A stretch of DNA of 64,000 bases, from the IMG/VR virus record IMGVR_UViG_3300007735_000793, positions 1 through 64,000 of that record; one strand, written 5' to 3'. The notes under the pieces were generated by a model. It ran no database searches. It had not been told where the DNA came from and was given only the letters and a program-made list of their open reading frames with translations. The first letter of the stretch is position 1, and every line of letters begins with the position of its first letter. Source of the DNA: a virus. The position numbers were made by a program, and so were the translations under genes. Below are positions 1 to 64,000 of the stretch, in pieces.

Positions 1-2233
1 AACCATTTCTTTGTTGAATTGATTCCAAATAAGGATTAACAATGGATAAGAAACGATTTCGGGTTGCTGCTGTGTTATTTTCAAACACCAAATATCTCGA
101 AGAAGATGCGATAAACTTCTTAACTGCTATCAACAACCTTCTTACATTGATTCTATCCAACGCAGATGGTTTAGCTTGTAGCGTTTTCTGTCCAAATACA
201 GTTGCTCCCTGACCAGGAAATGTTGCGATTGGATTCACTCTACCAACATACAATTCGTCTCTCTCATCATGCGTCAATCTTGTCTTAACTTCAATTACAT
301 TTGATAATCCACCACGATTCAATCCAGCAGGTGCGTACCATTCGGCTGCAACTTGGTCATTAAATGCGATAACACCAGGTAGAACTACGGATGGTGGGAC
401 CCAGACAGGCTTATTCTTATCCGTATCCAATATCTTAACCCAAGGGTGGTATGTTGCTACATAATTGGAATCAAACGAAGAAAGTGAATTTACAACGGTT
501 GATATGTTATCACTCCAAGCACCACCATCCATTACAAAGAATGTATCACCTCTATCCTCACAAAGGTCTTTTGCGTATGTGGTTACTGAAGAATGTAATC
601 TATTAATTACACCAGGAATAACAATCATATTCATATCAAACTCATCAGGATTTGATACTGCGTTTATTGCTTTTCTCAATGCAACAGTTCCTGCAGCGGT
701 CGCCGAAGAACAATCTAATCCCTGTGTGTTTCCTTCTACAATATCATTACCAACCAACACTTTTCTATTAGGTTGGAATCCATCAAAACCACCTTGGAAT
801 GGTATCATAAATTTCCTAGCATCCAATTGAGCGGTTGTGGCACTATCAGTTAGAACAATACTTTGTGTGATGTTAAATACACAAGTAGCCAAATCAAAAT
901 CAGAACCAACAGTAGTAGTGCTTGTATCGGGAAGTGGATTCAAAAAGTTTAAGTTATCAGTTGTAACAAAATCAAAAGAATAACCTAAATATACATTTTT
1001 ATTGTATGAACCCGCCAATGATTGAGATGCTATATAAGTAGGAGATGGAACAGTATAAGTTGATGGGATTGGTGATGTTAAGGCACCAAATCCAAAAGGA
1101 ACTAATGTTGAATCAATTGCCCCAGCATCTACATCGGAATCAACTTCTACTCTAATGTAAACTGAATTGTTTGCATAATCACCATTTGTAGATAATTTTC
1201 CATTTGCATCTACAGTAATATATCTATCACCAATTACCCTCTTAATATAATTTGGTGAATTTGGGTCTAAATTTACATTATTGAACTGCTCTAATGTGTT
1301 TGGACGAGTATCTGAATCTTGTACCCCTTGTCCAAAAATTGAATAAGGGATTTTAGAAGTATCTACTCTTCTTACTATAACAGTAAATGTACCATAATCA
1401 GAGCCTGGAACATCTGCAGCAGTTTTAATATCTCTGATACCCACTTTGATTTCATAGTTCGTTGAATTACCATGTGATAGTGTGTGGAATTTAAATAAGT
1501 TTACAGCAGTTCCACCAATCTTTTGTGATTTAATCCAAGGGGTTGATGCTACTGAATATTCTTTGGTAAAATCAAAATCTACAAGTGATGCAGTTTGAAC
1601 TAAAACAACCTCACCAGTCGCAAATGATGCAGATTGGAATGTATTAAAGTTTAGGTATGTATATGCTTGCTTACTGCTTTTTGGTAAGTATCCAAATGTT
1701 TTTGTAAAGTAATTTGCATTACTTGGGTTTAAGGAAGATGTTGTTGTGTTATTTCCTGTAAACGCAGAACCTGAAAGAATTAATCCAAATGATGATGCGG
1801 TTACATTCGTTGTTGTACCACCTACTAAATTTCTAACAATAGATGTTTGAAACAAATCACTAGTAGCATTCGGAATAGAACCACTTAAAGATGGATAAAG
1901 AACCGCTGCTACTCTATTTCCTTGTGAAGATGAAATAGTTAAAACTAATGGTTTTTTAAATGTGTACCCCTCAGTTCCCAATACTCTAACGATTGTTGCA
2001 TTAGGAGCATCCTGCAAATAAGCTTGTGCCGTATAAGGAAGGTATGAATCCTCCGTTAAACCACCAAACTTTTGTTGGAACTCATTAAATGATTCAACCC
2101 GCGTTGGTACAAACGCAGGTCCTTTGATAGTTTGTCCAATAAGGACAGCACCTATTTCTGCTACTCCTTGTGGTAAAAATGATAAATCCCGCTCTCTTGT
2201 GAAAACGCCAGGACTAACAATTCTTTCAGCCAT
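1..2233 (-). CDS. Tail sheath protein (T4 gp18-like), runs off the left edge; missing from the ORF track
   Basis: Manual translation from ATG at 2233: MAERIVSPGVFTRERDLSFLPQG..IGAVLIGQTIKGPAFVP; distal part WYAPAGLNRGG..RVNPIATFPGQG..FGQKTLQ..SALDRINVRRLL, the classic sheath C-terminal motifs. Confidence 0.95.
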   Translation of the reverse strand, partial: MAERIVSPGVFTRERDLSFLPQGVAEIGAVLIGQTIKGPAFVPTRVESFNEFQQKFGGLTEDSYLPYTAQAYLQDAPNATIVRVLGTEGYTFKKPLVLTISSSQGNRVAAVLYPSLSGSIPNATSDLFQTSIVRNLVGGTTTNVTASSFGLILSGSAFTGNNTTTSSLNPSNANYFTKTFGYLPKSSKQAYTYLNFNTFQSASFATGEVVLVQTASLVDFDFTKEYSVASTPWIKSQKIGGTAVNLFKFHTLSHGNSTNYEIKVGIRDIKTAADVPGSDYGTFTVIVRRVDTSKIPYSIFGQGVQDSDTRPNTLEQFNNVNLDPNSPNYIKRVIGDRYITVDANGKLSTNGDYANNSVYIRVEVDSDVDAGAIDSTLVPFGFGALTSPIPSTYTVPSPTYIASQSLAGSYNKNVYLGYSFDFVTTDNLNFLNPLPDTSTTTVGSDFDLATCVFNITQSIVLTDSATTAQLDARKFMIPFQGGFDGFQPNRKVLVGNDIVEGNTQGLDCSSATAAGTVALRKAINAVSNPDEFDMNMIVIPGVINRLHSSVTTYAKDLCEDRGDTFFVMDGGAWSDNISTVVNSLSSFDSNYVATYHPWVKILDTDKNKPVWVPPSVVLPGVIAFNDQVAAEWYAPAGLNRGGLSNVIEVKTRLTHDERDELYVGRVNPIATFPGQGATVFGQKTLQAKPSALDRINVRRLLIAVKKFIASSSRYLVFENNTAATRNRFLSIVNPYLESIQQRNG

Positions 2234-2265
2234 TATATTCTCCTAATAGTTTTTGTTTCTATATA

Positions 2266-2272
2266 ATAAATA
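2266..2272 (-). promoter_or_regulatory. TATTTAT motif upstream of the tail sheath gene
   Basis: Recurrent intergenic motif. Confidence 0.55.
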
Positions 2273-2297
2273 CAAAAAAGATTAGGGAAACCTATAT

Positions 2298-2579
2298 TTA
2301 TTGGGTAGAAGTAAAGGTATTTGTATCAATATCGTAAGAACCTACACCATATTTTTGGGTTAATTCTTTACCAAATTCATTTTGTGATTTAACTAATTCT
2401 TTGTAATTTGATATTAATTCGTTTTTTTCTTCCCGCAAGTTTGCAAAGATTTCCTCTAGCTCTTTGGATTGTATTTCAATTTCTCCAAGTCTTGCCGTAA
2501 CTGCGATACCTTTTTGGCGGAACTCTAAAAGCCGCTCTCTTTCAGTTTCTTCAAATTGTTTTACTAATGTTTCTTCCAT
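2298..2579 (-). CDS. Hypothetical coiled-coil protein
   Basis: 93-aa ORF, helical pattern, upstream TATTTAT motif. Confidence 0.7.
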   Translation of the reverse strand: MEETLVKQFEETERERLLEFRQKGIAVTARLGEIEIQSKELEEIFANLREEKNELISNYKELVKSQNEFGKELTQKYGVGSYDIDTNTFTSTQ

Positions 2580-2645
2580 AGATTTTTATATGTTTTAAGT
2601 GTTGTATATAAATATAGAAATTTTTTTTTATAAATGTTTATTTCA

Positions 2646-3407
2646 CTACATATTTTGATTTTCATCAAACACAATTCTACCAATACTATAAACCTTGCGA
2701 TTGTTGTTTTTAATCCCCACCCACTCCGGCACTATATATGCCTTTGTTACTAAGTTAATACTTGCTCTTACAATTCTATCATCACTCGTATCTGAAAGGG
2801 TTTCAAAACTATAACTATCACCCTTTATCTGAAATTTGAACCTATCACCAAATGACCTACCTTGAAAGAAGATGATTTGCTCTACTATCTTATTCAACTG
2901 CTGCATGTAATCACACCAAATATTCATTTCATACTGAACATCCAAATAATCAGGTCTTTCAACTGCAATAAACTCTTTTTTTGGTTTTGCACCTGTCAAT
3001 ATGGAAAATTGGTCATATCTATTTGATTTTGTGTAATTCACCTCAACAAATTGATGCGCATCCTCTGAATTCAAAACCTTTAACTTTGCAGCCTGTTGAT
3101 TTACGGATAATCCTGTCCTTTTAAACACTATAATAGGTGTTTGTATTCTACCATTTTCATCTTTGAAAAAGCTATCCTTTTGAGCAGATACCCACTTTTC
3201 GGGATTTGCATACCTTACTACTACGGGGATTATCTTACCATCTTCTTCTACAAAGGGTTTAACATCGTTTACCAAAAACTCTCTAAATGCCATATCTATA
3301 TCGTATATGCCAATGGATATATTTTTTGTTAAATCCCCATCACGCCTTACATCATAGGCCTTATTTCTTGTATCTTTATCGGATACATTATTTGAGTATC
3401 TATCCAT
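2646..3407 (-). CDS. Tail terminator / sheath stabiliser (gp15-like)
   Basis: YANPEKW..TPIIVFKRT..PDYLDVQYEMNIW..QLNKIVEQI pattern; lies between neck and sheath genes. Confidence 0.7.
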   Translation of the reverse strand: MDRYSNNVSDKDTRNKAYDVRRDGDLTKNISIGIYDIDMAFREFLVNDVKPFVEEDGKIIPVVVRYANPEKWVSAQKDSFFKDENGRIQTPIIVFKRTGLSVNQQAAKLKVLNSEDAHQFVEVNYTKSNRYDQFSILTGAKPKKEFIAVERPDYLDVQYEMNIWCDYMQQLNKIVEQIIFFQGRSFGDRFKFQIKGDSYSFETLSDTSDDRIVRASINLVTKAYIVPEWVGIKNNNRKVYSIGRIVFDENQNM

Positions 3408-3410
3408 TTT

Positions 3411-3944
3411 TTAAATCCCCATAGGTAGGTTATATTCCCGCTGCTGATTAGAGTTACCAAATCTTACATTAATCAACTTAATGGATGTTTGACGGGTTAC
3501 ATGCGCATTGCATATTATTGAAAGAGATGTTCCATGTCCATCTCCCCCATCCCAAGTTTGAGGATTCTTACCCACAAATAACCTATTTTCGTTTACATTA
3601 TCAACCATATAATACTCATTATCCCATTGAATAATATCACCCACATCGGGCTTTACATCCTTATCATCTTTTAGGGTATCCCTTAAAAAGTTGAATGTAG
3701 CAGTATGTTGATACGATTGTCCAAAATCATCCGAAACCTGTTCCGTATCCTGTCTATCAATTAAGCATGGGATTTTAACAGGATTATAAAAAACTTTGTC
3801 CGGTGATTCTCCATAAACATTTACCAATGATTCATCTAATACAGGCTTATAATAATACACCTCCGTATCAATTATTTCATTGATAAGTTCTTTGTTTAAC
3901 CTTCTGATTAAACTAACATCTCTCGCCGAACCAAATAACGCCAT
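3411..3944 (-). CDS. Neck / head-closure protein (gp14-like)
   Basis: NVYGES..PDVGDIIQWDNEYYMV motif; synteny. Confidence 0.75.
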   Translation of the reverse strand: MALFGSARDVSLIRRLNKELINEIIDTEVYYYKPVLDESLVNVYGESPDKVFYNPVKIPCLIDRQDTEQVSDDFGQSYQHTATFNFLRDTLKDDKDVKPDVGDIIQWDNEYYMVDNVNENRLFVGKNPQTWDGGDGHGTSLSIICNAHVTRQTSIKLINVRFGNSNQQREYNLPMGI

Positions 3945-3949
3945 CTTAA

Positions 3950-5113
3950 CTATCCTACATAAATTGGTAATGGAATACGGGTAAGTGATGATTCCAAAAA
4001 TTCAGTTTCATCCTTTTTTGCTTCCAAAAGGGCTCTTCTGCTCGTTGCCTCCAACATCTCCCTAATTTGAGTTATCAATGTTTCTTTTTCAGTTGCAGCC
4101 TGAGTCTTTAAATCAGAACCATCCAATGTTACTTCTGCACCCGGTATGGGTATTGAACTATATTTTGAACGAACCGTCCCTAATACCTCTTTTACCAATG
4201 CAAGTGTGTATTTGAATATCCACTGCCTACCATGTGCGTTTATATCAGAGTAATTCAACCTACCAAATGGAGCATTTGAAAAATCTGAAACAACCCCAGA
4301 TTTTGCTATTGGGTTATTCCGTTCTGAATCTAATGTATACTCAAAGTGTATTTTTGTTTGATTGTATAAATCGGATGGGATAGGGAATACTCTAATTCGT
4401 TTCCCATATATTTTAAACCCATATTGAGATTTTCTAATTTTATCGTTGAATTCAATCGCCTGCAATCTAAGTAGGTCATCATACATAGGTTGCATTAAAA
4501 ACGATACACCTGGTGAGTAATTACCCCATCCAAAGGTTTCCATCATTTGCTGCGAACCCATACCTGTCCCTATAAATGGGTCGAAGTAACGAACAATTGC
4601 GGGTGGATTTTCATGATAAACTTTACGAATGGTTATGCTATCAGTTGATAAGTTACCTGCTTCTAAGTTTGTAATAGAACTATCACTCAAATCATATATT
4701 TGCTTACCACCCTGCATTGAAAATGAACCGGTGTAATACGATAACCTACCACCAGTTGATGCTTCAGTTCCATAGTCAAGAGCAAGGTTTATAATACCAC
4801 TAAAATTATTATTTATTAATTTCCCGCTCAAATTGTTGGTCAATAGTGAACCCTGTAAGCTCAACATATTTTCCTTTGTCCGATACTGATTTAATTGGGA
4901 TGAAAACTCATCCACCGCCTCCTCAAAACATGCGTAAAAATCTATATCCTGCAGTTCAATATCTACCAATGGGTAACCAAGCCTTAAAGCAGACCATTTT
5001 GTTACCGAATCAGCATCAACCTGAAAATCATAATCATTATCAAACCACCCAAAAGGGGTTTTACCTGGAAAGAATGATGATGAGCCAGGATATATTGAGA
5101 TATTAACTGCCAT
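3950..5113 (-). CDS. Neck protein / head-tail adaptor (gp13-like)
   Basis: LRLGYPLVDIEL..WIFKYTLALVKEVLGTVRSKYSSIPIPGAEVTLDG. Confidence 0.85.
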   Translation of the reverse strand: MAVNISIYPGSSSFFPGKTPFGWFDNDYDFQVDADSVTKWSALRLGYPLVDIELQDIDFYACFEEAVDEFSSQLNQYRTKENMLSLQGSLLTNNLSGKLINNNFSGIINLALDYGTEASTGGRLSYYTGSFSMQGGKQIYDLSDSSITNLEAGNLSTDSITIRKVYHENPPAIVRYFDPFIGTGMGSQQMMETFGWGNYSPGVSFLMQPMYDDLLRLQAIEFNDKIRKSQYGFKIYGKRIRVFPIPSDLYNQTKIHFEYTLDSERNNPIAKSGVVSDFSNAPFGRLNYSDINAHGRQWIFKYTLALVKEVLGTVRSKYSSIPIPGAEVTLDGSDLKTQAATEKETLITQIREMLEATSRRALLEAKKDETEFLESSLTRIPLPIYVG

Positions 5114-5118
5114 TTTTG

Positions 5119-5622
5119 TTATTCTCCTTCAGTTGTTACCTCACCACCTTCGGTTGTTGGGTCAGGTGTTACCTCACCACCTTCGGTTGTTGGTTCAGGT
5201 GTTACCTCACCACCTTCGGTTGTTGGGTCAGGTGTTACTTCACCACCTTCGGTTGTTGGCTCAGGTGTTACTTCACCACCTTCGGTTGTTGGTTCGGTTG
5301 GTTCGGTTGTTGGTTCAATTACAGGTGCTACATAGTGTTCAAATGTCGCTGCAGCATTTACATCGTTTGATGATTGTAAATGGCTTATAACATAAGTTTC
5401 TAACGCATCAATAAGCTGTGAATAACCATCCGTAATTTCGGGATTGTAAACTAATGCATTCTTATCAATTGATTGATATGCTACCGTTCCACCATTGTCA
5501 ATATGCACATCCATCGTCATACCACCTCTATATGTTAAATGTGGTACAAGTGTTAAAAGAGGTGATTGGTGAATAAGACCTGTTGTTGGGTTTTGGAAAT
5601 ATCCAGTTACTTTAATTGCCAT
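5119..5622 (-). CDS. Hypothetical protein with acidic Pro/Thr-rich repeat tail
   Basis: 167-aa ORF; C-terminal (PTTEGGEVTP[ED]) repeats. Confidence 0.75.
   Translation of the reverse strand: MAIKVTGYFQNPTTGLIHQSPLLTLVPHLTYRGGMTMDVHIDNGGTVAYQSIDKNALVYNPEITDGYSQLIDALETYVISHLQSSNDVNAAATFEHYVAPVIEPTTEPTEPTTEGGEVTPEPTTEGGEVTPDPTTEGGEVTPEPTTEGGEVTPDPTTEGGEVTTEGE
5131..5315. repeat. 33-nt coding tandem repeat, ~5 copies
   Basis: Unit gttacctcaccaccttcggttgttgggtcaggt repeated with single-base variants. Confidence 0.9.
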
Positions 5623-5672
5623 ATATTTTCTCCGTTTTATATAAATAGTTTTTTATTTCATTTCCCATTTGG

Positions 5673-6368
5673 TTATGTTAAACCAAATCTTACTTTAGTT
5701 GCGTTGTAGTTTTGTTGGATTTGAGGTAATGTTAGAGCAGTATTATACATTTTATAACTTGCTATGCTGCCAGTAAAAAATTGATATGAATTATTGTTAT
5801 CTCTTCCCAAATTCCAAGTATTTGTAGGCCATATTGTATTTCCTAACCAAGTTAAACTTCGAGATGCTTTTAATTCACCATTTAGATAAATATATGAATT
5901 TGTAGGAGTAGCTTGAAATACTATATTATTCCAAGAACCATCATCTCTAATATTAGTGTTATGAGTATATGTTAAATTTTGCAATGTTGAGCCTGAAGTT
6001 GCTGAGAATACTACACGATTAGTTAAGTCAAAGTGTGCTCTAATACCATAAGTAAATCCAAATAAACCAGGTGCTGTTCCTGTTGTAGGTACAGTACCTT
6101 TACTTTGAAACCATAAATCTATTGTAAAATTAGTTAATGGGAAAAATGTGTTTCCTGTTCCAAAGGAAATAGTATCGTTTATACCATCAAAATTAAACAC
6201 CCCACCATTTTGGGAACCATATGTTGCTCCTGATGTAGTTCCATTTTTACTATTTCCACTTAAATCTCTCCAAGTAGTACCTGTACCTGAGTATGATATC
6301 TTATTAGCAGCATCCAAGTACAGCACTAACCCGTTTGTTACTATATTATTTCTTGTTAAAATTGCCAT
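5673..6368 (-). CDS. LamG/ConA-like lectin-domain virion protein (paralog 3)
   Basis: NGLVLYLDAAN..WRDLSGN..FDGIND..YNTALT..IQQNYNATK. Confidence 0.85.
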   Translation of the reverse strand: MAILTRNNIVTNGLVLYLDAANKISYSGTGTTWRDLSGNSKNGTTSGATYGSQNGGVFNFDGINDTISFGTGNTFFPLTNFTIDLWFQSKGTVPTTGTAPGLFGFTYGIRAHFDLTNRVVFSATSGSTLQNLTYTHNTNIRDDGSWNNIVFQATPTNSYIYLNGELKASRSLTWLGNTIWPTNTWNLGRDNNNSYQFFTGSIASYKMYNTALTLPQIQQNYNATKVRFGLT

Positions 6369-6374
6369 ATTTTT

Positions 6375-7067
6375 TTAGGTTAATCCAAATCGGGTTTTAG
6401 TTGCATTGTAGTTTTGAGTAATTTCAGATGGGGAGAGGGCGCGGTTGTATATTGATAGATTTGCCAAACTAAAAGTTCTACCTAGTGTATTATTACATAT
6501 TCTTTGGAAATCTGCTGTGGAAGAATCAATCAGATAATTACTAAGCCCTGTTAATTGTATCGATGATGCTGCTACTCCATTTTTATAAATTATAGAAAAT
6601 CTTGTATTGCTATCATAAGTATAAATTATTGAATACCACTGTCCATCAAAAGGAAGTTGAGTTGTAACAGCCCCCCGTCTAACTCCATCTATAAACACTT
6701 CTCCTCTATAGAAACCAGAATTGTAAGAATCATAAAAGTACCAGGCAGGTGGTCTTGAAATAAAAAAGGTATCCGATAATTGATTAAATCCGGATGTTCT
6801 TTTTAAAATGATAGATAATGTAATACCTGTCCTTATATTAAAAGTAGAATTATAAGCAGGTGGTTGTACATAATCATTACTACCATCAAAAACTATACTA
6901 CCACCCCCATCAGTACTAAAAGTTGGTCCATTTACTAATGAGCCACTATTATTATTCCCACTTAAATCCCGCCAAGTAGTAGAACCACTAACGTAGGATA
7001 GTGTGTTACCTGCATCCAATGCAAGTACTAATCCATTTGTTACTATAGGGGGCGTTCCGTAATACAT
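6375..7067 (-). CDS. LamG/ConA-like lectin-domain virion protein (paralog 2)
   Basis: NGLVLALDAGN..FDGSNDY..YNRALSPSEITQNYNATK. Confidence 0.85.
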   Translation of the reverse strand: MYYGTPPIVTNGLVLALDAGNTLSYVSGSTTWRDLSGNNNSGSLVNGPTFSTDGGGSIVFDGSNDYVQPPAYNSTFNIRTGITLSIILKRTSGFNQLSDTFFISRPPAWYFYDSYNSGFYRGEVFIDGVRRGAVTTQLPFDGQWYSIIYTYDSNTRFSIIYKNGVAASSIQLTGLSNYLIDSSTADFQRICNNTLGRTFSLANLSIYNRALSPSEITQNYNATKTRFGLT

Positions 7068-7843
7068 TATGTTAGTCCAAATCGGGTTTTAGTTGCGTTG
7101 TAGTTTTGGAGGATTTCTTGTGGGGTAAGGATACGATTGTATAATGTAAAAATAGAGGTATTACCATTATATGGTCTCCATGTCCCCCCAGAACCTTGAT
7201 TTAAAGTTGGAGCATAACTTAAAGAACTACAAAGAACAATATTTGTATCTCCATTTGTGTTAATAGTGCCATTACCATATATAATTGAAGATACAAATCT
7301 AGTGGCTGATGATTTTTGCACACCATTTACATAGAGTATTATGGTATCCCCAACCGATACAGTGATTTGATTCCAAATCCCCCAATCTATAGTTACCCCA
7401 GTGGTAGAATTAAACGAATAGCTATTTGTGGTTGAGTATGAAAAAGAAGCCCCAACTTGACAATTTCCAGATGATTTTATTAAATGAATAAAATAACCAC
7501 CAGATGTATTATAATTACCTCTAGAAATTATCGAACATTGATTACCATTACTAAATGTATCGTTTGCTCGTAACCACATAGTAAATGTTGCCACAGATGG
7601 ACTTAATATTTGAGATGTTACAGAGTTATTAATTGTTATATAATCATTACTTCCATCAAGCACAATACTACCACCAGTATCAGTGCTAAATGTAGGCCCA
7701 TTTACTAAAGTTCCGCTGAACCCGTTTCCGCTTAAATCACTCCAAGTAGTACCTGTACCTGGATATGATATCTTATTAGCAGCATCTAAATACAACACTA
7801 ATCCGTTTGTTATTATTGGTGGGTTATTCTTAAATATTGCCAT
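7067..7843 (-). CDS. LamG/ConA-like lectin-domain virion protein (paralog 1)
   Basis: Same N- and C-terminal motifs as the other two; variable centre. Confidence 0.85.
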   Translation of the reverse strand: MAIFKNNPPIITNGLVLYLDAANKISYPGTGTTWSDLSGNGFSGTLVNGPTFSTDTGGSIVLDGSNDYITINNSVTSQILSPSVATFTMWLRANDTFSNGNQCSIISRGNYNTSGGYFIHLIKSSGNCQVGASFSYSTTNSYSFNSTTGVTIDWGIWNQITVSVGDTIILYVNGVQKSSATRFVSSIIYGNGTINTNGDTNIVLCSSLSYAPTLNQGSGGTWRPYNGNTSIFTLYNRILTPQEILQNYNATKTRFGLT

Positions 7844-7855
7844 AACTATTTATTT

Positions 7856-10800
7856 TTATATCACCTGCGTTGTTATAGTTGCTCCCCATTGGTATGTTCT
7901 TGAACCTGTACCAAATACCCTTAATGAGCCGGATGTTCCACCTGCTACCACATTGAAAGAAACATCACTATTATCAGTATTTGAAAATGATTGGTTAGAT
8001 CCAACAATTGATGCTACTCCACTTCTATATCGAATAGTTGCTTTCACATCCCCCGTTATTGTATCTCGAGATGCGGTATCATATCCCGTAACAACTGCGT
8101 TTACATAAACTGATGATGATACTGAACCAAATGTAATATTCCATAAAGATGATGTTACTGCCCCAGAGGTAGAACCCGATACTTGCGTTGTCCTATATGT
8201 AAATCCATATCCTTCATTTAATATTGTGTCTGCGTAAAATGTAAGAACTGAACCGGTATTGCTTTGAACTCCAAGTTCAATGTTGTTGCCGGATTTTCTG
8301 AACACAGTATTTGGAAAATTATATATGTTTACATCCCACCCAGAATTTGCTTCTATAATAGGTAATCCCGAAACATCGTTTACCATATAAATTGAACCCG
8401 AAGTAATATCAGTAACTGTTAGTTGAGAACCAACCGAAGATGCTCCAAAATCTGCTATTATATTAGTACCCGAAGTTGCTACAGCTGATGATTGTGTAAA
8501 GGTTGCTGCTACTCTAAATGCTGTTTCGGTTTGGGAGCCGGTTGTTTGAAAGAATGTTGGTGTTATGTTTACACCATAATACTGCCCACCAACTACATTA
8601 GATGCGGATATAACAGGTGATATGGTATATGCCGATTGTGATGCGGGAAGTATAATCGTTGGAGTTGTATATGTAAATTGCCCATTATCTAAAATGGTCA
8701 TTAGGTTTGTTGGGGTGCTATTTTGAACTAAAAGTGCCGTTGTTGCGGAAGTTGCCCCACTACCTCGTACTGTTGTCTGTCCACCTTGTAGTAATGTTGT
8801 ACCATTTACATTTAGGGTTGTTGTTGGTGTTGTAGTGCCGATACCCACATTACCACTACCAGATACAAATAAAGCGTTTGCGGCTGATGGTGAACTTACC
8901 CTAAATAAAGTATCAGCATTAGCACCACTTACAAATAATCTTGCATTTGGTGCAGAGCCTGTTCCTATTCCTAAACTGCCTGAAATATCTATTACACTTT
9001 GAGCGTTCCCACCAAATTCCCAAGTTTGTAATAGTTTACTTCCCGTACCTGCTGTTGTAGCGTGAGTAGCATTTACTCTTAATACCGTATAACCACCCCC
9101 GCCAGCAGAACTTTGGTTAGCATTAAAGGTTATAGACATTGGGTTTTGTATTGCTGTTGGCGATATTCCACCCATTGAGACGTTAAACATCTCACTTTGA
9201 ACAGTAGCTCCTCTATTAACTGAAGCTACACTGCCAAATTGCCAAGTAGTTGAATTACCTAATATTCTTACTGAGCCACCATTTGCTGTTCCTGTTCCTT
9301 GGATATCTAAATCAAAATTTGAGGTTGGCGCCACTCCAGTTCCAGCAAAAAATACTGCACTATTACTTCTAACATTTAATATGTTTTGTGAGCCACTTGT
9401 TATTCTTAAAAATTCATTACCGCTTGATGCTGATATGTGAAGGAGAGATAAAGGATTAGATGTTCCTATGCCTACATTGCCACTACCACTTACAAATAAT
9501 ATATTAGCATTTGTTGGGCTATTAATACGCATCATTTGTGCGCCATCAGAACCACTTATATGAAGAAGAGCAGTTGCAGCATGTTCACCACCTATTCTAG
9601 CATTATTATACATTACTGCGCTAGTAAAAAAGCTAGTTGTGCCTACTACGTTACCACTGCTCCATATAGTTCTAGCTCTTACTGCTGATGTTCCAATATC
9701 ATAGGTGTTATGAGTATCAAATATAATATTTCGTAATGAAGAAGTTCCTGCTACTTGAAGTGTTGTGCTTGGTGTTGTAGTTCCAATGCCTACATTACCA
9801 TCATCCAACACCACCAAACTTGCAGTTGCATTGCTATTTTCTACTCTAAGTGTTGTTGTTGCGGAGGTTGTTCCACTACCTCTAATTTCTAATTTTGCCG
9901 ATGGTGAACTTTCCCCAATACCTACAAACCCAGTAGAACCTACTATTCTCATTATTTCAGGCTGAGTAAATGCACCTGCATAAAATGATATATCATTTGT
10001 TCCAAATAAGCCACCTGCATCCGATAACATATATGCAGTAGTATGTCCGAAACTTGAACTTACTATACCTGCGTTTGTATTATAGCGTATAAAGGGAGTG
10101 TATGAACCTACATTATTTCCACCTATACCATATCCAGTATTTATGTTTATATCCCCGCCAGCTACTGTTAAAGTTGATATTGGTGATGTTGTTCCTATAC
10201 CCACATTACCATTGTTACCAATATGCACCCTCACCGAACCACTTGTTTCTAATTGTAGGTTTTGGTTATCGTTAGTGCCTAAAAGTGCCGTAGCCCCAAA
10301 TGAGTTGCCATCTTGTACAAATGCGTTAGTACCCGTTGGGGTTATAAAGGATGCAGTTAGTGCGTTACTTGCAGTTCCGAATAGTGAGCCTGTTATTGAA
10401 CCATCTACCCTTAATGAGCCTGTAAAGATATGGGTATCATCCGAACTATTACCAAATTGAGTAGAGCCCGATTGATAAATGATACTTGCAGACACAAATT
10501 CGGTGTGAAACTCTTCTGCGGTTATTCTACCAGTTACTAACAAATTACCATCTACATGCAACCTTTCGGTTGGTGAGGTTGTTCCAATACCTACATTACC
10601 AGATGATGAAATAAATACTCGTGTGGTATTGTTAGTTTCTAATTGTAGGTTTTGGTTATCGTTTGTTCCGAGAGTCATTACTCCACCTATGGTATTACCC
10701 CCATTGAGGATAATCGGATTAGAACCATAAAATAATCTATTAGATGAGTTTGTCCATAAAAATGTAGAACCGGGAGATGCGGTTTGCTCTGATAGTGAAA

Positions 10801-12169
10801 AATTAATTCCTCTATGGTCTAACCTCACCGAAGCCTTTAGAACATCTTCATAACCCTCACCCGGCGCGTTTTGAATCCTATAAAAATTACTTGTAAAAGA
10901 ACCTGTTGTTATTGTTCCAAGTTCTGGGTCAAAAATCGTTTTTCCATCTACACCAACAGCATTAAAATCAATAGATGAACCAGTAACACCACTATGAAAT
11001 ATGGTTTTCCCCCAAACATTAAACCCATCAATAGTCGATGTATTTTGTGTTGGTGATGTGTTTATTTCCACCCCAACAGTACTTGCACCAGATCCACCAT
11101 AAACTCTAAACAAGTTTTTGCGTAAATTTGTGGTTATACCCGAACCCCCACCTACTACAAATAAATTGTTGAAATCCCCCAACCCTAAATTATAGTGACC
11201 AACAACAGTTTGCCCAGACGCAGATGCAATTGTTCCAATACCCATAGCCACAGTAGCAGTTCCTCTTGCCCACGAACCTGAACCTGCTGCAAAAGATGCC
11301 ATTCCATCCGCATCCGTTTCCACACCCACGCTAAATGCCGCCTGACCACTTGCGGTTGTGTTTAACCCCGCCGCATGAGCAGCAAAACCGGACGCGAGAG
11401 AACCAATACCTTCGGAAAATGATGCAGTTCCAATTGCTTTACTACCCGAACCATATGCTGAAGCATAGGGTGCTGAACCTGATGAGTTGATACCAGTCGT
11501 TATTGAATCGGTAAAAATTCGTGTATCACTACCATCATTACTTGATAATAATAATCCAGTACTACCCTCTATTGGTGATAAAGTAGCAGTTACTGAACCA
11601 TTTGTTACCGTAAGATTGGTTGCAGTTACTGAACCATTTGTTACCGTAAGATTGTTTGCAGTTATACTTCCGTTTACCTGAAGAGTGCTTGTAGGTGTTG
11701 TTGTACCTATACCCACATTACCATTGTTACCAATATGAACTCTTACTGAGCCACTTGTTTCTAATTGTAGGTTTTGGTTATCGTTAGTGCCTAAAAGTGC
11801 CGTTGTACCAAATGAGTTGCCACCTTGTACAAATGCGTTAGTACCCGTTGGGGTTATAAAGGATGCAGTTAGTGCGTTACTTGCAGTTCCGAATAGTGAG
11901 CCTGTGAATGATTGCGCTGTTACACTACTACTAACCTCCAACGAACCCGTAATATAAACTGAACCGCTTAATGATGCCTGCTCACCCTTCTCACCCCTAT
12001 CACCCTTAGGTCCTTTAGAAACAATGGTAACAACCGAAGTTTCGTTTTGAATTACATTAACATTGGTATCCTGCTTTTTATCAGTTACAATAACCTTATT
12101 TTCAGTATTTGTTACTTCTACCGAATTTTGATTTGATGTTATATTTACCCTAATTCTATCATTACTCAC
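7856..12169 (-). CDS. Long tail-fibre-like protein (1437 aa)
   Basis: Short collagen-like GPKGDRGEKG, many GNVGIGTT repeats, YadA-head-like ASFSEG/AHAAG repeats, modules shared with other fibre genes. Confidence 0.8.
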   Translation of the reverse strand: MSNDRIRVNITSNQNSVEVTNTENKVIVTDKKQDTNVNVIQNETSVVTIVSKGPKGDRGEKGEQASLSGSVYITGSLEVSSSVTAQSFTGSLFGTASNALTASFITPTGTNAFVQGGNSFGTTALLGTNDNQNLQLETSGSVRVHIGNNGNVGIGTTTPTSTLQVNGSITANNLTVTNGSVTATNLTVTNGSVTATLSPIEGSTGLLLSSNDGSDTRIFTDSITTGINSSGSAPYASAYGSGSKAIGTASFSEGIGSLASGFAAHAAGLNTTASGQAAFSVGVETDADGMASFAAGSGSWARGTATVAMGIGTIASASGQTVVGHYNLGLGDFNNLFVVGGGSGITTNLRKNLFRVYGGSGASTVGVEINTSPTQNTSTIDGFNVWGKTIFHSGVTGSSIDFNAVGVDGKTIFDPELGTITTGSFTSNFYRIQNAPGEGYEDVLKASVRLDHRGINFSLSEQTASPGSTFLWTNSSNRLFYGSNPIILNGGNTIGGVMTLGTNDNQNLQLETNNTTRVFISSSGNVGIGTTSPTERLHVDGNLLVTGRITAEEFHTEFVSASIIYQSGSTQFGNSSDDTHIFTGSLRVDGSITGSLFGTASNALTASFITPTGTNAFVQDGNSFGATALLGTNDNQNLQLETSGSVRVHIGNNGNVGIGTTSPISTLTVAGGDININTGYGIGGNNVGSYTPFIRYNTNAGIVSSSFGHTTAYMLSDAGGLFGTNDISFYAGAFTQPEIMRIVGSTGFVGIGESSPSAKLEIRGSGTTSATTTLRVENSNATASLVVLDDGNVGIGTTTPSTTLQVAGTSSLRNIIFDTHNTYDIGTSAVRARTIWSSGNVVGTTSFFTSAVMYNNARIGGEHAATALLHISGSDGAQMMRINSPTNANILFVSGSGNVGIGTSNPLSLLHISASSGNEFLRITSGSQNILNVRSNSAVFFAGTGVAPTSNFDLDIQGTGTANGGSVRILGNSTTWQFGSVASVNRGATVQSEMFNVSMGGISPTAIQNPMSITFNANQSSAGGGGYTVLRVNATHATTAGTGSKLLQTWEFGGNAQSVIDISGSLGIGTGSAPNARLFVSGANADTLFRVSSPSAANALFVSGSGNVGIGTTTPTTTLNVNGTTLLQGGQTTVRGSGATSATTALLVQNSTPTNLMTILDNGQFTYTTPTIILPASQSAYTISPVISASNVVGGQYYGVNITPTFFQTTGSQTETAFRVAATFTQSSAVATSGTNIIADFGASSVGSQLTVTDITSGSIYMVNDVSGLPIIEANSGWDVNIYNFPNTVFRKSGNNIELGVQSNTGSVLTFYADTILNEGYGFTYRTTQVSGSTSGAVTSSLWNITFGSVSSSVYVNAVVTGYDTASRDTITGDVKATIRYRSGVASIVGSNQSFSNTDNSDVSFNVVAGGTSGSLRVFGTGSRTYQWGATITTQVI

Positions 12170-12555
12170 CTGGTTACCTCTTTTGAAAGTTTAACTATAC
12201 CTTCCAATAATCTCGTAACTACTCCTGTCGAAGATTGTAGTTCTATATCATACACCCCTTCACTAAAAGTTAAAGCAGATGAACTTGCAGCGGAAATAAA
12301 CAAACCAATACTACCCGAAGTGGGGGGTAAAGTAACTGAACCTGATTGGGGAGTTAGATTTAATCCTGTACCATCTGATGCGGTAACATTTGTTATTGAT
12401 AGGTAAGTAGTGGATGAATCTACTGATGGTCTTATTTGCATCCTTGCCTGATACCCATTTAAGTCAATAGGACTTCCATTGGAATCTTTATATTCCAACA
12501 ATAAATCAGTAGTTGCCCCCTGCTCAATAGTAAATAAGTATCTTCCTGCTGCCAT
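12166..12555 (-). CDS. Small beta-sandwich fibre-associated protein (LtfC/p132-like)
   Basis: AGRYLFTIEQGAT..ARMQIR..GVYDIEL..RLLEG..EVTR pattern; abuts the fibre gene. Confidence 0.65.
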   Translation of the reverse strand: MAAGRYLFTIEQGATTDLLLEYKDSNGSPIDLNGYQARMQIRPSVDSSTTYLSITNVTASDGTGLNLTPQSGSVTLPPTSGSIGLFISAASSSALTFSEGVYDIELQSSTGVVTRLLEGIVKLSKEVTR

Positions 12556-12594
12556 TTTTTAAACTCCTATTATGTGTGTTATTAATATAAATAT

Positions 12595-13269
12595 CTAATA
12601 TTCATATAATAACTTAAAGATTTCCTCCAAAGCAGGGTGTCTATGATTATCTTTTAATGTTACAGTATAAACATACCCACTTGGTTTTAATTTTGCTACC
12701 TCGTGAATAGCTGAATCGTTGGATGATTTTAAATCTATTTGCTGTGGGTCTCCACACAGTATCATCTTTGAATTCTTACCCAACCTCCCCAATACCATCG
12801 CAAGTTGGGATTTCGTAAGATTTTGAAACTCATCCACTATACACACACAATCATCAAATGTCCTACCCCTAAAGTGTGTAAGTGATACCAACTCTATTTT
12901 TTCATCCTGCTCCATCTTATCCAATATCGCAGATTTATCATATACCTTACGCATATTAGAACGAATGGGAACTAACCAGGGTTCTAACTTTTCTTCCAAA
13001 GAACCGGGTAAAAACCCATTATCCTCATTTGATACGGTTGGCCTTGTTACAATTATTTTGTTGTATTCCCGCTTAAAAAACGAGTCTAACGCAATTTGGC
13101 AAGCAAGGAGTGTTTTACCACTACCCGCCTTACCTAACACAAAATTGAATGGATGATTTAATATGTGTTGTTTTGCTACCTTTTGCTCTTCTGATAGGGT
13201 GATTGAAAACTTAATATCACCTTTGGGTACTCTTTTCTCTATATTCTCTGACATTGATGTAACCCCCAT
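12595..13269 (-). CDS. phoH: PhoH-family ATPase
   Basis: GKAGSGKT, TRP, GFLPG.LEEK, RGRTF, DEFQN, GDPQQID, RHP motifs; start may be Met at 13254. Confidence 0.95.
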   Translation of the reverse strand: MGVTSMSENIEKRVPKGDIKFSITLSEEQKVAKQHILNHPFNFVLGKAGSGKTLLACQIALDSFFKREYNKIIVTRPTVSNEDNGFLPGSLEEKLEPWLVPIRSNMRKVYDKSAILDKMEQDEKIELVSLTHFRGRTFDDCVCIVDEFQNLTKSQLAMVLGRLGKNSKMILCGDPQQIDLKSSNDSAIHEVAKLKPSGYVYTVTLKDNHRHPALEEIFKLLYEY

Positions 13270-13293
13270 TTATTTTACAATAAATATCTAAAT

Positions 13294-13330
13294 AAAAAAC
13301 AAAAGGGGAAGGTTTTCACCCTCCCCTTTT
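13294..13330 (-). terminator. Rho-independent terminator after the major capsid gene
   Basis: Minus strand AAAAGGGGAGGG-TGAAAA-CCTTCCCCTTTT-GTTTTTT: stem-loop followed by a U tract. Confidence 0.85.
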
Positions 13331-13354
13331 CAAATAAGGTAACTTTCAGTAAAA

Positions 13355-15022
13355 TTATTGACCTGAAATGGTCTCTAATCCATGCACATATACTTTACCA
13401 TAGAACTCACCCCTTACCATTTCTTTGGCGTAACGGGTCATAACACCCTTACGAGGAGTAAAGTTCTTATAATCGTACACAAGCGGAGTCATAATCAATG
13501 GAATGTATGGAGCGTAAACAGCACCAGTTTCCAAGAATTGTGTTCCTTTGTAACCCAATAATACAACATTCTCTTGCATATATGGGTTCTTATACACTTT
13601 ATAACGATTTGCGAATGAACCTACACGTGTAACTCCCATCGCAAATTCTCTCTCATCACCAGTTCCATCAGCTACATAGCCAGGAATTGATTCCAATACA
13701 GTTGCAACATCAGGAGATACTACTACGAAGTTTGCACCACCACGCATTGTTTTAGCATGAATTTGGTTAGAAACTCTCTGCAATACAGTTCCAAACGTTG
13801 CGAACCAGGTTCCCTGAATGTAAGCTTGTGATGCAGCGTTTGAATTATCTGCTACAAACGAAGATCCATTCCAAACATATCCAATTCGTGCAGACCAGTA
13901 ACCTGTAGTCAATGCGTTTTGAATTAACATATCCAAGATTTCAAAATCAATCTCTTGTGATACATATTCAGATAACATTGAAGTTAATTCTGCTTCTGCA
14001 TCAATAGAGTGATATGCGTTTAAATCCTGCGAAAATTCAGGTGTCCATTGTGCTTTCAACTTACGAGTTTTAGCAACAATCGGAACTGAACGCATTTCAA
14101 TATTCAATTCAGGAATGTTGATATCGGTTTCAGCATTTAGTTGCATTCCAGCCGAAGTTGCCTCAAAATCACCACGAGTTATATCGCTTGGTTGTTTTTG
14201 GTATTTAATTGTCAAACCATTAGTTACATGCCCTTGATTCGAACCACTAACCACAAATGTTATAATCTGAGTACTATCAGTATATGTTGTAAATTGTGGA
14301 TATACGGTATTAAGCCATGCAGCAGTAGGTATAAATGCTCTCACACCCTCAATATCAGGATTAGTAAAAGCAGATGCTGATACTTGAATCGTCAATAAAT
14401 TTGCACTGGAATTTGCACCAAATAATGATGCAGAAAACGCAGTATCATAGTTAATTGCGGCAAGAGTTGTTGCAATACCAGCAGATGCGCTAACATAAGT
14501 GGTTGCACCTAACGAACCGGTACTAAGACCGGCAGTCACAGCATCATTCACCGAATAACCAAAACGACCAGCACCATATAAACCACCCGAAGCCTGGTTA
14601 GCAATTTCGGTAACACCAAATACTGAATCGGCTTGTGAATTTTTACCTGAACCGGTTGTGAAACCTGGCTGACCTGTTCCATACTTAAAATCTAAGTAGA
14701 AAATAAGACCTGAAGGAAGGTTCATCGGTTGAACTGAAACAAACTCTTTCGCAGCGATTTCAGAGAAAATACGACGAACAAGCGGAAGAGCTACACCATT
14801 CCATTCTTCACCATTTGCACCAAACATATTGGTTGCAGATGCTTCGGTTACTAACTGCTTTGCCTGATTTTCCAACAATTGAGCCATTTGATGAACTTCA
14901 ACCTCATTCTTCAATCCTTCTAAAAGGCCTGTCTTTCTCCATTTAGCAGCCAAGCCCTGAGATTCTTTGCGCAAGATTTTTTCAAATCCCGTGCTCTCAT
15001 TTAAAATACTTTTTATATTCAT
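13355..15022 (-). CDS. Major capsid protein (T4 gp23-like)
   Basis: LPLVRR..VSVQPMNLPSGLIFYLDF, AKTRKLKAQWTPEFSQDLNAYH.IDAEAELT, YAPYIPL, PRKGVMTRY. Confidence 0.97.
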   Translation of the reverse strand: MNIKSILNESTGFEKILRKESQGLAAKWRKTGLLEGLKNEVEVHQMAQLLENQAKQLVTEASATNMFGANGEEWNGVALPLVRRIFSEIAAKEFVSVQPMNLPSGLIFYLDFKYGTGQPGFTTGSGKNSQADSVFGVTEIANQASGGLYGAGRFGYSVNDAVTAGLSTGSLGATTYVSASAGIATTLAAINYDTAFSASLFGANSSANLLTIQVSASAFTNPDIEGVRAFIPTAAWLNTVYPQFTTYTDSTQIITFVVSGSNQGHVTNGLTIKYQKQPSDITRGDFEATSAGMQLNAETDINIPELNIEMRSVPIVAKTRKLKAQWTPEFSQDLNAYHSIDAEAELTSMLSEYVSQEIDFEILDMLIQNALTTGYWSARIGYVWNGSSFVADNSNAASQAYIQGTWFATFGTVLQRVSNQIHAKTMRGGANFVVVSPDVATVLESIPGYVADGTGDEREFAMGVTRVGSFANRYKVYKNPYMQENVVLLGYKGTQFLETGAVYAPYIPLIMTPLVYDYKNFTPRKGVMTRYAKEMVRGEFYGKVYVHGLETISGQ

Positions 15023-15056
15023 TTTTTTTATCCTTTTATTTTATAGGTTATACAAA

Positions 15057-16202
15057 TTACTTCTTAATGTTAGCGAGTTTTTGGAATCTTGATGCCAATG
15101 AAGAACCTTCAGTAATGATACCAGCCGAAGCGGGTTTTGTTCCTTTAATTGGGTTAGATGCAAATGACTCTCTAACTACTCTTTTTTGTGTTTTTCTTGC
15201 AACATTAAGATTTTCACCCAATGTAGCGAAAACTAATTTTACTTCCCTCAAAGATGATGCTCTATCGAAGTTTTCAACAACTTTAACTTTTTGGTTTTCA
15301 TTCAAATCAAAGTTTCTGAAAAGTTTATTAGTGTATAAAAGTTTTGCATTCAAAAGGTTTACCTCATTAATGGTATTCTTTAATGATTTAATCACTTTAT
15401 ATGCTTCTTCCAAATCACTCTGCAATTCCAAGTTTTGACTTTGTAACTCTTCGGTTTCTTCTTCGGTCATTCCACCCATTTCAGTATCATCCTCTAAATC
15501 AATGTCTAACTCTTCATCTTCTTCCATAGTAGTTTCATCATCATTCATTTCCCTAAGAGCACGGATAACTTCATTTAAATCAAGTTCTTCATCCTCTTCA
15601 GCGATAAAATCACCAGCTTCAGAATATTCAGTGTCCGATGTGTAATCAGCTACCTTATTATCACCAGTACCAATTTCAGATGATTCCAATTCAGATAACC
15701 TTCTACCAATTCTTTCACGCATTTTTCTCAATTCGGTAATTTCAGCTGCAGCTTCATCATCCTCTTCGGTTGTGAACTCATCACCCATTTCACCTTCCAA
15801 CTCTCTGATAATTTCATCCAAATCTAAATCAGAAACATCACCACCCATATCATCCTCTTCACTTTCGAAATCTTCACCTTCAGTTGTGAGCTCATCACCC
15901 ATATCATCATCCTCTTCACTTTCGAACTCATCACCACCCATCATTTCATCCTCTTCAGTTGTGAACTCATCACCCATCATTTCATCCTCTTCAGTTGTGA
16001 ACTCATCACCCATCATTTCATCCTCTTCAGCCGTTAGAGTTTCATCCTCTAATTCTTCAGCCAATTTGTGAGACAACATAGATTGTAGTCTCGGAGTGAA
16101 GGCTTCTTCAAGGGCGATTTTTGCATTTGCCAAAGCAGTTTCTTTAACGGCTTTAGCATCAGCGATTGCTTCTTTAAGCAAATCTTTTTTGCCTGTATTC
16201 AT
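15057..16202 (-). CDS. Prohead core/scaffolding protein (gp22-like role)
   Basis: Very acidic centre, coiled coil NEVNLLNAKLLY, ends RFQKLANIK; directly upstream of the MCP. Confidence 0.8.
   Translation of the reverse strand: MNTGKKDLLKEAIADAKAVKETALANAKIALEEAFTPRLQSMLSHKLAEELEDETLTAEEDEMMGDEFTTEEDEMMGDEFTTEEDEMMGGDEFESEEDDDMGDELTTEGEDFESEEDDMGGDVSDLDLDEIIRELEGEMGDEFTTEEDDEAAAEITELRKMRERIGRRLSELESSEIGTGDNKVADYTSDTEYSEAGDFIAEEDEELDLNEVIRALREMNDDETTMEEDEELDIDLEDDTEMGGMTEEETEELQSQNLELQSDLEEAYKVIKSLKNTINEVNLLNAKLLYTNKLFRNFDLNENQKVKVVENFDRASSLREVKLVFATLGENLNVARKTQKRVVRESFASNPIKGTKPASAGIITEGSSLASRFQKLANIKK
15880..16030. repeat. 36-nt coding tandem repeat (EEDEMMGDEFTT) in the scaffold gene
   Basis: catcatttcatcctcttcagttgtgaactcatcacc repeated, with degenerate copies nearby. 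Confidence 0.85.
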
Positions 16203-16314
16203 TTAATCTCCTAAATTTTTTTGGAAAAGTAAGATTATTGTAAATCTTAATAAGTGTTATAATAATGTTAGCTTCACAATATATAGTGCTGAAGCATTAA
16301 TTTAGTAATAAATA
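16203..16314 (-). promoter_or_regulatory. Long structured leader of the scaffold-MCP unit with TATTTAT motif at 16308-16314
   Basis: Hairpins GCTTCAGCA..TGTGAAGC and TAAGATT-TACAAT-AATCTTA, then AGGAG RBS. Confidence 0.5.
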
Positions 16315-16342
16315 TGGTAACTTTTTTGAAAACGATATTTTT

Positions 16343-16603
16343 TTACATAGATTTACTTCGTAAGTATTGTTTTCTCTTTGCAAGCTCCAATTTTTTAATC
16401 CTAGTAACTGAATTAGGGGTATGTTCGGAGCGTTCTCTTAACTCATCCATTATACCACTATCTTTAACCATTTTTTTGAAAAGTTTTAAAGCAACATCTA
16501 CATTGTTATCCACAACTTTTACACCAAGACCAACGCCTGGATTATACATTTGGTCTCTTCTAATTTTTTTTCTTTTCGGTTTCTCACCACTTTCTTGCAT
16601 CAT
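16343..16603 (-). CDS. rpsU: Phage-encoded ribosomal protein bS21
   Basis: VKVVDNNVDVALKLFKKMVKDSGIMDELRERSEHTPNSVTR matches the bS21 pattern; located among head genes. Confidence 0.85.
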   Translation of the reverse strand: MMQESGEKPKRKKIRRDQMYNPGVGLGVKVVDNNVDVALKLFKKMVKDSGIMDELRERSEHTPNSVTRIKKLELAKRKQYLRSKSM

Positions 16604-16634
16604 AACTTGTTTGTTTAAGGTTTTTATTGTATTT

Positions 16635-16946
16635 TTAATCTAATATTGTCAATTTATTTCTTTGGGTTTTTACCAATCCATTTTTAGTTCTTACTGTAAT
16701 ATTACTACCGTTGATTTCCATCACAACTCCACCCACACCACTATCATCAACTTCAACCGGAGTTCCAACCTGAATAGGTTCGGTGTTCTCACTAATATCA
16801 TCCAAAACAACCTTAAAAGCACGAATAGCTTTTGATATACCCTGTTGTTGTTTGGTTGGTAGTTTCTTAATATTACCCATATTTGCCTTTATAAAATCGG
16901 AAAATTTGAGTGATAGTTCTTGTATAATATCTATTGGTTTTGCCAT
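16635..16946 (-). CDS. Hypothetical protein with C-terminal SH3/KOW-like module
   Basis: IQVGTPVEV..GVVMEINGSNITVRTKNG. Confidence 0.6.
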   Translation of the reverse strand: MAKPIDIIQELSLKFSDFIKANMGNIKKLPTKQQQGISKAIRAFKVVLDDISENTEPIQVGTPVEVDDSGVGGVVMEINGSNITVRTKNGLVKTQRNKLTILD

Positions 16947-16979
16947 AATGATGTGTTGTTTATAGTGGTTTTTGTATAA

Positions 16980-17282
16980 TTATTCTTTATGCGATTTATA
17001 TCCCTTACCCTTCATCCACCAAGCTAATGCATAAGGGTTATCAATACCTGGTTCATCCTTCATTGCTTTCACAGTTCCTTCCCAACCTTCCGGCGCAACT
17101 TCGGTTGTTAGTTCAAATTTTTCCATAAATGGCTTAAATGATGATATAACTTTATCTATACTCATACCATCAAATTTGTTCTGCATCTTAACATCACCTG
17201 AATTATATAGTTTTAACAACTTCTCTGCGGTTTTTGTATCAACTTTGGTAGAACCAATACGAGATGTTGAACCATTAACCAC
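16980..17282 (-). CDS. Putative internal head protein; likely the frameshifted continuation of the upstream ORF
   Basis: Only a GTG start mid-domain; frame stays open back through the A9 tract at 17329-17337; ends with PEGWEGTVKAMK..DNPYALAWWMK module. Confidence 0.65.
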   Translation of the reverse strand: MVNGSTSRIGSTKVDTKTAEKLLKLYNSGDVKMQNKFDGMSIDKVISSFKPFMEKFELTTEVAPEGWEGTVKAMKDEPGIDNPYALAWWMKGKGYKSHKE

Positions 17283-17316
17283 CTGTTTTAATTGATCAGA
17301 TAATCTTAAATTTGTC

Positions 17317-18645
17317 TCACTTAACGACTTTTTTTTTAAAAAGAGTTGATAATCTCATACTCTCACCAACGAACTCTTCAGCGTTCTTTTTATCGGCTGG
17401 GTCTACATCAGTTACTTTGTAAGTTTTTCCATCAACAGTAAATGTATCCTTACCTGCTGCTATTGCCCTTGCTCTTTCTGCTCCAAATTCGTTACCTTCT
17501 TCAAGTTCAAACTCATTTACCAATTCATACATGAACGAACCACCATCATGCTCTTTTGCGTTTACAACTGCCAAGTATCCAACTTTTGATTTTGGAACTT
17601 TTAACATAGCGATAGCTTTTTGTTTTGCATCCCAAAGGTCTTTTCCTTCAATCTCATGCTTTTTATTACCCCAAAATGCGTAAAATTTAGTTTCGTTTAC
17701 TGATTGATTTTCTTTAATAGAATACTTCATATGGGATGGTGCTGCACTTTGCAATGCTTTCATAGCAATTAACAAATCACCCTTACCTTTACCAGATAAT
17801 ACTTCGTATCTCTCACCGGTCTTTTCATTGTAAACAATTACTTTTGCCTCGTTCACATTCTCTTTTAACTTTTTTGCTAAAACATCATCAGTATAATATT
17901 GAGTTCTACCACCACCTTGAAACTTATAGCTGTATTTATCTTCTTTTGGTAAATAATCAATTGATACCAATTTCATTTTTACAGGTTTTACCATTCCAGA
18001 ACCATCACCACCTACCATCATAGTAGCGCCAACTTTCATTAGTTTGTCATTTGCTTCGTTTATTGGTAGCATTGATTTTAATTTCATATTACTCATATTT
18101 TCTCCTACGAATTGTTTTGCATTTTGTTTATCGGCTGCATCTACACCAGTTACTTTAAATTTTTTACCACTAACATTAAAACTACTTTCCCCGCCTGCAA
18201 TTGCTTTTGCTCTTTCTGCTCCAAAGGTGTTACCTTCTCTTATTTCATAATATTTACTCAATACCTCCCCAATTTCATCATATGTAGATTCCAACCTTTG
18301 TTGTAAGGGAGCAACCTCTTTGATTGTATTGGAAAAAACTTTGAATGATTCATTCATTGATTTCATATGGCGATTTACTGTTACCTTATCAAACCAATCC
18401 GTTGTTTCTTTCAATGTTAATGTTTGTGCAGTTTCTACAATTTTTTTGATGTTTTCATACGCCTCAATCAAATTACCATTGTGATAAATTGCTTCACCGA
18501 TTTTTCTATAAGATGCAACTGCTTCAAGAAACTCTAACTTTTCTTCGGGTGTCATTTCAGTATTACCCAAACCATCCTCACCGATATTCAATCTGCGATA
18601 ATCCAAGTATTGAGATTCCTTAAGTAAGCTTGATAATTTTTTCAT
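17317..18645 (-). CDS. Putative head-packaged modular protein
   Basis: Starts MKKLSSLLKES; small modules separated by [ILV]xE sites; duplicated EGN.FGAERA.AIA module. Confidence 0.65.
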   Translation of the reverse strand: MKKLSSLLKESQYLDYRRLNIGEDGLGNTEMTPEEKLEFLEAVASYRKIGEAIYHNGNLIEAYENIKKIVETAQTLTLKETTDWFDKVTVNRHMKSMNESFKVFSNTIKEVAPLQQRLESTYDEIGEVLSKYYEIREGNTFGAERAKAIAGGESSFNVSGKKFKVTGVDAADKQNAKQFVGENMSNMKLKSMLPINEANDKLMKVGATMMVGGDGSGMVKPVKMKLVSIDYLPKEDKYSYKFQGGGRTQYYTDDVLAKKLKENVNEAKVIVYNEKTGERYEVLSGKGKGDLLIAMKALQSAAPSHMKYSIKENQSVNETKFYAFWGNKKHEIEGKDLWDAKQKAIAMLKVPKSKVGYLAVVNAKEHDGGSFMYELVNEFELEEGNEFGAERARAIAAGKDTFTVDGKTYKVTDVDPADKKNAEEFVGESMRLSTLFKKKVVK

Positions 18646-18670
18646 TTATTGACCTTTGTTATTTCAATTA

Positions 18671-19636
18671 TTAATAAATATCTAACTTTCCATTATTAGA
18701 TATGCGGGCAACCCTATTATATGTGGATTTTTTTACATTTTCATTTAACTCATATTTTGATGACATTGAAGCAATAAGCTTTTTAATTGTAGTTGCATCC
18801 CCACTCATAGTGTGTGTCCTTCCCACAAATCCCGGTAGTTGTTTGGATGTTCTTGTAAAATATACTTCACCACCGGATGTTTTTAATGAAAAATCACCAA
18901 AACCGACATGAGCCAAATTACCAAACTTATTTGAATACTGGATAAATGGGGTGTCTACATAATACTCATTAGATACCTTTTTAAGATGCGGTAGAGTTTC
19001 AGCATCATATGCTTCATTTACTGATTCTAACTTCAAATTTCTTTGTGCGTTAGTTAAACCACTAACGATGGATTTGATAGCTTTTTTAGTTGCATCTACA
19101 TCTTTAGCAAGAACTCTTTTTTCCAATTCTTTAGTATTTGCTTTTAAAAACTTAACAAATACGTTATGAACAACATCCCAATTTAAATCAGCTTCATTTG
19201 TAAGTTGGGTATCTTCTTTTACATATTTCATTGATGAATTAGAACCATCGGTAAAGAATACATTATCACCAGCAATCATTTTAACTTTTCTTTTGAATGG
19301 GCCTTTTTTACCTAATGCGGCTTCCCAATATGGATTATCAACAATCTTAACCATTTTACCAACTGCGATTGCTTCTTTTACCGATTTTAATTTCATAGTA
19401 TGCTTACCTTCATTTTGAGATTTTTTCAACTTAACTATTTTATGAACTAAATCATTTATTTCCGAAAAAAGGTCTGCTATTTCCTTATCCAACTTTTTTT
19501 CATCTGATGATTTTGGTGTGGTGATATCCACATCACTATACAACTTTTTCTTTTTTGCTATTAAAGGGTCTACTTGTTTTAGTAAATCGTTTTTTTGCTT
19601 TTGCAAAGTTTCAATTTCTTTTGTATTTATACTCAT
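18671..19636 (-). CDS. Putative head-packaged modular protein (start revised to 19636)
   Basis: GGAG precedes ATG at 19636; the track's 19678 start overlaps the protease; several NEA/NEG junctions. Confidence 0.6.
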   Translation of the reverse strand: MSINTKEIETLQKQKNDLLKQVDPLIAKKKKLYSDVDITTPKSSDEKKLDKEIADLFSEINDLVHKIVKLKKSQNEGKHTMKLKSVKEAIAVGKMVKIVDNPYWEAALGKKGPFKRKVKMIAGDNVFFTDGSNSSMKYVKEDTQLTNEADLNWDVVHNVFVKFLKANTKELEKRVLAKDVDATKKAIKSIVSGLTNAQRNLKLESVNEAYDAETLPHLKKVSNEYYVDTPFIQYSNKFGNLAHVGFGDFSLKTSGGEVYFTRTSKQLPGFVGRTHTMSGDATTIKKLIASMSSKYELNENVKKSTYNRVARISNNGKLDIY

Positions 19637-19670
19637 TTTGTTTCTCCGATTTATTTTGTTTCTCCGATTT
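19635..19670. repeat. 18-nt perfect tandem duplication at the protease stop / next start
   Basis: attttgtttctccgattt twice (19635-19652, 19653-19670). Confidence 0.85.
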
Positions 19671-20295
19671 GAGGACACTCACAATACCCACCAATTTCGC
19701 AAATGATATCTCTCATAATATCACCTGCTTTTTTATACTTATCAACCTTATTAGTTACTTTAGAAATTACACCCTCATTCATAGGGGACATAAAAGCACC
19801 ATAGGTAGATGGATTACTTACAAAATCCCAACATATCAAATCGAAATCCCCCTCAACTGCCACTGTCCCATCTTCTTTGATTTGACGAACCGAACCCATA
19901 CCCCGCGATGATATACCAACCGTACACCCAGCCTCTACCAACTCTTTAAGTATTCTGCCCGATGGAGTATTTAATATCTCTACCTTACCCATTACATCAT
20001 CACCATCCCACCAAACATCTCTGATAATATGTGATGTGTTTTTTAACTCAACAACGGATGATTCAGGATGGTCTAACTCACCATAAGCACGATTTTCGGC
20101 TATTTCCCTACCCTTATACTTTTGAACTTCACGCTTCAATATATTTTCAGGATATATTCTACCATTTTGGTTTTTTTCATTTGCTCTTTGTAGGACACCG
20201 GTTACAATAAGCCTACCATCTCCCTTCATTGCCGCTTCTTTAAGCTGCTGTGGTTTAACATCAAATACAATAGTATCTACTAATAGCTGTTTCAT
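19651..20295 (-). CDS. Prohead protease (T4 gp21-like)
   Basis: NQNGRIYP, GELDHP, GISSRGMGS, DFVSNPST motifs. Confidence 0.95.
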   Translation of the reverse strand: MKQLLVDTIVFDVKPQQLKEAAMKGDGRLIVTGVLQRANEKNQNGRIYPENILKREVQKYKGREIAENRAYGELDHPESSVVELKNTSHIIRDVWWDGDDVMGKVEILNTPSGRILKELVEAGCTVGISSRGMGSVRQIKEDGTVAVEGDFDLICWDFVSNPSTYGAFMSPMNEGVISKVTNKVDKYKKAGDIMRDIICEIGGYCECPQIGETK

Positions 20296-20298
20296 TTT

Positions 20299-20814
20299 TT
20301 ACGCACCCAATTGTTTAATTTTAAGTGAAATACGATTTAACCTCTCCGATATTTTGGAAAAGTTATTTCTTGTCTTTTTCCAATAAGTATTAGATGAAAC
20401 ACCCATCTCAGTTTTTAATTTTATGTTTTGATTCACTAAATGCTCTACTTCGTATATTTTTCTATTGATTTCTTTGATTGCTTTATTGATTTTTAATTGA
20501 GGGGAGCCTGTTTCATTTTTACGATATTGACGATAATTCATTTCACCAATAACACCCTCAATCTCACGCTCCCATCTCTCTAAAAAATTTCTCTTTACAT
20601 TTTTTATCTTTTTGTAACCCAACACCTCAATATGGTCATTATCCATATCCTTTTCAGTTTTCGCAAAAGCGTGCGGAGTTCGAGGTGGACCAGCACCACC
20701 ATCCAAATTAGAGGTAACATTTTGTTCTTCCAAATCATCATCACTCACCTCAGGTTCAATCGCTTCTAGCTGCTTGAATTTCTTATCAAGTTCTTCAATT
20801 AAAAATCTACTCAT
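20299..20814 (-). CDS. Conserved head-module hypothetical protein
   Basis: 171-aa ORF between protease and portal; TPHAF motif, coiled coil. Confidence 0.7.
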   Translation of the reverse strand: MSRFLIEELDKKFKQLEAIEPEVSDDDLEEQNVTSNLDGGAGPPRTPHAFAKTEKDMDNDHIEVLGYKKIKNVKRNFLERWEREIEGVIGEMNYRQYRKNETGSPQLKINKAIKEINRKIYEVEHLVNQNIKLKTEMGVSSNTYWKKTRNNFSKISERLNRISLKIKQLGA

Positions 20815-20817
20815 ATA

Positions 20818-21651
20818 TTAGATACCTTTTAACTCGTTTAACAACTGATAATAACGTAAAAGTCCCAAAGCTTGTGTTTCAGAAACTATTTTTGAATTGG
20901 ATAGGTTATCTATCAACCCAATTACCTCTTTAAGCTTTATAGAATAAACCTTATCGGAAACTTTTATCTTACTAAACTCATTTTTAAGTTTATTTGTTTC
21001 CCTCAAAATAAATCGTTTCAAATTATCCGAATTATCAATATTGTTGATGTAGTTTCTTAAAACCGATTTTTGTTCGGTGGTCAATACCTTATACTTATCA
21101 TTGAACTTATCAACCAAAAACTTATACGCTAATAAACGAACATCTTTGGATTCTTTGGTGTATTCATCAGTAGTTACTTCTTTAAGGGATTTTACCTTTT
21201 TAGTAACATTTTCCAAAATAACGGTCTTACAATCAACCCACTCCTTTGGAGATACACTTTCAGTATTTTCAAACAATTTGTAAATAGAAGCAAGTGATTT
21301 ATAATTATTCACCCTATACTTAAAAAAATCGGTAGCGTTGAACCTTTCGTTAATAGCTTTAATCAAATTGTATTTCTCACGTTTCAGCAAACTCTCATTT
21401 AACTTCTTTCTTTCTGAAAGTATGATGTTCAAAAACTCACCGGCTTTATAATCACTATCAAATGTTTCTTTTACCAAAAATTGATATAATTTAAGCTCTT
21501 TATTCAGTTCACTTCCATTCTTAAAATGCTTTTTAATAATTGAAAGGGCTGATGAGTTTTTCTCATTCAAGGTATCAGATGCAATTTGTCTGACAAGTAA
21601 TTCAAACAAAACACCTGTATTTTTATATTTTGAATGTTTGAGTTTGTTCAT
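20818..21651 (-). CDS. Conserved head-module hypothetical protein
   Basis: KHSKYKNTGVLFELLVRQI N-terminus; follows the portal gene. Confidence 0.7.
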   Translation of the reverse strand: MNKLKHSKYKNTGVLFELLVRQIASDTLNEKNSSALSIIKKHFKNGSELNKELKLYQFLVKETFDSDYKAGEFLNIILSERKKLNESLLKREKYNLIKAINERFNATDFFKYRVNNYKSLASIYKLFENTESVSPKEWVDCKTVILENVTKKVKSLKEVTTDEYTKESKDVRLLAYKFLVDKFNDKYKVLTTEQKSVLRNYINNIDNSDNLKRFILRETNKLKNEFSKIKVSDKVYSIKLKEVIGLIDNLSNSKIVSETQALGLLRYYQLLNELKGI

Positions 21652-21692
21652 TTTATCCCTTATATATCATTTAATAAATATATGAAATTTAA

Positions 21693-23633
21693 TTAAACCA
21701 TATCATTTAATATGTTTTTCTCATCTAACATACCAACTTCTTGCTTTTTTTCACCAATTTCAAGAGATTCCATCAGTATTTCTTTGGTTTTTACTTTATA
21801 GGACTTCAAATTTGATTGTAATTGTAGGTTTTCAATTGATAGTGGTGATTTTCTATAATTGTGATATGGTGATTCGGGTGATATGTTTTTTTCATATCCT
21901 AACGGATTTCTCCCAAAATTACTCCTATCCGCCCCAATACTACTACCCTTTTTAGGTCTACCTGCTCCCGGCCACCCACCCTTTGGTGAACCACCTAAAT
22001 TTTCAGGCACTACTTGATTATCATCCGTTTGCGGTGGAGCTTCTTCACCACCATCAGCACCTGCCGGTGGTTGTTCCGCTGGCATTCTATTCATATAAGC
22101 CATATCATGCGGTGTTCCGAATGACTCACCAGTTTTGACAGGGTCATTACCCTCATTTTCAATTTGAGCTTGCCTAAACCCTAACTTCAAATCATCAATA
22201 ACTTTTTGTTGCTCTGCTTTCCACTCATCATCAGACATATTAAATACATTTTTGTATATCCACTCCTGCGACAACATTTTTGATGTTTTAATATCAGTTG
22301 CCAATCTAACATTTTCAACCCACAAAGCAACTTTTTCTTGCTGATAAATAATAGATGGTGGTGTTAAATCCAATGTAAAGTTTGCTAAATCTTCATTTTC
22401 ATACCCCTGCGCATAAAGGTGAATAACAGCGATTTTCGTTAATTCGGAAAGAACGATTTTTTGAACCCTTTCAATACTCCGTGCAAAACGAATATCTTGT
22501 TGCGCAAGTGTTGCCTTACCTTCAACTGCTTCCTCATACCCAATAAATGCCTTTGGAACTTTAAGAGCAGCCATCATTCGGTTTTTAAGATAGTTTATAT
22601 CGTCAATCCCCGTAAACTCCATACCACTCAATGTTTCGATTTCAGTACCGGATTGACCACCCCTAACAGGTAGGTAATAATCCTCCAACATATTCTGCAA
22701 ATTAAATTTTAGGTTGTAATCCCCAGTATTTTGGTCTACAAAAGCAGTTTTTTTAGTGTTATCTATAATGTTACGCATGTGTTGGTCTACTTCGGTAGGT
22801 GGTATATTACCAACATCTACTTTGAATATCCGTTTTTCAGGTGCACGCATAATACGATGTATCAACATCGCATCTTCCATTAAAATCAATTGTTTCCAAC
22901 TTTTTCTTGCAGGCTCCAAAAGTGACCTACCATATGGTAAAAAGTTTGTATCTGAAAATAATCGGAAATGGGCTATTCTATAAAATGGTATATAGTTTTT
23001 TGGGTCATTTTGTGATTTTTGATAATTAAATCCGGTAGAACCTCCCCCAAAATTGGTCATCTTAAATCTAACTTCAAATGGGTTTTCTGGATTAAATCCT
23101 TCTTCCCTCTCAACCTCATACGCAGATATAGGTGATGCGTTTACAATACCAACACCCTCATGAATATCCAAATCCAAATAATAATCACCATATTTATTCA
23201 TTCCCCTAATCCACGCCCATAAATTAAACTCAATGTTTAAGACATCATAGAAAAGGTTGTATAGTATTTTCTTTATGTTTTCATCATCAGAGTTAATTCG
23301 TAGAACATCACCCACATCGTTTTTAAGAGTGCACTCATCCGAATATATATCTAACACCGATGCGATAATAGAATCCTTATCCATTGCTTCATAATCAGTA
23401 TATAACTCCAATCTATTAGATGAATAGTTGTATTGGTTATTATATGTTTCCCAATTTTGGCGAGAAGTGTGTAACCTACCATATCTATCATAGTAGGATG
23501 TTCCTTTTATATTACCCTGCGATTGTAATCTTTGAGTATCAATTGCTCGAGTTTTACCCTTACCAATTCTACGGACTACAACCTGAGTTGAAAATAATCT
23601 TTGTAATCTACCAAATAATGATTTATCTACCAT
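21693..23633 (-). CDS. Portal protein (T4 gp20-like)
   Basis: YGRSLLEPARK.WKQL.LMEDAMLIHRIMRAPEKRIFKVDVGN, EDYYLPVRGG..GTEIETL. Confidence 0.95.
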   Translation of the reverse strand: MVDKSLFGRLQRLFSTQVVVRRIGKGKTRAIDTQRLQSQGNIKGTSYYDRYGRLHTSRQNWETYNNQYNYSSNRLELYTDYEAMDKDSIIASVLDIYSDECTLKNDVGDVLRINSDDENIKKILYNLFYDVLNIEFNLWAWIRGMNKYGDYYLDLDIHEGVGIVNASPISAYEVEREEGFNPENPFEVRFKMTNFGGGSTGFNYQKSQNDPKNYIPFYRIAHFRLFSDTNFLPYGRSLLEPARKSWKQLILMEDAMLIHRIMRAPEKRIFKVDVGNIPPTEVDQHMRNIIDNTKKTAFVDQNTGDYNLKFNLQNMLEDYYLPVRGGQSGTEIETLSGMEFTGIDDINYLKNRMMAALKVPKAFIGYEEAVEGKATLAQQDIRFARSIERVQKIVLSELTKIAVIHLYAQGYENEDLANFTLDLTPPSIIYQQEKVALWVENVRLATDIKTSKMLSQEWIYKNVFNMSDDEWKAEQQKVIDDLKLGFRQAQIENEGNDPVKTGESFGTPHDMAYMNRMPAEQPPAGADGGEEAPPQTDDNQVVPENLGGSPKGGWPGAGRPKKGSSIGADRSNFGRNPLGYEKNISPESPYHNYRKSPLSIENLQLQSNLKSYKVKTKEILMESLEIGEKKQEVGMLDEKNILNDMV

Positions 23634-23637
23634 AAGT

Positions 23638-23644
23638 ATAAATA
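23638..23644 (-). promoter_or_regulatory. TATTTAT motif upstream of the portal gene
   Basis: Recurrent intergenic motif. Confidence 0.55.
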
Positions 23645-23652
23645 TGATTTTT

Positions 23653-24840
23653 TTATAATAACCAACTTAAATCAACATCATTACCACGAACATCCTTCAT
23701 TGAGTAAGGATTTTGCTGATATGCGTTGTTAGAATACACTCCCTTATCACCTGATACTTTGATTATACTACCCAATGTGCTACGAGTTAAGTCCATACCT
23801 TGCTTTCGTAATTTTAAAGCAGTATCTCTTACCCATAAACCAGTTGAAAATGATATTACCAAATCATCATTGTAACCCCGTTGTGCTTCTGCCTTTGAAC
23901 CATTCCAAATAAAGACAAATAACTCATCTAACAATCTTTTAGAGTGAATTATTGGAGATTTTTCTCTCATATAAGTATCTAATTTAGACACTATTAGAGG
24001 ACGAGTTCTTTGGGTCATTGAAAATCCTGGCACCATATCCTCTTTTAATTTTAGGTCCCATCCCCTCCGCAGATGAATATCATCATCCACATAACCCAAC
24101 TCCCTATATGAATAATAAAGGTTTTGATAATTACGGTCAATTGCCTCCTGAATAACTGCCCACCCAATGTTTGCATTCTCAATTACCAAAAGAGCATTGT
24201 TCCATTCCGTTGCAACTGATGTTAAGAATGCCCCATATTGCTTTGTTTCTATCTTACCCCTATACTCTGCCACCTGTTCAACTCGTTCCACATCAATAAC
24301 ATGAAAAGCAGAGTAATCCGCACCATCACCCCTTGCAACATCCGCAACCACAACATAATCTTTTTCGTAATTTGGATAATCCCATATCCAATAGTTTGCA
24401 TCAAACCCACGCTTTTCAACCGGTTCGGTGATGTAGGTTTCCCTATACCACTCCAAAACGCTACCATCTACAACGGTATAACCTGATGATATGAAATCGC
24501 AATTATGTGATACAACGCCATCTACATTAAATATATTACCCCCACAAACCTCAACAATATCATACAATGTAGTGTCCATATCAGTACATTCAATAGATAC
24601 CACATCAACATACCGATTATCAGCTGATGATATTTTAGAACCTATTACCAAATCGGAAGCCAATATCTTTTCACCATCCAACATAAATGAGTGGTTATCT
24701 GAACATTTTAGTGTTTTTCCGTTTGAAAAGGTTATTGTATAAATTGAGGTCTTGTTTAAGCATCTCATTCCACCAAATGGTTGAAAACCGCTTGGTGTCA
24801 TTATTTCAAACCTATTATTTGCTTTAAATCTATAGTTCAT
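23653..24840 (-). CDS. terL: Terminase large subunit C-part (nuclease) preceded by a 113-aa split-intein C-fragment
   Basis: IntC ends VSHN|CDFISSG; nuclease motifs VADVARGDGADYS and NDDLV. Confidence 0.92.
   Translation of the reverse strand: MNYRFKANNRFEIMTPSGFQPFGGMRCLNKTSIYTITFSNGKTLKCSDNHSFMLDGEKILASDLVIGSKISSADNRYVDVVSIECTDMDTTLYDIVEVCGGNIFNVDGVVSHNCDFISSGYTVVDGSVLEWYRETYITEPVEKRGFDANYWIWDYPNYEKDYVVVADVARGDGADYSAFHVIDVERVEQVAEYRGKIETKQYGAFLTSVATEWNNALLVIENANIGWAVIQEAIDRNYQNLYYSYRELGYVDDDIHLRRGWDLKLKEDMVPGFSMTQRTRPLIVSKLDTYMREKSPIIHSKRLLDELFVFIWNGSKAEAQRGYNDDLVISFSTGLWVRDTALKLRKQGMDLTRSTLGSIIKVSGDKGVYSNNAYQQNPYSMKDVRGNDVDLSWLL
24502..24840 (-). mobile_element. Split intein IntC (113 aa) of TerL
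   Basis: Block B KCSDNH, block F LYDIVEV, block G SHN followed by Cys+1. Confidence 0.9.
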
Positions 24841-25570
24841 TATGTTTTACTCTGATAAAGTTACATGCTAACAATTTCTCTATTTCATATTGGCGTATTA
24901 AATCTTTTTGTTTAAGTTTACCATTTTCATCAAAGTGGTGTTTTTCATCGTATTCTATTACAATATTTTTTTCCTTACTATATCCATCGACAAAGTAACC
25001 AAGTTCTTTTATGTAGTATTCACCACCATTTTCAGCATGTTGTAAGTCGGTTATGCCTAATTTTTTTGCAGCTTTCTCAATTTCCGTAATTGAGTTATAG
25101 TTGTATCTTGGAACAGCCTTACCTTTTAGATTTTCAATATATTTTAATGTAGATAATCTCATTTTATTTTTAGTGGCATTTGTATGTTTTTTACCAAAAA
25201 ACGATTTTTTTGGTTCTGGGCACTGCCTACAATATTTTACCCAATTGTAAACTTTTCCGCATTCACATTTTAGTTTTTCCAAATCACCATTATTTTCTGC
25301 CAAAAAAATCATTCGATACTTAAAGTTGTATTTTCCCTTATATGTGTTTTGTGCTTTTAGGGTATCTTCGAGAAGCTGCGTATGATAGTAAATTGATTTA
25401 TATAATTTTGGGTTTTCACATATCATTGTTCTATTTTTAGCTCTACCAAAATAATTTTTATAATAATATTCCCCCAATAGCAGTTGAATTGTATCTTCAA
25501 TTGAATATAATTCCGATATACTATCTATATTACTTTTTATTTTTTTCCAACCATCTTTTATATACTGCAT
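24830..25570 (-). CDS. Free-standing homing endonuclease (NUMOD3-like + Vsr/DUF559-like nuclease) between the TerL halves
   Basis: CECG..CRQC, FFGKKHTNATKNKMR, YFVDGY..NIVIEYDEKHH..RQ.EIE..CNFIRV. Confidence 0.8.
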   Translation of the reverse strand: MQYIKDGWKKIKSNIDSISELYSIEDTIQLLLGEYYYKNYFGRAKNRTMICENPKLYKSIYYHTQLLEDTLKAQNTYKGKYNFKYRMIFLAENNGDLEKLKCECGKVYNWVKYCRQCPEPKKSFFGKKHTNATKNKMRLSTLKYIENLKGKAVPRYNYNSITEIEKAAKKLGITDLQHAENGGEYYIKELGYFVDGYSKEKNIVIEYDEKHHFDENGKLKQKDLIRQYEIEKLLACNFIRVKHNEL

Positions 25571-25599
25571 AAGCCCCTTTCATTCGCACTCTTGTGTTA

Positions 25600-25606
25600 A
25601 TAAATA
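25600..25606 (-). promoter_or_regulatory. TATTTAT motif (putative late promoter) for the endonuclease/TerL-C unit
   Basis: Same motif precedes ~20 genes in the window. Confidence 0.55.
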
Positions 25607-25611
25607 TGAAA

Positions 25612-26436
25612 TTATAATTTATTATATAACTCAAATAAGGATATTTCACAAATTTCACCTGTATGGGTATCTTTTACAACCACATTTGAATCACCCCACA
25701 AGCAATCGCATTCTTGAGCAGCACCTTTTTCACCCAATAATCGGGTTTGCTCATCTCTCCACCGTTTACTTCTTTCAGGATGAACCGTCCAATGTAACCT
25801 TGTAGGATGCCACTTATCACCACTTTCCCCCTGCAACCATATTTTATGAAAAAAGTTACCTACTCCATTGGGTGTTGAAAGAACAATAGCACCACCACCC
25901 GTTGAAAGTGTGGATTGCGCTGATAACCATATTTCCTCAATACCTTTGATAAAAGCGGCCTCATCAATAATCAATAACGACAGTGCTTCAGAACGTCCTG
26001 CCGTTTCAGTTGCGGATACTGCTTTAATTTGAGAACCATTTTTCAATCTAAGCGATAGCTTGTTATCTTCAGCGGCAGCAACTTTTAACCAACTTGGTAG
26101 ATTATCATACATAAACCTAACTTTGGTTACAAGGTTTTTTGCAACATCCTGGTTAGTTGCAATTACAAGTATGTTTTTATCCCGCTGAAATATCATCAAC
26201 CACAATGAATACCCCGCCGATATGGTTGATATACCCAATTGGCGCGATTTAAGAATAACATTGAATCGGTGATTTTTAAAATCATCAATAAGGTTTTCTT
26301 GAAAATCGTAAAGGTTGAATAGTATCTTACCTTTATGCGGATGTTGTATGTAACAATACTTTTTGAAAAAATATATAGGGTCTGTAGCGCATTTTACATA
26401 CTCATCCGATATTATTTCTTTAAGGCTTTTTGACAT
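25612..26436 (-). CDS. terL: Terminase large subunit N-part (ATPase) ending in a 30-aa split-intein N-fragment
   Basis: KSRQLGIST, LIIDEAAF, STPNG; ..AQECD|CLWGDS..LYNKL*. Confidence 0.92.
   Translation of the reverse strand: MSKSLKEIISDEYVKCATDPIYFFKKYCYIQHPHKGKILFNLYDFQENLIDDFKNHRFNVILKSRQLGISTISAGYSLWLMIFQRDKNILVIATNQDVAKNLVTKVRFMYDNLPSWLKVAAAEDNKLSLRLKNGSQIKAVSATETAGRSEALSLLIIDEAAFIKGIEEIWLSAQSTLSTGGGAIVLSTPNGVGNFFHKIWLQGESGDKWHPTRLHWTVHPERSKRWRDEQTRLLGEKGAAQECDCLWGDSNVVVKDTHTGEICEISLFELYNKL
25615..25704 (-). mobile_element. Split intein IntN (30 aa, atypically short) of TerL
   Basis: Block A CLWGDSNVVV directly after QECD, then stop. Confidence 0.88.
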
Positions 26437-27041
26437 TACTTACCAATTCTCCAATAAAGTTTTGCGGTAAATGTGGGATTAAACCTATTATCCAAACCAA
26501 TTCCAATCCCGTATGCTTTTCTTTTTTTAGTTCTAACTAACATCTCACCATTCACCATCATAAACTCACGATTTCCTGCTAATGAACCACCTAAATAAAG
26601 TTCTCTTTTATCAATAAAAATGGTATTGGTTACAATTTTAGTTGGTATGCGTATAGTAGATGTTGTTTGTCTGGATTCTATTTTGTTTTGTGATATAGTA
26701 TCGTTTATTGTTACATATCCAAATGTATCCACTAATACAGTATCTTTGTAATTATATTTTGCGTAGTAATCCCCCAAAAGTGCCATAGTATCAACAGGTT
26801 CGGTTTGGGATATGAATATACTATCAACATCAACAACTACCCTATCTTTCCATTGTGGGGTATATACCGTTGATACATTGTTGATTGTATCATACTTATA
26901 CTCTATTGTGGTTACAGTATCCATAATGGGTTCATTTTTGAAAACATCTTTAATGGCCCCAAATGGTATTCTATCCCTCAATAAAAATAAGGCGATTAAT
27001 ACAACTACTATTACTCCAATAAATTTAGATACTTTGCTCAT
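26436..27041 (-). CDS. Membrane-anchored hypothetical protein (start revised to 27041)
   Basis: MSKVSKFIGVIVVVLIALFLL hydrophobic helix; DT-rich stalk; C-terminal amphipathic beta strands. Confidence 0.6.
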   Translation of the reverse strand: MSKVSKFIGVIVVVLIALFLLRDRIPFGAIKDVFKNEPIMDTVTTIEYKYDTINNVSTVYTPQWKDRVVVDVDSIFISQTEPVDTMALLGDYYAKYNYKDTVLVDTFGYVTINDTISQNKIESRQTTSTIRIPTKIVTNTIFIDKRELYLGGSLAGNREFMMVNGEMLVRTKKRKAYGIGIGLDNRFNPTFTAKLYWRIGK

Positions 27042-27342
27042 TTGTGGGTTTCCTCTTTTTATGGCGTGACTTATACCTTTTTGATTTTGGTTTTGTGGTA
27101 GTATTTTCTGCCGGTGTTTCAATAGGTGTAATTACCTTATCATCTTTAACATCACCCTTCAATTTACCAACTGAACTGGTAGCTGATGTAGATGTTTTCC
27201 GTTTCAATTCCTTTACAGGTGATTGTGGTGGTTCTACCTTCGGAATGTGAATGGTTTGGATTTCCTTTACAGGTTCAGCAACCTGCGTTGAAACAGGCTC
27301 ACCCATCACCCAATTAAATAATTTTTTAAAAATGTTTATCAT
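27025..27342 (-). CDS. Hypothetical protein with basic low-complexity tail
   Basis: 105-aa ORF with GGAGG RBS and TATTTAT upstream. Confidence 0.6.
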   Translation of the reverse strand: MINIFKKLFNWVMGEPVSTQVAEPVKEIQTIHIPKVEPPQSPVKELKRKTSTSATSSVGKLKGDVKDDKVITPIETPAENTTTKPKSKRYKSRHKKRKPTNEQSI

Positions 27343-27378
27343 AACAATTTCCTCCGTTTTTTATATAAATAGTTAAAA

Positions 27379-28338
27379 TTAATCTAAATTGTTTATAATC
27401 AACTCTACCTTATCTTTGAGTAGAGAACTATACTTACCATCAGTAGCAATTGATAATGCTCCTAATATCTCTGATTTTGTTTTTTGATACTGCTCACTAT
27501 CAGTATCACTCATATACTTTTTTGCCCCCCATAGATGATACATACTGCTATCTATGAGGTTAGATGAATTATCATCTAAGTTATATAACAACTCATTTAC
27601 TGAGTAAAAATCTTCACTAGTAAAGATAACTGGTATTAGTGATTTTGATTTTATATGTTTTTTGTTTATTACCCTTTTATAGTTGATAAGGGCTGATAGT
27701 AACCACTGCTCTGCAATTATTTGAGGTGATGATGAAGCATAAAATGCTTCCTTTTCTCTGGTCATATTTTTTACTTCCCCACTACCACCCAATACAAACT
27801 TAAAGTAGTTATCAACATACTCTTTTCTAAATTCATCGTTGAATACCCCAAATACCGCAGTATTCATCGGAAATGTATCTTTAAACGATTTAACCATATC
27901 CTCATCCCACTCCCACTTATCCGAATGTTCAATATCTAATGGGTTTCCATAACTAATACCCGATTCCAAATGTAGATACATAATATCAACCCCAACCGAA
28001 TCCTTTTTCAAATTACGATATAAAACCAAATCGGTATCATAAATAACAAATGGTGCTTTTAATTTGGACATAGCCCATATCTTTGGAGATGCCCAAAAGT
28101 TAGAGGATATATCATCATAAGGATAATCATCAAAATAATCGGTAATAACCCCATCATAAAGTGGTGTTATATTCCAACCATCATAAAACTCTTTTGATTT
28201 TTTATCGGTAATCAAATAAAGTGGGGTATCACCATTAACCCTTTTGTGGTAGATGCATGAATACATCTGAACCAATAACTCTAATCCGTTGGGGGGTGAT
28301 TTCGTATTTACTATAAAGACATGATACGCATTCATCAA
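27379..28338 (-). CDS. Glycosyltransferase-like protein (DUF6734-like, DxD motif)
   Basis: FWASPKIWAM..PFVIYDTDLVL, NTAVFG, EQWLL, YHLWG. Confidence 0.55.
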   Translation of the reverse strand: MMNAYHVFIVNTKSPPNGLELLVQMYSCIYHKRVNGDTPLYLITDKKSKEFYDGWNITPLYDGVITDYFDDYPYDDISSNFWASPKIWAMSKLKAPFVIYDTDLVLYRNLKKDSVGVDIMYLHLESGISYGNPLDIEHSDKWEWDEDMVKSFKDTFPMNTAVFGVFNDEFRKEYVDNYFKFVLGGSGEVKNMTREKEAFYASSSPQIIAEQWLLSALINYKRVINKKHIKSKSLIPVIFTSEDFYSVNELLYNLDDNSSNLIDSSMYHLWGAKKYMSDTDSEQYQKTKSEILGALSIATDGKYSSLLKDKVELIINNLD

Positions 28339-28372
28339 AACTCATTTGCAATAAATATGATTTTAGATTTAA

Positions 28373-28645
28373 TTAATCCAAAAATGTAATTAAAACTTTA
28401 AGGGGTGTATTTCCTCTGATAACCCTATGATAAGTTTCTTTTCGGATTTTTAATCTATCTCCGGGCTTTAATTCAACTGGAACCTGATTATCCAACTGAA
28501 CCATCCAACCCCTACCACTAACCACTTCTATCAACCTATCTTCCTTGTCTCTATGCCATACCAATTCCGAAATATCTACATTTGGGTTAAATACCCTATG
28601 AAGTTTATTTTGTAATTTGGTTTCAGAATACGGTCTTTTTATCAT
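28373..28645 (-). CDS. Small cupin-fold protein
   Basis: WHRD.EDR.IEV..G.GW..PGD..I....YHRV. Confidence 0.8.
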   Translation of the reverse strand: MIKRPYSETKLQNKLHRVFNPNVDISELVWHRDKEDRLIEVVSGRGWMVQLDNQVPVELKPGDRLKIRKETYHRVIRGNTPLKVLITFLD

Positions 28646-28646
28646 A

Positions 28647-29168
28647 CTACCAATATGCGTTTATATCCTCACCACCACCGATTTTAGACCAATGACGGGG
28701 TAAATTACAAGACCAATATCCTGGCGTTGTTTTATCTTTTTTATCAGGGCAGTTATGCCTATCTGAAAATGCTCGTCTTGCTTCTGGGTTACTTATTTTT
28801 GCGGTCAATCCACCCTTTACATCACCAAAGGTTACTTTTCGTATATTGCCGCTTGATGGGTCTTTAACATATACCACATACTTTTTACCTTCACCTGTGT
28901 TTCTTTTCGGTGAATTTAATTCTACTTCCTTTCCCTGATATTCGGCTTCTACTAACATTGGAAAATCCAATAAAACTTTCTTACCCTCATAAACCCCAAC
29001 TTTACCTAAATCCGAATCTAAAAACCACTCATCACTTTCATTCATTGGCATGAATTTACCACTTTTCCACATCTCTCTACACTCATTCACTAATTTGAAA
29101 AATCCGGAGGAGCCCCACCTAAACACATTTTCCGAAATTGGCACCTCATTTTTTAAGTGCCAACTCAA
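28647..29168 (-). CDS. Putative head-packaged protein
   Basis: LVEAEYQGKEVELN, KKYVVYVKD..KVTFG..RRAFSDRHNC..GYWSC module. Confidence 0.6.
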   Translation of the reverse strand: MSWHLKNEVPISENVFRWGSSGFFKLVNECREMWKSGKFMPMNESDEWFLDSDLGKVGVYEGKKVLLDFPMLVEAEYQGKEVELNSPKRNTGEGKKYVVYVKDPSSGNIRKVTFGDVKGGLTAKISNPEARRAFSDRHNCPDKKDKTTPGYWSCNLPRHWSKIGGGEDINAYW

Positions 29169-29176
29169 ACCCTCAC

Positions 29177-31261
29177 TTAAATTCTGACTTTTTTTTTACT
29201 TTCACCCAATGGGTTTCCGTTCACATTCAACTCACCATTCAAATAGTGTTTTGCGTTTACCATCAGCTCTTTGGCACGAATGATATCCGATTGCCACCAA
29301 TGGGGAAAATCAACTTCTTCATCGGTATTATCAAATTGTTTTAACATCTCACCCAATTCGGTCGCATATTTTACTATACGATATAAATCAGCTCTTAACA
29401 TATTTGGTTCATCATCTTGATGCCCCAAATCAATATCTTCAGTTAGGGTTTTTAATTTTTTCAATTTTGCTGTTAAATCAGCCATTTTCTTCAAATGTGC
29501 CGTTTGCTTTGGAGTTCTATCGTTTTGTGGTATTTTGGTAAATGCAGCAGTATCTTTGGCGTTATCTTTTAATGTTTTCTGAATTTTTAACATCTCCCGC
29601 TTTTGCGCTACTTGCTCTTTACCTGCTTTTCTAATTGATGAAGCAGATGGTTCTTCATCATCATCTATTTCGTTTATAACGGGGTATTTCTTTCCACCAA
29701 ACTCAAACTCACTCAACCCTTGCTTTCTTGCATTGAAAAGTGCCCCAGTGAACGCATTACCTTCGTTTATGTTATCCTGTGCCAAAATCATTACATCATC
29801 CAAAGTGCTTGTAACAGGCCCATTCATTGTTCTGATTGTTACTTTGTTACCCTGCACTTTAAGCACCATTCCGGTTTTGTTTTTGGACTTTAAGTGAACA
29901 AAATCACCACGCTCAAAGCCTAAATCTCGTTTTGCCTCATTTACACCATCTTGTGCCAAAATCATTACATCATCCAAAGTGCTTGTAACAGGCCCATTCA
30001 TTGTTCTGATTGTTACTTTGTTACCCTGCACTTTAAGCACCATTCCGGTTTTGTTTTTGGACTTTAAGTGAACAAAATCACCACGCTCAAAGCCTAAATC
30101 TCGTTTACCTTCGTTTTTGGGTTGTCCAAATTTACTTAATATTTTAAATGCGGTTGATTGCATTTTTAATAAGCCTGAATTAACAAACTTATCTTTGTTA
30201 CCAGATTGATTTAACCCATCATATACACTAATAATAGCAGATGCAGAATAACTATCAACTCGCATCTTTCTACCTGTTGCAGGGTCTGTTAATACCTTTG
30301 AACCTGATTTTACAATATCTCTTAACTGAGAAATGATTTTAGGGTCATTCTTTGCTTCATTTACAACAGACTCTTCAGTTCTCCAACCACCACCTGCATC
30401 CTTATATTGTTTCGCAGCCCAAGCATTGGCATATGCTGAATTGCCTGTTATAGTAAACCAGCCATTTTGCATCATAACCCAAGTTTTATTATCAGTTTCA
30501 GGACACCAAACATTCTCTCTTTCACCCAATTGAGTTTTTATAACATTTTGACTTCCATGAGTTTTCTTACCCCTAATTATAGTAACACTAACAACATCAT
30601 TATCAAAATCATTTACAGATACATAATAACCATTCAAATAAGCAGCATATATTGTTGCTAACAAATGGTCTCTATTTTTTTGAGAAAATCCAAAAGTTCT
30701 TCGGCCAACCGCTTTAGTAGATTTACCTTTTTCCCACCCATCATAAACTATGGCACTACTTAACCAAATTTCTCTTTGCTGTGTTGACATTTTTACAATT
30801 TTTTCAACCCAAGAATCGTGCTTTCCCCAATTTTCATTTATCAAATTTAAATCAGTATCGTTTTGCATTGTAGATGAAAATACAATTCTCATATGAGTTG
30901 TTATATCTTTTGCTTCAACCAATTCAGGAGTTCTATTTTCATCACGCCTTATAACCCATTTGTGATTTGGAGTACACCTAAATCTAAATCCTGTTGCTTT
31001 TTTTATTTCCATAAGTGGCGCATCTTCAAAATAATGTATATTTTTTATGGGCGACCATTCAAGATTATCCTTTTCTAAATTGTATGTAAGTATATCTTCT
31101 CCAACTTCTAACTCATCATATGATTTTAACCCATCTTTTGTAACCGCAAGCGAATCAAGAGGAACACATGGGTAAACGTCAAACTTTTTCTTTGCTTGCG
31201 ATTTATAATAAGACCATTTTGATGGGTCTGTTGGAACATTTTTTTCTATTAGTAGTTTCAT
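29177..31261 (-). CDS. Intein-containing modular putative head protein
   Basis: KKFDVYP|intein|SAYANAWAAKQYK..; then several modules separated by NEA/NEG sites, including a duplicated SH3-like module. Confidence 0.75.
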   Translation of the reverse strand: MKLLIEKNVPTDPSKWSYYKSQAKKKFDVYPCVPLDSLAVTKDGLKSYDELEVGEDILTYNLEKDNLEWSPIKNIHYFEDAPLMEIKKATGFRFRCTPNHKWVIRRDENRTPELVEAKDITTHMRIVFSSTMQNDTDLNLINENWGKHDSWVEKIVKMSTQQREIWLSSAIVYDGWEKGKSTKAVGRRTFGFSQKNRDHLLATIYAAYLNGYYVSVNDFDNDVVSVTIIRGKKTHGSQNVIKTQLGERENVWCPETDNKTWVMMQNGWFTITGNSAYANAWAAKQYKDAGGGWRTEESVVNEAKNDPKIISQLRDIVKSGSKVLTDPATGRKMRVDSYSASAIISVYDGLNQSGNKDKFVNSGLLKMQSTAFKILSKFGQPKNEGKRDLGFERGDFVHLKSKNKTGMVLKVQGNKVTIRTMNGPVTSTLDDVMILAQDGVNEAKRDLGFERGDFVHLKSKNKTGMVLKVQGNKVTIRTMNGPVTSTLDDVMILAQDNINEGNAFTGALFNARKQGLSEFEFGGKKYPVINEIDDDEEPSASSIRKAGKEQVAQKREMLKIQKTLKDNAKDTAAFTKIPQNDRTPKQTAHLKKMADLTAKLKKLKTLTEDIDLGHQDDEPNMLRADLYRIVKYATELGEMLKQFDNTDEEVDFPHWWQSDIIRAKELMVNAKHYLNGELNVNGNPLGESKKKVRI
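29778..30106. repeat. Perfect 155-nt duplication (period 174 nt) encoding twin SH3/KOW-like modules
   Basis: 29778-29932 identical to 29952-30106. Confidence 0.9.
30440..31168 (-). mobile_element. Contiguous intein (243 aa) with partial LAGLIDADG-type remnant
   Basis: C1 CVPLDS, block B CTPNHKW, WLSSAIVYDG..FSQKN, block F VWCPET, ends TGN|S. Confidence 0.9.
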
Positions 31262-31276
31262 TTACTTCCTCAAAAA

Positions 31277-31798
31277 TTATGGGTTGTAATTTTTAATGTT
31301 TAATTTAACAAATTGTTCAAAATCTTTTGGTGATAAATATGTGTTAATTTCATATCCTGTTAAGTGTTTATTTCCCAAAATTAAATAACCTTTGGCAGTT
31401 TCCCAATTTTGAGGTATATCATCATTTATATTATCAAACTCACCCGGCAAATAAGTTACCAATACATTAAACACTGTCTGATTACCACCAAATAACCAAC
31501 CACTCGGGGGTTTAATGGGTGTATTTCCAACCCTAAACTTTCTAATCATTATACCATATCCCTTAGCAGGGTTTTCATATCTTCTAAACCAATTATCGGT
31601 TTCTAACCTGTAAACAGCAGTTTGTCCCGATATTTTTCGCATAAGAACCAACTTAACAAGGGATGCCCAATCTGGGTCACCAGGCTTACTTCTTAAATCT
31701 TTAACCGTTCCAATATCATCCGATGGATTATCATTTTCGTTTATCATTTGAGATTTTATGGCTTTCCTAATAAGATGTCTTAATTCCGATACTTTCAT
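31277..31798 (-). CDS. Hypothetical, putative head-packaged protein
   Basis: N-terminus MKVSELRHLIRKAIKSQMINE resembles a cleaved capsid-targeting leader. Confidence 0.6.
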   Translation of the reverse strand: MKVSELRHLIRKAIKSQMINENDNPSDDIGTVKDLRSKPGDPDWASLVKLVLMRKISGQTAVYRLETDNWFRRYENPAKGYGIMIRKFRVGNTPIKPPSGWLFGGNQTVFNVLVTYLPGEFDNINDDIPQNWETAKGYLILGNKHLTGYEINTYLSPKDFEQFVKLNIKNYNP

Positions 31799-31859
31799 TG
31801 TTTGTTTCCTTTTTGATTTATATTATATAAATATAGTGTTTATTTATTTCCGTTAATTT

Positions 31860-32207
31860 TTATGCACCAGTTTTAACAAAAATCGGAGTTTGCCCCTTTG
31901 ATTGTTCACCGCCCTTTTTAGCATCCCCTGCTTTCTTTTGAGCAGCCCTTTTTCGTTTTACAAACTTAGCCCTTCCTTCCGGTCCTAACTTATTAGCTTT
32001 TTCTTTAGAAAGACATGCTGAGTATGCTTCACCTTCTTCCGCATCCCCACACTTACCCAACTTTTTGCCGGTGGTAGAATACCTATCCCAACCACCACCT
32101 GATGTTGAACCGGTCTTACCCTTACCAAACCACTTTCTTAAATCCTCTCTGATAATTTCTCTTACTACAATTTGGATTAATTCTCTAAGTTGTTGTTTCT
32201 TGTTCAA
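31860..32207 (-). CDS. Basic putative head protein (start revised to TTG 32207)
   Basis: LRELIQIVVREIIRE|DLRKWFG..GGWDR..GKCG..CLSKEKA. Confidence 0.6.
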   Translation of the reverse strand: MNKKQQLRELIQIVVREIIREDLRKWFGKGKTGSTSGGGWDRYSTTGKKLGKCGDAEEGEAYSACLSKEKANKLGPEGRAKFVKRKRAAQKKAGDAKKGGEQSKGQTPIFVKTGA

Positions 32208-32784
32208 GTTCTTTCTCCAATTTTTCGATATATTCCTCACGCAACTTTTCAAAATCGGCATCTATTTTAGACAAAACTGCTTCAATATCAACCCCATTCC
32301 ATTCCTCAACCGAACCATTTTCGTTGATAAACTTCATTTTTAGCGCAACTTTAAGAGCATCCTTTTCAAATTGAGCCTGCTTTAACCATGCTTTCGCATT
32401 CTCCAGCATTTTCTTTTTTTCATACCTATCATACTCCCCACTCATTCGTAATTTTGATTCCATACTCAATACACAATCAAAACACATACCATGAAAAGCA
32501 CGCATTTTTTCATCTAACCTCTTTGGGTTTTTGCATTCGCAGGTTTCCTTCATACAATTAGGGAACTTTTTCAAGTCCTGCCTAAGCTGATGAAGCTTAC
32601 CGAGTTTTACTTTATACCCGGCTTTCTGCTCCCACATATCCCCATTTGTATCCTGCCATTGTTCACCTACTTCCCGACGAACATAACCTGATGTTTCTTC
32701 AAACCCAATAGTTGTTTTTGTTTGGGTTCGGTGTACACCATCCAACATCTCCGAAACCGCTTTTGTATTTTTTAACTTGCTCAT
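32185..32784 (-). CDS. Conserved hypothetical protein with Cys cluster
   Basis: REVGEQWQD..W, C..C.C..CFDC. Confidence 0.7.
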   Translation of the reverse strand: MSKLKNTKAVSEMLDGVHRTQTKTTIGFEETSGYVRREVGEQWQDTNGDMWEQKAGYKVKLGKLHQLRQDLKKFPNCMKETCECKNPKRLDEKMRAFHGMCFDCVLSMESKLRMSGEYDRYEKKKMLENAKAWLKQAQFEKDALKVALKMKFINENGSVEEWNGVDIEAVLSKIDADFEKLREEYIEKLEKELEQETTT

Positions 32785-32810
32785 AACTTATTTTACTATA
32801 AATATCGAAA

Positions 32811-33995
32811 TTAATAGAATAAACCCAAAATTTGATTAAGTGGGGCGAAAGTTCCAGTTAACTTGAGCGTCATACCTTTGTATACAAAAACTATTCCCTC
32901 ATTTGGAACAATCTTATCAGGACCACCTATTGTCGCCATTCTTTCAAGCTCTAATTGTAACTTTCTTATCTTTTTTTCATCCCCACCACTTTTAACATCT
33001 TTAATGGTTTGGTCTAATCGTTGTTTCATATTACGAACTGCTTCATCTGGGTTCACTGTCAATACTGAACTCATAAACGATAATACATCTGCGCCAACCC
33101 CTAAAAATATATCTTCAAATGGTCGAATATTATCTTTTGATATTTTTTGATGATCATTCTTATCCACACCCTTCGCCCACTCTAATACCTTATCCGATTT
33201 TATGTTGTTACTATTTAAGACAAAACTTTTGTCGTAGAATGCCCATCTTTTTATCAAACCTTCTCGTGTAAATTTATCTAATTTTTCGGGTGAGTTTTTA
33301 TCTATGTATTCACCCCACCACGCCTGATGATATTCTGCCATACCATCACTATCTTTTAAACCATATTTTGATTGTAGTTTGTTTAACATCCCCAAATACT
33401 TTGATTGTAATTTTTCCAAGTTTATTTCCTTTGGTAGCTGTGTAATAGGTGGTCCTTGTATTGTGTATTTATCCTGCACATTCTGATTGATTTGTTTAAT
33501 CATTCCCGCTAATACCTTTGCATCAGATTGGTCTGCCCCAATCGCAACACCGGATTCATCGTATTCGGTAGTGTTGTGAAACACCAAAAGAGCCTGACCA
33601 TAAGGTATTACATTTACTGATGTTGGATATATCACTTCCAAATTCATAAACTTTGCACCCTGTTTGAAAATCTTATCCCTTTGTGCTTTTGATAATCGCT
33701 TTATTGCCACTTCTAAATCCCGCATAGCAAAGTTGTAAGCATCAGTTAGCCCACCCCTACCTCCGAACTTTGAAGCAACATCTGCGGCGTTCATTGCGTT
33801 TTCACCCCGATTAGCAAGGTGTCCTTTGTTTCTTGCGGCAATTAACCCCTTATCATCTCGCCAACTAATAGCAAGTGCCTGTCCATCTGTATTATGAACC
33901 AATATACCATTTGCGTAATAACATGAAAAATTATCAACTTTTATGTCATACCTGGTCTGAACTTTGTTTACTGGTTTTATTGATTTAATTTTCAT
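32811..33995 (-). CDS. Split-intein IntC (35 aa) + C-part of an RNA-ligase-like nucleotidyltransferase
   Basis: ..YDIKV..ANGILVHN|TDGQ; ligase-like motifs NLEVI, EGIVF, LKLTG. Confidence 0.8.
   Translation of the reverse strand: MKIKSIKPVNKVQTRYDIKVDNFSCYYANGILVHNTDGQALAISWRDDKGLIAARNKGHLANRGENAMNAADVASKFGGRGGLTDAYNFAMRDLEVAIKRLSKAQRDKIFKQGAKFMNLEVIYPTSVNVIPYGQALLVFHNTTEYDESGVAIGADQSDAKVLAGMIKQINQNVQDKYTIQGPPITQLPKEINLEKLQSKYLGMLNKLQSKYGLKDSDGMAEYHQAWWGEYIDKNSPEKLDKFTREGLIKRWAFYDKSFVLNSNNIKSDKVLEWAKGVDKNDHQKISKDNIRPFEDIFLGVGADVLSFMSSVLTVNPDEAVRNMKQRLDQTIKDVKSGGDEKKIRKLQLELERMATIGGPDKIVPNEGIVFVYKGMTLKLTGTFAPLNQILGLFY
33891..33995 (-). mobile_element. Split intein IntC (35 aa, basic)
   Basis: MKIKSIK..RYDIKVDNFSCYYANGILVHN followed by Thr+1. 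Confidence 0.92.
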
Positions 33996-34007
33996 AGTTT
34001 ATTTCCC

Positions 34008-35582
34008 TCAAAGTGTTTTCAATTCCATATCTTCGGTCAAATCTTTAGCCTGAACATATCCTATACCATCTACATACATTCTATGATTTGGGGTTACTTG
34101 AATGGTTTTACCATCTTCCATTTCGATTTCTAACCACTCATCAGTATCATCGTTATTAAAATATGCTATAACATCCATAAATTCACTATTTCCAGTTTCT
34201 TCATTAAATGATAATACCGAATCGGTAAGTTTATTATCTACAAACTCTGATATGGGTATATTTCCATTATTTTTAGTTTGTATAACACTATCACCCGCTA
34301 TGCACTTTTCTCGAGTTAATTCCAAATCACCTTTTAAGGCCTTTGCTATTATGTTTTTTAAATCACCAAAAGTTAAACCCAACTCTAAATCAAACGGATG
34401 ATTCATATGACCGTATGCCCCGCCTTCTGTCAAATAATCGTTGAACTTTCTACCAATTCTTTCTAATAACTTATATTGCTTTCTATCTATTACTTCTAAT
34501 TTTTTTCCAATCACCCATTCAACAACCTCATATCCTAACCCCCTAAATACTTCCTGCAACTCCTTGTCCTCTACACCAGTAATATCAACCTCTACTTCGG
34601 GTGGAGCTTCAGGTGGTGCAACATCCAATGGAGTAGTAGCAATATCAGCAGTTACATAATCTTCCGTTTCGGGTATATCTAAAAGGTCATCCATTGTGAA
34701 TACCTTTCTTCTACTTGCATATTGATAAAAATCACCCGTACCTTTTGCCGATTTTTTAACCATCGCATCTGCTTTTGGAAACTCTATTTGTGTATATCCA
34801 CCACTAACAAACCAATAATCGTTTTTTTGCGCATCTTTACCCAAACCCAATACTCGTTTTTTACCTGGCGGAACATAAATTGCATCAGGCTCACCTGGAT
34901 CTGCACCATATCCACCTCCCAATGATGATTCAATAAGGGGAATTAAATTATACTTACTGAAGAAGTCTGATATAATTTCGTTTACTCCACCCAGCTTTTG
35001 GGTTATCATATTGTATATTTTTGGATTAAATTTTGGATATGCTTTTTTAAATCCCCCTTTTCTTTGTGATTCATCTCCCGCTGATAACCATTTTCTTACA
35101 TCCGTTCCACTTATTGGATTTGGTTGAGCAGGTGATGTATAAACATAACCACTTTCTTCATATCCACTTACAGGTTTAAATCCGGCACCACTATGAAATT
35201 TTTTGAAATATTTACCACCTAATCGTTGTGCATCTTTTTCCCCTACCACAGTTACAAATGCCGTTGTTTGAGGTGAAAATCCACTTAATATTTCAATTGG
35301 ATTATATGGGTTTTTTACCTGCACTACCTTATTCTTTGGAATATTAAACATTGTAGTCATTATTGTTTTTTTCTCCAAAAAATTAAAGGGGTCTTTAGGT
35401 CCACCACTTTTGTTGGATGTCCCAATCCAAACGGCATCCTTACCAAACTTTTGAACTAAATGTGAATAGGTAGCATAATGCCCCTTATGGAAAGGTTGAA
35501 ACCTACCCGCATATACCACCACTATATCTTTGACTTCTTCGGTTAATATCTCTTTAACCCATTCTTTTATTAAATTTCCCAT
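34008..35582 (-). CDS. HIGH-family nucleotidyltransferase + N-part of ligase-like domain + split-intein IntN
   Basis: YAGRFQPFHKGH, VGEKD, ISGTDVR; EGGAYGHMNHPFD..TREK|CIAGDS.. Confidence 0.82.
   Translation of the reverse strand: MGNLIKEWVKEILTEEVKDIVVVYAGRFQPFHKGHYATYSHLVQKFGKDAVWIGTSNKSGGPKDPFNFLEKKTIMTTMFNIPKNKVVQVKNPYNPIEILSGFSPQTTAFVTVVGEKDAQRLGGKYFKKFHSGAGFKPVSGYEESGYVYTSPAQPNPISGTDVRKWLSAGDESQRKGGFKKAYPKFNPKIYNMITQKLGGVNEIISDFFSKYNLIPLIESSLGGGYGADPGEPDAIYVPPGKKRVLGLGKDAQKNDYWFVSGGYTQIEFPKADAMVKKSAKGTGDFYQYASRRKVFTMDDLLDIPETEDYVTADIATTPLDVAPPEAPPEVEVDITGVEDKELQEVFRGLGYEVVEWVIGKKLEVIDRKQYKLLERIGRKFNDYLTEGGAYGHMNHPFDLELGLTFGDLKNIIAKALKGDLELTREKCIAGDSVIQTKNNGNIPISEFVDNKLTDSVLSFNEETGNSEFMDVIAYFNNDDTDEWLEIEMEDGKTIQVTPNHRMYVDGIGYVQAKDLTEDMELKTL
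34011..34304 (-). mobile_element. Split intein IntN (98 aa, acidic)
   Basis: Block A CIAGDSVI, block B VTPNHRMY, GYVQAKDL, then stop. Confidence 0.92.
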
Positions 35583-35599
35583 ATAGATAAATATACAGT

Positions 35600-35764
35600 T
35601 TATTTTTGTTTATTGTTTTGTTTTAACTTCCCCATCGCTTCTTTGGATGTAAGTAACTTACCCATACTTGCCATTTTTTGAAATTCCTCCATAGTAATAC
35701 TGATAATGGGTTTACCACTATCTTTAATTTGTTGGAGGAGTTGAGGTGTGGGTTTAAGGAACAT
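35600..35764 (-). CDS. Small hypothetical protein (54 aa), not in the ORF track
   Basis: Manual translation MFLKPTPQLLQQIKDSGKPIISITMEEFQKMASMGK..; fills the intergenic gap. Confidence 0.55.
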   Translation of the reverse strand: MFLKPTPQLLQQIKDSGKPIISITMEEFQKMASMGKLLTSKEAMGKLKQNNKQK

Positions 35765-35774
35765 AGTGTTAGGG

Positions 35775-37574
35775 TTAGTTAGGTAAATAACAGGGGATTA
35801 GGACAGTATTTCCATTTAATTTTATTTCCATCCAATAATCAGGTGTTCCTAACGCAAAATCATCAGCAGTTTGCCCATATATTTCCTTAGCGGGAACATC
35901 TGGTAGGTATCTTGGTGGGGGATTACTAGCTTGTGCAGCATCAATTTGAATCCATTTTGTACTTGCAGGGTCTGATGTTATGTGTACATATTCAGCAGGT
36001 GATGATTGTTGTAACCCAACAAAACCACTATCTGTAGTTACAAGTATTCTTGGATTTCCACCCGTAAAAACCTCAATTACTCCAGTTGGTGTTTCAGTTC
36101 CTATACCAACATTACCATCACCCTGTACAAATAATGCTGCCGATGCTGATGGTGAAGATACCCGCAGTAATGATTGATTATTTGCCCCACTTACATGCAA
36201 TCTTGCAGAAGGGGTTAATAATCCTACACCCACATTACCACTAGCACTTATAAAGAAGTATTCTGCACCTGTTGTGCTTTGCACTCTCATTAAATTATCA
36301 GTAGCAACTGTGCCGCTAATGTGCAAAGACGCGGTTGGAAATCTTGTTCCAATTCCTACTCTTGATGATCCTACAGTAGTTCCTACTGAATCTATAGTTA
36401 GTACTGAATCAGTTAAAGCAGTTGCGGAGGTTGAACTATTATTATTTAATAAAAAGTGTATTTTACCACTTGCATTACCACCGCCACCATGCCCATCTGT
36501 CCTTTCAAATACAAGTGCCGATTTTCTATAAGATGCGTTTGTTTGCTCAACATATCCAAAAGATATGCCTGAAAAGTTATTAATGGAGACTTGCGCTCCA
36601 AAACTCGCTGCTATACCAGATATACTACCATTATAGACATCAAAAAGACGTTGGGGGGTTGATATTCCAATACCAACTCTACCACTACCACTTACAAATA
36701 ATATATTAGCGTTTGTTGGTGAACCTACCCTTAATAAAGCATCAGCATTAGCGCCACTTATGTGAAGTTCTGCGGTTGGTGATGTTGTGCCTATGCCCAC
36801 CTCAGTTGTTGGAGTTATTTTAACATTATTTGTAAATGTAGATGTAAAGTCATTCCAACTTCTTAATAACATACCACCATCGGTACTATCACGATGTATG
36901 TTAGGGAATGTAGCTCCATTAGCATTTATACTAACACCGGTGTTTCCATTAACAACTAAATTATGAACAGGTGTTGTAGTTCCAATGCCTATATTACCAC
37001 TGCTACTTACATACAGGTGATTAGTGTTAAATGCTGATGTGCCATCATTTAGTATAGTTAAACTTGCGCTTGCATTACTATTTTCTACCCTAAATGCTGT
37101 CGTTGCGGAGGTTGCTCCACTGCCTCTAATTTCTAATTTTGCCGATGGCGAACTTTCTCCAATACCTACAAACCCAGTAGAACCCACAATTCTCATTATT
37201 TCAGGTTGGGTAACTGCGCCTGCGTAAAATGATATATCATTTGCTCCAAATACCCCACCAAGCTCTGATAACATATAAGCCCCAGCATGTCCGAAACTTG
37301 AACTTGCTACTATGTTATTGGTATTATATCTGATATATGGAGTAAACTGCCCTGCCGTAAGAGCACCAATAGTTGATGCCGTTATAGAGGTTACAGTTAT
37401 ACCCCCGTTTACTTGAAGAGTGTTTGTTGGTGTCCCCGTTCCAATACCAACTCTACCACTACCTGATACGAATAAAGCAGAAGGTGCGGATGGTGATGAT
37501 ACTTGTAATAAATTGGCGTTATTTGAGCCAGTTATTAAAGCATTATCTAATATGGTAGGTGAAAATATATCCAT
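35775..37574 (-). CDS. Tail-fibre-like protein
   Basis: Repeated LFVSGSGRVGIGT units; modules shared with 7856 and 49701 genes. Confidence 0.75.
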   Translation of the reverse strand: MDIFSPTILDNALITGSNNANLLQVSSPSAPSALFVSGSGRVGIGTGTPTNTLQVNGGITVTSITASTIGALTAGQFTPYIRYNTNNIVASSSFGHAGAYMLSELGGVFGANDISFYAGAVTQPEIMRIVGSTGFVGIGESSPSAKLEIRGSGATSATTAFRVENSNASASLTILNDGTSAFNTNHLYVSSSGNIGIGTTTPVHNLVVNGNTGVSINANGATFPNIHRDSTDGGMLLRSWNDFTSTFTNNVKITPTTEVGIGTTSPTAELHISGANADALLRVGSPTNANILFVSGSGRVGIGISTPQRLFDVYNGSISGIAASFGAQVSINNFSGISFGYVEQTNASYRKSALVFERTDGHGGGGNASGKIHFLLNNNSSTSATALTDSVLTIDSVGTTVGSSRVGIGTRFPTASLHISGTVATDNLMRVQSTTGAEYFFISASGNVGVGLLTPSARLHVSGANNQSLLRVSSPSASAALFVQGDGNVGIGTETPTGVIEVFTGGNPRILVTTDSGFVGLQQSSPAEYVHITSDPASTKWIQIDAAQASNPPPRYLPDVPAKEIYGQTADDFALGTPDYWMEIKLNGNTVLIPCYLPN

Positions 37575-37579
37575 TTTTA

Positions 37580-40387
37580 TTAATAGAATATTAAGGTTCT
37601 GAAGTGCGGTGTATCATTACTTCTTAAATAGTATAAGTAATCTAATCCATCATCACTCGTTTTTAATATCATTCTTTGAGCTTGTCTTGCGGTTGAGTTA
37701 CCTGCTGGTAATGTGGTTGCGCCATTTTCCATAATATCTCTATCAGTATCTATGTAAACAAACTGAGCGGAGATGTTAGGTTGAATATAAATTCGGTTTT
37801 TACCATCATAAGTAATATTAGTTCCATCAGTTAAGTTAAAGTTGGTAGCGTGATGCCAAGGTGGTATAAACGGATACTCATACATCATTGTTGCTATATT
37901 GTATTTTACAAACCTCAATGTAGAGTTTGCTTCAAACATATAAATGTATTTTCCTAATGAGCTAGTTGGTGTTAGGTTACTACCACTTTCTCTACCATAT
38001 ATCCATTTCATATCAGCACCCGCAGCACCTGTTACTGTAGAAGTTGTATTTCTTCTACCAGTTGGTAAAATACTATATACAGTTGTTGTATCAGGCGTTG
38101 CAGTTGTAGCACCAGCAGTATTAGTAGTACCAAAAGTTATTGTATTATTGGTATTTGATGAAATAGTTGCTTCTTGCCCCACACCCGTTCCTGCTAAAAA
38201 TCTAATTTGAGCACCCACCCAAAAGTTAGTAGGCCAGTTTTTAGTAGCATCTACAAGAGTGGATGCAGTACCTCCCGTTGCAGTTCCAAAGCCACGCGAT
38301 GATGATAACTCAAATGATACAACAAAGTTATTGGCAGTTGCTGCAGCATTTGCTGATAACGAAGCAGTTACAAATAATCCATTAGAACTTGTTTCAAATG
38401 AACGGAAGAATGTTGGAGAAGCAAAGTTTGTGCTGCTTGTTATAGGTGAACCAATGGGAACTTGTGATAATGTAGCAAACTGCGAAGCACTCATATAAAG
38501 AAATGGTTGACCACTAATCGTACTACCTGTTAAATAAAAGCTACTTGTTCCCGTTGTTATACCAGTATCTAATCCGTAACTTGCTCCAAATGCTTGAGGG
38601 CTTAATATGTTATATCCCCATACTGCCGTATTACCTGTTAAAGTAGTAGCGGATGCTTGTGCTGTTGCCAATGTTAGAGATTGCGAAGTATTTGCAGTAA
38701 TTCTTGAATAGTTAGTTGTAGGTGCGGTTGGTGAGCTACTCCATACTTGCACTATATTACCTACATGCTCATTTGTTACCCAGTTTTTAGATGTATCAAA
38801 TAATAGTGTAGTTGTATGTGCGTTTAATACCGCATTTGCTGAAGGTGTACTACCCATCGCATAAGTAAATGCAGTTGGTTGTGAAGTACCTGTTAAAGTA
38901 GCTGATAGTGGATATGATGATGTTGCTATAAATGTTCCATTGTAAATTGCAGCATCAGCACCAGTTGCACCTGTAATTGTTATTCTATCTCCAGTTTCAA
39001 AAGGATGTCCTGTGATTGTGGTTACAGTAGCAATATTACCTGTTCTTGTAATTGCTGATATAGGAACTTGAAAACTAAAAGATGAAGAATATCTAACTGA
39101 TGCAACATTCGCTACACCCTCATCTAACCTTTGAGATGGATAAAATGAGTTATTTAGGTTAGAGAATTGACCAACAGTAGCAAAGTTACCACCATTTATA
39201 TAGGATTTATCATCATCTACTATAATTTGGTATTGATTTGAACCGCTTGGTGCTACATCTAAATCAGCAGCAAATTGAAGAGTGTTGCTAGTATTTGAAG
39301 TTATTAATCTTTCAATACCATTTGTTTGGTTTACAAACCTATAATTTCTCCATTGATTAATTCCCCAGTTTTGGGTAGTATCTACTGCTACTCTAGCTGA
39401 ACCACTTGTTAAAGTTCCAGTAACAAATGGCGGTACTAATTCAGATGAAAGGGGTTCATATTGTAGGGTAGTTAAAGCTAAATAACTAGGCATTACACCT
39501 GTTTGACTATGTAATGGAAACCAGTTAGCATATAATGGGTCATATCTATATGCTAAAAAGAATGCGTTAGTAGATATATTTTGAACACTAACTAATGAAC
39601 CAATTATTATTTCAAAACGTGAACTTTTATCTAAATTGGTAGTCCAAGGGCTATCTACTGTAATAGTACTTCGTTGAATAACACAGCGAGTAGCAGTTCC
39701 TACTGAGATTGCGTTAGCATCATATACATGGTTATATGCCTGATTGGGGTCGGTTACATGCCATTCTGCGTTAGCGAAGTATAAAGTATCATTGTTGTTA
39801 TATAATACCCTTCTAACAAAGTATTGTTGTGAAGTTCCTAAATATGCTCTTACTTGATAACCTCTCCATTGATTTACCATCCACTTTTTGGTAGTATCAG
39901 TTATTGAGGTTACACCTGTTGTGGTGTTTGTATAAGTTGCAGTCGGAGTTAGATATTCTAAGTTTTCAGGTTGAGTACAAGCGGTAATAGTTCTTTCCTG
40001 TCCTCTACCTAATCCAGCTACTACTTTTATTTTTAATCCTACCACAGCACTTTCGTTGATAAATCCACCTGTTGCAGTTGAACTACCACTTGTCCCTGCT
40101 ATAAAGTTACCATAGTGTCCTTGGCTTAAATCCCATGAACCATTTACAGTTGATGCTGGTGAGTTAGGTAATAAAGAACCTAATGTTGTCCAAGAATCAC
40201 TATAAGTGTCATATAGATACATTGTTGTAGCTGAAGTGTGGAATGTGTATCTATTATATCTACTTCCAGTTGCTGCAGCAGGGAAGTTATAAACACAAGA
40301 GTTTGCTGCGGTAGTATAAGGTGAATACCTCATCCATTCCCATACGGGCTGGTCTACCATTGTTTTTAATCGTTTTGTTAGTGCCAT
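37580..40387 (-). CDS. Large beta-rich virion protein (propeller-like ends, internal D.TKNW..N.W repeats)
   Basis: Four D-T-T/S-K/Q-x-W-x-x-N-x-W/H repeats, each followed by strands ending in I..NT; YLYDTYSDSW blade-like motif. Confidence 0.6.
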   Translation of the reverse strand: MALTKRLKTMVDQPVWEWMRYSPYTTAANSCVYNFPAAATGSRYNRYTFHTSATTMYLYDTYSDSWTTLGSLLPNSPASTVNGSWDLSQGHYGNFIAGTSGSSTATGGFINESAVVGLKIKVVAGLGRGQERTITACTQPENLEYLTPTATYTNTTTGVTSITDTTKKWMVNQWRGYQVRAYLGTSQQYFVRRVLYNNNDTLYFANAEWHVTDPNQAYNHVYDANAISVGTATRCVIQRSTITVDSPWTTNLDKSSRFEIIIGSLVSVQNISTNAFFLAYRYDPLYANWFPLHSQTGVMPSYLALTTLQYEPLSSELVPPFVTGTLTSGSARVAVDTTQNWGINQWRNYRFVNQTNGIERLITSNTSNTLQFAADLDVAPSGSNQYQIIVDDDKSYINGGNFATVGQFSNLNNSFYPSQRLDEGVANVASVRYSSSFSFQVPISAITRTGNIATVTTITGHPFETGDRITITGATGADAAIYNGTFIATSSYPLSATLTGTSQPTAFTYAMGSTPSANAVLNAHTTTLLFDTSKNWVTNEHVGNIVQVWSSSPTAPTTNYSRITANTSQSLTLATAQASATTLTGNTAVWGYNILSPQAFGASYGLDTGITTGTSSFYLTGSTISGQPFLYMSASQFATLSQVPIGSPITSSTNFASPTFFRSFETSSNGLFVTASLSANAAATANNFVVSFELSSSRGFGTATGGTASTLVDATKNWPTNFWVGAQIRFLAGTGVGQEATISSNTNNTITFGTTNTAGATTATPDTTTVYSILPTGRRNTTSTVTGAAGADMKWIYGRESGSNLTPTSSLGKYIYMFEANSTLRFVKYNIATMMYEYPFIPPWHHATNFNLTDGTNITYDGKNRIYIQPNISAQFVYIDTDRDIMENGATTLPAGNSTARQAQRMILKTSDDGLDYLYYLRSNDTPHFRTLIFY

Positions 40388-40390
40388 AAT

Positions 40391-40909
40391 TTAACTGAAT
40401 TCTAATTGGTTTCTTAAAGTTGCGTATGCTATTCTGGATTGTAGTACAAATGTGGACTCGGGTGCTGATATTGTAGATGCGCCTGATGGTCCGTTTATCA
40501 TAGTACTTTGCATTACTGTTGCTGTTCCTGTACTACCCCCAATATCAATAGTTTGCCTACCCGCACTATCTTGTCTTGATGATGGTTCTAATAATTTAAC
40601 CATCCTACCTAATAGTGCCGTTTGGTCACTCAAATATTGTAGAGTTTCTTGTGATGCAGGGGTGTATTGATTTTCTAAAAATATCTGTAAACTATCACTA
40701 TCACTCATTAATGATGTATTGTATGTTAATGTTAATACATTACCACTTATAGTTCCCCCATAATTTGGGTCTGCGAAGTTATAAATAATAAGATTATCAG
40801 TTACATTTGTAATAAGTAGTAATTGTGGTAATGATATAGTTTCCGATGTATTAAATGTAATTTGCTTTGCAGCCGCATTAAATGTATAATCTTCAAATAA
40901 TATTTTCAT
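40391..40909 (-). CDS. Virion structural protein (baseplate/fibre-associated)
   Basis: YTFNAAAKQITF..LLLITNVTDNLIIYNFADP motif typical of large-phage structural genes. Confidence 0.55.
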   Translation of the reverse strand: MKILFEDYTFNAAAKQITFNTSETISLPQLLLITNVTDNLIIYNFADPNYGGTISGNVLTLTYNTSLMSDSDSLQIFLENQYTPASQETLQYLSDQTALLGRMVKLLEPSSRQDSAGRQTIDIGGSTGTATVMQSTMINGPSGASTISAPESTFVLQSRIAYATLRNQLEFS

Positions 40910-41100
40910 AATCCTCCCCCTTCTTTTATAATTCTACATAGTTTTGGGTAGTTTTCAATTTGTAGTTTTTCAATACACCTCTCCGCCTCCTCATAAGAAG
41001 TAAATAGATAAATTGGTTTATTTTCCCCATCAACTAATGAAGCCCATATAGAGCTATTACCATCTAAAAATTGTATTTGTATTTCGTATCGTTCATTCAT
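40906..41100 (-). CDS. Small hypothetical protein
   Basis: 64-aa ORF overlapping the next start. Confidence 0.55.
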   Translation of the reverse strand: MNERYEIQIQFLDGNSSIWASLVDGENKPIYLFTSYEEAERCIEKLQIENYPKLCRIIKEGGGL

Positions 41101-41118
41101 ATCTATTATATATAGTTT

Positions 41119-44100
41119 TTATAAAACAATTGAATATGCTATCATTAAAGAAAGTGCGTTGTTAGGTAATACACTACCCACTGTCGCACTTGCATATCCA
41201 GCTCTTGCCGTTGAAAATGTTATAACTGATTGATTATCTGATGTTCCTTGAATTGAATCAGGAACCACCACTTGATAACTATTATCGTATACTGTTATTA
41301 CAGGTGTTCTAAAATTAAGGTTATGATTAAAAGTCCAAGTGGTTGAAGCAACTGATTGTGTAAATGTTGCAAAGTTTTGACCGGAAAATGATGATGCGGT
41401 TAATGCGAGTGTAGCTGTTTGTGCGTTTTCTGCCCAACTTGCCGTTCCATAGAGTGAGCCTGTTATTGAACCACTTACACTTAAAGAACCTGTAATTTGT
41501 ATTTCCGAACCTGAAGCAAATAGTAAATTACTTCTATTACTATCATCAATACCATTACCTATTATAAAAGCAGATTGATCTGGTAATGATATATTATATT
41601 GACCTATTGTTAATTGATAGTCGCCTTGTGCTATTGTTCCTAATCCCTCTGCATGGGAAGCTATTCCTAATGCTAGTGTTCCTGATCCCTCTGCATGTGA
41701 ATACGCCCCAGATGCTATTGTTGAAATCCCTTCGGCATGAGAGCTATAGCCGGAAGATAAAGTACTAGATCCTTCAGCATGAGATGTAGCTCCCGATGAT
41801 ATAGAACTTGCACCTTCGGCGTGTGAATAGTTACCAGATGCTACAGTTTCTGTTCCTTCGGCATGAGAAGCTTCACCGGTGGTCAATGTATCTACACCCT
41901 CGGCATGCGAATAATTACCTGTTGCAGTTGTTGCTTGTCCTTGTACAACTGTCCCTGCTACATCTAATGTTGCTTTTGGAGTAGTTGTTCCAATACCTAC
42001 ATTACTGCCCGTAATTGTTAATTGTGTGGTATCTGCAGTTTGTAAAAATAATGAGCCTGAACCTCTTGCATTTATACTTAAATTTTGGTTATTTGATGTT
42101 CTGATTTCATTAAAGTTGGGTGTTGAATCATATAATGTTCCTATAATAGCCCCACCAATATTAAGTGTAACGGCACCACTACCATCTGATAAAAAGCTTA
42201 AATTAGTGCCACCACCATTTTTAAATATTGTAGCTAATCTAACAGAACCATTTACATCTAATTCTCTTTGTGGTGTTGCAGTTCCAACACCTACTCTACC
42301 ACTACCAGATACAAATAAAGCCGAAGGTGCGGTGGATGAAGAAGCTATTAATAATGCTTCATTATTAGCTCCCGATATATGAAGTCTTGCATTTGGTGAT
42401 GTGGTGTTTATACCAATAAGACCCGATGTATTGTTTATTTGAAATCTTACCGTACTATATGATACATCTTCAATTGTAAAGTTAGAATTAGGAACAACAC
42501 CCATTCTCCAACTATAACTGCTACCTCTATTAAATCTAATTGCACTTCCCTGCGATGCATCCCCCGTCAAATACACTAACTCATTTGTAGCGGATGTTCC
42601 ACTTATATGTAATCTTACAGATGGTGTTGTAGTGCCGATACCAACATTACCACTACTACTAATGGTCATTCTTACAGAACCACTTGTTTCTAATTGTAAA
42701 TCTTGAGTATCGTTAGTGCCTAAAAGTGCCGTAGCCCCAAATGAGTTGCCACCTTGCACAAATGCGTTAGTGCCTGTTGGGGCTATGAATGAAGATGTTA
42801 GTGCGTTTTGAGCCCAAGATGATGTTCCAAATAGTGAACCTGTTATTGAACCATTTACCCTTAATGAGCCTGTAAAGATATGGGTATCATCGGATGAATT
42901 ACCAAATTGAGTTGAGCCTGATTGGTATATTATACTCGCAGATACAAACTCCGTATGAAACTCTTCTGCGGTTATTCTACCAGTTACTAACAAATTACCA
43001 TCTACATGCAACCTTTCAGTTGGTGTTGTAGTGCCTATACCTACATTGCCTGAACTGGATATGAATACTCGTGTAGTATTGTTAGTTTCTAATTGTAGAT
43101 TACTCGCATTAATTGTTCCAATTGTTAGCGGACTACCAACTGCTCCCGTATTATTACCATCATTTAGGATTACTGCATTAGAACCATAAAACAACCTATT
43201 AGATGAGTTTGTCCATAAGTGAGTTGAACTTGGTGCAGTTGTTTGAGATGAATTATTAAAATCAATACCCTTATAATTTAATAAGGTTCTACCCCTCAAT
43301 TGTCCCAAACTGTCATAAGTTTCTGCTATGTAAGAAGCGCTGGTATGAGTAATTCCGCCAAAATCACCATCTATTGTTATAATATTTTTGCTTTGTGTAA
43401 CAGGTCCCCAAAAATTAGTTTTTCCGTAAACTTGAAACCCATCAATAGTGGTTGTGCTTGTAGGCGATGGTGCAGTATCAATTTTTATACCCCTACTAAT
43501 TGCACCAATCCCACCATATACTTCAAATATGTTTTTTCTATTTGCAGACGAAGGACCTGTTCCATCACCCACCACAAATATATTGTTAAAATCAGTCATT
43601 GCTTCATTGTAATGACCTACTACCAATTGACCCGATGATGATGCGATAGTTCCAATACCAAATGCTACTGTCGCAGTTCCTCTTGCCCACGAACCCGAAC
43701 CGGCTGCAAAAGAACCCGAACCATCTGCATCAGTTTCAATACCCACACTAAATGCAGCATATCCACTTGCGGTCGTATTTACACCAGCAGCATGAGCAGC
43801 AAATCCGGAGGCAAGTGTTCCCACACCTTCTGCAAATGAAGCAGTTCCGGTTGTAGTATTATTAAACCCAAAAACGGAAGAGCTTGGAGCATTTACTGCG
43901 GGGTTTATACCCGATAATATTGAATTTACACCTAATTGGTCAGATACCCTTGTCAGATTAGCCGCCAATGTGGGCATCCTAATATCAAAGTTTTGGAAAA
44001 CATCACCACTACCACTTGCGAACTCATTATACCAATCTTCATCAGTATCCAATGTAAATGAACCAGTAGACATACCACTTGCGGTTATGCTTAATATAAG

Positions 44101-44349
44101 TGTACCGTTGTTTACTGTCCAATTAGAACCGGTATTAAAAAATCCTACATTTAATTTTTTATCTTTTTGTAAAAATGATACGGTAGTAGAAATCCCCGCA
44201 TTAACATCTTTTACTATAACCCCACCAGGAACATTAAACTTAAGGGAAACTGCGCCAATATTTACAGATGAAGTATTGCTTAATACACTAATGGTGTAGT
44301 TATCAAGTGTTGTGTTTAATGAGCCTGAATTTGTTAGTGTTACTGCCAT
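41119..44349 (-). CDS. Tail-fibre-like protein with N-terminal cohesin-like domain (Coh-A)
   Basis: aa1-128 VTLTNSGS..IGAVSLKF..LNVGF..NEFASGSGDVFQNFDIRMP; then YadA-like and GNVGIGTT repeats, SHAEG repeats, C-terminal WTFNHNL module. Confidence 0.75.
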   Translation of the reverse strand: MAVTLTNSGSLNTTLDNYTISVLSNTSSVNIGAVSLKFNVPGGVIVKDVNAGISTTVSFLQKDKKLNVGFFNTGSNWTVNNGTLILSITASGMSTGSFTLDTDEDWYNEFASGSGDVFQNFDIRMPTLAANLTRVSDQLGVNSILSGINPAVNAPSSSVFGFNNTTTGTASFAEGVGTLASGFAAHAAGVNTTASGYAAFSVGIETDADGSGSFAAGSGSWARGTATVAFGIGTIASSSGQLVVGHYNEAMTDFNNIFVVGDGTGPSSANRKNIFEVYGGIGAISRGIKIDTAPSPTSTTTIDGFQVYGKTNFWGPVTQSKNIITIDGDFGGITHTSASYIAETYDSLGQLRGRTLLNYKGIDFNNSSQTTAPSSTHLWTNSSNRLFYGSNAVILNDGNNTGAVGSPLTIGTINASNLQLETNNTTRVFISSSGNVGIGTTTPTERLHVDGNLLVTGRITAEEFHTEFVSASIIYQSGSTQFGNSSDDTHIFTGSLRVNGSITGSLFGTSSWAQNALTSSFIAPTGTNAFVQGGNSFGATALLGTNDTQDLQLETSGSVRMTISSSGNVGIGTTTPSVRLHISGTSATNELVYLTGDASQGSAIRFNRGSSYSWRMGVVPNSNFTIEDVSYSTVRFQINNTSGLIGINTTSPNARLHISGANNEALLIASSSTAPSALFVSGSGRVGVGTATPQRELDVNGSVRLATIFKNGGGTNLSFLSDGSGAVTLNIGGAIIGTLYDSTPNFNEIRTSNNQNLSINARGSGSLFLQTADTTQLTITGSNVGIGTTTPKATLDVAGTVVQGQATTATGNYSHAEGVDTLTTGEASHAEGTETVASGNYSHAEGASSISSGATSHAEGSSTLSSGYSSHAEGISTIASGAYSHAEGSGTLALGIASHAEGLGTIAQGDYQLTIGQYNISLPDQSAFIIGNGIDDSNRSNLLFASGSEIQITGSLSVSGSITGSLYGTASWAENAQTATLALTASSFSGQNFATFTQSVASTTWTFNHNLNFRTPVITVYDNSYQVVVPDSIQGTSDNQSVITFSTARAGYASATVGSVLPNNALSLMIAYSIVL

Positions 44350-44418
44350 TTTTTTATTTTATTTCACCCACATTTAGTATAAATATACCCATTATAAATT
44401 AACATTTGGGATGTAACT
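44350..44418. repeat. Near-identical ~65-nt gene-end/promoter block, also at ~46066-46134 and ~52086-52153
   Basis: tattttatttcacccacatttagtataaatatacccattataaattaacatttggg present three times. Confidence 0.9.
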
Positions 44419-45162
44419 TCCGTCTACATCACCCAAACATAATGCCAAATATTGTAAGTTTGTGTTATTAGCTGAAGCAGTTAGTGGTATACCCATAGAT
44501 GATACTGCACCATTTAATGATGATGTAACACCATTTTGTGTCGCAGTACTATCCAAAGCAGTAGCATTTATCCCATACCAACCTCTAAAATTTGCACCGG
44601 AACCTGAACCAAATACCCAATTACCTCTATAATTAGATACACCCGATGTTGATGATTGCAGAAATGCAGTGTCAATTAAATCGATATCAAGAAGATCTAT
44701 GATATCATCACCATTTACATCTGCTGCCAATTGTCTAATACCAGTTAATACATTTCCCACAGCGGCGTGTTGAGATATACGTGACTCATCGACCATGTTT
44801 ACTCCACCCCAAGGTTTACTCGTTTCAAATTGAACATAATAGTTTCCAATAGGAACTGGTCCAAAGTTAAAATCACCAGTAGTTGCGTTTGTATCAACTG
44901 ATGTAAGTTGAGTACCACTTTCATCGAATAATGTCACCCTAGTATTTGTCATTGGTGTTAGGGCGGTATTATCATACCTAACAGTACCAGATTGTTGTAC
45001 ATATACCCTATTATCTAAACTTGATGTAAAATATGTTATTACACCACTTGCGGTGTTATACATCAAAACATGGTTTTTATAAAGGTTGGGTAAGTTACTT
45101 GCAGTTATGTTTAAAACATGCGCAGAACTACCTGATACAATAACCTTTTTCCATGATGGCAT
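44392..45162 (-). CDS. Adaptor-like protein: MPSWKK anchor + Ig-like + dockerin-like module (Doc-1); start revised to 45162
   Basis: SGTVRYDN..GNYY..KPWGGVNMVD..AADVNGDDIIDLLD..GNWVF..LCLGDVDGSY. Confidence 0.75.
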   Translation of the reverse strand: MPSWKKVIVSGSSAHVLNITASNLPNLYKNHVLMYNTASGVITYFTSSLDNRVYVQQSGTVRYDNTALTPMTNTRVTLFDESGTQLTSVDTNATTGDFNFGPVPIGNYYVQFETSKPWGGVNMVDESRISQHAAVGNVLTGIRQLAADVNGDDIIDLLDIDLIDTAFLQSSTSGVSNYRGNWVFGSGSGANFRGWYGINATALDSTATQNGVTSSLNGAVSSMGIPLTASANNTNLQYLALCLGDVDGSYIPNVNL

Positions 45163-45187
45163 ATAACACTCACTAATTTTTAAATCA

Positions 45188-45259
45188 TACAATATGGTTG
45201 GTTACACATACTAAGTGAGTAGTATATGAGCCCACTTCCTTATTCAGGCCAATATTGTA
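45188..45259 (-). ncRNA. Candidate structured cis-regulatory RNA in the 5' leader of Doc-1
   Basis: Outer stem TACAATAT/ATATTGTA, inner CCT-GAATA-AGG and CATATACTA-CTCACT-TAGTATGTG hairpins; GC-richer than neighbouring intergenic DNA. Confidence 0.5.
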
Positions 45260-45334
45260 GTTTTTTGGTTAATTTATACTCAATATATAGTATAAATATA
45301 GAAAAAAAATAATAAATGTTTATTTCCTCAAAAG

Positions 45335-46051
45335 TTATTGAGGGGTGTAACTTCCGTTTACATCACCCAAACATAATGCCAAATATTGTAAGTTTGTGTT
45401 ATTAGCTGAAGCAGTTAGTGGTATACCCATAGATGATACCACGCCTAAACTTGGTGAAACGGCTTGAATCGATACCATTCGCCAACCTCTAAAATTTGCA
45501 CCGGAGCCTGAGCCAAATACCCAATTACCTGCGGGGAATGAAAGGATTGAATTATTTATTCTATTATTAACCGAACTATAATCGTCATTATCTATATCAC
45601 CATCACCATCTACATCTGCTGCTAATTTTCTGATGTTGGTTAGTGGGTTACCATTAATATGTGCTTCTATTAGACTAGCATCATTTGTATTTACTCCACC
45701 CCAAGGTTTACTCGTTTCAAATTGAACATAATAGTTTCCAACAGGAACTTGTCCAAAGTTAAAATTACCATTGGAATCTGTAATAACTAATCTAAATTGA
45801 GTACCATTACTTTTTAATAATTTCACAGTAGTATTTGTCATTGATGTTTGTGCAGTATTATCATACTTAACACTACCAGATTGTTGTACATATACCCTAT
45901 TATCTAAACTTGATGAAAAATATGTTATTACACCACTTGCCGTATCATACATCAATACATTATTTTTGTAAATATTGGGTAAGTTACTTGCAGTTATGTT
46001 TAGTAAGTGAGCTGCACTACCTGATAATATTACTTTTTTCCATGATGGCAT
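45335..46051 (-). CDS. Adaptor-like protein with dockerin-like module (Doc-2)
   Basis: KPWGGVNTNDASLI..AADVDGDGDIDNDD..GNWVF..GDVNGSY. Confidence 0.78.
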   Translation of the reverse strand: MPSWKKVILSGSAAHLLNITASNLPNIYKNNVLMYDTASGVITYFSSSLDNRVYVQQSGSVKYDNTAQTSMTNTTVKLLKSNGTQFRLVITDSNGNFNFGQVPVGNYYVQFETSKPWGGVNTNDASLIEAHINGNPLTNIRKLAADVDGDGDIDNDDYSSVNNRINNSILSFPAGNWVFGSGSGANFRGWRMVSIQAVSPSLGVVSSMGIPLTASANNTNLQYLALCLGDVNGSYTPQ

Positions 46052-46107
46052 ATAATAGTTATTATTTTTTTATTTTATTTCACCCACATTTAGTATAAAT
46101 ATACCCA

Positions 46108-46830
46108 TTATAAATTAACATTTGGGGTGTAACTCCCATTTACATCACCAACTGAAAGTGCCCAATATTGCAAGTATATGTTATCAGCTGAAGCAGTTAG
46201 TGGTATACCAATTGAAGATACTGCCCTATATAATGAGGATGTTTGTCCATTCATAAACCAACCTCTAAAATTTGCACCGGAACCTGAACCAAACACCCAA
46301 TCACCTGCGATGAATGATGAACGCAGGAGTCCGAAACGTTGGTTGGCTTGGAGTGCATCGGTAGTGGTTATAGTATTACTTGCATTTATATCTGCTGCCA
46401 ATTGTCTGATACCAGTTAATAGTTGAGTGTTGCTGAAGTGTCTTGAAATAAGTAATGCATCAGTTGCGGTTACACCACCCCAAGGTTTACTCGTTTGAAA
46501 TCGAACATAATAGTTTCCAACAGGAACTGGTCCAAAGTTAAAATTACCCATCGCGTTTGTAATAACTGATCTAACTTGAGTACCACTTTCATCGAATAAT
46601 TTAACAGTAGTATTTGTCATTGGTGTTAGGCCGGTATTATCATACCTAACAGTACCAGATTGTTGTACATATACCCTATTATCTAAACTTGATGTAAAAT
46701 ATGTTACTGCACCACTTGCCGTATCATAGATTAAAATCGCCTGTTCAAAAGTATTAGATAAATTACTTGCGGTGATGTTTAATACTGATAACGCACTACC
46801 TGATGATATTACTTTTTTCCATGAGGGCAT
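46108..46830 (-). CDS. Adaptor-like protein with dockerin-like module (Doc-3)
   Basis: KPWGGVTATDALLISRHF..AADINASNTITTTDAL..GDWVF..GDVNGSY. Confidence 0.78.
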   Translation of the reverse strand: MPSWKKVISSGSALSVLNITASNLSNTFEQAILIYDTASGAVTYFTSSLDNRVYVQQSGTVRYDNTGLTPMTNTTVKLFDESGTQVRSVITNAMGNFNFGPVPVGNYYVRFQTSKPWGGVTATDALLISRHFSNTQLLTGIRQLAADINASNTITTTDALQANQRFGLLRSSFIAGDWVFGSGSGANFRGWFMNGQTSSLYRAVSSIGIPLTASADNIYLQYWALSVGDVNGSYTPNVNL

Positions 46831-46888
46831 ATAACACTTATTATATAATTACTACTTTATAAGTATATTTTTTTAATAATATTAGTGT

Positions 46889-47113
46889 TTATTTCTCCCC
46901 ATTTAAATCAATATACTGTGATTGGAGTTTGATAATGGTATTATATACCAATTCAACATCACCTACCTTAAAAGTTAAATCTTTTATTGATGTCAGTAAA
47001 AAGGTTATTTCTTCTACATTTAGATTACTTTCATTTAGGGTTGTAGTTTTAACCAATTCTTCCGCCGGAGTTCCAGTAGATGATTTCATTCTTATTTTAT
47101 TTAATAATGACAT
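46889..47113 (-). CDS. Small conserved hypothetical protein
   Basis: 74-aa ORF, EITFLL..IK..TFK..DVE..Y..IIKLQ. Confidence 0.6.
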   Translation of the reverse strand: MSLLNKIRMKSSTGTPAEELVKTTTLNESNLNVEEITFLLTSIKDLTFKVGDVELVYNTIIKLQSQYIDLNGEK

Positions 47114-47155
47114 TTTTTATAACCTTTCATTTTAAATGAGTAATTTTAGTTTTTA

Positions 47156-48931
47156 TTACCCCGCATACACTATATTATCTTGATTATCTGCTAAGTCTGG
47201 ACTCCAAAACCAAATATCACCATTATTCTGAATATACATATTACCAAATCCAAGAAGTTGACCACCAAATTCAGGTGCAGCTGTTGGAACTAAACTTGAT
47301 CTTGTTACGGAAACCAAATAATCAGTTGGGTTTAGTGTAGTTTGAGTGTGCCCTACACTATTGTTCAATCCCCATCTCGCACTAAAAGTTTGATTATTTG
47401 GGGAGGTAACCTCCACTTTTGAATTTAAGAAAAGTGCCGAACCTGTCGGTGAACCACCACTACCCGTTGTATACTGAACGATAATACCACCATCCGTATG
47501 AGTTGCAGAACCTGATATAGAGCCTGAAGCAAGTAGGATAAATCTATCTTCTACCATTACATCTGTAACATTCAATATTGTAGTATTTCCGTTTACTGTC
47601 AGGTCACCACCAACTACAACATTTCCCGTTGTGGTTATACTAGCAGCATTTACAACTCCTGCTGTTGTCGCAGTGAAGCCTGTGGATACTGCAAATGTCG
47701 TACCATTAAAAGTTAAATCATTTTCACCATTTAAAGAATTCCCATCAGTAAATGTTGCGATTCTGTTATCAGCACCATTTGTAGCATCTACTAAACTGGT
47801 GCCGAATACACGGCTATCAATGGCTCGAGTAAACACCTGCCCACTCGAACCCGTAACTAAAACTGCGAGCTCCGATGAACCTACTGGTAAATTTAATATA
47901 TTTACTCTACCCGCGTTTATTGATGCAGTGTCTGCTGCAGCATTTCCTAATGTAGTATTACCTTCTACTGATAAATCACCACCAATAGTTCCATTACCAC
48001 TTGTTGTTAGTATTGCACCTATTAACCCGGCAGAAGAACTTATGTTACCCGATGCTGTCAAGTTTGTGGTTGCAATACCACTACCAGCAACTTGAAGGGT
48101 GTTTGTTGGAGTTCCTGTTCCTATACCCACATTACCACTACCACTTACAACAAACGCATTTGGAGAACCGAGTGAAGATGCCCTTAATATAATGGTGGGG
48201 TTAGTACCAACAACAGATAAAAAAGCATCTGGAGTTGTAGTATTTATACCTACTCTACCACTACCCGATACAAATAGAAAGGCCTGGCTAGCATCTGGTG
48301 CGCCCACTTGTAATAGTGATTGATTAGTGGTGCCAACTACATGTAGTAAAGCGGTTGGTGTAGTAACACCTATACCTACCCTACCCGATGAGTTTATTCG
48401 CATTCTTTCTTGTGCCAAAGAACCACTTTGTGCAGTACCGAATGCAAGGAAAGTATCGGGACTAGCATCTTCAGAAACTGCTTCTATAAAAGCTCTTACT
48501 AATTGTGAATTATTAGAACCAGAGGTATCAGTATCAGATGATTCAAATGCTATTCTACCTATTGATTGAGTTACATCAGATGTTGTATCGGTATCTCTAA
48601 AAGTTATGGTGTTTAGTGATGCGGTTGTACCACCATTTGTACTATACTGCCTACCATTATTATCATTAGCTAATATAACTGAATTTAAATTACCAGTAAA
48701 TGTTCCTGCAAAAGAACCAGTAAAAGAACCCGTTAATATTGAATTAGTACCAGTTGAATTTATATTGGCACCGCCAATTGCTAAAGTAGTTCCGTTATAA
48801 GTTAATCCACTATTTTCAATTTGACCGACATTACCCGCGATAAGTAAATTATCATTTGTTAATACTGATGATGTTATTCCGGATAAGTGGGCTTGTGAAC
48901 CGGATACTATAACCTTTTTCCATGATGGCAT
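47156..48931 (-). CDS. Tail-fibre-like protein with MPSWKKVIVSGS N-terminus
   Basis: GRVGIG repeats; DLTVNG..VEDRFILLASGS..DGGIIV module. Confidence 0.75.
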   Translation of the reverse strand: MPSWKKVIVSGSQAHLSGITSSVLTNDNLLIAGNVGQIENSGLTYNGTTLAIGGANINSTGTNSILTGSFTGSFAGTFTGNLNSVILANDNNGRQYSTNGGTTASLNTITFRDTDTTSDVTQSIGRIAFESSDTDTSGSNNSQLVRAFIEAVSEDASPDTFLAFGTAQSGSLAQERMRINSSGRVGIGVTTPTALLHVVGTTNQSLLQVGAPDASQAFLFVSGSGRVGINTTTPDAFLSVVGTNPTIILRASSLGSPNAFVVSGSGNVGIGTGTPTNTLQVAGSGIATTNLTASGNISSSAGLIGAILTTSGNGTIGGDLSVEGNTTLGNAAADTASINAGRVNILNLPVGSSELAVLVTGSSGQVFTRAIDSRVFGTSLVDATNGADNRIATFTDGNSLNGENDLTFNGTTFAVSTGFTATTAGVVNAASITTTGNVVVGGDLTVNGNTTILNVTDVMVEDRFILLASGSISGSATHTDGGIIVQYTTGSGGSPTGSALFLNSKVEVTSPNNQTFSARWGLNNSVGHTQTTLNPTDYLVSVTRSSLVPTAAPEFGGQLLGFGNMYIQNNGDIWFWSPDLADNQDNIVYAG

Positions 48932-49056
48932 AAATGAACTCCCTTATGATTTTTGACTTTATTCTACCTTATATAAATAGTTGTATATTTTATTTTCCCT
49001 TATAAATAAGTAGTGTTTATTTTTTTTAATGTTACTAATAATTAGTAATTATTTTT

Positions 49057-49701
49057 TTATTCATATCCCAAATAAAAGTTACCATCCGCACTATAATACA
49101 TCCCCCCAGTTACCGGAGTTGGTGGGGTATCAAACTTACCTAAAACCATAACACCCTCTGAATTGATTTGTGCTGCAAGGAAACTACCTGATTTGATAAT
49201 AAAGAAATCAGGCATTTCCGATGATATCTTTGTTTGGATTTGATTTGATTGATTATATATTACTACACTTGATGTGTTTATTCTTACATTTCCTAATTGA
49301 ATATATTCATCTCCCCCAAAAACCTCAGCAGTTGTTACACCATTATCATCCACAAAACTCAAACTTCTGCTTACATAAACATCACTCCAAGCAGCAGTAG
49401 AGCTACCTAATGAGTGTGGGGATGTATTACCCGAAGAAACATGGGGAATTAAAGAACCTGAAAAATTAGCAGAACCTGAAAACGAACTTCTACCAATTAT
49501 CAGTAAATCACCTAAAAGATTAACCGAACCCGTTGTGGTTGTATTGGTGGTAACAGCTGCTTCAATTGATTGACCAGCACTACCTGATTTTTTTAAGAAT
49601 ATTTTACCATCGGCAGTATTTACAGCTAACTCACCCAGCTCTAATGAGGATGTGGTTGGTACATTTCCACTTGTAAGATTTCTTCTAAGTAAAATTGACA
49701 T
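49057..49701 (-). CDS. Fibre protein with Mtd_N-like N-terminal domain
   Basis: ILLRR..VPT..LELGELAVNTADGKIFLK. Confidence 0.65.
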   Translation of the reverse strand: MSILLRRNLTSGNVPTTSSLELGELAVNTADGKIFLKKSGSAGQSIEAAVTTNTTTTGSVNLLGDLLIIGRSSFSGSANFSGSLIPHVSSGNTSPHSLGSSTAAWSDVYVSRSLSFVDDNGVTTAEVFGGDEYIQLGNVRINTSSVVIYNQSNQIQTKISSEMPDFFIIKSGSFLAAQINSEGVMVLGKFDTPPTPVTGGMYYSADGNFYLGYE

Positions 49702-52085
49702 TAATAAAATCCCCCATCAACATTTAATGCAAAGGATGCGGTTATAGAATACGAACTACTTATAGGTGTTCCATTTTCCCATACACCTTCATTATATATC
49801 AACGCCTGCCCATCTGTGGCGGATGTAATGGTTACATTTGTTAAATCATCCAAAGTAGTTACAGCGCTTCCACCACCACCAGCAGCACCACCACCTCTAA
49901 ATAATCCAGCAGGAATTATTTTATTATCAGTAGTGTTGGTTATATCGTTTGTATTACTTTTTAGTACTAAAAACCCTAAAAAGGTTGTAAAATCAAAAGT
50001 ATCACCTTCGGAAAATGAATCGGTTGATAAATTTGCTATTGCGTTTTGATAATCAGGATATATATTCCGGCCATAATAGATATACAACACACCTGTTCTT
50101 GGGTCGGAATACACCCGTTGTATTGTCCAATCATTGTTATTGACTGAACTGGTTGTACCTGTACCTGGATCATAAAATCCAGGTTTTAGTGATGTGTAAA
50201 AAGTATCATTATTCGTATCAAACCTAATTCCAGAACCTGAACTATAAACATATGCTATACTTGCTGTTTCCTGTGCGTTTGTGTTATATTGTGAGGGGAA
50301 TTGTAAATTACTGTCATAAAACCCACCGTGAATATAAGATACACCCGAACCAACAGATAATCTTAAACTTGAAGATTGTCCCGTTAATCCATATCCCGAT
50401 AATTTTAATGGACCGAAAGCATCTATAAAGTTTACTATTTGAGCGGTTTGGTTATACGCGGTCTGAACTGCTCCACCAAAAGCAGAAATACTACTATAAT
50501 TAAAATGCGCCACTGCCCCTAATGGGATATCATCGTGGAATTGCTGTGAGGTAAATCTTGTTGATTGTTGTTGCAATTCCCCATCTTCATCAATGTAGAT
50601 GTATGTTACCTGCTGCGTTGCAATATTTGTTATACTTTGTGTTATAGGTCCCCAAGTTACATAATCTACAATAGGGCCTACTTCAGAATTTGCGGTTACA
50701 TTGTGATTTACAATAATACCACTACCAGGAGAAACAAACACATTACTACCACTATAAGTTACTATACCACCATAAAGTAACCCAGTTTCCAACATCCCCT
50801 CAAACCATTTCCACTTTACTACATTACCATTTTGTCTAAAATATAAATCATTCCCCAAAAGAGTATTGGATGAACTTTGAAATAAAATGGTTGAATTGGA
50901 ATCTAATCCCGATGGATCCGGGTCTTGTGTTGGCTCAAACTTTATACTACCATCAAATACACTATTACCCTTTACTAATAGTGAGCCTGTAAATATGTGG
51001 GTATCATCGGATGAATTACCAAATTGGGTTGAACCACTTTGATAAATGATACTTGCAGACACAAATTCGGTGTGAAACTCTTCTGCGGTTATGCGGCCTG
51101 TTACTAATAGGTTTCCATTTACATGAAGTTTTTCGGTTGGTGCTCCAGTTCCTATACCTACAAACCCAGTAGAACCCGCAATTCTCATTATTTCAGGTTG
51201 GGTAACTGCGCCTGCGTAAAATGATATATCATTTGTTCCAAATAAGCCACCAAGCTCTGATAGCATATAAGCTCCAGTATGTCCGAAACTTGAACTTGCT
51301 ACGGATATATTATTAGTATTATATCTAATATATGGAGTAAACTGTCCTGCGATTAATCCACCTTGTGTGGAAGAGGTTACTGAAGTTACAGTTATACCTC
51401 CGTTTACTTGAAGGGTATTTGTTGGTGTTGTAGTTCCAATACCCACATTACCACTACTACTAATGGTCATTCTCACCGAACCACTTGTCTCTAATCGTAG
51501 GTTTTGATTATCATTTGTTCCGATGGTCATTTCACTACCTAAAGTGTTACCATCGTTTAATATTAATGCGCTAGAACTATAAAACAACCGATTGGATGAG
51601 TTTGTCCATAAGTGAGTTGAACTTGGTGCAGTTGTTTGAGATGAACTATTAAATAATATTGAGTTTAAGCCTAATTGGTCTGATACTCGCGCTATGTCAG
51701 TTACCAACACCGGCATTTTAATATCAAAGTTTTCGAAAACATCGCCACTACCACTTGCGAACTCATTATACGAATCTTCATCAGTATCTAATGTAAATGA
51801 GCCGGTGGACATACCACTTGCGGTTATACTTAATATTGTGTTATTTGTATTTACTGTCCAATTTGAAGTTGTATATAGAGCAATATATAAGTTTTTATCT
51901 TTTTGTAAAAATGATACAGTAGCAGAAATTCCTGCATTAACATCTTTTACTATAACCCCACCAGGAACATTAAACTTAAGATTAACTGCACCAAGATTTA
52001 CAGACGATGTATTACTTAATACACTAATACCATAATTATCAAGTGTTGTGTTTAATGAGCCTGAATTTGTTAGTGTTACTGCCAT
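49701..52085 (-). CDS. Tail-fibre-like protein with N-terminal cohesin-like domain (Coh-B)
   Basis: N-terminal ~125 aa nearly identical to the 44349 gene; shared fibre modules; distinct C-terminal domain. Confidence 0.75.
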   Translation of the reverse strand: MAVTLTNSGSLNTTLDNYGISVLSNTSSVNLGAVNLKFNVPGGVIVKDVNAGISATVSFLQKDKNLYIALYTTSNWTVNTNNTILSITASGMSTGSFTLDTDEDSYNEFASGSGDVFENFDIKMPVLVTDIARVSDQLGLNSILFNSSSQTTAPSSTHLWTNSSNRLFYSSSALILNDGNTLGSEMTIGTNDNQNLRLETSGSVRMTISSSGNVGIGTTTPTNTLQVNGGITVTSVTSSTQGGLIAGQFTPYIRYNTNNISVASSSFGHTGAYMLSELGGLFGTNDISFYAGAVTQPEIMRIAGSTGFVGIGTGAPTEKLHVNGNLLVTGRITAEEFHTEFVSASIIYQSGSTQFGNSSDDTHIFTGSLLVKGNSVFDGSIKFEPTQDPDPSGLDSNSTILFQSSSNTLLGNDLYFRQNGNVVKWKWFEGMLETGLLYGGIVTYSGSNVFVSPGSGIIVNHNVTANSEVGPIVDYVTWGPITQSITNIATQQVTYIYIDEDGELQQQSTRFTSQQFHDDIPLGAVAHFNYSSISAFGGAVQTAYNQTAQIVNFIDAFGPLKLSGYGLTGQSSSLRLSVGSGVSYIHGGFYDSNLQFPSQYNTNAQETASIAYVYSSGSGIRFDTNNDTFYTSLKPGFYDPGTGTTSSVNNNDWTIQRVYSDPRTGVLYIYYGRNIYPDYQNAIANLSTDSFSEGDTFDFTTFLGFLVLKSNTNDITNTTDNKIIPAGLFRGGGAAGGGGSAVTTLDDLTNVTITSATDGQALIYNEGVWENGTPISSSYSITASFALNVDGGFY

Positions 52086-52126
52086 TTTTTATTTTATTTC
52101 ACCCACATTTAGTATAAATATACCCA

Positions 52127-54082
52127 TTATAAATTAACATTTGGGATGTAACTCCCATTTACATCGCCAACTGAAAGTGCAAAGTATGGTAAGTTAATAT
52201 TACCACGAGATGCCGTTAGTGGTATACCAATTGAAGATACTGCCCAATTTGATGGAGATGTTTGTCCATTCATAAACCAACCTCTGAAGGTTGTATCAGT
52301 TGCCGTTGTCCCAAACACCCAATTACCTGCGGTGAATGAAGAACGATTGAAAGTGATTCTTTGCACAATTTGAAGTGGATCGGTGGCGTTTATAGTATTA
52401 CTTGCATTTATATCTGCTGCCAATCTTCTGATACCAGTTAATAGTTGAGTGTTGCTGAAGTGTCTTGCAATATTTAACGCGTCAGCTGCGGTTACTCCAC
52501 GCCAAGGTTTATTCGTATAAAAATCGATATAATAACTTCCCGTTGGAATATTACCACCAAAGTTAAAATCACCAGTCGCGTTTGTAGTAACTGATGCAAT
52601 TGTTTGATAACTACCCACATTTATAGTATCTTCGCGTAATAATCTCACAGTAGTATTTGTCATTGGTGTTTGGCCGGTATTATCATACCTAACAGTACCA
52701 CTTATAGATGCAGTTTCTATTATTGCTGGTGAGATAGGTGGATTACATCCATTAGGGTCATAAAGTGTTATATTATAATTTTGGTTCAATGCGCTTGATG
52801 GGGATGGACTATATTGTGAACATACATATACTATATCGTTAGAACCACCACTAGATGCCCAAGTTTGTGGATTACCATTACAATTGGTATATGTGTATGT
52901 ATCATGCGCACCACGATCTTCTATCAGCCAAGTTACACATAGAGGTGGTAAATTGGAGTATGTAACCTCACCACTTTGGGTATTATACATTAGGTAAAAC
53001 TCTTGCAATTGATTACGTGATTCGGTTAGATATAGTGAACCCGTTATTTCAAAATGTGAGCCGGATGTATATACCAAATTTTTTTGAGAACCCAAACTAC
53101 CTCTACCTATTATAAAAGAACCAGGTGTTTCCATCGGTAAGTTAAATTGACCAATTACACTTTGATAATCTCCTTGTGCTATTGTTGTATTTCCGGCGGC
53201 ATGTGAATAATTACCTGATGCGGATGTGAAATATCCTTCGGCATGAGAATAAGAGCCCGATGCGATTGTTTGGTTTCCTTCGGCATGAGAATAATTACCA
53301 TATGCAGTTGTTCTATCTCCTTCAGCATGAGAAGAAAAACCTAATGCGATTGTTCGGTCTCCTTCAGCATGAGAAATTTGACCAAGTGCTTTTGTTTGTT
53401 GTCCTTCTGTATGAGAAGCATAACCGGATGCGGTTGTAAGATATCCTTCGGCATGAGAACCTTCGTTTGTGGCGGTTGTAAGTAGTCCTTCGGCATGAGA
53501 ATATTGGCCTGATGCGGTTGTGTATTGTCCTTCAGCATGAGAATAAGAGCCTGATGCCAATGTGTACTCTCCTTGTGCATGTGAACCAGTACCTACTGCC
53601 ATTAACCCCAAACCACCCTGCTGAAAACTACCTAATAAATCAAGTTTTGCTGTTGGTGTACTCAACCCAATACCAACTCTTTGAGTTTGATAATTATATA
53701 CAAAATCCGCAGAACCACTAAATTTGCTAGCGCTATTAAATTGAACTGCCATATCGGGTGGTGCTGCACCAGTTGCTGCACCAGTTCCACCTAAAAAATC
53801 TCCCAACTCAACCCAGTCATTAACAGTGTTGGTTCTTTGATTTGGTAAGAACGCAGAACCTGTGTTTATGTATACATAATATTTACTTACATCTTGTTGA
53901 TAACACAATAAACCTTCAAAGCACAAACTATAATCTATAGCAAGTCTGTTACTTTGAGATAGTGCCAACATTCTAAAATCTAATGCCCACGACGGGTTAG
54001 TTAATGGGGAATAGTATGAACCTCCACTCGGAGTTTGTTGAAACTGATTTGGGTTGTTTGGGCTTATTTGTATTTGAGACAT
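52127..54082 (-). CDS. YadA-head-repeat fibre with C-terminal Ig + dockerin-like module (Doc-4)
   Basis: ~10 SH[AT]EG 14-aa repeats, small 4-Cys domain, then SGTVRYDN..VTAADALNIARHF..AADINASNTINATD..GDVNGSY. Confidence 0.78.
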   Translation of the reverse strand: MSQIQISPNNPNQFQQTPSGGSYYSPLTNPSWALDFRMLALSQSNRLAIDYSLCFEGLLCYQQDVSKYYVYINTGSAFLPNQRTNTVNDWVELGDFLGGTGAATGAAPPDMAVQFNSASKFSGSADFVYNYQTQRVGIGLSTPTAKLDLLGSFQQGGLGLMAVGTGSHAQGEYTLASGSYSHAEGQYTTASGQYSHAEGLLTTATNEGSHAEGYLTTASGYASHTEGQQTKALGQISHAEGDRTIALGFSSHAEGDRTTAYGNYSHAEGNQTIASGSYSHAEGYFTSASGNYSHAAGNTTIAQGDYQSVIGQFNLPMETPGSFIIGRGSLGSQKNLVYTSGSHFEITGSLYLTESRNQLQEFYLMYNTQSGEVTYSNLPPLCVTWLIEDRGAHDTYTYTNCNGNPQTWASSGGSNDIVYVCSQYSPSPSSALNQNYNITLYDPNGCNPPISPAIIETASISGTVRYDNTGQTPMTNTTVRLLREDTINVGSYQTIASVTTNATGDFNFGGNIPTGSYYIDFYTNKPWRGVTAADALNIARHFSNTQLLTGIRRLAADINASNTINATDPLQIVQRITFNRSSFTAGNWVFGTTATDTTFRGWFMNGQTSPSNWAVSSIGIPLTASRGNINLPYFALSVGDVNGSYIPNVNL

Positions 54083-54096
54083 AAAATATTACCTTA

Positions 54097-57000
54097 TTAA
54101 GAAAATTTTAAATAATAATTAAAATACATACCCGTTTGATTAGATAGTTGTGCTTGCGTATCTTGAAAAATATAATATTTAAACGGAGAAACTACACCAG
54201 CATAACCAGGAACTGTCCAAGCATTTTTATTGGGTGTACCGCCCGATTGCCAAGAGTTATCAAGATTAATATTTTCATTTACTATTATGTACAACCATTT
54301 TGAACCATCGCCACTAAAATCTGGCCAAAAAACTCGTAAATTATTACTATGTGTATTATTAGGATATGGTGTTATTCCAGAAAAGTAATATTTTTGATTA
54401 TTAACTATTCCCAAAGTAGGGTCGCTTTGATTATGTGTATAAACAATTTTACCCCGATTACTATTTGGAGTAGATGCATATCCAGGATCTTCATTTCCCG
54501 CACCACTATATGTCCAATTAACTAAATTATAAAAAATAGAACCCGTTATATCAGGATGCCCACCAAGTCTAATATCCCATCTTTTCACATCTAATAATGA
54601 TTGTTCTGTAAAATATAGAGTTATAGCATTAGTTACATTACCGGTAGCTGCAGGTAAAACCCCCCATCGTAAACTTATAGTTTTATTTATATTTACGGTT
54701 TCAGTAAAATCATTACAAATTTTGGGTGGTTGATTCAAATTAAAGTATGGTACTCCAGTTGAATTTGCGGAAGAAGTATATGATGAACTTATTAAAATTT
54801 TAAGATAAGAACGATTTGTAGATGTTGCACGAGGGAAGGTTGGATTATAAGGATAGGTTGTATCAATTGGTATATTCAAACTACTGGTCTGAGTATTACC
54901 TAATGAACCACTATATAAACCCGTTAAGTTTAAAAGATATCTATATTCATTTCCTGCAATGGTATTAAAATTACGTTGAAGGTTTTGTGTAGTAATGTTA
55001 TCTTTACGGTATTGTTGTGTCCATGGAGATAAATTTCTAAATTGATAACCAGTTGTGTTAGTAGGCCACTCTGATTGGTTTGTATTATATATAGATGCTG
55101 TAACTCCAATACTACCAGACAATCCTAATTCAACTGCCATATATCTAATGTCACCACCCAATTCGGACGGCGGTGTTCCAAGTTGAAAGTTTGTATTATA
55201 ATTTACAAATGTAGCGGGATTAAATGTAGCGGGATTTGGACACGGTCTTTCACTAACATTCAAAGTGAGTACCGATGAACACCTAGCCCAAGTAGTACTA
55301 TCAAACCGGGATTCAGATAGGGATGCGGTCACCTGTAAGGTGTGTGTTACCGAACCAAATGATTGGGTTGGTAATGTGTGAATTGATAAAAGTGAGTTAA
55401 ATAATGTATTTAAATAGTTTACACTACCAGTTTCCCATATCTTTGAACTTCCCGAAAAAAGTGATGCAGATATCAAAGTTATATTTGTGGGATTGGTACA
55501 AGGACTTTGCCATGGGTTGTTTGTTCTTCTAAATTTTGCCACTAAATTATAATCATCCAATTCTCTATTATGGCGCGTTGGTAAAAAACCAGTTTGGGTT
55601 AATTCACACGCAATTGCTAAATTAGCAGGTGGAGTTATTGTAAACGGTGTAGGACCACATTCCAAAGTTCTCCATGCAGTCGGATTAGTAACTTCCGATG
55701 TATAACTGGCAGTAACTATAAACCTATAAGTAACATTTCCAATTGATGATGTTGAAATTGTCCATGTTATTGGTAACGAAGAATACGATTGATTATCTAT
55801 AGACCATATTTGCGAACTTCCTGAAAATAGTGATGCCGAAATTACAGTTATAGATGGAATTGGTGATGGTGCTGATGATAAACTAAACCCAAATGTTAAA
55901 TTGTAATCATCACTTTCGTTTGGAAATCTGCATCGATTAAATGAATTATTATCTGTTATTGGTTGACAAATAATATTAAAATCAGGTGGAGTAGAACTTA
56001 CTTCAGCCGATGCAGTGCCATATGTAAACACCCCACTTTGAGAATTATATAAAATAACCCAAGGTTGTTGCACCTTTGGTAATCGCGCAATTACCCCACC
56101 CTCAATGTGTATTTTTTGCTGTGGATTAGAAGTACCAATACCAACATCTCCTGAGTTTTTTATCACAAATGGGTTATCACTCACCTGCGGCCATAAAACC
56201 GACTGTGAGCCTATAAAAGTACCAATAGATGAACTTATGAAGAAAGCATCTCTATCACGATTTCTAAAATCAAAAAATCCAGAATAAGAGGATGTATAAG
56301 GAGCCAATGAGGGTGTTTCGATAATGATAATCTTATCAGAGTTTACTAATTGTCCTGTTGTAGTTGCTCCCGGCGTACCACCAACTCTATATTTTGAAAA
56401 ACTACCTCCAATTATAGATGCAGAATCACTTAATTTTATAGATGTGAAAATGGAATTATCACCTGCTTGTGTGGGGGATGGGAATAATGAACGAATATAA
56501 TCATTACTCAACCCACCATTAAAATCCATAACCACTAAATTTTTAGCAGGAGGTGTAAAAGAAATGCTTGTTCCTGCTGTAAACGAGCCACCTACTAATA
56601 ATTTCGCTGAAGTATTTCCAATAAAATGAATTGTTCTAATTGAATTATTGGGTCTATCTTTAATTAAATCCCAAAAATCACCACTCTGATTCCAATCAGT
56701 ACGAATTGAACCATTTCCGGGATTTAAACTTGTCATTTTATATTCAACCGAACCCGAATATTTAGTAAAGTTACCACCAATATACAGGTATTCATCCGGC
56801 GCAATGTACGGGTTGTAGATAGTGTATACTGCCGAACCCGATGTTCCACCACTTATAGAACTACTTTGATTGAATGTAGTAATTACACTACCATTATTAT
56901 TTATTTTTAATATCCCGCCGTTACCATACTGATAATCAGATGAGCCTGAATAAGATGTAAATGTTCCACCAACATAAAGGTGTAAATTGGGGTTGTAACC

Positions 57001-58995
57001 TGCTATTGCAAATATTTCAGTATTACTACCAGTATCAAACCCACCCTTAAATGAGTTTATTACACTTCCCGTTCTATCTACTTTTAGTATTCTTCCAGCA
57101 GAACCTGAGTATTGTGTGAACGCCCCACCCAAATAAACCGAACCGCTGTTACCTGTTTCGGTTGATACATATATCGTATTTACCCTACCATCTAACTCAC
57201 CATGCTCTTTAAAGTTAGATGCTATCGTTCCATCAGATTTTAACCTAACAAAGTATTTAACATCCTTTGAACCTGAATATTGTGTAAATTCCCCACCAAC
57301 GTAAATATCACTACTACCGGAAGCAAATTGAATTGCTCTAACAGCCCCATTAAATCCTTTACCGGGATTAAATCCGGTATCAATAGAACCACTCAAATTC
57401 AATCTGATTATTCCATTGTAACTTCTACCTAAATATCGTTCAAATTGACCACCAACATATATGTGGTTACTACCCGATTGTAATAAAGCAAATACTGTCC
57501 CATCAACATTAAACCCAAGCTCATTAAATATTTGCAATTTTGTGCTTGGATTATAAGTTCCAATACCTACATTTTCATAGTTGTAATCATATGTAAGGTC
57601 ATACGAACCTTCAAAAGCATCACTATTATTGTATTGAATTGATTTATCAGGTTGAGCAGGACTACCCATAATGGCCTCTTCAACCAAAAAATCATATATT
57701 ACAATATTGCTATCCGATATATCCTCTTCAATATTTTCAAACTCCACCTTAAAATCGTAAGCAGTATTTCGTCTAAAGTTTTTTACATTGGCGTAAAATG
57801 AAACACTTTCTTCATTTGAAAATAAAGTAGTAGAACCACCAAACTCAAAATCACTTACATTAAATGATGGTCTATAATAAACCTTTACCCTATCTACATT
57901 ACCCCCTAATGGATTTATACCATCAACAGTTACTAAAATGGTGGGGTTTTCAAATGGTGAGTCCGTATAACTGCCCGTAGAAACATACCTAATTACCCAT
58001 TCAGCATCTTTGAATTCAGTAAAATATGTCCGGTTTCGTTCCTCGCCCCCCACATAATTGGATGCTGTCAATGGATAGGATATACTCAATGTAGAGTAAT
58101 CATCCACCGATAAAATTGAAGCAGTAAAACTTACAGGTTTTGTTATGTATTCAGGTAAACTATCAGGCTTTAATGAGTTGTACGCAGTAGTGGATTGTGA
58201 TAGGTTTATCTCAATTGTCCCACCCGTCATCTTACCTACAAGGTTTTGAGCAAATACTAAACTTGCGGTATTATTTACTAATGCTCTTTTTCTGAATGTT
58301 AATTTGGGGAAATCCGACTGATATGGTGAATATGTATTAGTTCTAACATTACCCGTCGTTCCCAACCCAGCATTATAATCATACGATACCAATATGGGTG
58401 ATAAATCGTTTGAACCGGTATCCCTAAAACTTTGGGTAGTTAATAGTATTGATTCGCTTAAAAGCTCTACTTTTTTATAGTAGTTGGTTACTTCTTCTAA
58501 TTTTACTTTTGGTAGTTCATTTCCCAAAAATATTATTTTTGAAGGGGATTTCTTTTCCCTCGTTACAGGTATTTCCCTAACCCATCTAATGTTTACCTTA
58601 TTTTTCCATTCATTGGGTATGGGTCTACCATCTACCGTTTGTTGCGCAATTCCGCAAATTATTACCTTACCAAGCCCATTTGGTGTGTTAATATTACCAT
58701 TTGTATCATTATAAACCCAAACGGATATATATCTCGTTAAATCGGGCTCTGAATAATTGGGTAGTTCGTGATAAATGGTATTACCATTGACATCTAATAC
58801 CTCAACATATATAGGAGAACCAGGTAGTAAATTACCTGAATTACCTTTTAATCTAACTAAATTTTTACCATTTCCAAAATAGGATGGAAATTCAGTTATG
58901 TTAAAGTAACCTTTAGAATCTAATGATGTGTCTTGTATTAATACCGGTAATCTGTCAAGACCTAATTTAGATTTTCTTTTATATTGTAAACCCAT
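54097..58995 (-). CDS. Large virion structural protein (baseplate/fibre-associated) with delta-60-like propeller repeats
   Basis: YFNITEFP..GKN..IYVEVLDVNG N-domain; repeated [IL]Y[VI]GG.F..YSG blades; two ISASLFSGSS Ig-like repeats. Confidence 0.65.
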   Translation of the reverse strand: MGLQYKRKSKLGLDRLPVLIQDTSLDSKGYFNITEFPSYFGNGKNLVRLKGNSGNLLPGSPIYVEVLDVNGNTIYHELPNYSEPDLTRYISVWVYNDTNGNINTPNGLGKVIICGIAQQTVDGRPIPNEWKNKVNIRWVREIPVTREKKSPSKIIFLGNELPKVKLEEVTNYYKKVELLSESILLTTQSFRDTGSNDLSPILVSYDYNAGLGTTGNVRTNTYSPYQSDFPKLTFRKRALVNNTASLVFAQNLVGKMTGGTIEINLSQSTTAYNSLKPDSLPEYITKPVSFTASILSVDDYSTLSISYPLTASNYVGGEERNRTYFTEFKDAEWVIRYVSTGSYTDSPFENPTILVTVDGINPLGGNVDRVKVYYRPSFNVSDFEFGGSTTLFSNEESVSFYANVKNFRRNTAYDFKVEFENIEEDISDSNIVIYDFLVEEAIMGSPAQPDKSIQYNNSDAFEGSYDLTYDYNYENVGIGTYNPSTKLQIFNELGFNVDGTVFALLQSGSNHIYVGGQFERYLGRSYNGIIRLNLSGSIDTGFNPGKGFNGAVRAIQFASGSSDIYVGGEFTQYSGSKDVKYFVRLKSDGTIASNFKEHGELDGRVNTIYVSTETGNSGSVYLGGAFTQYSGSAGRILKVDRTGSVINSFKGGFDTGSNTEIFAIAGYNPNLHLYVGGTFTSYSGSSDYQYGNGGILKINNNGSVITTFNQSSSISGGTSGSAVYTIYNPYIAPDEYLYIGGNFTKYSGSVEYKMTSLNPGNGSIRTDWNQSGDFWDLIKDRPNNSIRTIHFIGNTSAKLLVGGSFTAGTSISFTPPAKNLVVMDFNGGLSNDYIRSLFPSPTQAGDNSIFTSIKLSDSASIIGGSFSKYRVGGTPGATTTGQLVNSDKIIIIETPSLAPYTSSYSGFFDFRNRDRDAFFISSSIGTFIGSQSVLWPQVSDNPFVIKNSGDVGIGTSNPQQKIHIEGGVIARLPKVQQPWVILYNSQSGVFTYGTASAEVSSTPPDFNIICQPITDNNSFNRCRFPNESDDYNLTFGFSLSSAPSPIPSITVISASLFSGSSQIWSIDNQSYSSLPITWTISTSSIGNVTYRFIVTASYTSEVTNPTAWRTLECGPTPFTITPPANLAIACELTQTGFLPTRHNRELDDYNLVAKFRRTNNPWQSPCTNPTNITLISASLFSGSSKIWETGSVNYLNTLFNSLLSIHTLPTQSFGSVTHTLQVTASLSESRFDSTTWARCSSVLTLNVSERPCPNPATFNPATFVNYNTNFQLGTPPSELGGDIRYMAVELGLSGSIGVTASIYNTNQSEWPTNTTGYQFRNLSPWTQQYRKDNITTQNLQRNFNTIAGNEYRYLLNLTGLYSGSLGNTQTSSLNIPIDTTYPYNPTFPRATSTNRSYLKILISSSYTSSANSTGVPYFNLNQPPKICNDFTETVNINKTISLRWGVLPAATGNVTNAITLYFTEQSLLDVKRWDIRLGGHPDITGSIFYNLVNWTYSGAGNEDPGYASTPNSNRGKIVYTHNQSDPTLGIVNNQKYYFSGITPYPNNTHSNNLRVFWPDFSGDGSKWLYIIVNENINLDNSWQSGGTPNKNAWTVPGYAGVVSPFKYYIFQDTQAQLSNQTGMYFNYYLKFS

Positions 58996-59011
58996 TAAAT
59001 ACTCCCATATA

Positions 59012-62000
59012 CTATAAGTATTTTATAGAAGAAAAAGAGTTTATTTTGTTTATATCAATAATTTCATCCACCATATCCCGCGTTTTATCTATGTGTGATA
59101 TTGTGATAATAAAATCAAATTGGGTTTTTAAATAATCAAATAGTAAATACAAAGAATTGAAGTTATCAGTATCCAGCGAACCAAACCCCTCATCAATAGC
59201 AATAAAGTTTGGTCGAGGTAAGTTAGATACATTGATTAAAGCAGTTCTAATTGCAATTGAACTTACAAACTTTTCCATACCACTTGTCAACTCCAATGGC
59301 CAATACTTATCATCACCATAACAAATATAGGAATTGATGTTTTTACCATCAGTATCTAATATAATCTGAAAATCAGTAATAGGTTGTAATATGTTGTTTA
59401 TTTCCACCTCCAATTTTGGTAGTATCTCCGATATCAACCCATATGGTATACCATCTCGCTTAACCGCTGATAAGTAATACTCATACCCCATATATTTTAA
59501 TTCCATCACAGACAGCTTTTGAATAGAGGTATTTACATTTTGAATGGTGTTTTGCTGAACCTTTAACTCACCCATTAGGTTTATAAGATTGTTTGTTATT
59601 TCTTTGAATTCACGCTCCAACTTACTCCTATCGGATTTTAATGATGTTATTTCATCATTTAATTTTTTGTTTAATTCCAACGATTTCTCTTGCTTTTTAG
59701 CCAATTCAATTTTATGGGTTATCTTATCATACTTTGATTGTAAATCGATATAATCACTTCGAAAATCGGTTACTTGGGAAATCAACGAATAATACTTTCG
59801 GTTTACCTGCTCTTCCTTTTCTTTAACCTGATTTACTTTATCCAAATCAGATTTAACATTATACCCACTTTGCTCCAATTTCAAATTATCCACTTCCGCA
59901 TTTAATTGTTTTATTTTTTGCTCAATATCCACAATCTTTGCCTCTAATTGAAGGCTTTGTTTAGCAAATGGGGTATTTTTGTTTTTAACGCAATGTTCAC
60001 AATTATCATCATAAGTAAAACAACCAATACCATCCAAATGCTTTTTGTTGTGTGATAGTTCTAACTCTAATTTTGTAATTGTGTTTTTAGCTAGTGTTAT
60101 ATCCCTTTCCAATGATTGAAACTTAAAATCTTTTTGTTTTAATTCTTCCAAATTGTATTGGGTGTAAAACTCTGCAATTCGGGTGCGTTTTTCCTCTAAA
60201 GGTGATATCTGCTCTTCAATATCTCTGATGGAAATACTAACCGATTTAACATCTCTATTGCAATTATCCAACTCACGCCGTAAACTATCTAAATCCAACG
60301 AATTATCAACAACAACCAATTTAGTTGCTTTATCTTCAATCTTTTGGGTTATATCTGATATCTTATCACCCCACTCCAACTTATTGCTTTCTAATGTAGC
60401 AATAGAGCCGGTTATGGATTGAACGGCTAATTCAGCATTCGCCAATTTGGTAGGAAAGTCCTGCCCCTTATATTCTTTCAATAAGGTTGATAATTCTTTT
60501 ATTTCCTCACTTGCTACCGAATACAATTGTTCAAAAACATCCATATCCAAAAATTGCGCAAGTAACTCTTTCCGTTCCTTTTGCGATTTATCAATAAACC
60601 CACTATTGTTGAATTGCGTTGATAGCGCCGTCAATATAAAATCATCATATGTCCCAACATATTGTCTGATAACGGAATTAGTATCACGCCTTTCATCACC
60701 ATTCAAACTTTGATTGTTACCTTCCTCATCTATATAGTAAAATTGAGTATCAACCTTTACTGCCCCCTTTTTTGATTTAGTTGCGCTTCTTTCAATTACA
60801 TAATCCAACCCATTTAACTCAAAAGTAAACTTGCAATAAAAATCCTTTTTTGAGTAATTCATCACATCCCCCGCTTTTGATGTGCGGGAACATTTATCAA
60901 AGATGCAAAAAGCAAGGGAGTCCCATAAAGAGGATTTACCACTGGCATTCGGTGCGAACACACCATATGCTCCTTTCATATTTTGAAAGTTTATATAATT
61001 ATCCTCACCATAAGAAAACATATTGGAAAACTCAAAACTCTTTGGTATCCAAACTGAATTACGAACCCCATATGGATTTACTATCTTTGTATTTATATCA
61101 GCGTTTATGCCTTTAACAACTTCAATGGTTTCCTCATCCACTCCAAACTTCGATGTTAGATAATCTATCAATAATTTGTTTTGAAACCCAACATCCCGTA
61201 CATTTTGTAAAATAATTTGTTGTGAGTGCCCACCACCCAAATTAGAAATAACCTTTTGAATACTTAACTCTTCAACCTTATACTTCTTTTTTAGACCTGA
61301 TATAACCTTGTTTAGCTGCGATGTTTGAGTTTCTTTCACCCGTAATCTTAATCTTGGTTTTGGTGGTATGTAATTATCAGATATAATCTTACCATCTTCA
61401 ACATCTACCGTAGCATACCCATAATCATTATGTATTGTAACAAATTGCGATGTTTTACTATCCACATCCCACACTAAAATACCATGATGAGGGTAAACTG
61501 CTTCTGAATGGTTTTGGACAATTAACGAACCAGGATACTTCACAGTATCCACACCAGCAACCGAATTATTGGGAACATGAATATCACCCAAAAGAGTTAA
61601 ATCATATTCTGAAAAACTCATAGTTGTTACATTCTTATTATCAATAACAAATCCATGCTCCGTTTGTATTCCATCAACAGCACCATGATAAAGAGCAATC
61701 TTTGTTAGATTGTTATTGGGTGGTGATGGAAATCCCTTATCACTATCAAAAACCGATTTGTGGGTGAATGAAATATCACCATAAATGAACTCAACAGTAT
61801 CTTTGTAGTAGTATAAGTTTGGATGATTTAATGCGTTTACAATTGGTGTAAGAGCATCTAATCGAGTTGGATTATTTAGGTTAGCATCGTGATTGCCGGG
61901 AATTAAAATAGTTGGTAAAATATCGGAAAGCGATTTTAAGAAGTTTTGGGTCATGTCCACAACCTCCGGTGTCATATCCGTTTTAGCATGAACAATATCA

Positions 62001-62146
62001 CCTGCTAACACAATTATAGAACTCTCATCCTTTTCTGATTTTATGTAATCATACAATCTATTAAAGACCTCAATATACTCTTTATGCCGTTTCAAGTTTC
62101 TGATATGAACATCAGCTATATGAAATATTTTCTTTATTTGTTTCAT
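59012..62146 (-). CDS. Fused SbcD-SbcC (Mre11-Rad50 / gp47-gp46-like) recombination nuclease-ATPase
   Basis: HIADVH, GDIVH, GNHD, GDIH phosphoesterase; APNASGKS Walker A, coiled coils with CEHC hook, LTSGME, IAIDEGFGSLD. Confidence 0.92.
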   Translation of the reverse strand: MKQIKKIFHIADVHIRNLKRHKEYIEVFNRLYDYIKSEKDESSIIVLAGDIVHAKTDMTPEVVDMTQNFLKSLSDILPTILIPGNHDANLNNPTRLDALTPIVNALNHPNLYYYKDTVEFIYGDISFTHKSVFDSDKGFPSPPNNNLTKIALYHGAVDGIQTEHGFVIDNKNVTTMSFSEYDLTLLGDIHVPNNSVAGVDTVKYPGSLIVQNHSEAVYPHHGILVWDVDSKTSQFVTIHNDYGYATVDVEDGKIISDNYIPPKPRLRLRVKETQTSQLNKVISGLKKKYKVEELSIQKVISNLGGGHSQQIILQNVRDVGFQNKLLIDYLTSKFGVDEETIEVVKGINADINTKIVNPYGVRNSVWIPKSFEFSNMFSYGEDNYINFQNMKGAYGVFAPNASGKSSLWDSLAFCIFDKCSRTSKAGDVMNYSKKDFYCKFTFELNGLDYVIERSATKSKKGAVKVDTQFYYIDEEGNNQSLNGDERRDTNSVIRQYVGTYDDFILTALSTQFNNSGFIDKSQKERKELLAQFLDMDVFEQLYSVASEEIKELSTLLKEYKGQDFPTKLANAELAVQSITGSIATLESNKLEWGDKISDITQKIEDKATKLVVVDNSLDLDSLRRELDNCNRDVKSVSISIRDIEEQISPLEEKRTRIAEFYTQYNLEELKQKDFKFQSLERDITLAKNTITKLELELSHNKKHLDGIGCFTYDDNCEHCVKNKNTPFAKQSLQLEAKIVDIEQKIKQLNAEVDNLKLEQSGYNVKSDLDKVNQVKEKEEQVNRKYYSLISQVTDFRSDYIDLQSKYDKITHKIELAKKQEKSLELNKKLNDEITSLKSDRSKLEREFKEITNNLINLMGELKVQQNTIQNVNTSIQKLSVMELKYMGYEYYLSAVKRDGIPYGLISEILPKLEVEINNILQPITDFQIILDTDGKNINSYICYGDDKYWPLELTSGMEKFVSSIAIRTALINVSNLPRPNFIAIDEGFGSLDTDNFNSLYLLFDYLKTQFDFIITISHIDKTRDMVDEIIDINKINSFSSIKYL

Positions 62147-63081
62147 TTCACCCCAAACATTTTATACTCCACCAAACTTAAAAAATTCAACGAAGGTGTG
62201 TCATATATCATTGTATTTATCTTATCATACCCCACTTCAGAGGCATCCCCCCTATCTAACCTAACCATATGAGTTGTTATACCATAATTCATCAACTTTT
62301 CACATATATCAATTCCGGCTCTTAAAGCATCCGAATCCAAACAAACATATACTTTGGAAACACTCTTACTAACCAATTTGCTTTCTAATTTTTGGGGTAT
62401 GGTTTTACCAAATAATGGTATGGCATTCCTACGAATGGTAATAGCATCAAAAACACCCTCACACAAAACAATCGGTTCTTTCCAATTAACAAACAACTCA
62501 AACCCAATAACATCTTTCGATACCTTTGGATTTTTGTATTTCATAGGCCCATCATAAATTGCTCTACTAACAAAATAGTTTAATACCCCCTCACTATCAT
62601 ATGAAGGTATGATAATCCGATTACTATACTCACCATCCTCACAATACCCAATATTGTATTTCACAATATCGCCCGGTCTAATACCTCTATTCAAAACATA
62701 GTTAATAGCGTGTAAATATGTTGGTGATTTTCTACTTTCCCACAAGGGTAAAAATTCTTCCGGCAATTGAAGTAGGGGTGTATATGTTGGCTGAACATCC
62801 GTTTGGGGTGTATACCTTTTAACATTTTTGAAAATAGAGTTATACTCATCCCATATTTGAGGAGATACATTCAGCTTTTTAAATAATGAACGAATTGTTT
62901 TTCCCTTTGCATCAGATATCCAACAATGCCATGGGTTATCACCACCCATTTTTACATTTATCTCAAGCTTTGGTTTGTAATGTTCCGCAAATGGAGAGTA
63001 AAAAGCATAATTATCCCCAGTGGTTTTTTTACTTTTACCCAAAACTCGTTCCAATAACTCAACTAATCTTTCTTCTGCCAT
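62143..63081 (-). CDS. DNA primase (TOPRIM)
   Basis: RIIIPSY..YFVSR, KYKNP, LCEGVFDA, CLDSDA, DASE. Confidence 0.88.
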   Translation of the reverse strand: MAEERLVELLERVLGKSKKTTGDNYAFYSPFAEHYKPKLEINVKMGGDNPWHCWISDAKGKTIRSLFKKLNVSPQIWDEYNSIFKNVKRYTPQTDVQPTYTPLLQLPEEFLPLWESRKSPTYLHAINYVLNRGIRPGDIVKYNIGYCEDGEYSNRIIIPSYDSEGVLNYFVSRAIYDGPMKYKNPKVSKDVIGFELFVNWKEPIVLCEGVFDAITIRRNAIPLFGKTIPQKLESKLVSKSVSKVYVCLDSDALRAGIDICEKLMNYGITTHMVRLDRGDASEVGYDKINTMIYDTPSLNFLSLVEYKMFGVK

Positions 63082-63673
63082 GTCTTAAATCGTAAGTATA
63101 AATATGTTTTGGTAAGTTAGTAATTATTTTTATGTTTTTATCCCCCTCCTTATATCGCCGGTTTATCTCAACCCCATATGGTCTATCCAACATAGAAAGC
63201 GTTCTGATGTGAAATGATTTACCATCTACCTCCAACGATTTTGAAGGTGATGTTTCACCCAAATAATTGAAATTGGAAGCGCGATAGATAACCCCACTAT
63301 GCCCCTGATTTTGGTCTGCATAACTTATTACATACTCCCAATCCGTATTTTTCTTTAACCACTTAATTGTTTTAGATATGAAATACGATTCAGCATTCTT
63401 TGGTGTATCATCCACTAAACACAACCTCCGCAATTCCAAAACCTTATTGGGGTTTGATGGATGATATGTCTGCCCAGCAGATGGGCCGGCAGGACGAGTG
63501 TAAATACAAACTCCAATTATTTGAGGCATTCCAAAGTTTCCATCCCTAAGTAAAATAAAAGCATGTTTTGTTTGTATATTCACATAATCGGAATAATGCC
63601 ATTTTTTCAAAAAAGCACGAACATTATCATTAAATGTGGTATGTTCTACTTTATATGCCTTTACTAATCCCAT
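63059..63673 (-). CDS. Mom-like (GNAT-fold) DNA adenine-modification protein; start revised to 63673
   Basis: KWHYS, ELRRLC..PKNAESYFISK, ISYAD..GHSGVIYRASNF.YLG, KHIY. Confidence 0.75.
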   Translation of the reverse strand: MGLVKAYKVEHTTFNDNVRAFLKKWHYSDYVNIQTKHAFILLRDGNFGMPQIIGVCIYTRPAGPSAGQTYHPSNPNKVLELRRLCLVDDTPKNAESYFISKTIKWLKKNTDWEYVISYADQNQGHSGVIYRASNFNYLGETSPSKSLEVDGKSFHIRTLSMLDRPYGVEINRRYKEGDKNIKIITNLPKHIYTYDLRHGRRKIS

Positions 63674-63701
63674 AATACCCAACATACAAAATAAAAGTGA
63701 A

Positions 63702-64000
63702 TTATCCAAACAAAAATGTTTTGGGTTCTTCTGATACCCATTCCAATGGTATCTCTTTTGCAGCCCACTTAAATCCATTTTTATCGGCCCACATTCCATA
63801 TGTAGTTTTTGAGTTTTTTGCTAATTTTGCGTTGGGGTTCTGAAACACAAATCTAATATCTAATTCCGGTTTTTGATTTTGTATCAATAAATGCTTTTTT
63901 CTGTCTGATAAAGTAAACCTACCCTTTGTTTCTATGAAAATACCATTAGGTAATCTAAAATCAGGCTTATATGTGTGATTGGTCGCAGGCTTGGTATATC
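63702..64000 (-). CDS. T7 endonuclease I-like Holliday junction resolvase, 5' end off the window
   Basis: Manual extension: HTYKPDFRLPNGIFIETKGRF..DRKKHLLI..PELDIRFVF..TTYGMWADKNGF. Confidence 0.9.
   Translation of the reverse strand, partial: YTKPATNHTYKPDFRLPNGIFIETKGRFTLSDRKKHLLIQNQKPELDIRFVFQNPNAKLAKNSKTTYGMWADKNGFKWAAKEIPLEWVSEEPKTFLFG

Follow-up and report, generated by a model that had tools for sequence, protein, structure and literature searches.

We found that an RNA-ligase-like enzyme of an uncultured T4-like phage is cut by a split intein exactly at its catalytic lysine. The DNA that we analyzed (the window) is a stretch of 64,000 nucleotides, positions 1 to 64,000 of the IMG/VR virus record IMGVR_UViG_3300007735_000793. 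The locus is very likely a class 1 intein that is naturally split at the canonical site (IntN of 98 aa, IntC of 35 aa), is inserted at K/TDG of an RNA-ligase-fold domain in a 785-aa two-enzyme protein, and reached its present form by loss of an endonuclease. Judged from its sequence, this is a real split intein with a new insertion site and a new host family; the phenomenon itself is already known. The features, all on the minus strand, are as follows.

34008-35582, minus: ORF A, 524 aa, made up of the N-extein (426 aa, ...LTREK) and IntN (98 aa)
34305..35582, minus: N-extein, ORF A aa 1-426, whose last residue, Lys426 (intein position -1), is the motif I lysine
34011..34304, minus: IntN, 98 aa, with Cys1 (CIAGDS), block B TPNH and C-terminal ...EDMELKTL
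33996..34010, minus: TGA stop of ORF A and 12-nt spacer GGGAAATAAACT, between ORF A and ORF B
32811-33995, minus: ORF B, 394 aa, made up of IntC (35 aa) followed by TDGQ...
33891..33995, minus: IntC, 35 aa, MKIKSIK...YDIKV...CYYANGILVHN, with the block F Asp and the block G His-Asn
32811..33890, minus: C-extein, 359 aa plus stop, with first residue Thr+1; its TDGQ completes motif I
32853..32900, minus: candidate ligase motifs IV (EGIVF) and V (LKLTG), ORF B residues 366-381, near the C-terminus

The two open reading frames are translationally independent and share the same frame, and ORF B begins 12 nt past the end of ORF A. An earlier reading of this DNA from its sequence alone had described ORF A as ending TREK/CIAGDS with a 98-aa acidic IntN and, after a 12-nt gap, a 35-aa basic IntC ending VHN/TDGQ. 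All of this was present as described. IntN has 21 D/E vs 6 K/R (net charge about -15) and IntC has 6 K/R vs 2 D/E, both of them D (net about +4).

Intein-free homologues and the host enzyme

Removal of the intein restores a colinear host protein. We compared the exteins to the intein-free orthologue L020:2223-4580, a protein of 785 aa, which is exactly the predicted spliced length (426+359). The N-extein is colinear with aa 1-426 of this orthologue (77% identity) and the C-extein with aa 427-785 (89% identity), each with zero gaps. The sequence-only reading had proposed looking for intein-free homologues with contiguous EKTDGQ, and these turned out to be the rule: REK/TDGQ is contiguous in 59 of the 68 classifiable IMG/VR loci, and uninterrupted REK-TDGQ occurs in hundreds of relatives. 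Most of 150 family representatives carry KTDG or KLDG, and KVDG also occurs.

The host protein contains two enzyme domains. The first, ORF A aa 23-164, is a cytidylyltransferase/NMNAT-like HxGH domain with the motifs FHKGH and ISGTDVR. It matched Pfam CTP_transf_like (PF01467) at 31.1 bits (cut-off 21); matches of ORF A to NMNAT models of NCBIfam were weak and below their cut-offs. Past this domain is a linker region of ~200 aa with no fold assigned. After ...YLTE comes the ligase-fold domain, whose first 46 aa (GGAYGHMNHPFD...LTREK) close the N-extein.

The remainder of the ligase-fold domain is in the C-extein, which has candidate motifs Ia (ARNKG), III (NLEVIY) and IIIa (LLVFH) and a helical insertion of ~170 aa. 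In 40 intein-free homologues, K55, D57, G58, R74, E139, E385 and G386 (P0037 numbering) are invariant, as is F389, and F158, H159 and K397 are nearly so. The invariant residues map onto ligase motifs I-V, with the motif order (I, Ia, III, IIIa, IV, V) preserved. The proposal that EGIVF and LKLTG are motifs IV and V agrees with this pattern, in that they hold the invariant E385, G386 and F389 and the nearly invariant K397. Downstream of motif V the protein has no OB domain.

Among known folds, the predicted structure of the host domain is closest to RNA ligases, at middling scores. An AF2 model (pLDDT 89.7) was used in a Foldseek search, and the matches were all RNA ligases (best E 5e-3). With VIA, RNA ligases took the top nine places (Z 7.1-8.6 over 184-215 aligned residues), where a Z of 7-8 is usual for the best match of an unmatched model and the values here are middling. 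Lower ranks were taken by DNA ligases (Z 5.3-7.0) and capping enzymes (Z 5.2), so that the ordering is consistent.

We compared the domain to NgrRnl (Rnl5), TbREL1 and T4 Rnl2 (both Rnl2), T4 Rnl1, fungal Trl1 and archaeal Rnl3. Like ATP-dependent RNA ligases, it keeps the motif order, with K, D, G, R, E and EG invariant, and has no OB domain; its putative adenylyltransferase fold matches theirs at the middling Z values given above. Unlike the RNA ligases named here, it has the helical insertion between motifs IIIa and IV, an N-terminal GGxYGHxxHPF element that is conserved, a fusion to an HxGH nucleotidyltransferase, and no detectable membership in a sequence family. In a relative of 1930 aa, the ligase-like domain is preceded by a Pnk-like kinase, an HD domain and a CCA-adding domain, a combination that recalls tRNA repair by T4 Pnkp plus Rnl1.

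Searches against sequence families did not identify the ligase-like domain. Pfam, NCBIfam and PHROGs gave no ligase-family match for P0037 or, beyond the intein, for ORF B, and PDB sequence searches with a single sequence and with a profile gave no ligase match to the host domain. PDB matches to eS6 were spurious, falling on the K-rich helical insertion. We also rejected DUF6267, which Atlas places on about 24% of cluster members: P0037 has no DUF6267 match in Pfam, and we found no paper mentioning DUF6267. Alignment of the family profile to T4 Rnl1 (RnlA) with hhalign was not significant (E 0.11); its register was correct, with EKTDG on TKEDG (K99) and NLEVIYP on NFEFVAP.

Based on the modeled fold, the invariant residues and the domain neighbors in the 1930-aa relative, we consider the host domain a probable RNA ligase with a link to RNA repair. 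The RNA-ligase-like assignment of the sequence-only reading is thus backed by these three lines of evidence and by no sequence family model. It is also possible, and in our view rather unlikely, that the intein is real and the host domain is a DNA ligase, a capping-type enzyme, or a nucleotidyltransferase with some other substrate, such as a nucleotide cofactor or a protein on which it would act jointly with the fused HxGH domain. Such an enzyme would be consistent with the lack of membership in any sequence family, with Z ranges of RNA and DNA ligases that run into each other, and with the unexplained fusion to an NMNAT-like domain. However, the nine best structural matches are RNA ligases, motif V is not followed by an OB domain, as in Rnl families, and the kinase, HD and CCA-adding domains stand before this domain in the relative. 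Searches of the 97-kb record with AAA_33 (Pnk-like kinase) and PolyA_pol (CCA-adding enzyme) found nothing, which could be taken to favor a different substrate, but the record is only 51% complete and the absence of RNA-repair partner genes from it is therefore uninformative.

Intein fragments and predicted trans-splicing

Both fragments are recognized as parts of an intein. IntN matched the NCBIfam model intein_Nterm (TIGR01445) at 38.8 bits (cut-off 24.5), and IntC matched intein_Cterm (TIGR01443) at 20.1 bits (cut-off 15.6). Joined together, they matched Pfam Intein_splicing at 45.9 bits, above its cut-off. The nearest solved relative of IntN is the NrdJ-1 intein (8ubs; E 3.8e-10), with roughly 38% identity as counted on the alignment. 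The two inteins share Cys1, the TP(N/D)H block B, an ...ANDILVHN-type C-terminus, and the split position. In contrast, the host of NrdJ-1 is a ribonucleotide reductase and its +1 residue is Ser. Given this divergence, cross-reactivity with NrdJ-1 is uncertain.

The residues needed for splicing are conserved. Cys1 and the T, P, N and H of TPNH are invariant in 15/15 IntN alleles, and Y16, D17, H34 and N35 of IntC are invariant in 13/13 alleles, as is ...ILVHN/T. Across these 13-15 alleles, in which IntN identity falls as low as 44%, no change was seen in C1, TPNH, the block F D, HN or T+1. The dN/dS was 0.12-0.17 for IntN and 0.07-0.11 for IntC, similar to that of the C-extein (0.08-0.10). Comparisons of the N-extein to L099 and L107 were left out of this analysis, as those loci have non-homologous N-terminal architectures. 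The ratios indicate purifying selection on IntN and IntC as well as on the two exteins.

The fragments are also predicted to bind each other. Prediction of the IntN/IntC complex gave an ipSAE of 0.63, compared to 0.01 for the best control; in a benchmark, that mark was met by 58 of 80 solved complexes and by 2 of 110 mismatched pairs. Between runs, the agreement in contacts was 92% or higher, and partner pLDDT was at least 68. This result may reflect likeness only, because similar split-intein complexes have already been solved.

Of the three +1 nucleophiles, Thr is the weakest, and rates of splicing could therefore be low. The sequence-only reading had called Thr+1 less common. In combination with Cys1 it is indeed uncommon, yet known (PMC10189870).

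We predict that the products of ORF A and ORF B should undergo trans-splicing. The acidic IntN and basic IntC would associate to form a HINT fold. Cys1 would form a thioester, Thr+1 would attack it, and Asn35 would cyclize, giving a seamless ...TREK-TDGQ... protein. The nucleotidyl-lysine active site would be intact only in this spliced product.

It is improbable that the locus is instead a decaying, non-splicing relic, in which an endonuclease invaded and was later deleted, leaving a broken gene whose halves have no function or work only as a non-covalent complex that the intein fragments hold together. Splicing of this locus is a prediction from sequence and Thr+1 is a poor nucleophile, both of which leave room for a relic, as does the rarity of the form without endonuclease (2 of about 22 classifiable IMG/VR alleles). 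In addition, close relatives have intein-free alleles, with C-extein identity up to 93% (L016), indicating that the phage lineage can do without the intein. On the other hand, all of the catalytic residues are intact and invariant, the purifying selection extends to fragments and exteins alike, the exteins have neither gaps nor stops relative to the intact orthologue, and three diverged sequences have kept the arrangement. A HINT domain left in place between the motif I Lys and Thr-Asp-Gly would also be hard to square with an active site.

Allele series, origin and the junction

We compared the window to other alleles of the same intein. A homing endonuclease of 190-304 aa lies between IntN and IntC in about 19 of 24 alleles; two of the intervening genes, L009:693-1427 and L008:1459-2373, match PHROG homing-endonuclease families. 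Four alleles (L097, P0015, P0032 and P0209) are contiguous mini-inteins. L109 has a gap of 56 nt that retains both ends of the endonuclease cassette. In contrast to the endonuclease-bearing alleles, the window has no endonuclease gene between the halves, only 12 nt. The statement in the sequence-only reading that there is no intervening endonuclease thus holds for the window but not for most of its sister alleles. Because most sister alleles carry an endonuclease, we infer that the window is a derived form of the fractured-gene arrangement.

The IntN of the window is closest (93%) to endonuclease-bearing alleles. In the comparison to L008, dS was 0.20 for the intein and 0.75-1.06 for the exteins. 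The far lower value for the intein indicates lateral transfer. We compared the 12-nt spacer by eye to the 3' end of L009 and saw no convincing similarity to an endonuclease remnant; it is therefore the relatives, rather than the spacer, that point to endonuclease loss as opposed to a direct split. Comparison of the alleles supports an origin from a contiguous mini-intein. A free-standing Vsr-like homing endonuclease would have invaded it to give a "fractured gene", which would have spread laterally among phages, and the lineage of the window would then have lost the endonuclease cassette, leaving a minimal split intein.

The junction has the features expected of two genes. A GAGG Shine-Dalgarno-like motif overlaps the TGA stop of ORF A, ahead of the ATG of ORF B. 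A further in-frame stop, TAA, follows within the spacer, so that there are two stops within 15 nt and read-through to a cis-intein is blocked twice; read-through of the TGA was rejected on this ground. Two independently assembled metagenome contigs, OGWD01000440.1 and OGVY01000525.1 (L112, L113), have precisely the same stop, spacer and start. These are 98.5-98.6% identical over 2.6-3 kb, with 28-30 mismatches, all outside the junction. The three assemblies differ elsewhere and have the same junction, and assembly error is therefore excluded, disposing of the objection raised in the sequence-only reading. In addition, ~28 protein clusters start at IntC, reading MKIKSI...HN/TDGQ. In the ~19 endonuclease-bearing alleles, IntN ends ...LK(T/I)(L/I/V) followed by a stop and IntC begins M(K/R)IKSI. 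It is scarcely credible that the locus is a contiguous mini-intein whose stop and spacer are assembly or sequencing errors or are read through, as the common frame of ORF A and ORF B and the contiguous alleles at the same site might suggest, since three independently assembled, non-identical sequences, the paired stops with their Shine-Dalgarno-like motif and ATG, and the same split position in the endonuclease-bearing alleles all speak against it.

Known systems and wider reading

The closest parallels are the fractured genes of Dassa et al. (2009; PMC2677866). The parts of that study considered here describe split inteins with free-standing Vsr-like or GIY-YIG homing endonucleases (gp41-1, gp41-8, NrdJ-1 and IMPDH-1) and one, gp41-7, that is without an endonuclease. 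Like those in that account, the intein in the window comes from an environmental phage genome, has acidic and basic fragments, and is split canonically, with an IntN of about 100 aa and an IntC of 35-40 aa. The endonucleases of the sister alleles have a C-terminal GY..DGY...E.DE.HH domain of the Vsr-like type, as in fractured genes described there, and the window itself resembles gp41-7. It differs from the fractured genes of that account in its host family and insertion site (K/TDG), its Thr+1 and its spacer of only 12 nt, and also in that contiguous, fractured and endonuclease-less states are all seen for one allele. This series fits the stepwise model as given in that account (PMC2677866).

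The host had been called unusual. The host family and site are new, but there is a precedent in a ligase: in the portion of Dassa et al. (2009; PMC2677866) that concerns it, a Felix01-like DNA ligase from a Lake Gatun locus is interrupted by a split intein. As described there, both cases are split inteins in a phage covalent nucleotidyltransferase (ligase). In contrast to the window, that host is a bona fide DNA ligase of another family, and the locus includes an endonuclease. A literature search found no prior report of a split intein in an RNA ligase or cytidylyltransferase.

In terms of intein biology, all three stages of the proposed route from mini-intein to split intein are seen for a single allele, the endonuclease-less stage both with remnants (L109) and with the 12-nt spacer of the window, and the gene-breaking model is directly testable with these natural sequences. 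For protein engineering, the locus offers a canonically split Cys1/Thr+1 intein with a natural cis-splicing counterpart, a candidate orthogonal pair.

It is possible, though we regard it as doubtful, that the host is the founding example of a very large phage family with an RNA ligase fold, whose members are made as late polyproteins, cut at a conserved [LIVMF]-x-E/GG by a prohead protease of the T4 type, and carried inside the capsid to enter the cell along with the DNA, where they would serve as a counter-defense that repairs RNA (tRNA), and that the allele series would serve as a set for study and tool building. If the packaging reading were true, both packaging and activity of the ligase half would depend on trans-splicing to the leader-bearing N-terminal half, and the natural Cys1/Thr+1 alleles would be a ready-made set for work on the origins of split inteins and for building orthogonal tools.

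For phage biology, the position of the intein singles out Lys426 as the critical residue in a family of enzymes that is widespread and without annotation. The host-domain family comprises 1791 clusters at 50% identity and is without a curated model.

The split locus and the boundaries of its intein

The gene is divided between two adjoining open reading frames that share one reading frame:

34008-35582, minus strand: ORF A, 524 aa, adjoining ORF B
32811-33995, minus strand: ORF B, 394 aa, adjoining ORF A

In ORF A, ...GDLELTREK is followed by CIAGDS..., the start of 98 residues (IntN) that end in ...EDMELKTL and then TGA. The ATG of ORF B lies 12 nt beyond this stop (GGGAAATAAACT), and ORF B begins with 35 residues (IntC), MKIKSIK...CYYANGILVHN, followed by TDGQALAISW.... 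IntN has 21 D/E and 6 K/R, and IntC has 6 K/R and 2 D/E; our recount matched the sequence-only reading exactly. A GAGG ribosome-binding motif spans the TGA of ORF A, and the spacer supplies a further in-frame stop, TAA. The sequence thus specifies termination and re-initiation rather than read-through from ORF A into ORF B.

We searched for the junction elsewhere with a degenerate pattern (...MELK(T/I)x stop, 0-30 nt, MKIKS). Two ENA metagenome contigs matched (OGWD01000440.1 and OGVY01000525.1), each with a junction letter-identical to that of the window and with 28-30 substitutions relative to it over 2.6-3 kb. In one of the two junction-bearing contigs (L113), both ORFs are intact. In addition, ~28 protein-database clusters (62-97% identity) start with the IntC sequence.

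Profile searches identified both fragments: TIGR01445 (intein N-terminal; cut-off 24.5 bits) matched ORF A residues 427-504 at 38.8 bits, TIGR01443 (intein C-terminal; cut-off 15.6 bits) matched ORF B residues 16-36 at 20.1 bits, and Pfam Intein_splicing gave 45.9 bits with both halves combined. Among solved structures, IntN is nearest to the NrdJ-1 split intein (8ubs, E 3.8e-10), with DnaE inteins next.

Comparison to the empty site is the decisive test of the intein boundaries. Intein-free homologs with contiguous EKTDGQ, proposed as a check by the sequence-only reading, were found: REK|TDGQ is uninterrupted in 59 of 68 classifiable IMG/VR loci. At one related locus, L020, the uninterrupted gene encodes exactly 785 aa (426 + 359), and the alignments are gap-free for both the N-extein (residues 1-426, 77% identity) and the C-extein (residues 427-785, 89%). 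At one of the 59 loci, L016, C-extein identity is 93%. More distant phages (Microcystis phage Mel-JY01, LR756508, and LR756500) have contiguous EKLDG or EKTDG. Cys1, T-P-N-H, the block F Asp, His-Asn, and Thr+1 are invariant in 15 IntN and 13 IntC alleles, among which IntN identity is as low as 44%. By the Nei-Gojobori method, dN/dS was 0.12-0.17 for IntN and 0.07-0.11 for IntC, the same range as the C-extein (0.08-0.10).

The sequence itself gives the two ORFs, the splicing residues, all of which are present across ORF A and ORF B, and the empty-site orthologue; the route is taken from established class 1 intein chemistry. IntN and IntC would associate, helped by their opposite charge. An N-S acyl shift at Cys1, trans-esterification onto Thr+1, cyclisation of Asn35, and an O-N shift would then yield ...TREK-TDGQ.... 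Because Lys426 ends the N-extein and T-D-G starts the C-extein, motif I would be intact only after splicing, and the earlier proposal that enzyme activity requires splicing appears sound. The predicted IntN-IntC complex had an ipSAE of 0.63 (best control, 0.01), a value attained in 58 of the 80 solved complexes and in 2 of the 110 mismatched pairs, with at least 92% contact agreement between runs and partner pLDDT of at least 68. Since split-intein complexes are in the PDB, this prediction probably reflects likeness to solved split inteins rather than binding.

The host protein

An HxGH domain of the cytidylyltransferase/NMNAT type, with the motifs FHKGH and ISGTDVR, occupies ORF A residues 23-164. 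The ligase-like domain begins at GGAYGHMNHPFD and extends over the whole C-extein. It had no match in Pfam, NCBIfam, or PHROGs, and no sequence match in the PDB, even with a 40-sequence profile. The family comprises 1791 clusters at 50% identity, and in almost all of its proteins, which reach 1930 aa, the domain is C-terminal. Among 40 intein-free members (numbered as in the database relative P0037), K55, D57, and G58 of motif I, R74, E139, and E385-G386 are invariant, and F158, H159, and K397 are nearly so. The conserved columns follow the expected ligase motif order: I, Ia, III, IIIa, IV, V.

The best structural matches of an AlphaFold model of the domain (pLDDT 89.7, pTM 0.85) were RNA ligases only. 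Foldseek matched Rnl3, T4 Rnl1, Trl1, NgrRnl, and Rnl2 (best E 5e-3). VIA-align Z values were 8.6 for NgrRnl (184 aa aligned), 8.3 for TbREL1 and Trl1, 8.1 for T4 Rnl1, 7.9 for Rnl2, and 7.1 for Rnl3, with DNA ligases (5-7) and capping enzymes (5.2) lower down. On the calibration scale of the tool these values are middling, in part owing to a ~170-aa helical insertion within the domain. Aligning the family to T4 Rnl1 with hhalign was not significant (E 0.11); its register places EKTDG on TKEDG (K99) and NLEVIYP on NFEFVAP. The 1930-aa relative P0143 contains, in order, a CTP_transf_like HxGH domain, DUF5661, a Pnk-like kinase (AAA_33), HD, a PolyA_pol/CCA-adding enzyme, and the ligase-like domain. 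This is a typical set for RNA end healing and sealing, and looks like a single-chain RNA repair kit.

Based on the motif columns, the structural matches, and the architecture of P0143, we judge the domain to be RNA-ligase-like, at moderate confidence; its place in the superfamily is more secure than its substrate. In the 462-kb phage LR756500 (L003:2818-6076), a 421-aa protein consists of the domain alone. The gene after it (653 aa) has CTP_transf_like at its C-terminus (aa 484-622); thus, the two modules travel together even unfused.

Related alleles and the endonuclease

Scanning IMG/VR for the junction YYANxILxHN|TDGQ gave 24 loci. About 19 of these are split at the same position, with 750-950 nt between IntN and IntC enclosing an ORF of 190-304 aa. 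They hit PHROG families of homing endonucleases as well as Pfam DUF7487, and their C-terminal module (GY..DGY...E.DE.HH) is Vsr-like. Dassa et al. 2009 (PMC2677866) described such an arrangement as a 'fractured gene'. A contiguous mini-intein of 136-139 aa occupies the same site in one locus (L097) and three database proteins (P0015, P0032, P0209).

Two split forms are without the endonuclease: the window, with 12 nt between the halves, and locus L109 (3451-3974), with 56 nt. In these 56 nt both ends of the endonuclease gene survive, its 5' leader (CCATCTGTTTTTTC) and its final codons, a clear deletion scar. The nearest relatives of the window IntN are endonuclease-bearing alleles (93%), and those of the L109 IntN are other such alleles (65%), which suggests that the endonuclease was lost twice independently. 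The window allele is thus probably a fractured gene after endonuclease loss. Synonymous divergence between the window and the related locus L008 was 0.20 in the intein and 0.75-1.06 in the flanking exteins. The intein is therefore much younger than the divergence of the host genes, as expected of an element spread by homing.

The terminase gene of the window is also fractured:

23653-26436, minus strand: TerL fractured gene, with N-terminal piece (25612-26436), free-standing endonuclease (24830-25570), and C-terminal piece (23653-24840)

The phage of the window still carries a member of the endonuclease family here: the C-terminal, catalytic 90 aa of this endonuclease are 58% identical to the endonuclease within the ligase intein of sister phages. 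There is also a weak Intein_splicing match at 24676-24756. In a 694-aa protein (29177-31261, minus strand), a third intein lies close to the N-terminus, with Intein_splicing at 27.9 bits over aa 47-232 and a match at 30785-31123; the protein also contains two SH3/KOW-like repeats in tandem.

Split inteins that interrupt phage nucleic-acid enzymes and descend from fractured genes are already known. The fractured genes of Dassa et al. 2009 (PMC2677866) include one DNA ligase locus and one gp41 locus that lacks the endonuclease, and cis inteins are known to combine Thr+1 with Cys1 (PMC10189870). Our literature search found no paper on a split intein in this host family or at this insertion site. 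The host family, the insertion site, and the naturally split Cys1/Thr+1 combination are new. The coexistence of all evolutionary stages for one allele is new as well.

Genome context

The source record, a 97-kb fragment about 51% complete, is from a distant T4-like myovirus; its portal is 51-53% identical to those of Microcystis phage Mel-JY01 and Flavobacterium 'immuto' phages. The split gene is within the late structural module, between a tail fibre gene and the genes for terminase, portal, and prohead protease:

19651-20295, minus strand: T4-type prohead protease (Peptidase_S77, E 3.9e-34)

The motif [LIVMF]-x-E directly precedes the start of the ligase-like domain (GGxYGHxxHPF) in 154 of 173 family members, and the ~15-aa leader of standalone forms ends in it. 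The window has ...YLTE|GGAYGHM and also an N-terminal ...EILTE. The motif and the protease would fit polyproteins that are targeted to the capsid and cleaved by this protease.

The downstream neighbour (32185-32784, minus strand) encodes a 199-aa Cys-rich protein with no PHROG match. In LR756508 it is conserved at the same position beside the ligase-like gene (L002:4294-4938), and in L020 and L016 the ligase-like gene is likewise followed by an ORF of similar size.

Follow-up and report, generated by a model that had tools for sequence, protein, structure and literature searches.

How are the tail fibres of this phage held together, when several proteins encoded in one gene cluster end in a dockerin-type module and the fibres encoded beside them begin with a cohesin-type domain? 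Structure modelling and comparison with cellular proteins suggest that tail-fibre proteins are probably linked by a non-cellulosomal dockerin-cohesin pair, which would be the split form of a cassette found in Bacteroidota. The DNA comes from a large uncultured phage that probably has a Bacteroidota host. The window, by which we mean the whole analyzed stretch of 64,000 nucleotides, is part of a 97-kb record with a CheckV completeness of 51%. The locus is a tail-fibre gene cluster that has a portal gene within the same window, and genes of the cluster or its flanks match PHROG tail-fibre families 9942, 18345, and 17885 and PHROG virion structural protein families 16122 and 5838. Among the eight proteins of the locus, Pfam and PHROG detect no enzyme domain and no carbohydrate-binding domain. 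All of the open reading frames of the fibre region are present, on the minus strand, at the coordinates given below. The full 97-kb record contains exactly four dockerin modules and two cohesin-type N-terminal domains, which leaves two dockerins with no assigned partner.

Four proteins had been noted to end in the same module, consisting of an Ig-like domain, a dockerin, and a tail. Alignment, motifs, and Pfam matches confirm that they do:

44392-45192, minus strand: D1, an adaptor of 266 aa from a TTG start or 256 aa from an ATG start, directly upstream of fibre C1
45335-46051, minus strand: D2, a 238-aa adaptor with the canonical calcium loop DVDGDGDIDNDD
46108-46830, minus strand: D3, a 240-aa adaptor with an MPSWKK N-terminus, an Ig-like domain, a dockerin, and the tail end GDVNGSYTPNVNL
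52127-54082, minus strand: D4, a 651-aa fibre-like protein with its terminal module at about 52130-52714 and YadA-head-like repeats in mid-protein

The motifs of the module in the four proteins are KPWGGV, AAD[VI][ND], G[ND]WVFG, and GDV[ND]GSY. The three small proteins are paralogs (68-70% identical, with 70% between D1 and D2), and the last ~200 aa of D4 align with them. The start of the D1 gene is likely the ATG at 45162, which gives the MPSWKK N-terminus, rather than the TTG at 45192. Scores against Pfam Dockerin_1 (PF00404), which has a cutoff of 22.9 bits, lie above it for D2 (32.0 bits) and D3 (29.3 bits) and below it for D4 (21.2 bits) and D1 (19.4 bits); the two modules below the cutoff are 51-70% identical to the other modules. 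D4 also matches the dockerin-family profile (E 2.4e-81) and Pfam YadA_head (46.5 bits), and D3 matches CarboxypepD_reg (33.4 bits).

The AF2 model of D2 (pLDDT 81.9) has strands at residues 54-112, three dockerin helices at 122-165 with pLDDT >90, and further strands at 177-227, and it matches the dockerin 4uyq_B at 38% identity. Because strands both precede and follow the helices in this secondary-structure order, the dockerin may be inserted within the Ig-like domain. The second calcium loop follows the canonical pattern in some modules (DVDGDGDIDNDD, DVNGDDIIDLLD) and comes close to it in others (DINASNTIxxTD). The first one is degenerate, with the acidic residues at positions 1, 3, and 5 missing and a Pfam match that begins only at profile position 8. 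It may be that the C-terminal GDVNGSY segment supplies the missing half of this loop.

An N-terminal domain common to the two long fibres had also been noted, and the first 145 aa of these proteins are indeed 83% identical:

41119-44349, minus strand: C1, a 1076-aa fibre whose first 145 aa (43915-44349) form a cohesin-fold domain according to an AF2 model and fold searches
49701-52085, minus strand: C2, a 794-aa fibre whose first 145 aa (51654-52085) form a cohesin-fold domain, with PHROG fibre-repeat matches

Each cohesin protein has one cohesin followed by a fibre shaft. C1 has PHROG tail fibre and virion structural protein matches, and its C-terminal part consists of YadA-head-like repeats and a virion-protein-like end. 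The Pfam Cohesin model (PF00963) matches neither fibre at E values up to 1. The assignment comes from structure and from profiles. A cohesin fold is a nine-stranded flattened beta-sandwich of ~140 residues, and the AF2 model of the C1 N-terminal domain is all-beta with nine strands, at moderate confidence (pLDDT 61.6, pTM 0.60). When this moderately confident model is compared with 48,161 PDB representatives, all of the top 21 matches are cohesins (Z 8.2-5.4), which supports the predicted fold. They include 7urp_A (Z 8.2) and 1ohz_A (Z 7.2), and they align over 103-122 residues with rmsd 3.0-4.0, or 5.7 for 3kcp_A. The best Foldseek matches are likewise cohesins, although they are weak (lowest E 5.5e-3). 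In profile searches, the best PDB match of the N-domain family is the A. fulgidus cohesin 2xdh, with a marginal E of 0.0012, and a Pfam-positive cohesin protein in another phage record (G004) is matched with E 5.9e-6. The nearest ESM Atlas clusters carry PF00963 on 13-18% of their members. Single-sequence phmmer searches with the N-domain against PDB sequences give chance-level matches only, and a scan of viral sequences with a single N-domain sequence gives nothing; an alignment query was needed to recover relatives. Bdellovibrio fibre proteins that match a profile of the full-length fibre (A3) were set aside, as they match through the shaft and their similarity does not involve the N-domain.

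The two halves meet at very short intergenic spacers:

44350-44391, minus strand: the spacer from the D1 stop to the C1 start, 42 nt, in frame, with three TAA codons
52086-52126, minus strand: the spacer from the D4 stop to the C2 start, 41 nt, as seen in the alignment of the junction DNA

Each cohesin fibre gene thus begins directly after a dockerin-ending gene, 42 or 41 nt past its stop codon, in agreement with the original observation. About 140 nt covering the dockerin end, the spacer, and the cohesin start are nearly identical in DNA alignment between the two junctions. A survey of related phages for the same adjacency of a dockerin end and a cohesin start had been proposed, and the adjacency occurs in 16 of 16 related loci. 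The dockerin gene is upstream in every one of these loci and in both pairs of the window, with gaps of 17-42 nt, and the two halves are fused in none of the 16. Both flanking proteins differ in length across these loci. The dockerin-ending proteins of the relatives are fibre-like, range from 449 to 1516 aa, and have Dockerin_1 scores of 28.0, 29.4, and 38.8 bits. Three related virus records carry one dockerin-cohesin pair apiece. The three TAA codons in the in-frame 42-nt spacer make read-through from D1 into C1 unlikely, and a fusion by read-through or frameshift was rejected, given also that the 17-42 nt gaps lie in differing frames. Among the GenBank phages, megablast with the whole locus and tblastn with the cohesin domain find no match, and the sole tblastn match of the dockerin adaptor is to 57 residues of an Ig domain in a Bacillus phage; by tblastn, none of the isolated phages there has the system. 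The BFVD viral structure library has no match at E <= 0.001.

Modelling predicts that the two domains bind each other. The AlphaFold-type complex check that had been proposed was performed on one pair, with D1 as the partner chain, and it gives an ipSAE of 0.87 (0.84, 0.88, and 0.87 in the individual runs) against 0.00 for the best of three controls. In the calibration of the tool, 58 of 80 solved complexes and 2 of 110 mismatched pairs attained that mark, with inputs that differ from the separately made alignments and riding calcium ions used here. The high score may in part be the model's memory of solved cohesin-dockerin complexes. Contacts agree between the runs to at least 90%, and the partner chain has a pLDDT of at least 82. 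The predicted interface consists of the dockerin helices and the C-terminal GDVxGSY tail, with contacts at residues 129-140, 174-180, and 257-261 of the 266-aa protein. On the cohesin, residues 32-37, 58-73, and 104-117 make contact, corresponding to three neighbouring strands and the segment before the last strand. In solved complexes, the dockerin is bound on one cohesin sheet, formed by strands 8-3-6-5. The predicted contacts, compared with this canonical dockerin-binding face as a whole rather than strand by strand, are consistent with it.

A possible source of the pair lies in cellular proteins. The order Ig-dockerin-cohesin had been proposed to occur within single Bacteroidota proteins, and it does exist there, in T9SS proteins: 58 reading frames in Bacteroidota genomes contain the fused form in this order followed by a T9SS sorting domain. 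In P0012, P0033, P0036, P0040, and P0043, for example, the Ig-like domain, dockerin, tail, cohesin, and C-terminal domain follow one another in one chain. The phage cohesin profile matches fused cassette proteins with 85 to 30 bits, and the phage dockerin protein matches P0033 with E 2.9e-25. Both halves of the cellular cassette (P0012, P0033, P0040, and P0043; loci L019-L098) are homologous to the phage pair, with the same domain order and the GDVNGSY tail motif. The cellular form, however, is one chain ending in Por_Secre_tail, whereas the phage form is two genes cut at the linker, with the sorting domain absent. A phage may have captured the Bacteroidota module and cut it in two. The cohesin tree fits such an event; the dockerin tree is too poorly resolved to show or exclude a single origin of the phage dockerins. 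The closest cellular cassettes occur in lake and pond genomes.

Copies of the cassette are plentiful among predicted Bacteroidota surface proteins (several in each genome), and some adjoin multi-cohesin proteins. This abundance favors an alternative in which the phage dockerin tips, the cohesin domains, or both bind host surface proteins that carry the homologous cassette beside their T9SS anchor, and would be receptor-binding parts instead of a joint in the virion. Small proteins with a virion-type N-terminus that carry a dockerin at the C-terminus, the usual place of a receptor-binding tip, would also suit such host mimicry, as would the two dockerins that lack an assigned cohesin. We consider it unlikely, however, in view of the strict adjacency in all 16 loci and the single pair in each of the three virus records, which point to an internal pair. 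Moreover, the cohesin occupies the N-terminal end of the fibre, which as a rule is the one nearer the virion, and mutual binding of the phage's own dockerin and cohesin is predicted with high confidence.

The pattern of variation bears on whether the domains bind at all. Of the 25 positions in the predicted interface, 8 differ between C1 and C2, compared with 12 of the 103 remaining ones (one-sided Fisher p = 0.018); the dockerin side shows no significant enrichment of variation in the interface (p = 0.085). Orthologs from two related loci (L105 and L106), the first of which also has a D3 ortholog, again contain both types of cohesin patch and the dockerin helices specific to each paralog. If an ancestral fibre gene had merely been split, its halves could be inherited as stable spacers or weakly adhesive Ig-like decorations, with the fibres joined by other surfaces. 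A gene split alone would yield the adjacency, two of the dockerins score below the Pfam cutoff, and Ig-like domains are common and dispensable decorations of phage structural proteins. Yet in each of the loci the cut coincides precisely with the linker between dockerin and cohesin, the parts on either side of the pair are freely exchanged, the C1/C2 differences cluster in the predicted interface, and the paralog-specific helices are kept between phages, so that we find inheritance with no mutual binding quite improbable.

A further fibre gene of the cluster indicates where the small dockerin proteins may attach:

47156-48931, minus strand: a 591-aa tail fibre, matching tail-fibre family phrog_9942

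This protein has neither a dockerin nor a cohesin. It shares the N-terminal motif MPSWKKVIxSGS with the three small adaptors, and its N-terminus weakly matches the adaptor profile. It is very unlikely that the small dockerin proteins are assembly helpers, bound to the N-domains of the fibres just while these fold or assemble and missing from the mature virion. Their small size, tandem repetition, and position beside fibre genes do resemble those of the tail-fibre assembly proteins of other phages. However, their first ~55 residues are common to the 591-aa fibre, which suggests the same particle attachment site, and the dockerins of relatives end long fibre-like proteins. The fibre chaperones known so far, moreover, usually have genes that lie downstream, and their target is the C-terminal tip.

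The linkage of tail-fibre proteins that we favor is most likely a non-covalent joint by which distal fibres are mounted on proximal ones or on small adaptors. The upstream protein, which can be a long fibre segment of YadA-like type or a ~240-aa MPSWKK adaptor, would end in the Ig-like domain and dockerin, and the next gene would supply a fibre starting with the cohesin-fold domain. The dockerin helices and the C-terminal GDVxGSY tail would then dock on one cohesin sheet and hold the distal fibre on the proximal piece, probably trimer to trimer and perhaps in a calcium-dependent way. The pair itself would be the split counterpart of the Ig-dockerin-cohesin cassette that Bacteroidota surface proteins carry, in fused form, immediately ahead of their T9SS sorting domain. 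The two cohesin types and four dockerin variants, which are kept in relatives, probably give distinct pairings that place different fibres on different anchors. A more tentative possibility is a combinatorial plug-in system, in which mutually orthogonal specificities, with two or more types of cohesin and as many as four of dockerin, all conserved across phages, set the choice of fibre and anchor and host range shifts by cassette swap at the junction. In this scheme the modules would derive from a cassette of host surface proteins, and dockerins that lack a partner might also latch onto host surface cohesins during adsorption.

The cohesin-dockerin interaction, familiar from cellulosomes and a small number of other cellular complexes, is among the tightest known non-covalent protein connectors. 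The literature searched does not describe it as a link between virion components. If the two domains do bind, the pair would show how phages can convert a cassette of host surface proteins into a modular joint for fibres, and it would account for the exchange of very different fibres at one fixed junction. As a natural and possibly orthogonal group of connectors, such pairs could also serve in phage retargeting or protein assemblies. On the cellular side, the cassette is widespread on Bacteroidota T9SS cargo and hints at cellulosome-like surface assemblies. No paper on this cassette was found in the literature searched, and PMC5831590 reports no cellulosomal components in Bacteroidetes genomes.

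The phage pair shares several features with the type I pairs of clostridial cellulosomes (1ohz, 2vn5, and 6kgc). Its dockerin has a Dockerin_1 match, its N-domain is a similar sandwich (Z about 7 to 1ohz_A, 2vn5_A, and 6kgc_A), and the predicted contact likewise places dockerin helices on one sheet. Unlike a cellulosome, the phage system lacks enzymes, a carbohydrate-binding module, and a scaffoldin with several cohesins, and its carriers are fibre proteins. It also differs from type I pairs in its degenerate first calcium loop, in the GDVxGSY tail within the predicted interface, and in a cohesin that Pfam Cohesin misses. The X-module-dockerin dyads of types II and III (5k39 and 4wi0) resemble the phage module in having an Ig-like module packed on the dockerin, and 5k39_B and 4wi0_B are weak Foldseek matches to it. 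The phage model, however, has beta strands after the dockerin helices too, and no sequence similarity to X modules was found.

Non-cellulosomal modules, such as those of A. fulgidus (2xdh) and the Clostridium perfringens glycosidase and toxin complexes (2vo8, 2o4e, and 2w1n), likewise act outside cellulose breakdown to assemble unrelated proteins, and 2vo8, 2w1n, and 2o4e are among the fold matches of the phage N-domain. These modules belong to cellular secreted proteins, whereas the phage pair belongs to the structural module of a virus and is the divided version of a cassette whose cellular form is fused. In the long-fibre joints of T4 and the adaptor-mounted tailspikes of CBA120, G7C, and K1-5-like phages, N-terminal domains of the distal fibres attach to a proximal fibre or adaptor. 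These joints use phage-specific domains, and we know of no cohesin or dockerin reported in them. Their arrangement permits several receptor-binding proteins per particle, and the joint proposed here would work in the same manner.

Every gene in this part of the window is encoded on the minus strand, among them those of the four proteins that share a C-terminal module and of the two fibres that share an N-domain:

41119-44349, minus strand: 1076-aa fibre beginning with N-domain C1
44392-45192, minus strand: small adaptor protein D1
45335-46051, minus strand: small adaptor protein D2
46108-46830, minus strand: small adaptor protein D3
47156-48931, minus strand: 591-aa fibre with an N-terminus (MPSWKKVIxSGS...) common to the three adaptors
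49701-52085, minus strand: 794-aa fibre beginning with N-domain C2
52127-54082, minus strand: 651-aa protein ending in module D4

The adaptors, in tandem, are 68-70% identical to one another, and the 651-aa protein aligns with them over its final ~200 residues. The 1076-aa and 794-aa fibres have their first 145 residues in common (83% identity), and each of their genes does directly follow a dockerin-ending gene, after a gap of 42 or 41 nt. The whole 97-kb record, of which the window is the first 64 kb and which is 51% complete by CheckV, holds exactly four C-terminal dockerin modules and two cohesin-like N-domains. The region can be recognised as the structural gene block of a large tailed phage by its portal gene, its SbcC-like nuclease and several tail-fibre and virion-protein families (PHROG) in the same window. 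Positions 34008-35582 match PHROG families of cytidyltransferases and helicases; no PHROG matches 32811-33995.

As originally predicted, the C-terminal module combines an Ig-like domain with a dockerin. Two of the four modules score above the Pfam Dockerin_1 cutoff of 22.9 bits (32.0 and 29.3 bits) and two below it (21.2 and 19.4 bits). CarboxypepD_reg, SdrD_B and SpaA-type Ig-like matches (Pfam) lie just ahead of the dockerin, and the true dockerins 8x39, 6kgc_B and 4uyq_B are among the PDB sequence matches of the module. In the AlphaFold2 model of the 238-aa D2 (pLDDT > 90 from residue 52 on), strands at 54-112 are followed by three helices (122-165) and further strands (177-227); residues 1-51 are disordered, which fits the expectation for an attachment segment. 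With Foldseek, the Ig part resembles SdrD-B and CnaB domains, the helices match dockerin 4uyq_B (38% identity, TM 0.60 on the target), and X-dockerin matches are weak. Calcium loop 2 of the dockerins is canonical or near-canonical and loop 1 has no acidic start; the invariant C-terminal GDVxGSY may supply the half that loop 1 lacks.

A ~55-residue N-terminal segment, MPSWKK[VI]...SGS...NITAS...YDTASG.xTYF.SS, is shared by the three adaptors and the 591-aa fibre (window 44392-48931) and is probably an attachment or trimerisation element. It also heads several related-phage proteins (L004:1199-1969; L005:6393-7967), and a similar YDxxSGxxTY motif occurs inside long fibre proteins just ahead of the Ig-dockerin module. 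The shafts of the cohesin-start fibres (window 41119-44349, 49701-52085 and relatives; positions ~406-516 of the full-length-fibre profile A3) carry repeated SSSGNVGIGTTTP motifs. With this profile they match the solved Bdellovibrio fibre proteins 8ojn, 8ond and 8ol4 (E down to 5e-10), labelled 'cell wall surface anchor family protein' and bd2133.

As modelled, the fibre N-domain is a cohesin-like fold. Pfam Cohesin does not match it, and HMMER retrieves only 12 relatives among 1.8 billion representatives, nine of them proteins of 134 to 1206 aa with the domain at residue 1. The model is all-beta and of moderate confidence (pLDDT 61.6, pTM 0.60). Its best Foldseek matches are cohesins, weakly (best E 5.5e-3) and with carbohydrate-binding modules interspersed; in an independent structural search of 48,161 representative chains, cohesins take all of the first 21 places (Z 8.2 to 5.4), which agrees with the predicted fold. 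The best PDB sequence match of the family profile is the A. fulgidus cohesin 2xdh (E 0.0012), and the nearest ESM Atlas clusters have Cohesin in 13-18% of their members. The profile also reaches a 385-aa protein of another phage (E 5.9e-6) that has two cohesin-like modules and scores 29.2 bits with Pfam Cohesin. This jumbo phage, a complete 299-kb record with direct terminal repeats, encodes an fn3-Ig-dockerin protein (Dockerin_1 38.8 bits) ~80 kb away (loci L099:2380-3459 and L104:976-2133). Because its cohesins fall outside the main phage clade, this looks like a second, independent acquisition.

Fibres starting with a cohesin-like domain were found in 13 metagenome and 3 IMG/VR loci (49-92% identity; about eleven distinct), and the adjacency anticipated for related phages recurs throughout: in 16 of 16, an Ig-dockerin-tail ends a gene 17-42 nt upstream, and none has a fused dockerin-cohesin gene. 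Three related virus records have one dockerin and one cohesin each, and the close relative L105 likewise has three tandem adaptors ahead of its cohesin fibre. Leaving aside proteins truncated by the end of a contig, those upstream span 261 to 1516 aa, and cohesin-start proteins in the protein library reach 1206 aa, so the junction is the constant part, with exchangeable outer parts on both sides. In the window, the two junctions (dockerin end, spacer and fibre start; 43930-44460 and 51670-52200) share ~140 nearly identical nucleotides while the flanking interface-coding parts differ, which suggests that recombination or gene conversion acted there. The two spacers may also contain a common promoter or ribosome-binding signal. 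In BFVD, the structure that ranks second against the cohesin model (TM 0.45, rmsd 3.9, E 0.011) is A0A6J5M064, a 636-aa protein of an uncultured Caudovirales phage that bears the name 'Secretion system C-terminal sorting domain' and could be a fused cassette on a contig labelled as phage.

The fused order ascribed to secreted Bacteroidota proteins does exist. The 1172-aa cellular protein P0012 comprises an Ig-like domain, Dockerin_1, a tail ending GDVNGSYNPNVNL, a ~20-residue linker, an N-domain homolog and the T9SS sorting domain Por_Secre_tail; P0033, P0036, P0040 and P0043 are built likewise, and P0039 has Pfam Cohesin (24.2 bits, cutoff 24.1) ahead of the Ig-dockerin module. When one genome per species was scanned, 135 stretches were confirmed as relatives. 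The best 80 loci, which were retained, are nearly all from Bacteroidota (among them Natronoflexus, Alkalitalea, Draconibacterium and Lentimicrobiaceae), and a genome often has several. Among reading frames of the retrieved loci, dockerin precedes cohesin in at least 58 and follows it in at least 6. In a few genomes titled Sphingomonadales or Alphaproteobacteria (L026, L049, L055, L064, L086), the cassette also comes with a sorting domain for T9SS, a Bacteroidota trait, so these contigs are probably mis-binned. Just downstream of the cassette gene, Draconibacterium, Natronoflexus pectinivorans, Alkalitalea saponilacus and Bacteroidales MAGs can have a scaffoldin-like gene with three or four tandem cohesin-like modules (L070:4163-7156; L084:4177-7125; L085:4177-7155; L054:4163-7036; L075:4164-7154; L087:4176-7160), which hints at cellulosome-like surface assemblies.

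The cohesin tree unites the 14 distinct phage copies in a single clade (SH-aLRT 99) whose sister (support 93) is six cassettes of freshwater Bacteroidota genomes, and under midpoint rooting both are nested inside cell diversity. The dockerin tree has poor resolution and is compatible with a single origin of the phage dockerins. A single capture of the cassette, later cut at the linker as proposed, fits the cohesin tree insofar as its midpoint root holds.

Domains fused in one genome and split in another are a classic hint of interaction. Of the suggested dockerin-cohesin pairs, one was modelled with calcium: C1, D1 residues 62-266 and two ions give an ipSAE of 0.87 (0.84, 0.88, 0.87) versus 0.00 in 3/3 controls, where the mark is reached by 58/80 solved complexes and 2/110 mismatched pairs. 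Since solved structures include many cohesin-dockerin complexes, this score is to be read as likeness, not binding. The runs share at least 90% of contacts (partner pLDDT at least 82), placing the first and last dockerin helices and the GDVxGSY tail against three strands and the pre-terminal segment of the cohesin. Differences between C1 and C2 fall at 8/25 predicted interface positions and 12/103 others (p = 0.018), and both patch types recur unchanged in the related loci L105 and L106. Dockerin helices differ sharply between paralogs and are kept between orthologs (window versus L105); interface enrichment on the dockerin side is not significant (p = 0.085). D1 precedes a C1-type and D4 a C2-type cohesin, in the same pairing order as in relatives. 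D3 is similar to D4. D2 is distinct and may have its partner in the half of the genome that the record lacks.

From these sequences and models, it is likely that the tail fibres are assembled through a dockerin-cohesin joint, which would connect neighbouring gene products and would derive from a Bacteroidota surface-protein cassette. The claim of novelty held in the literature searched: full-text searches found no description of such a dockerin-cohesin system in phage virions or tail fibres, and the few phage papers naming dockerin concern unrelated annotations. Previously unreported for phage fibres in that literature, the proposed joint would be new as a variant of the known dockerin-cohesin interaction.
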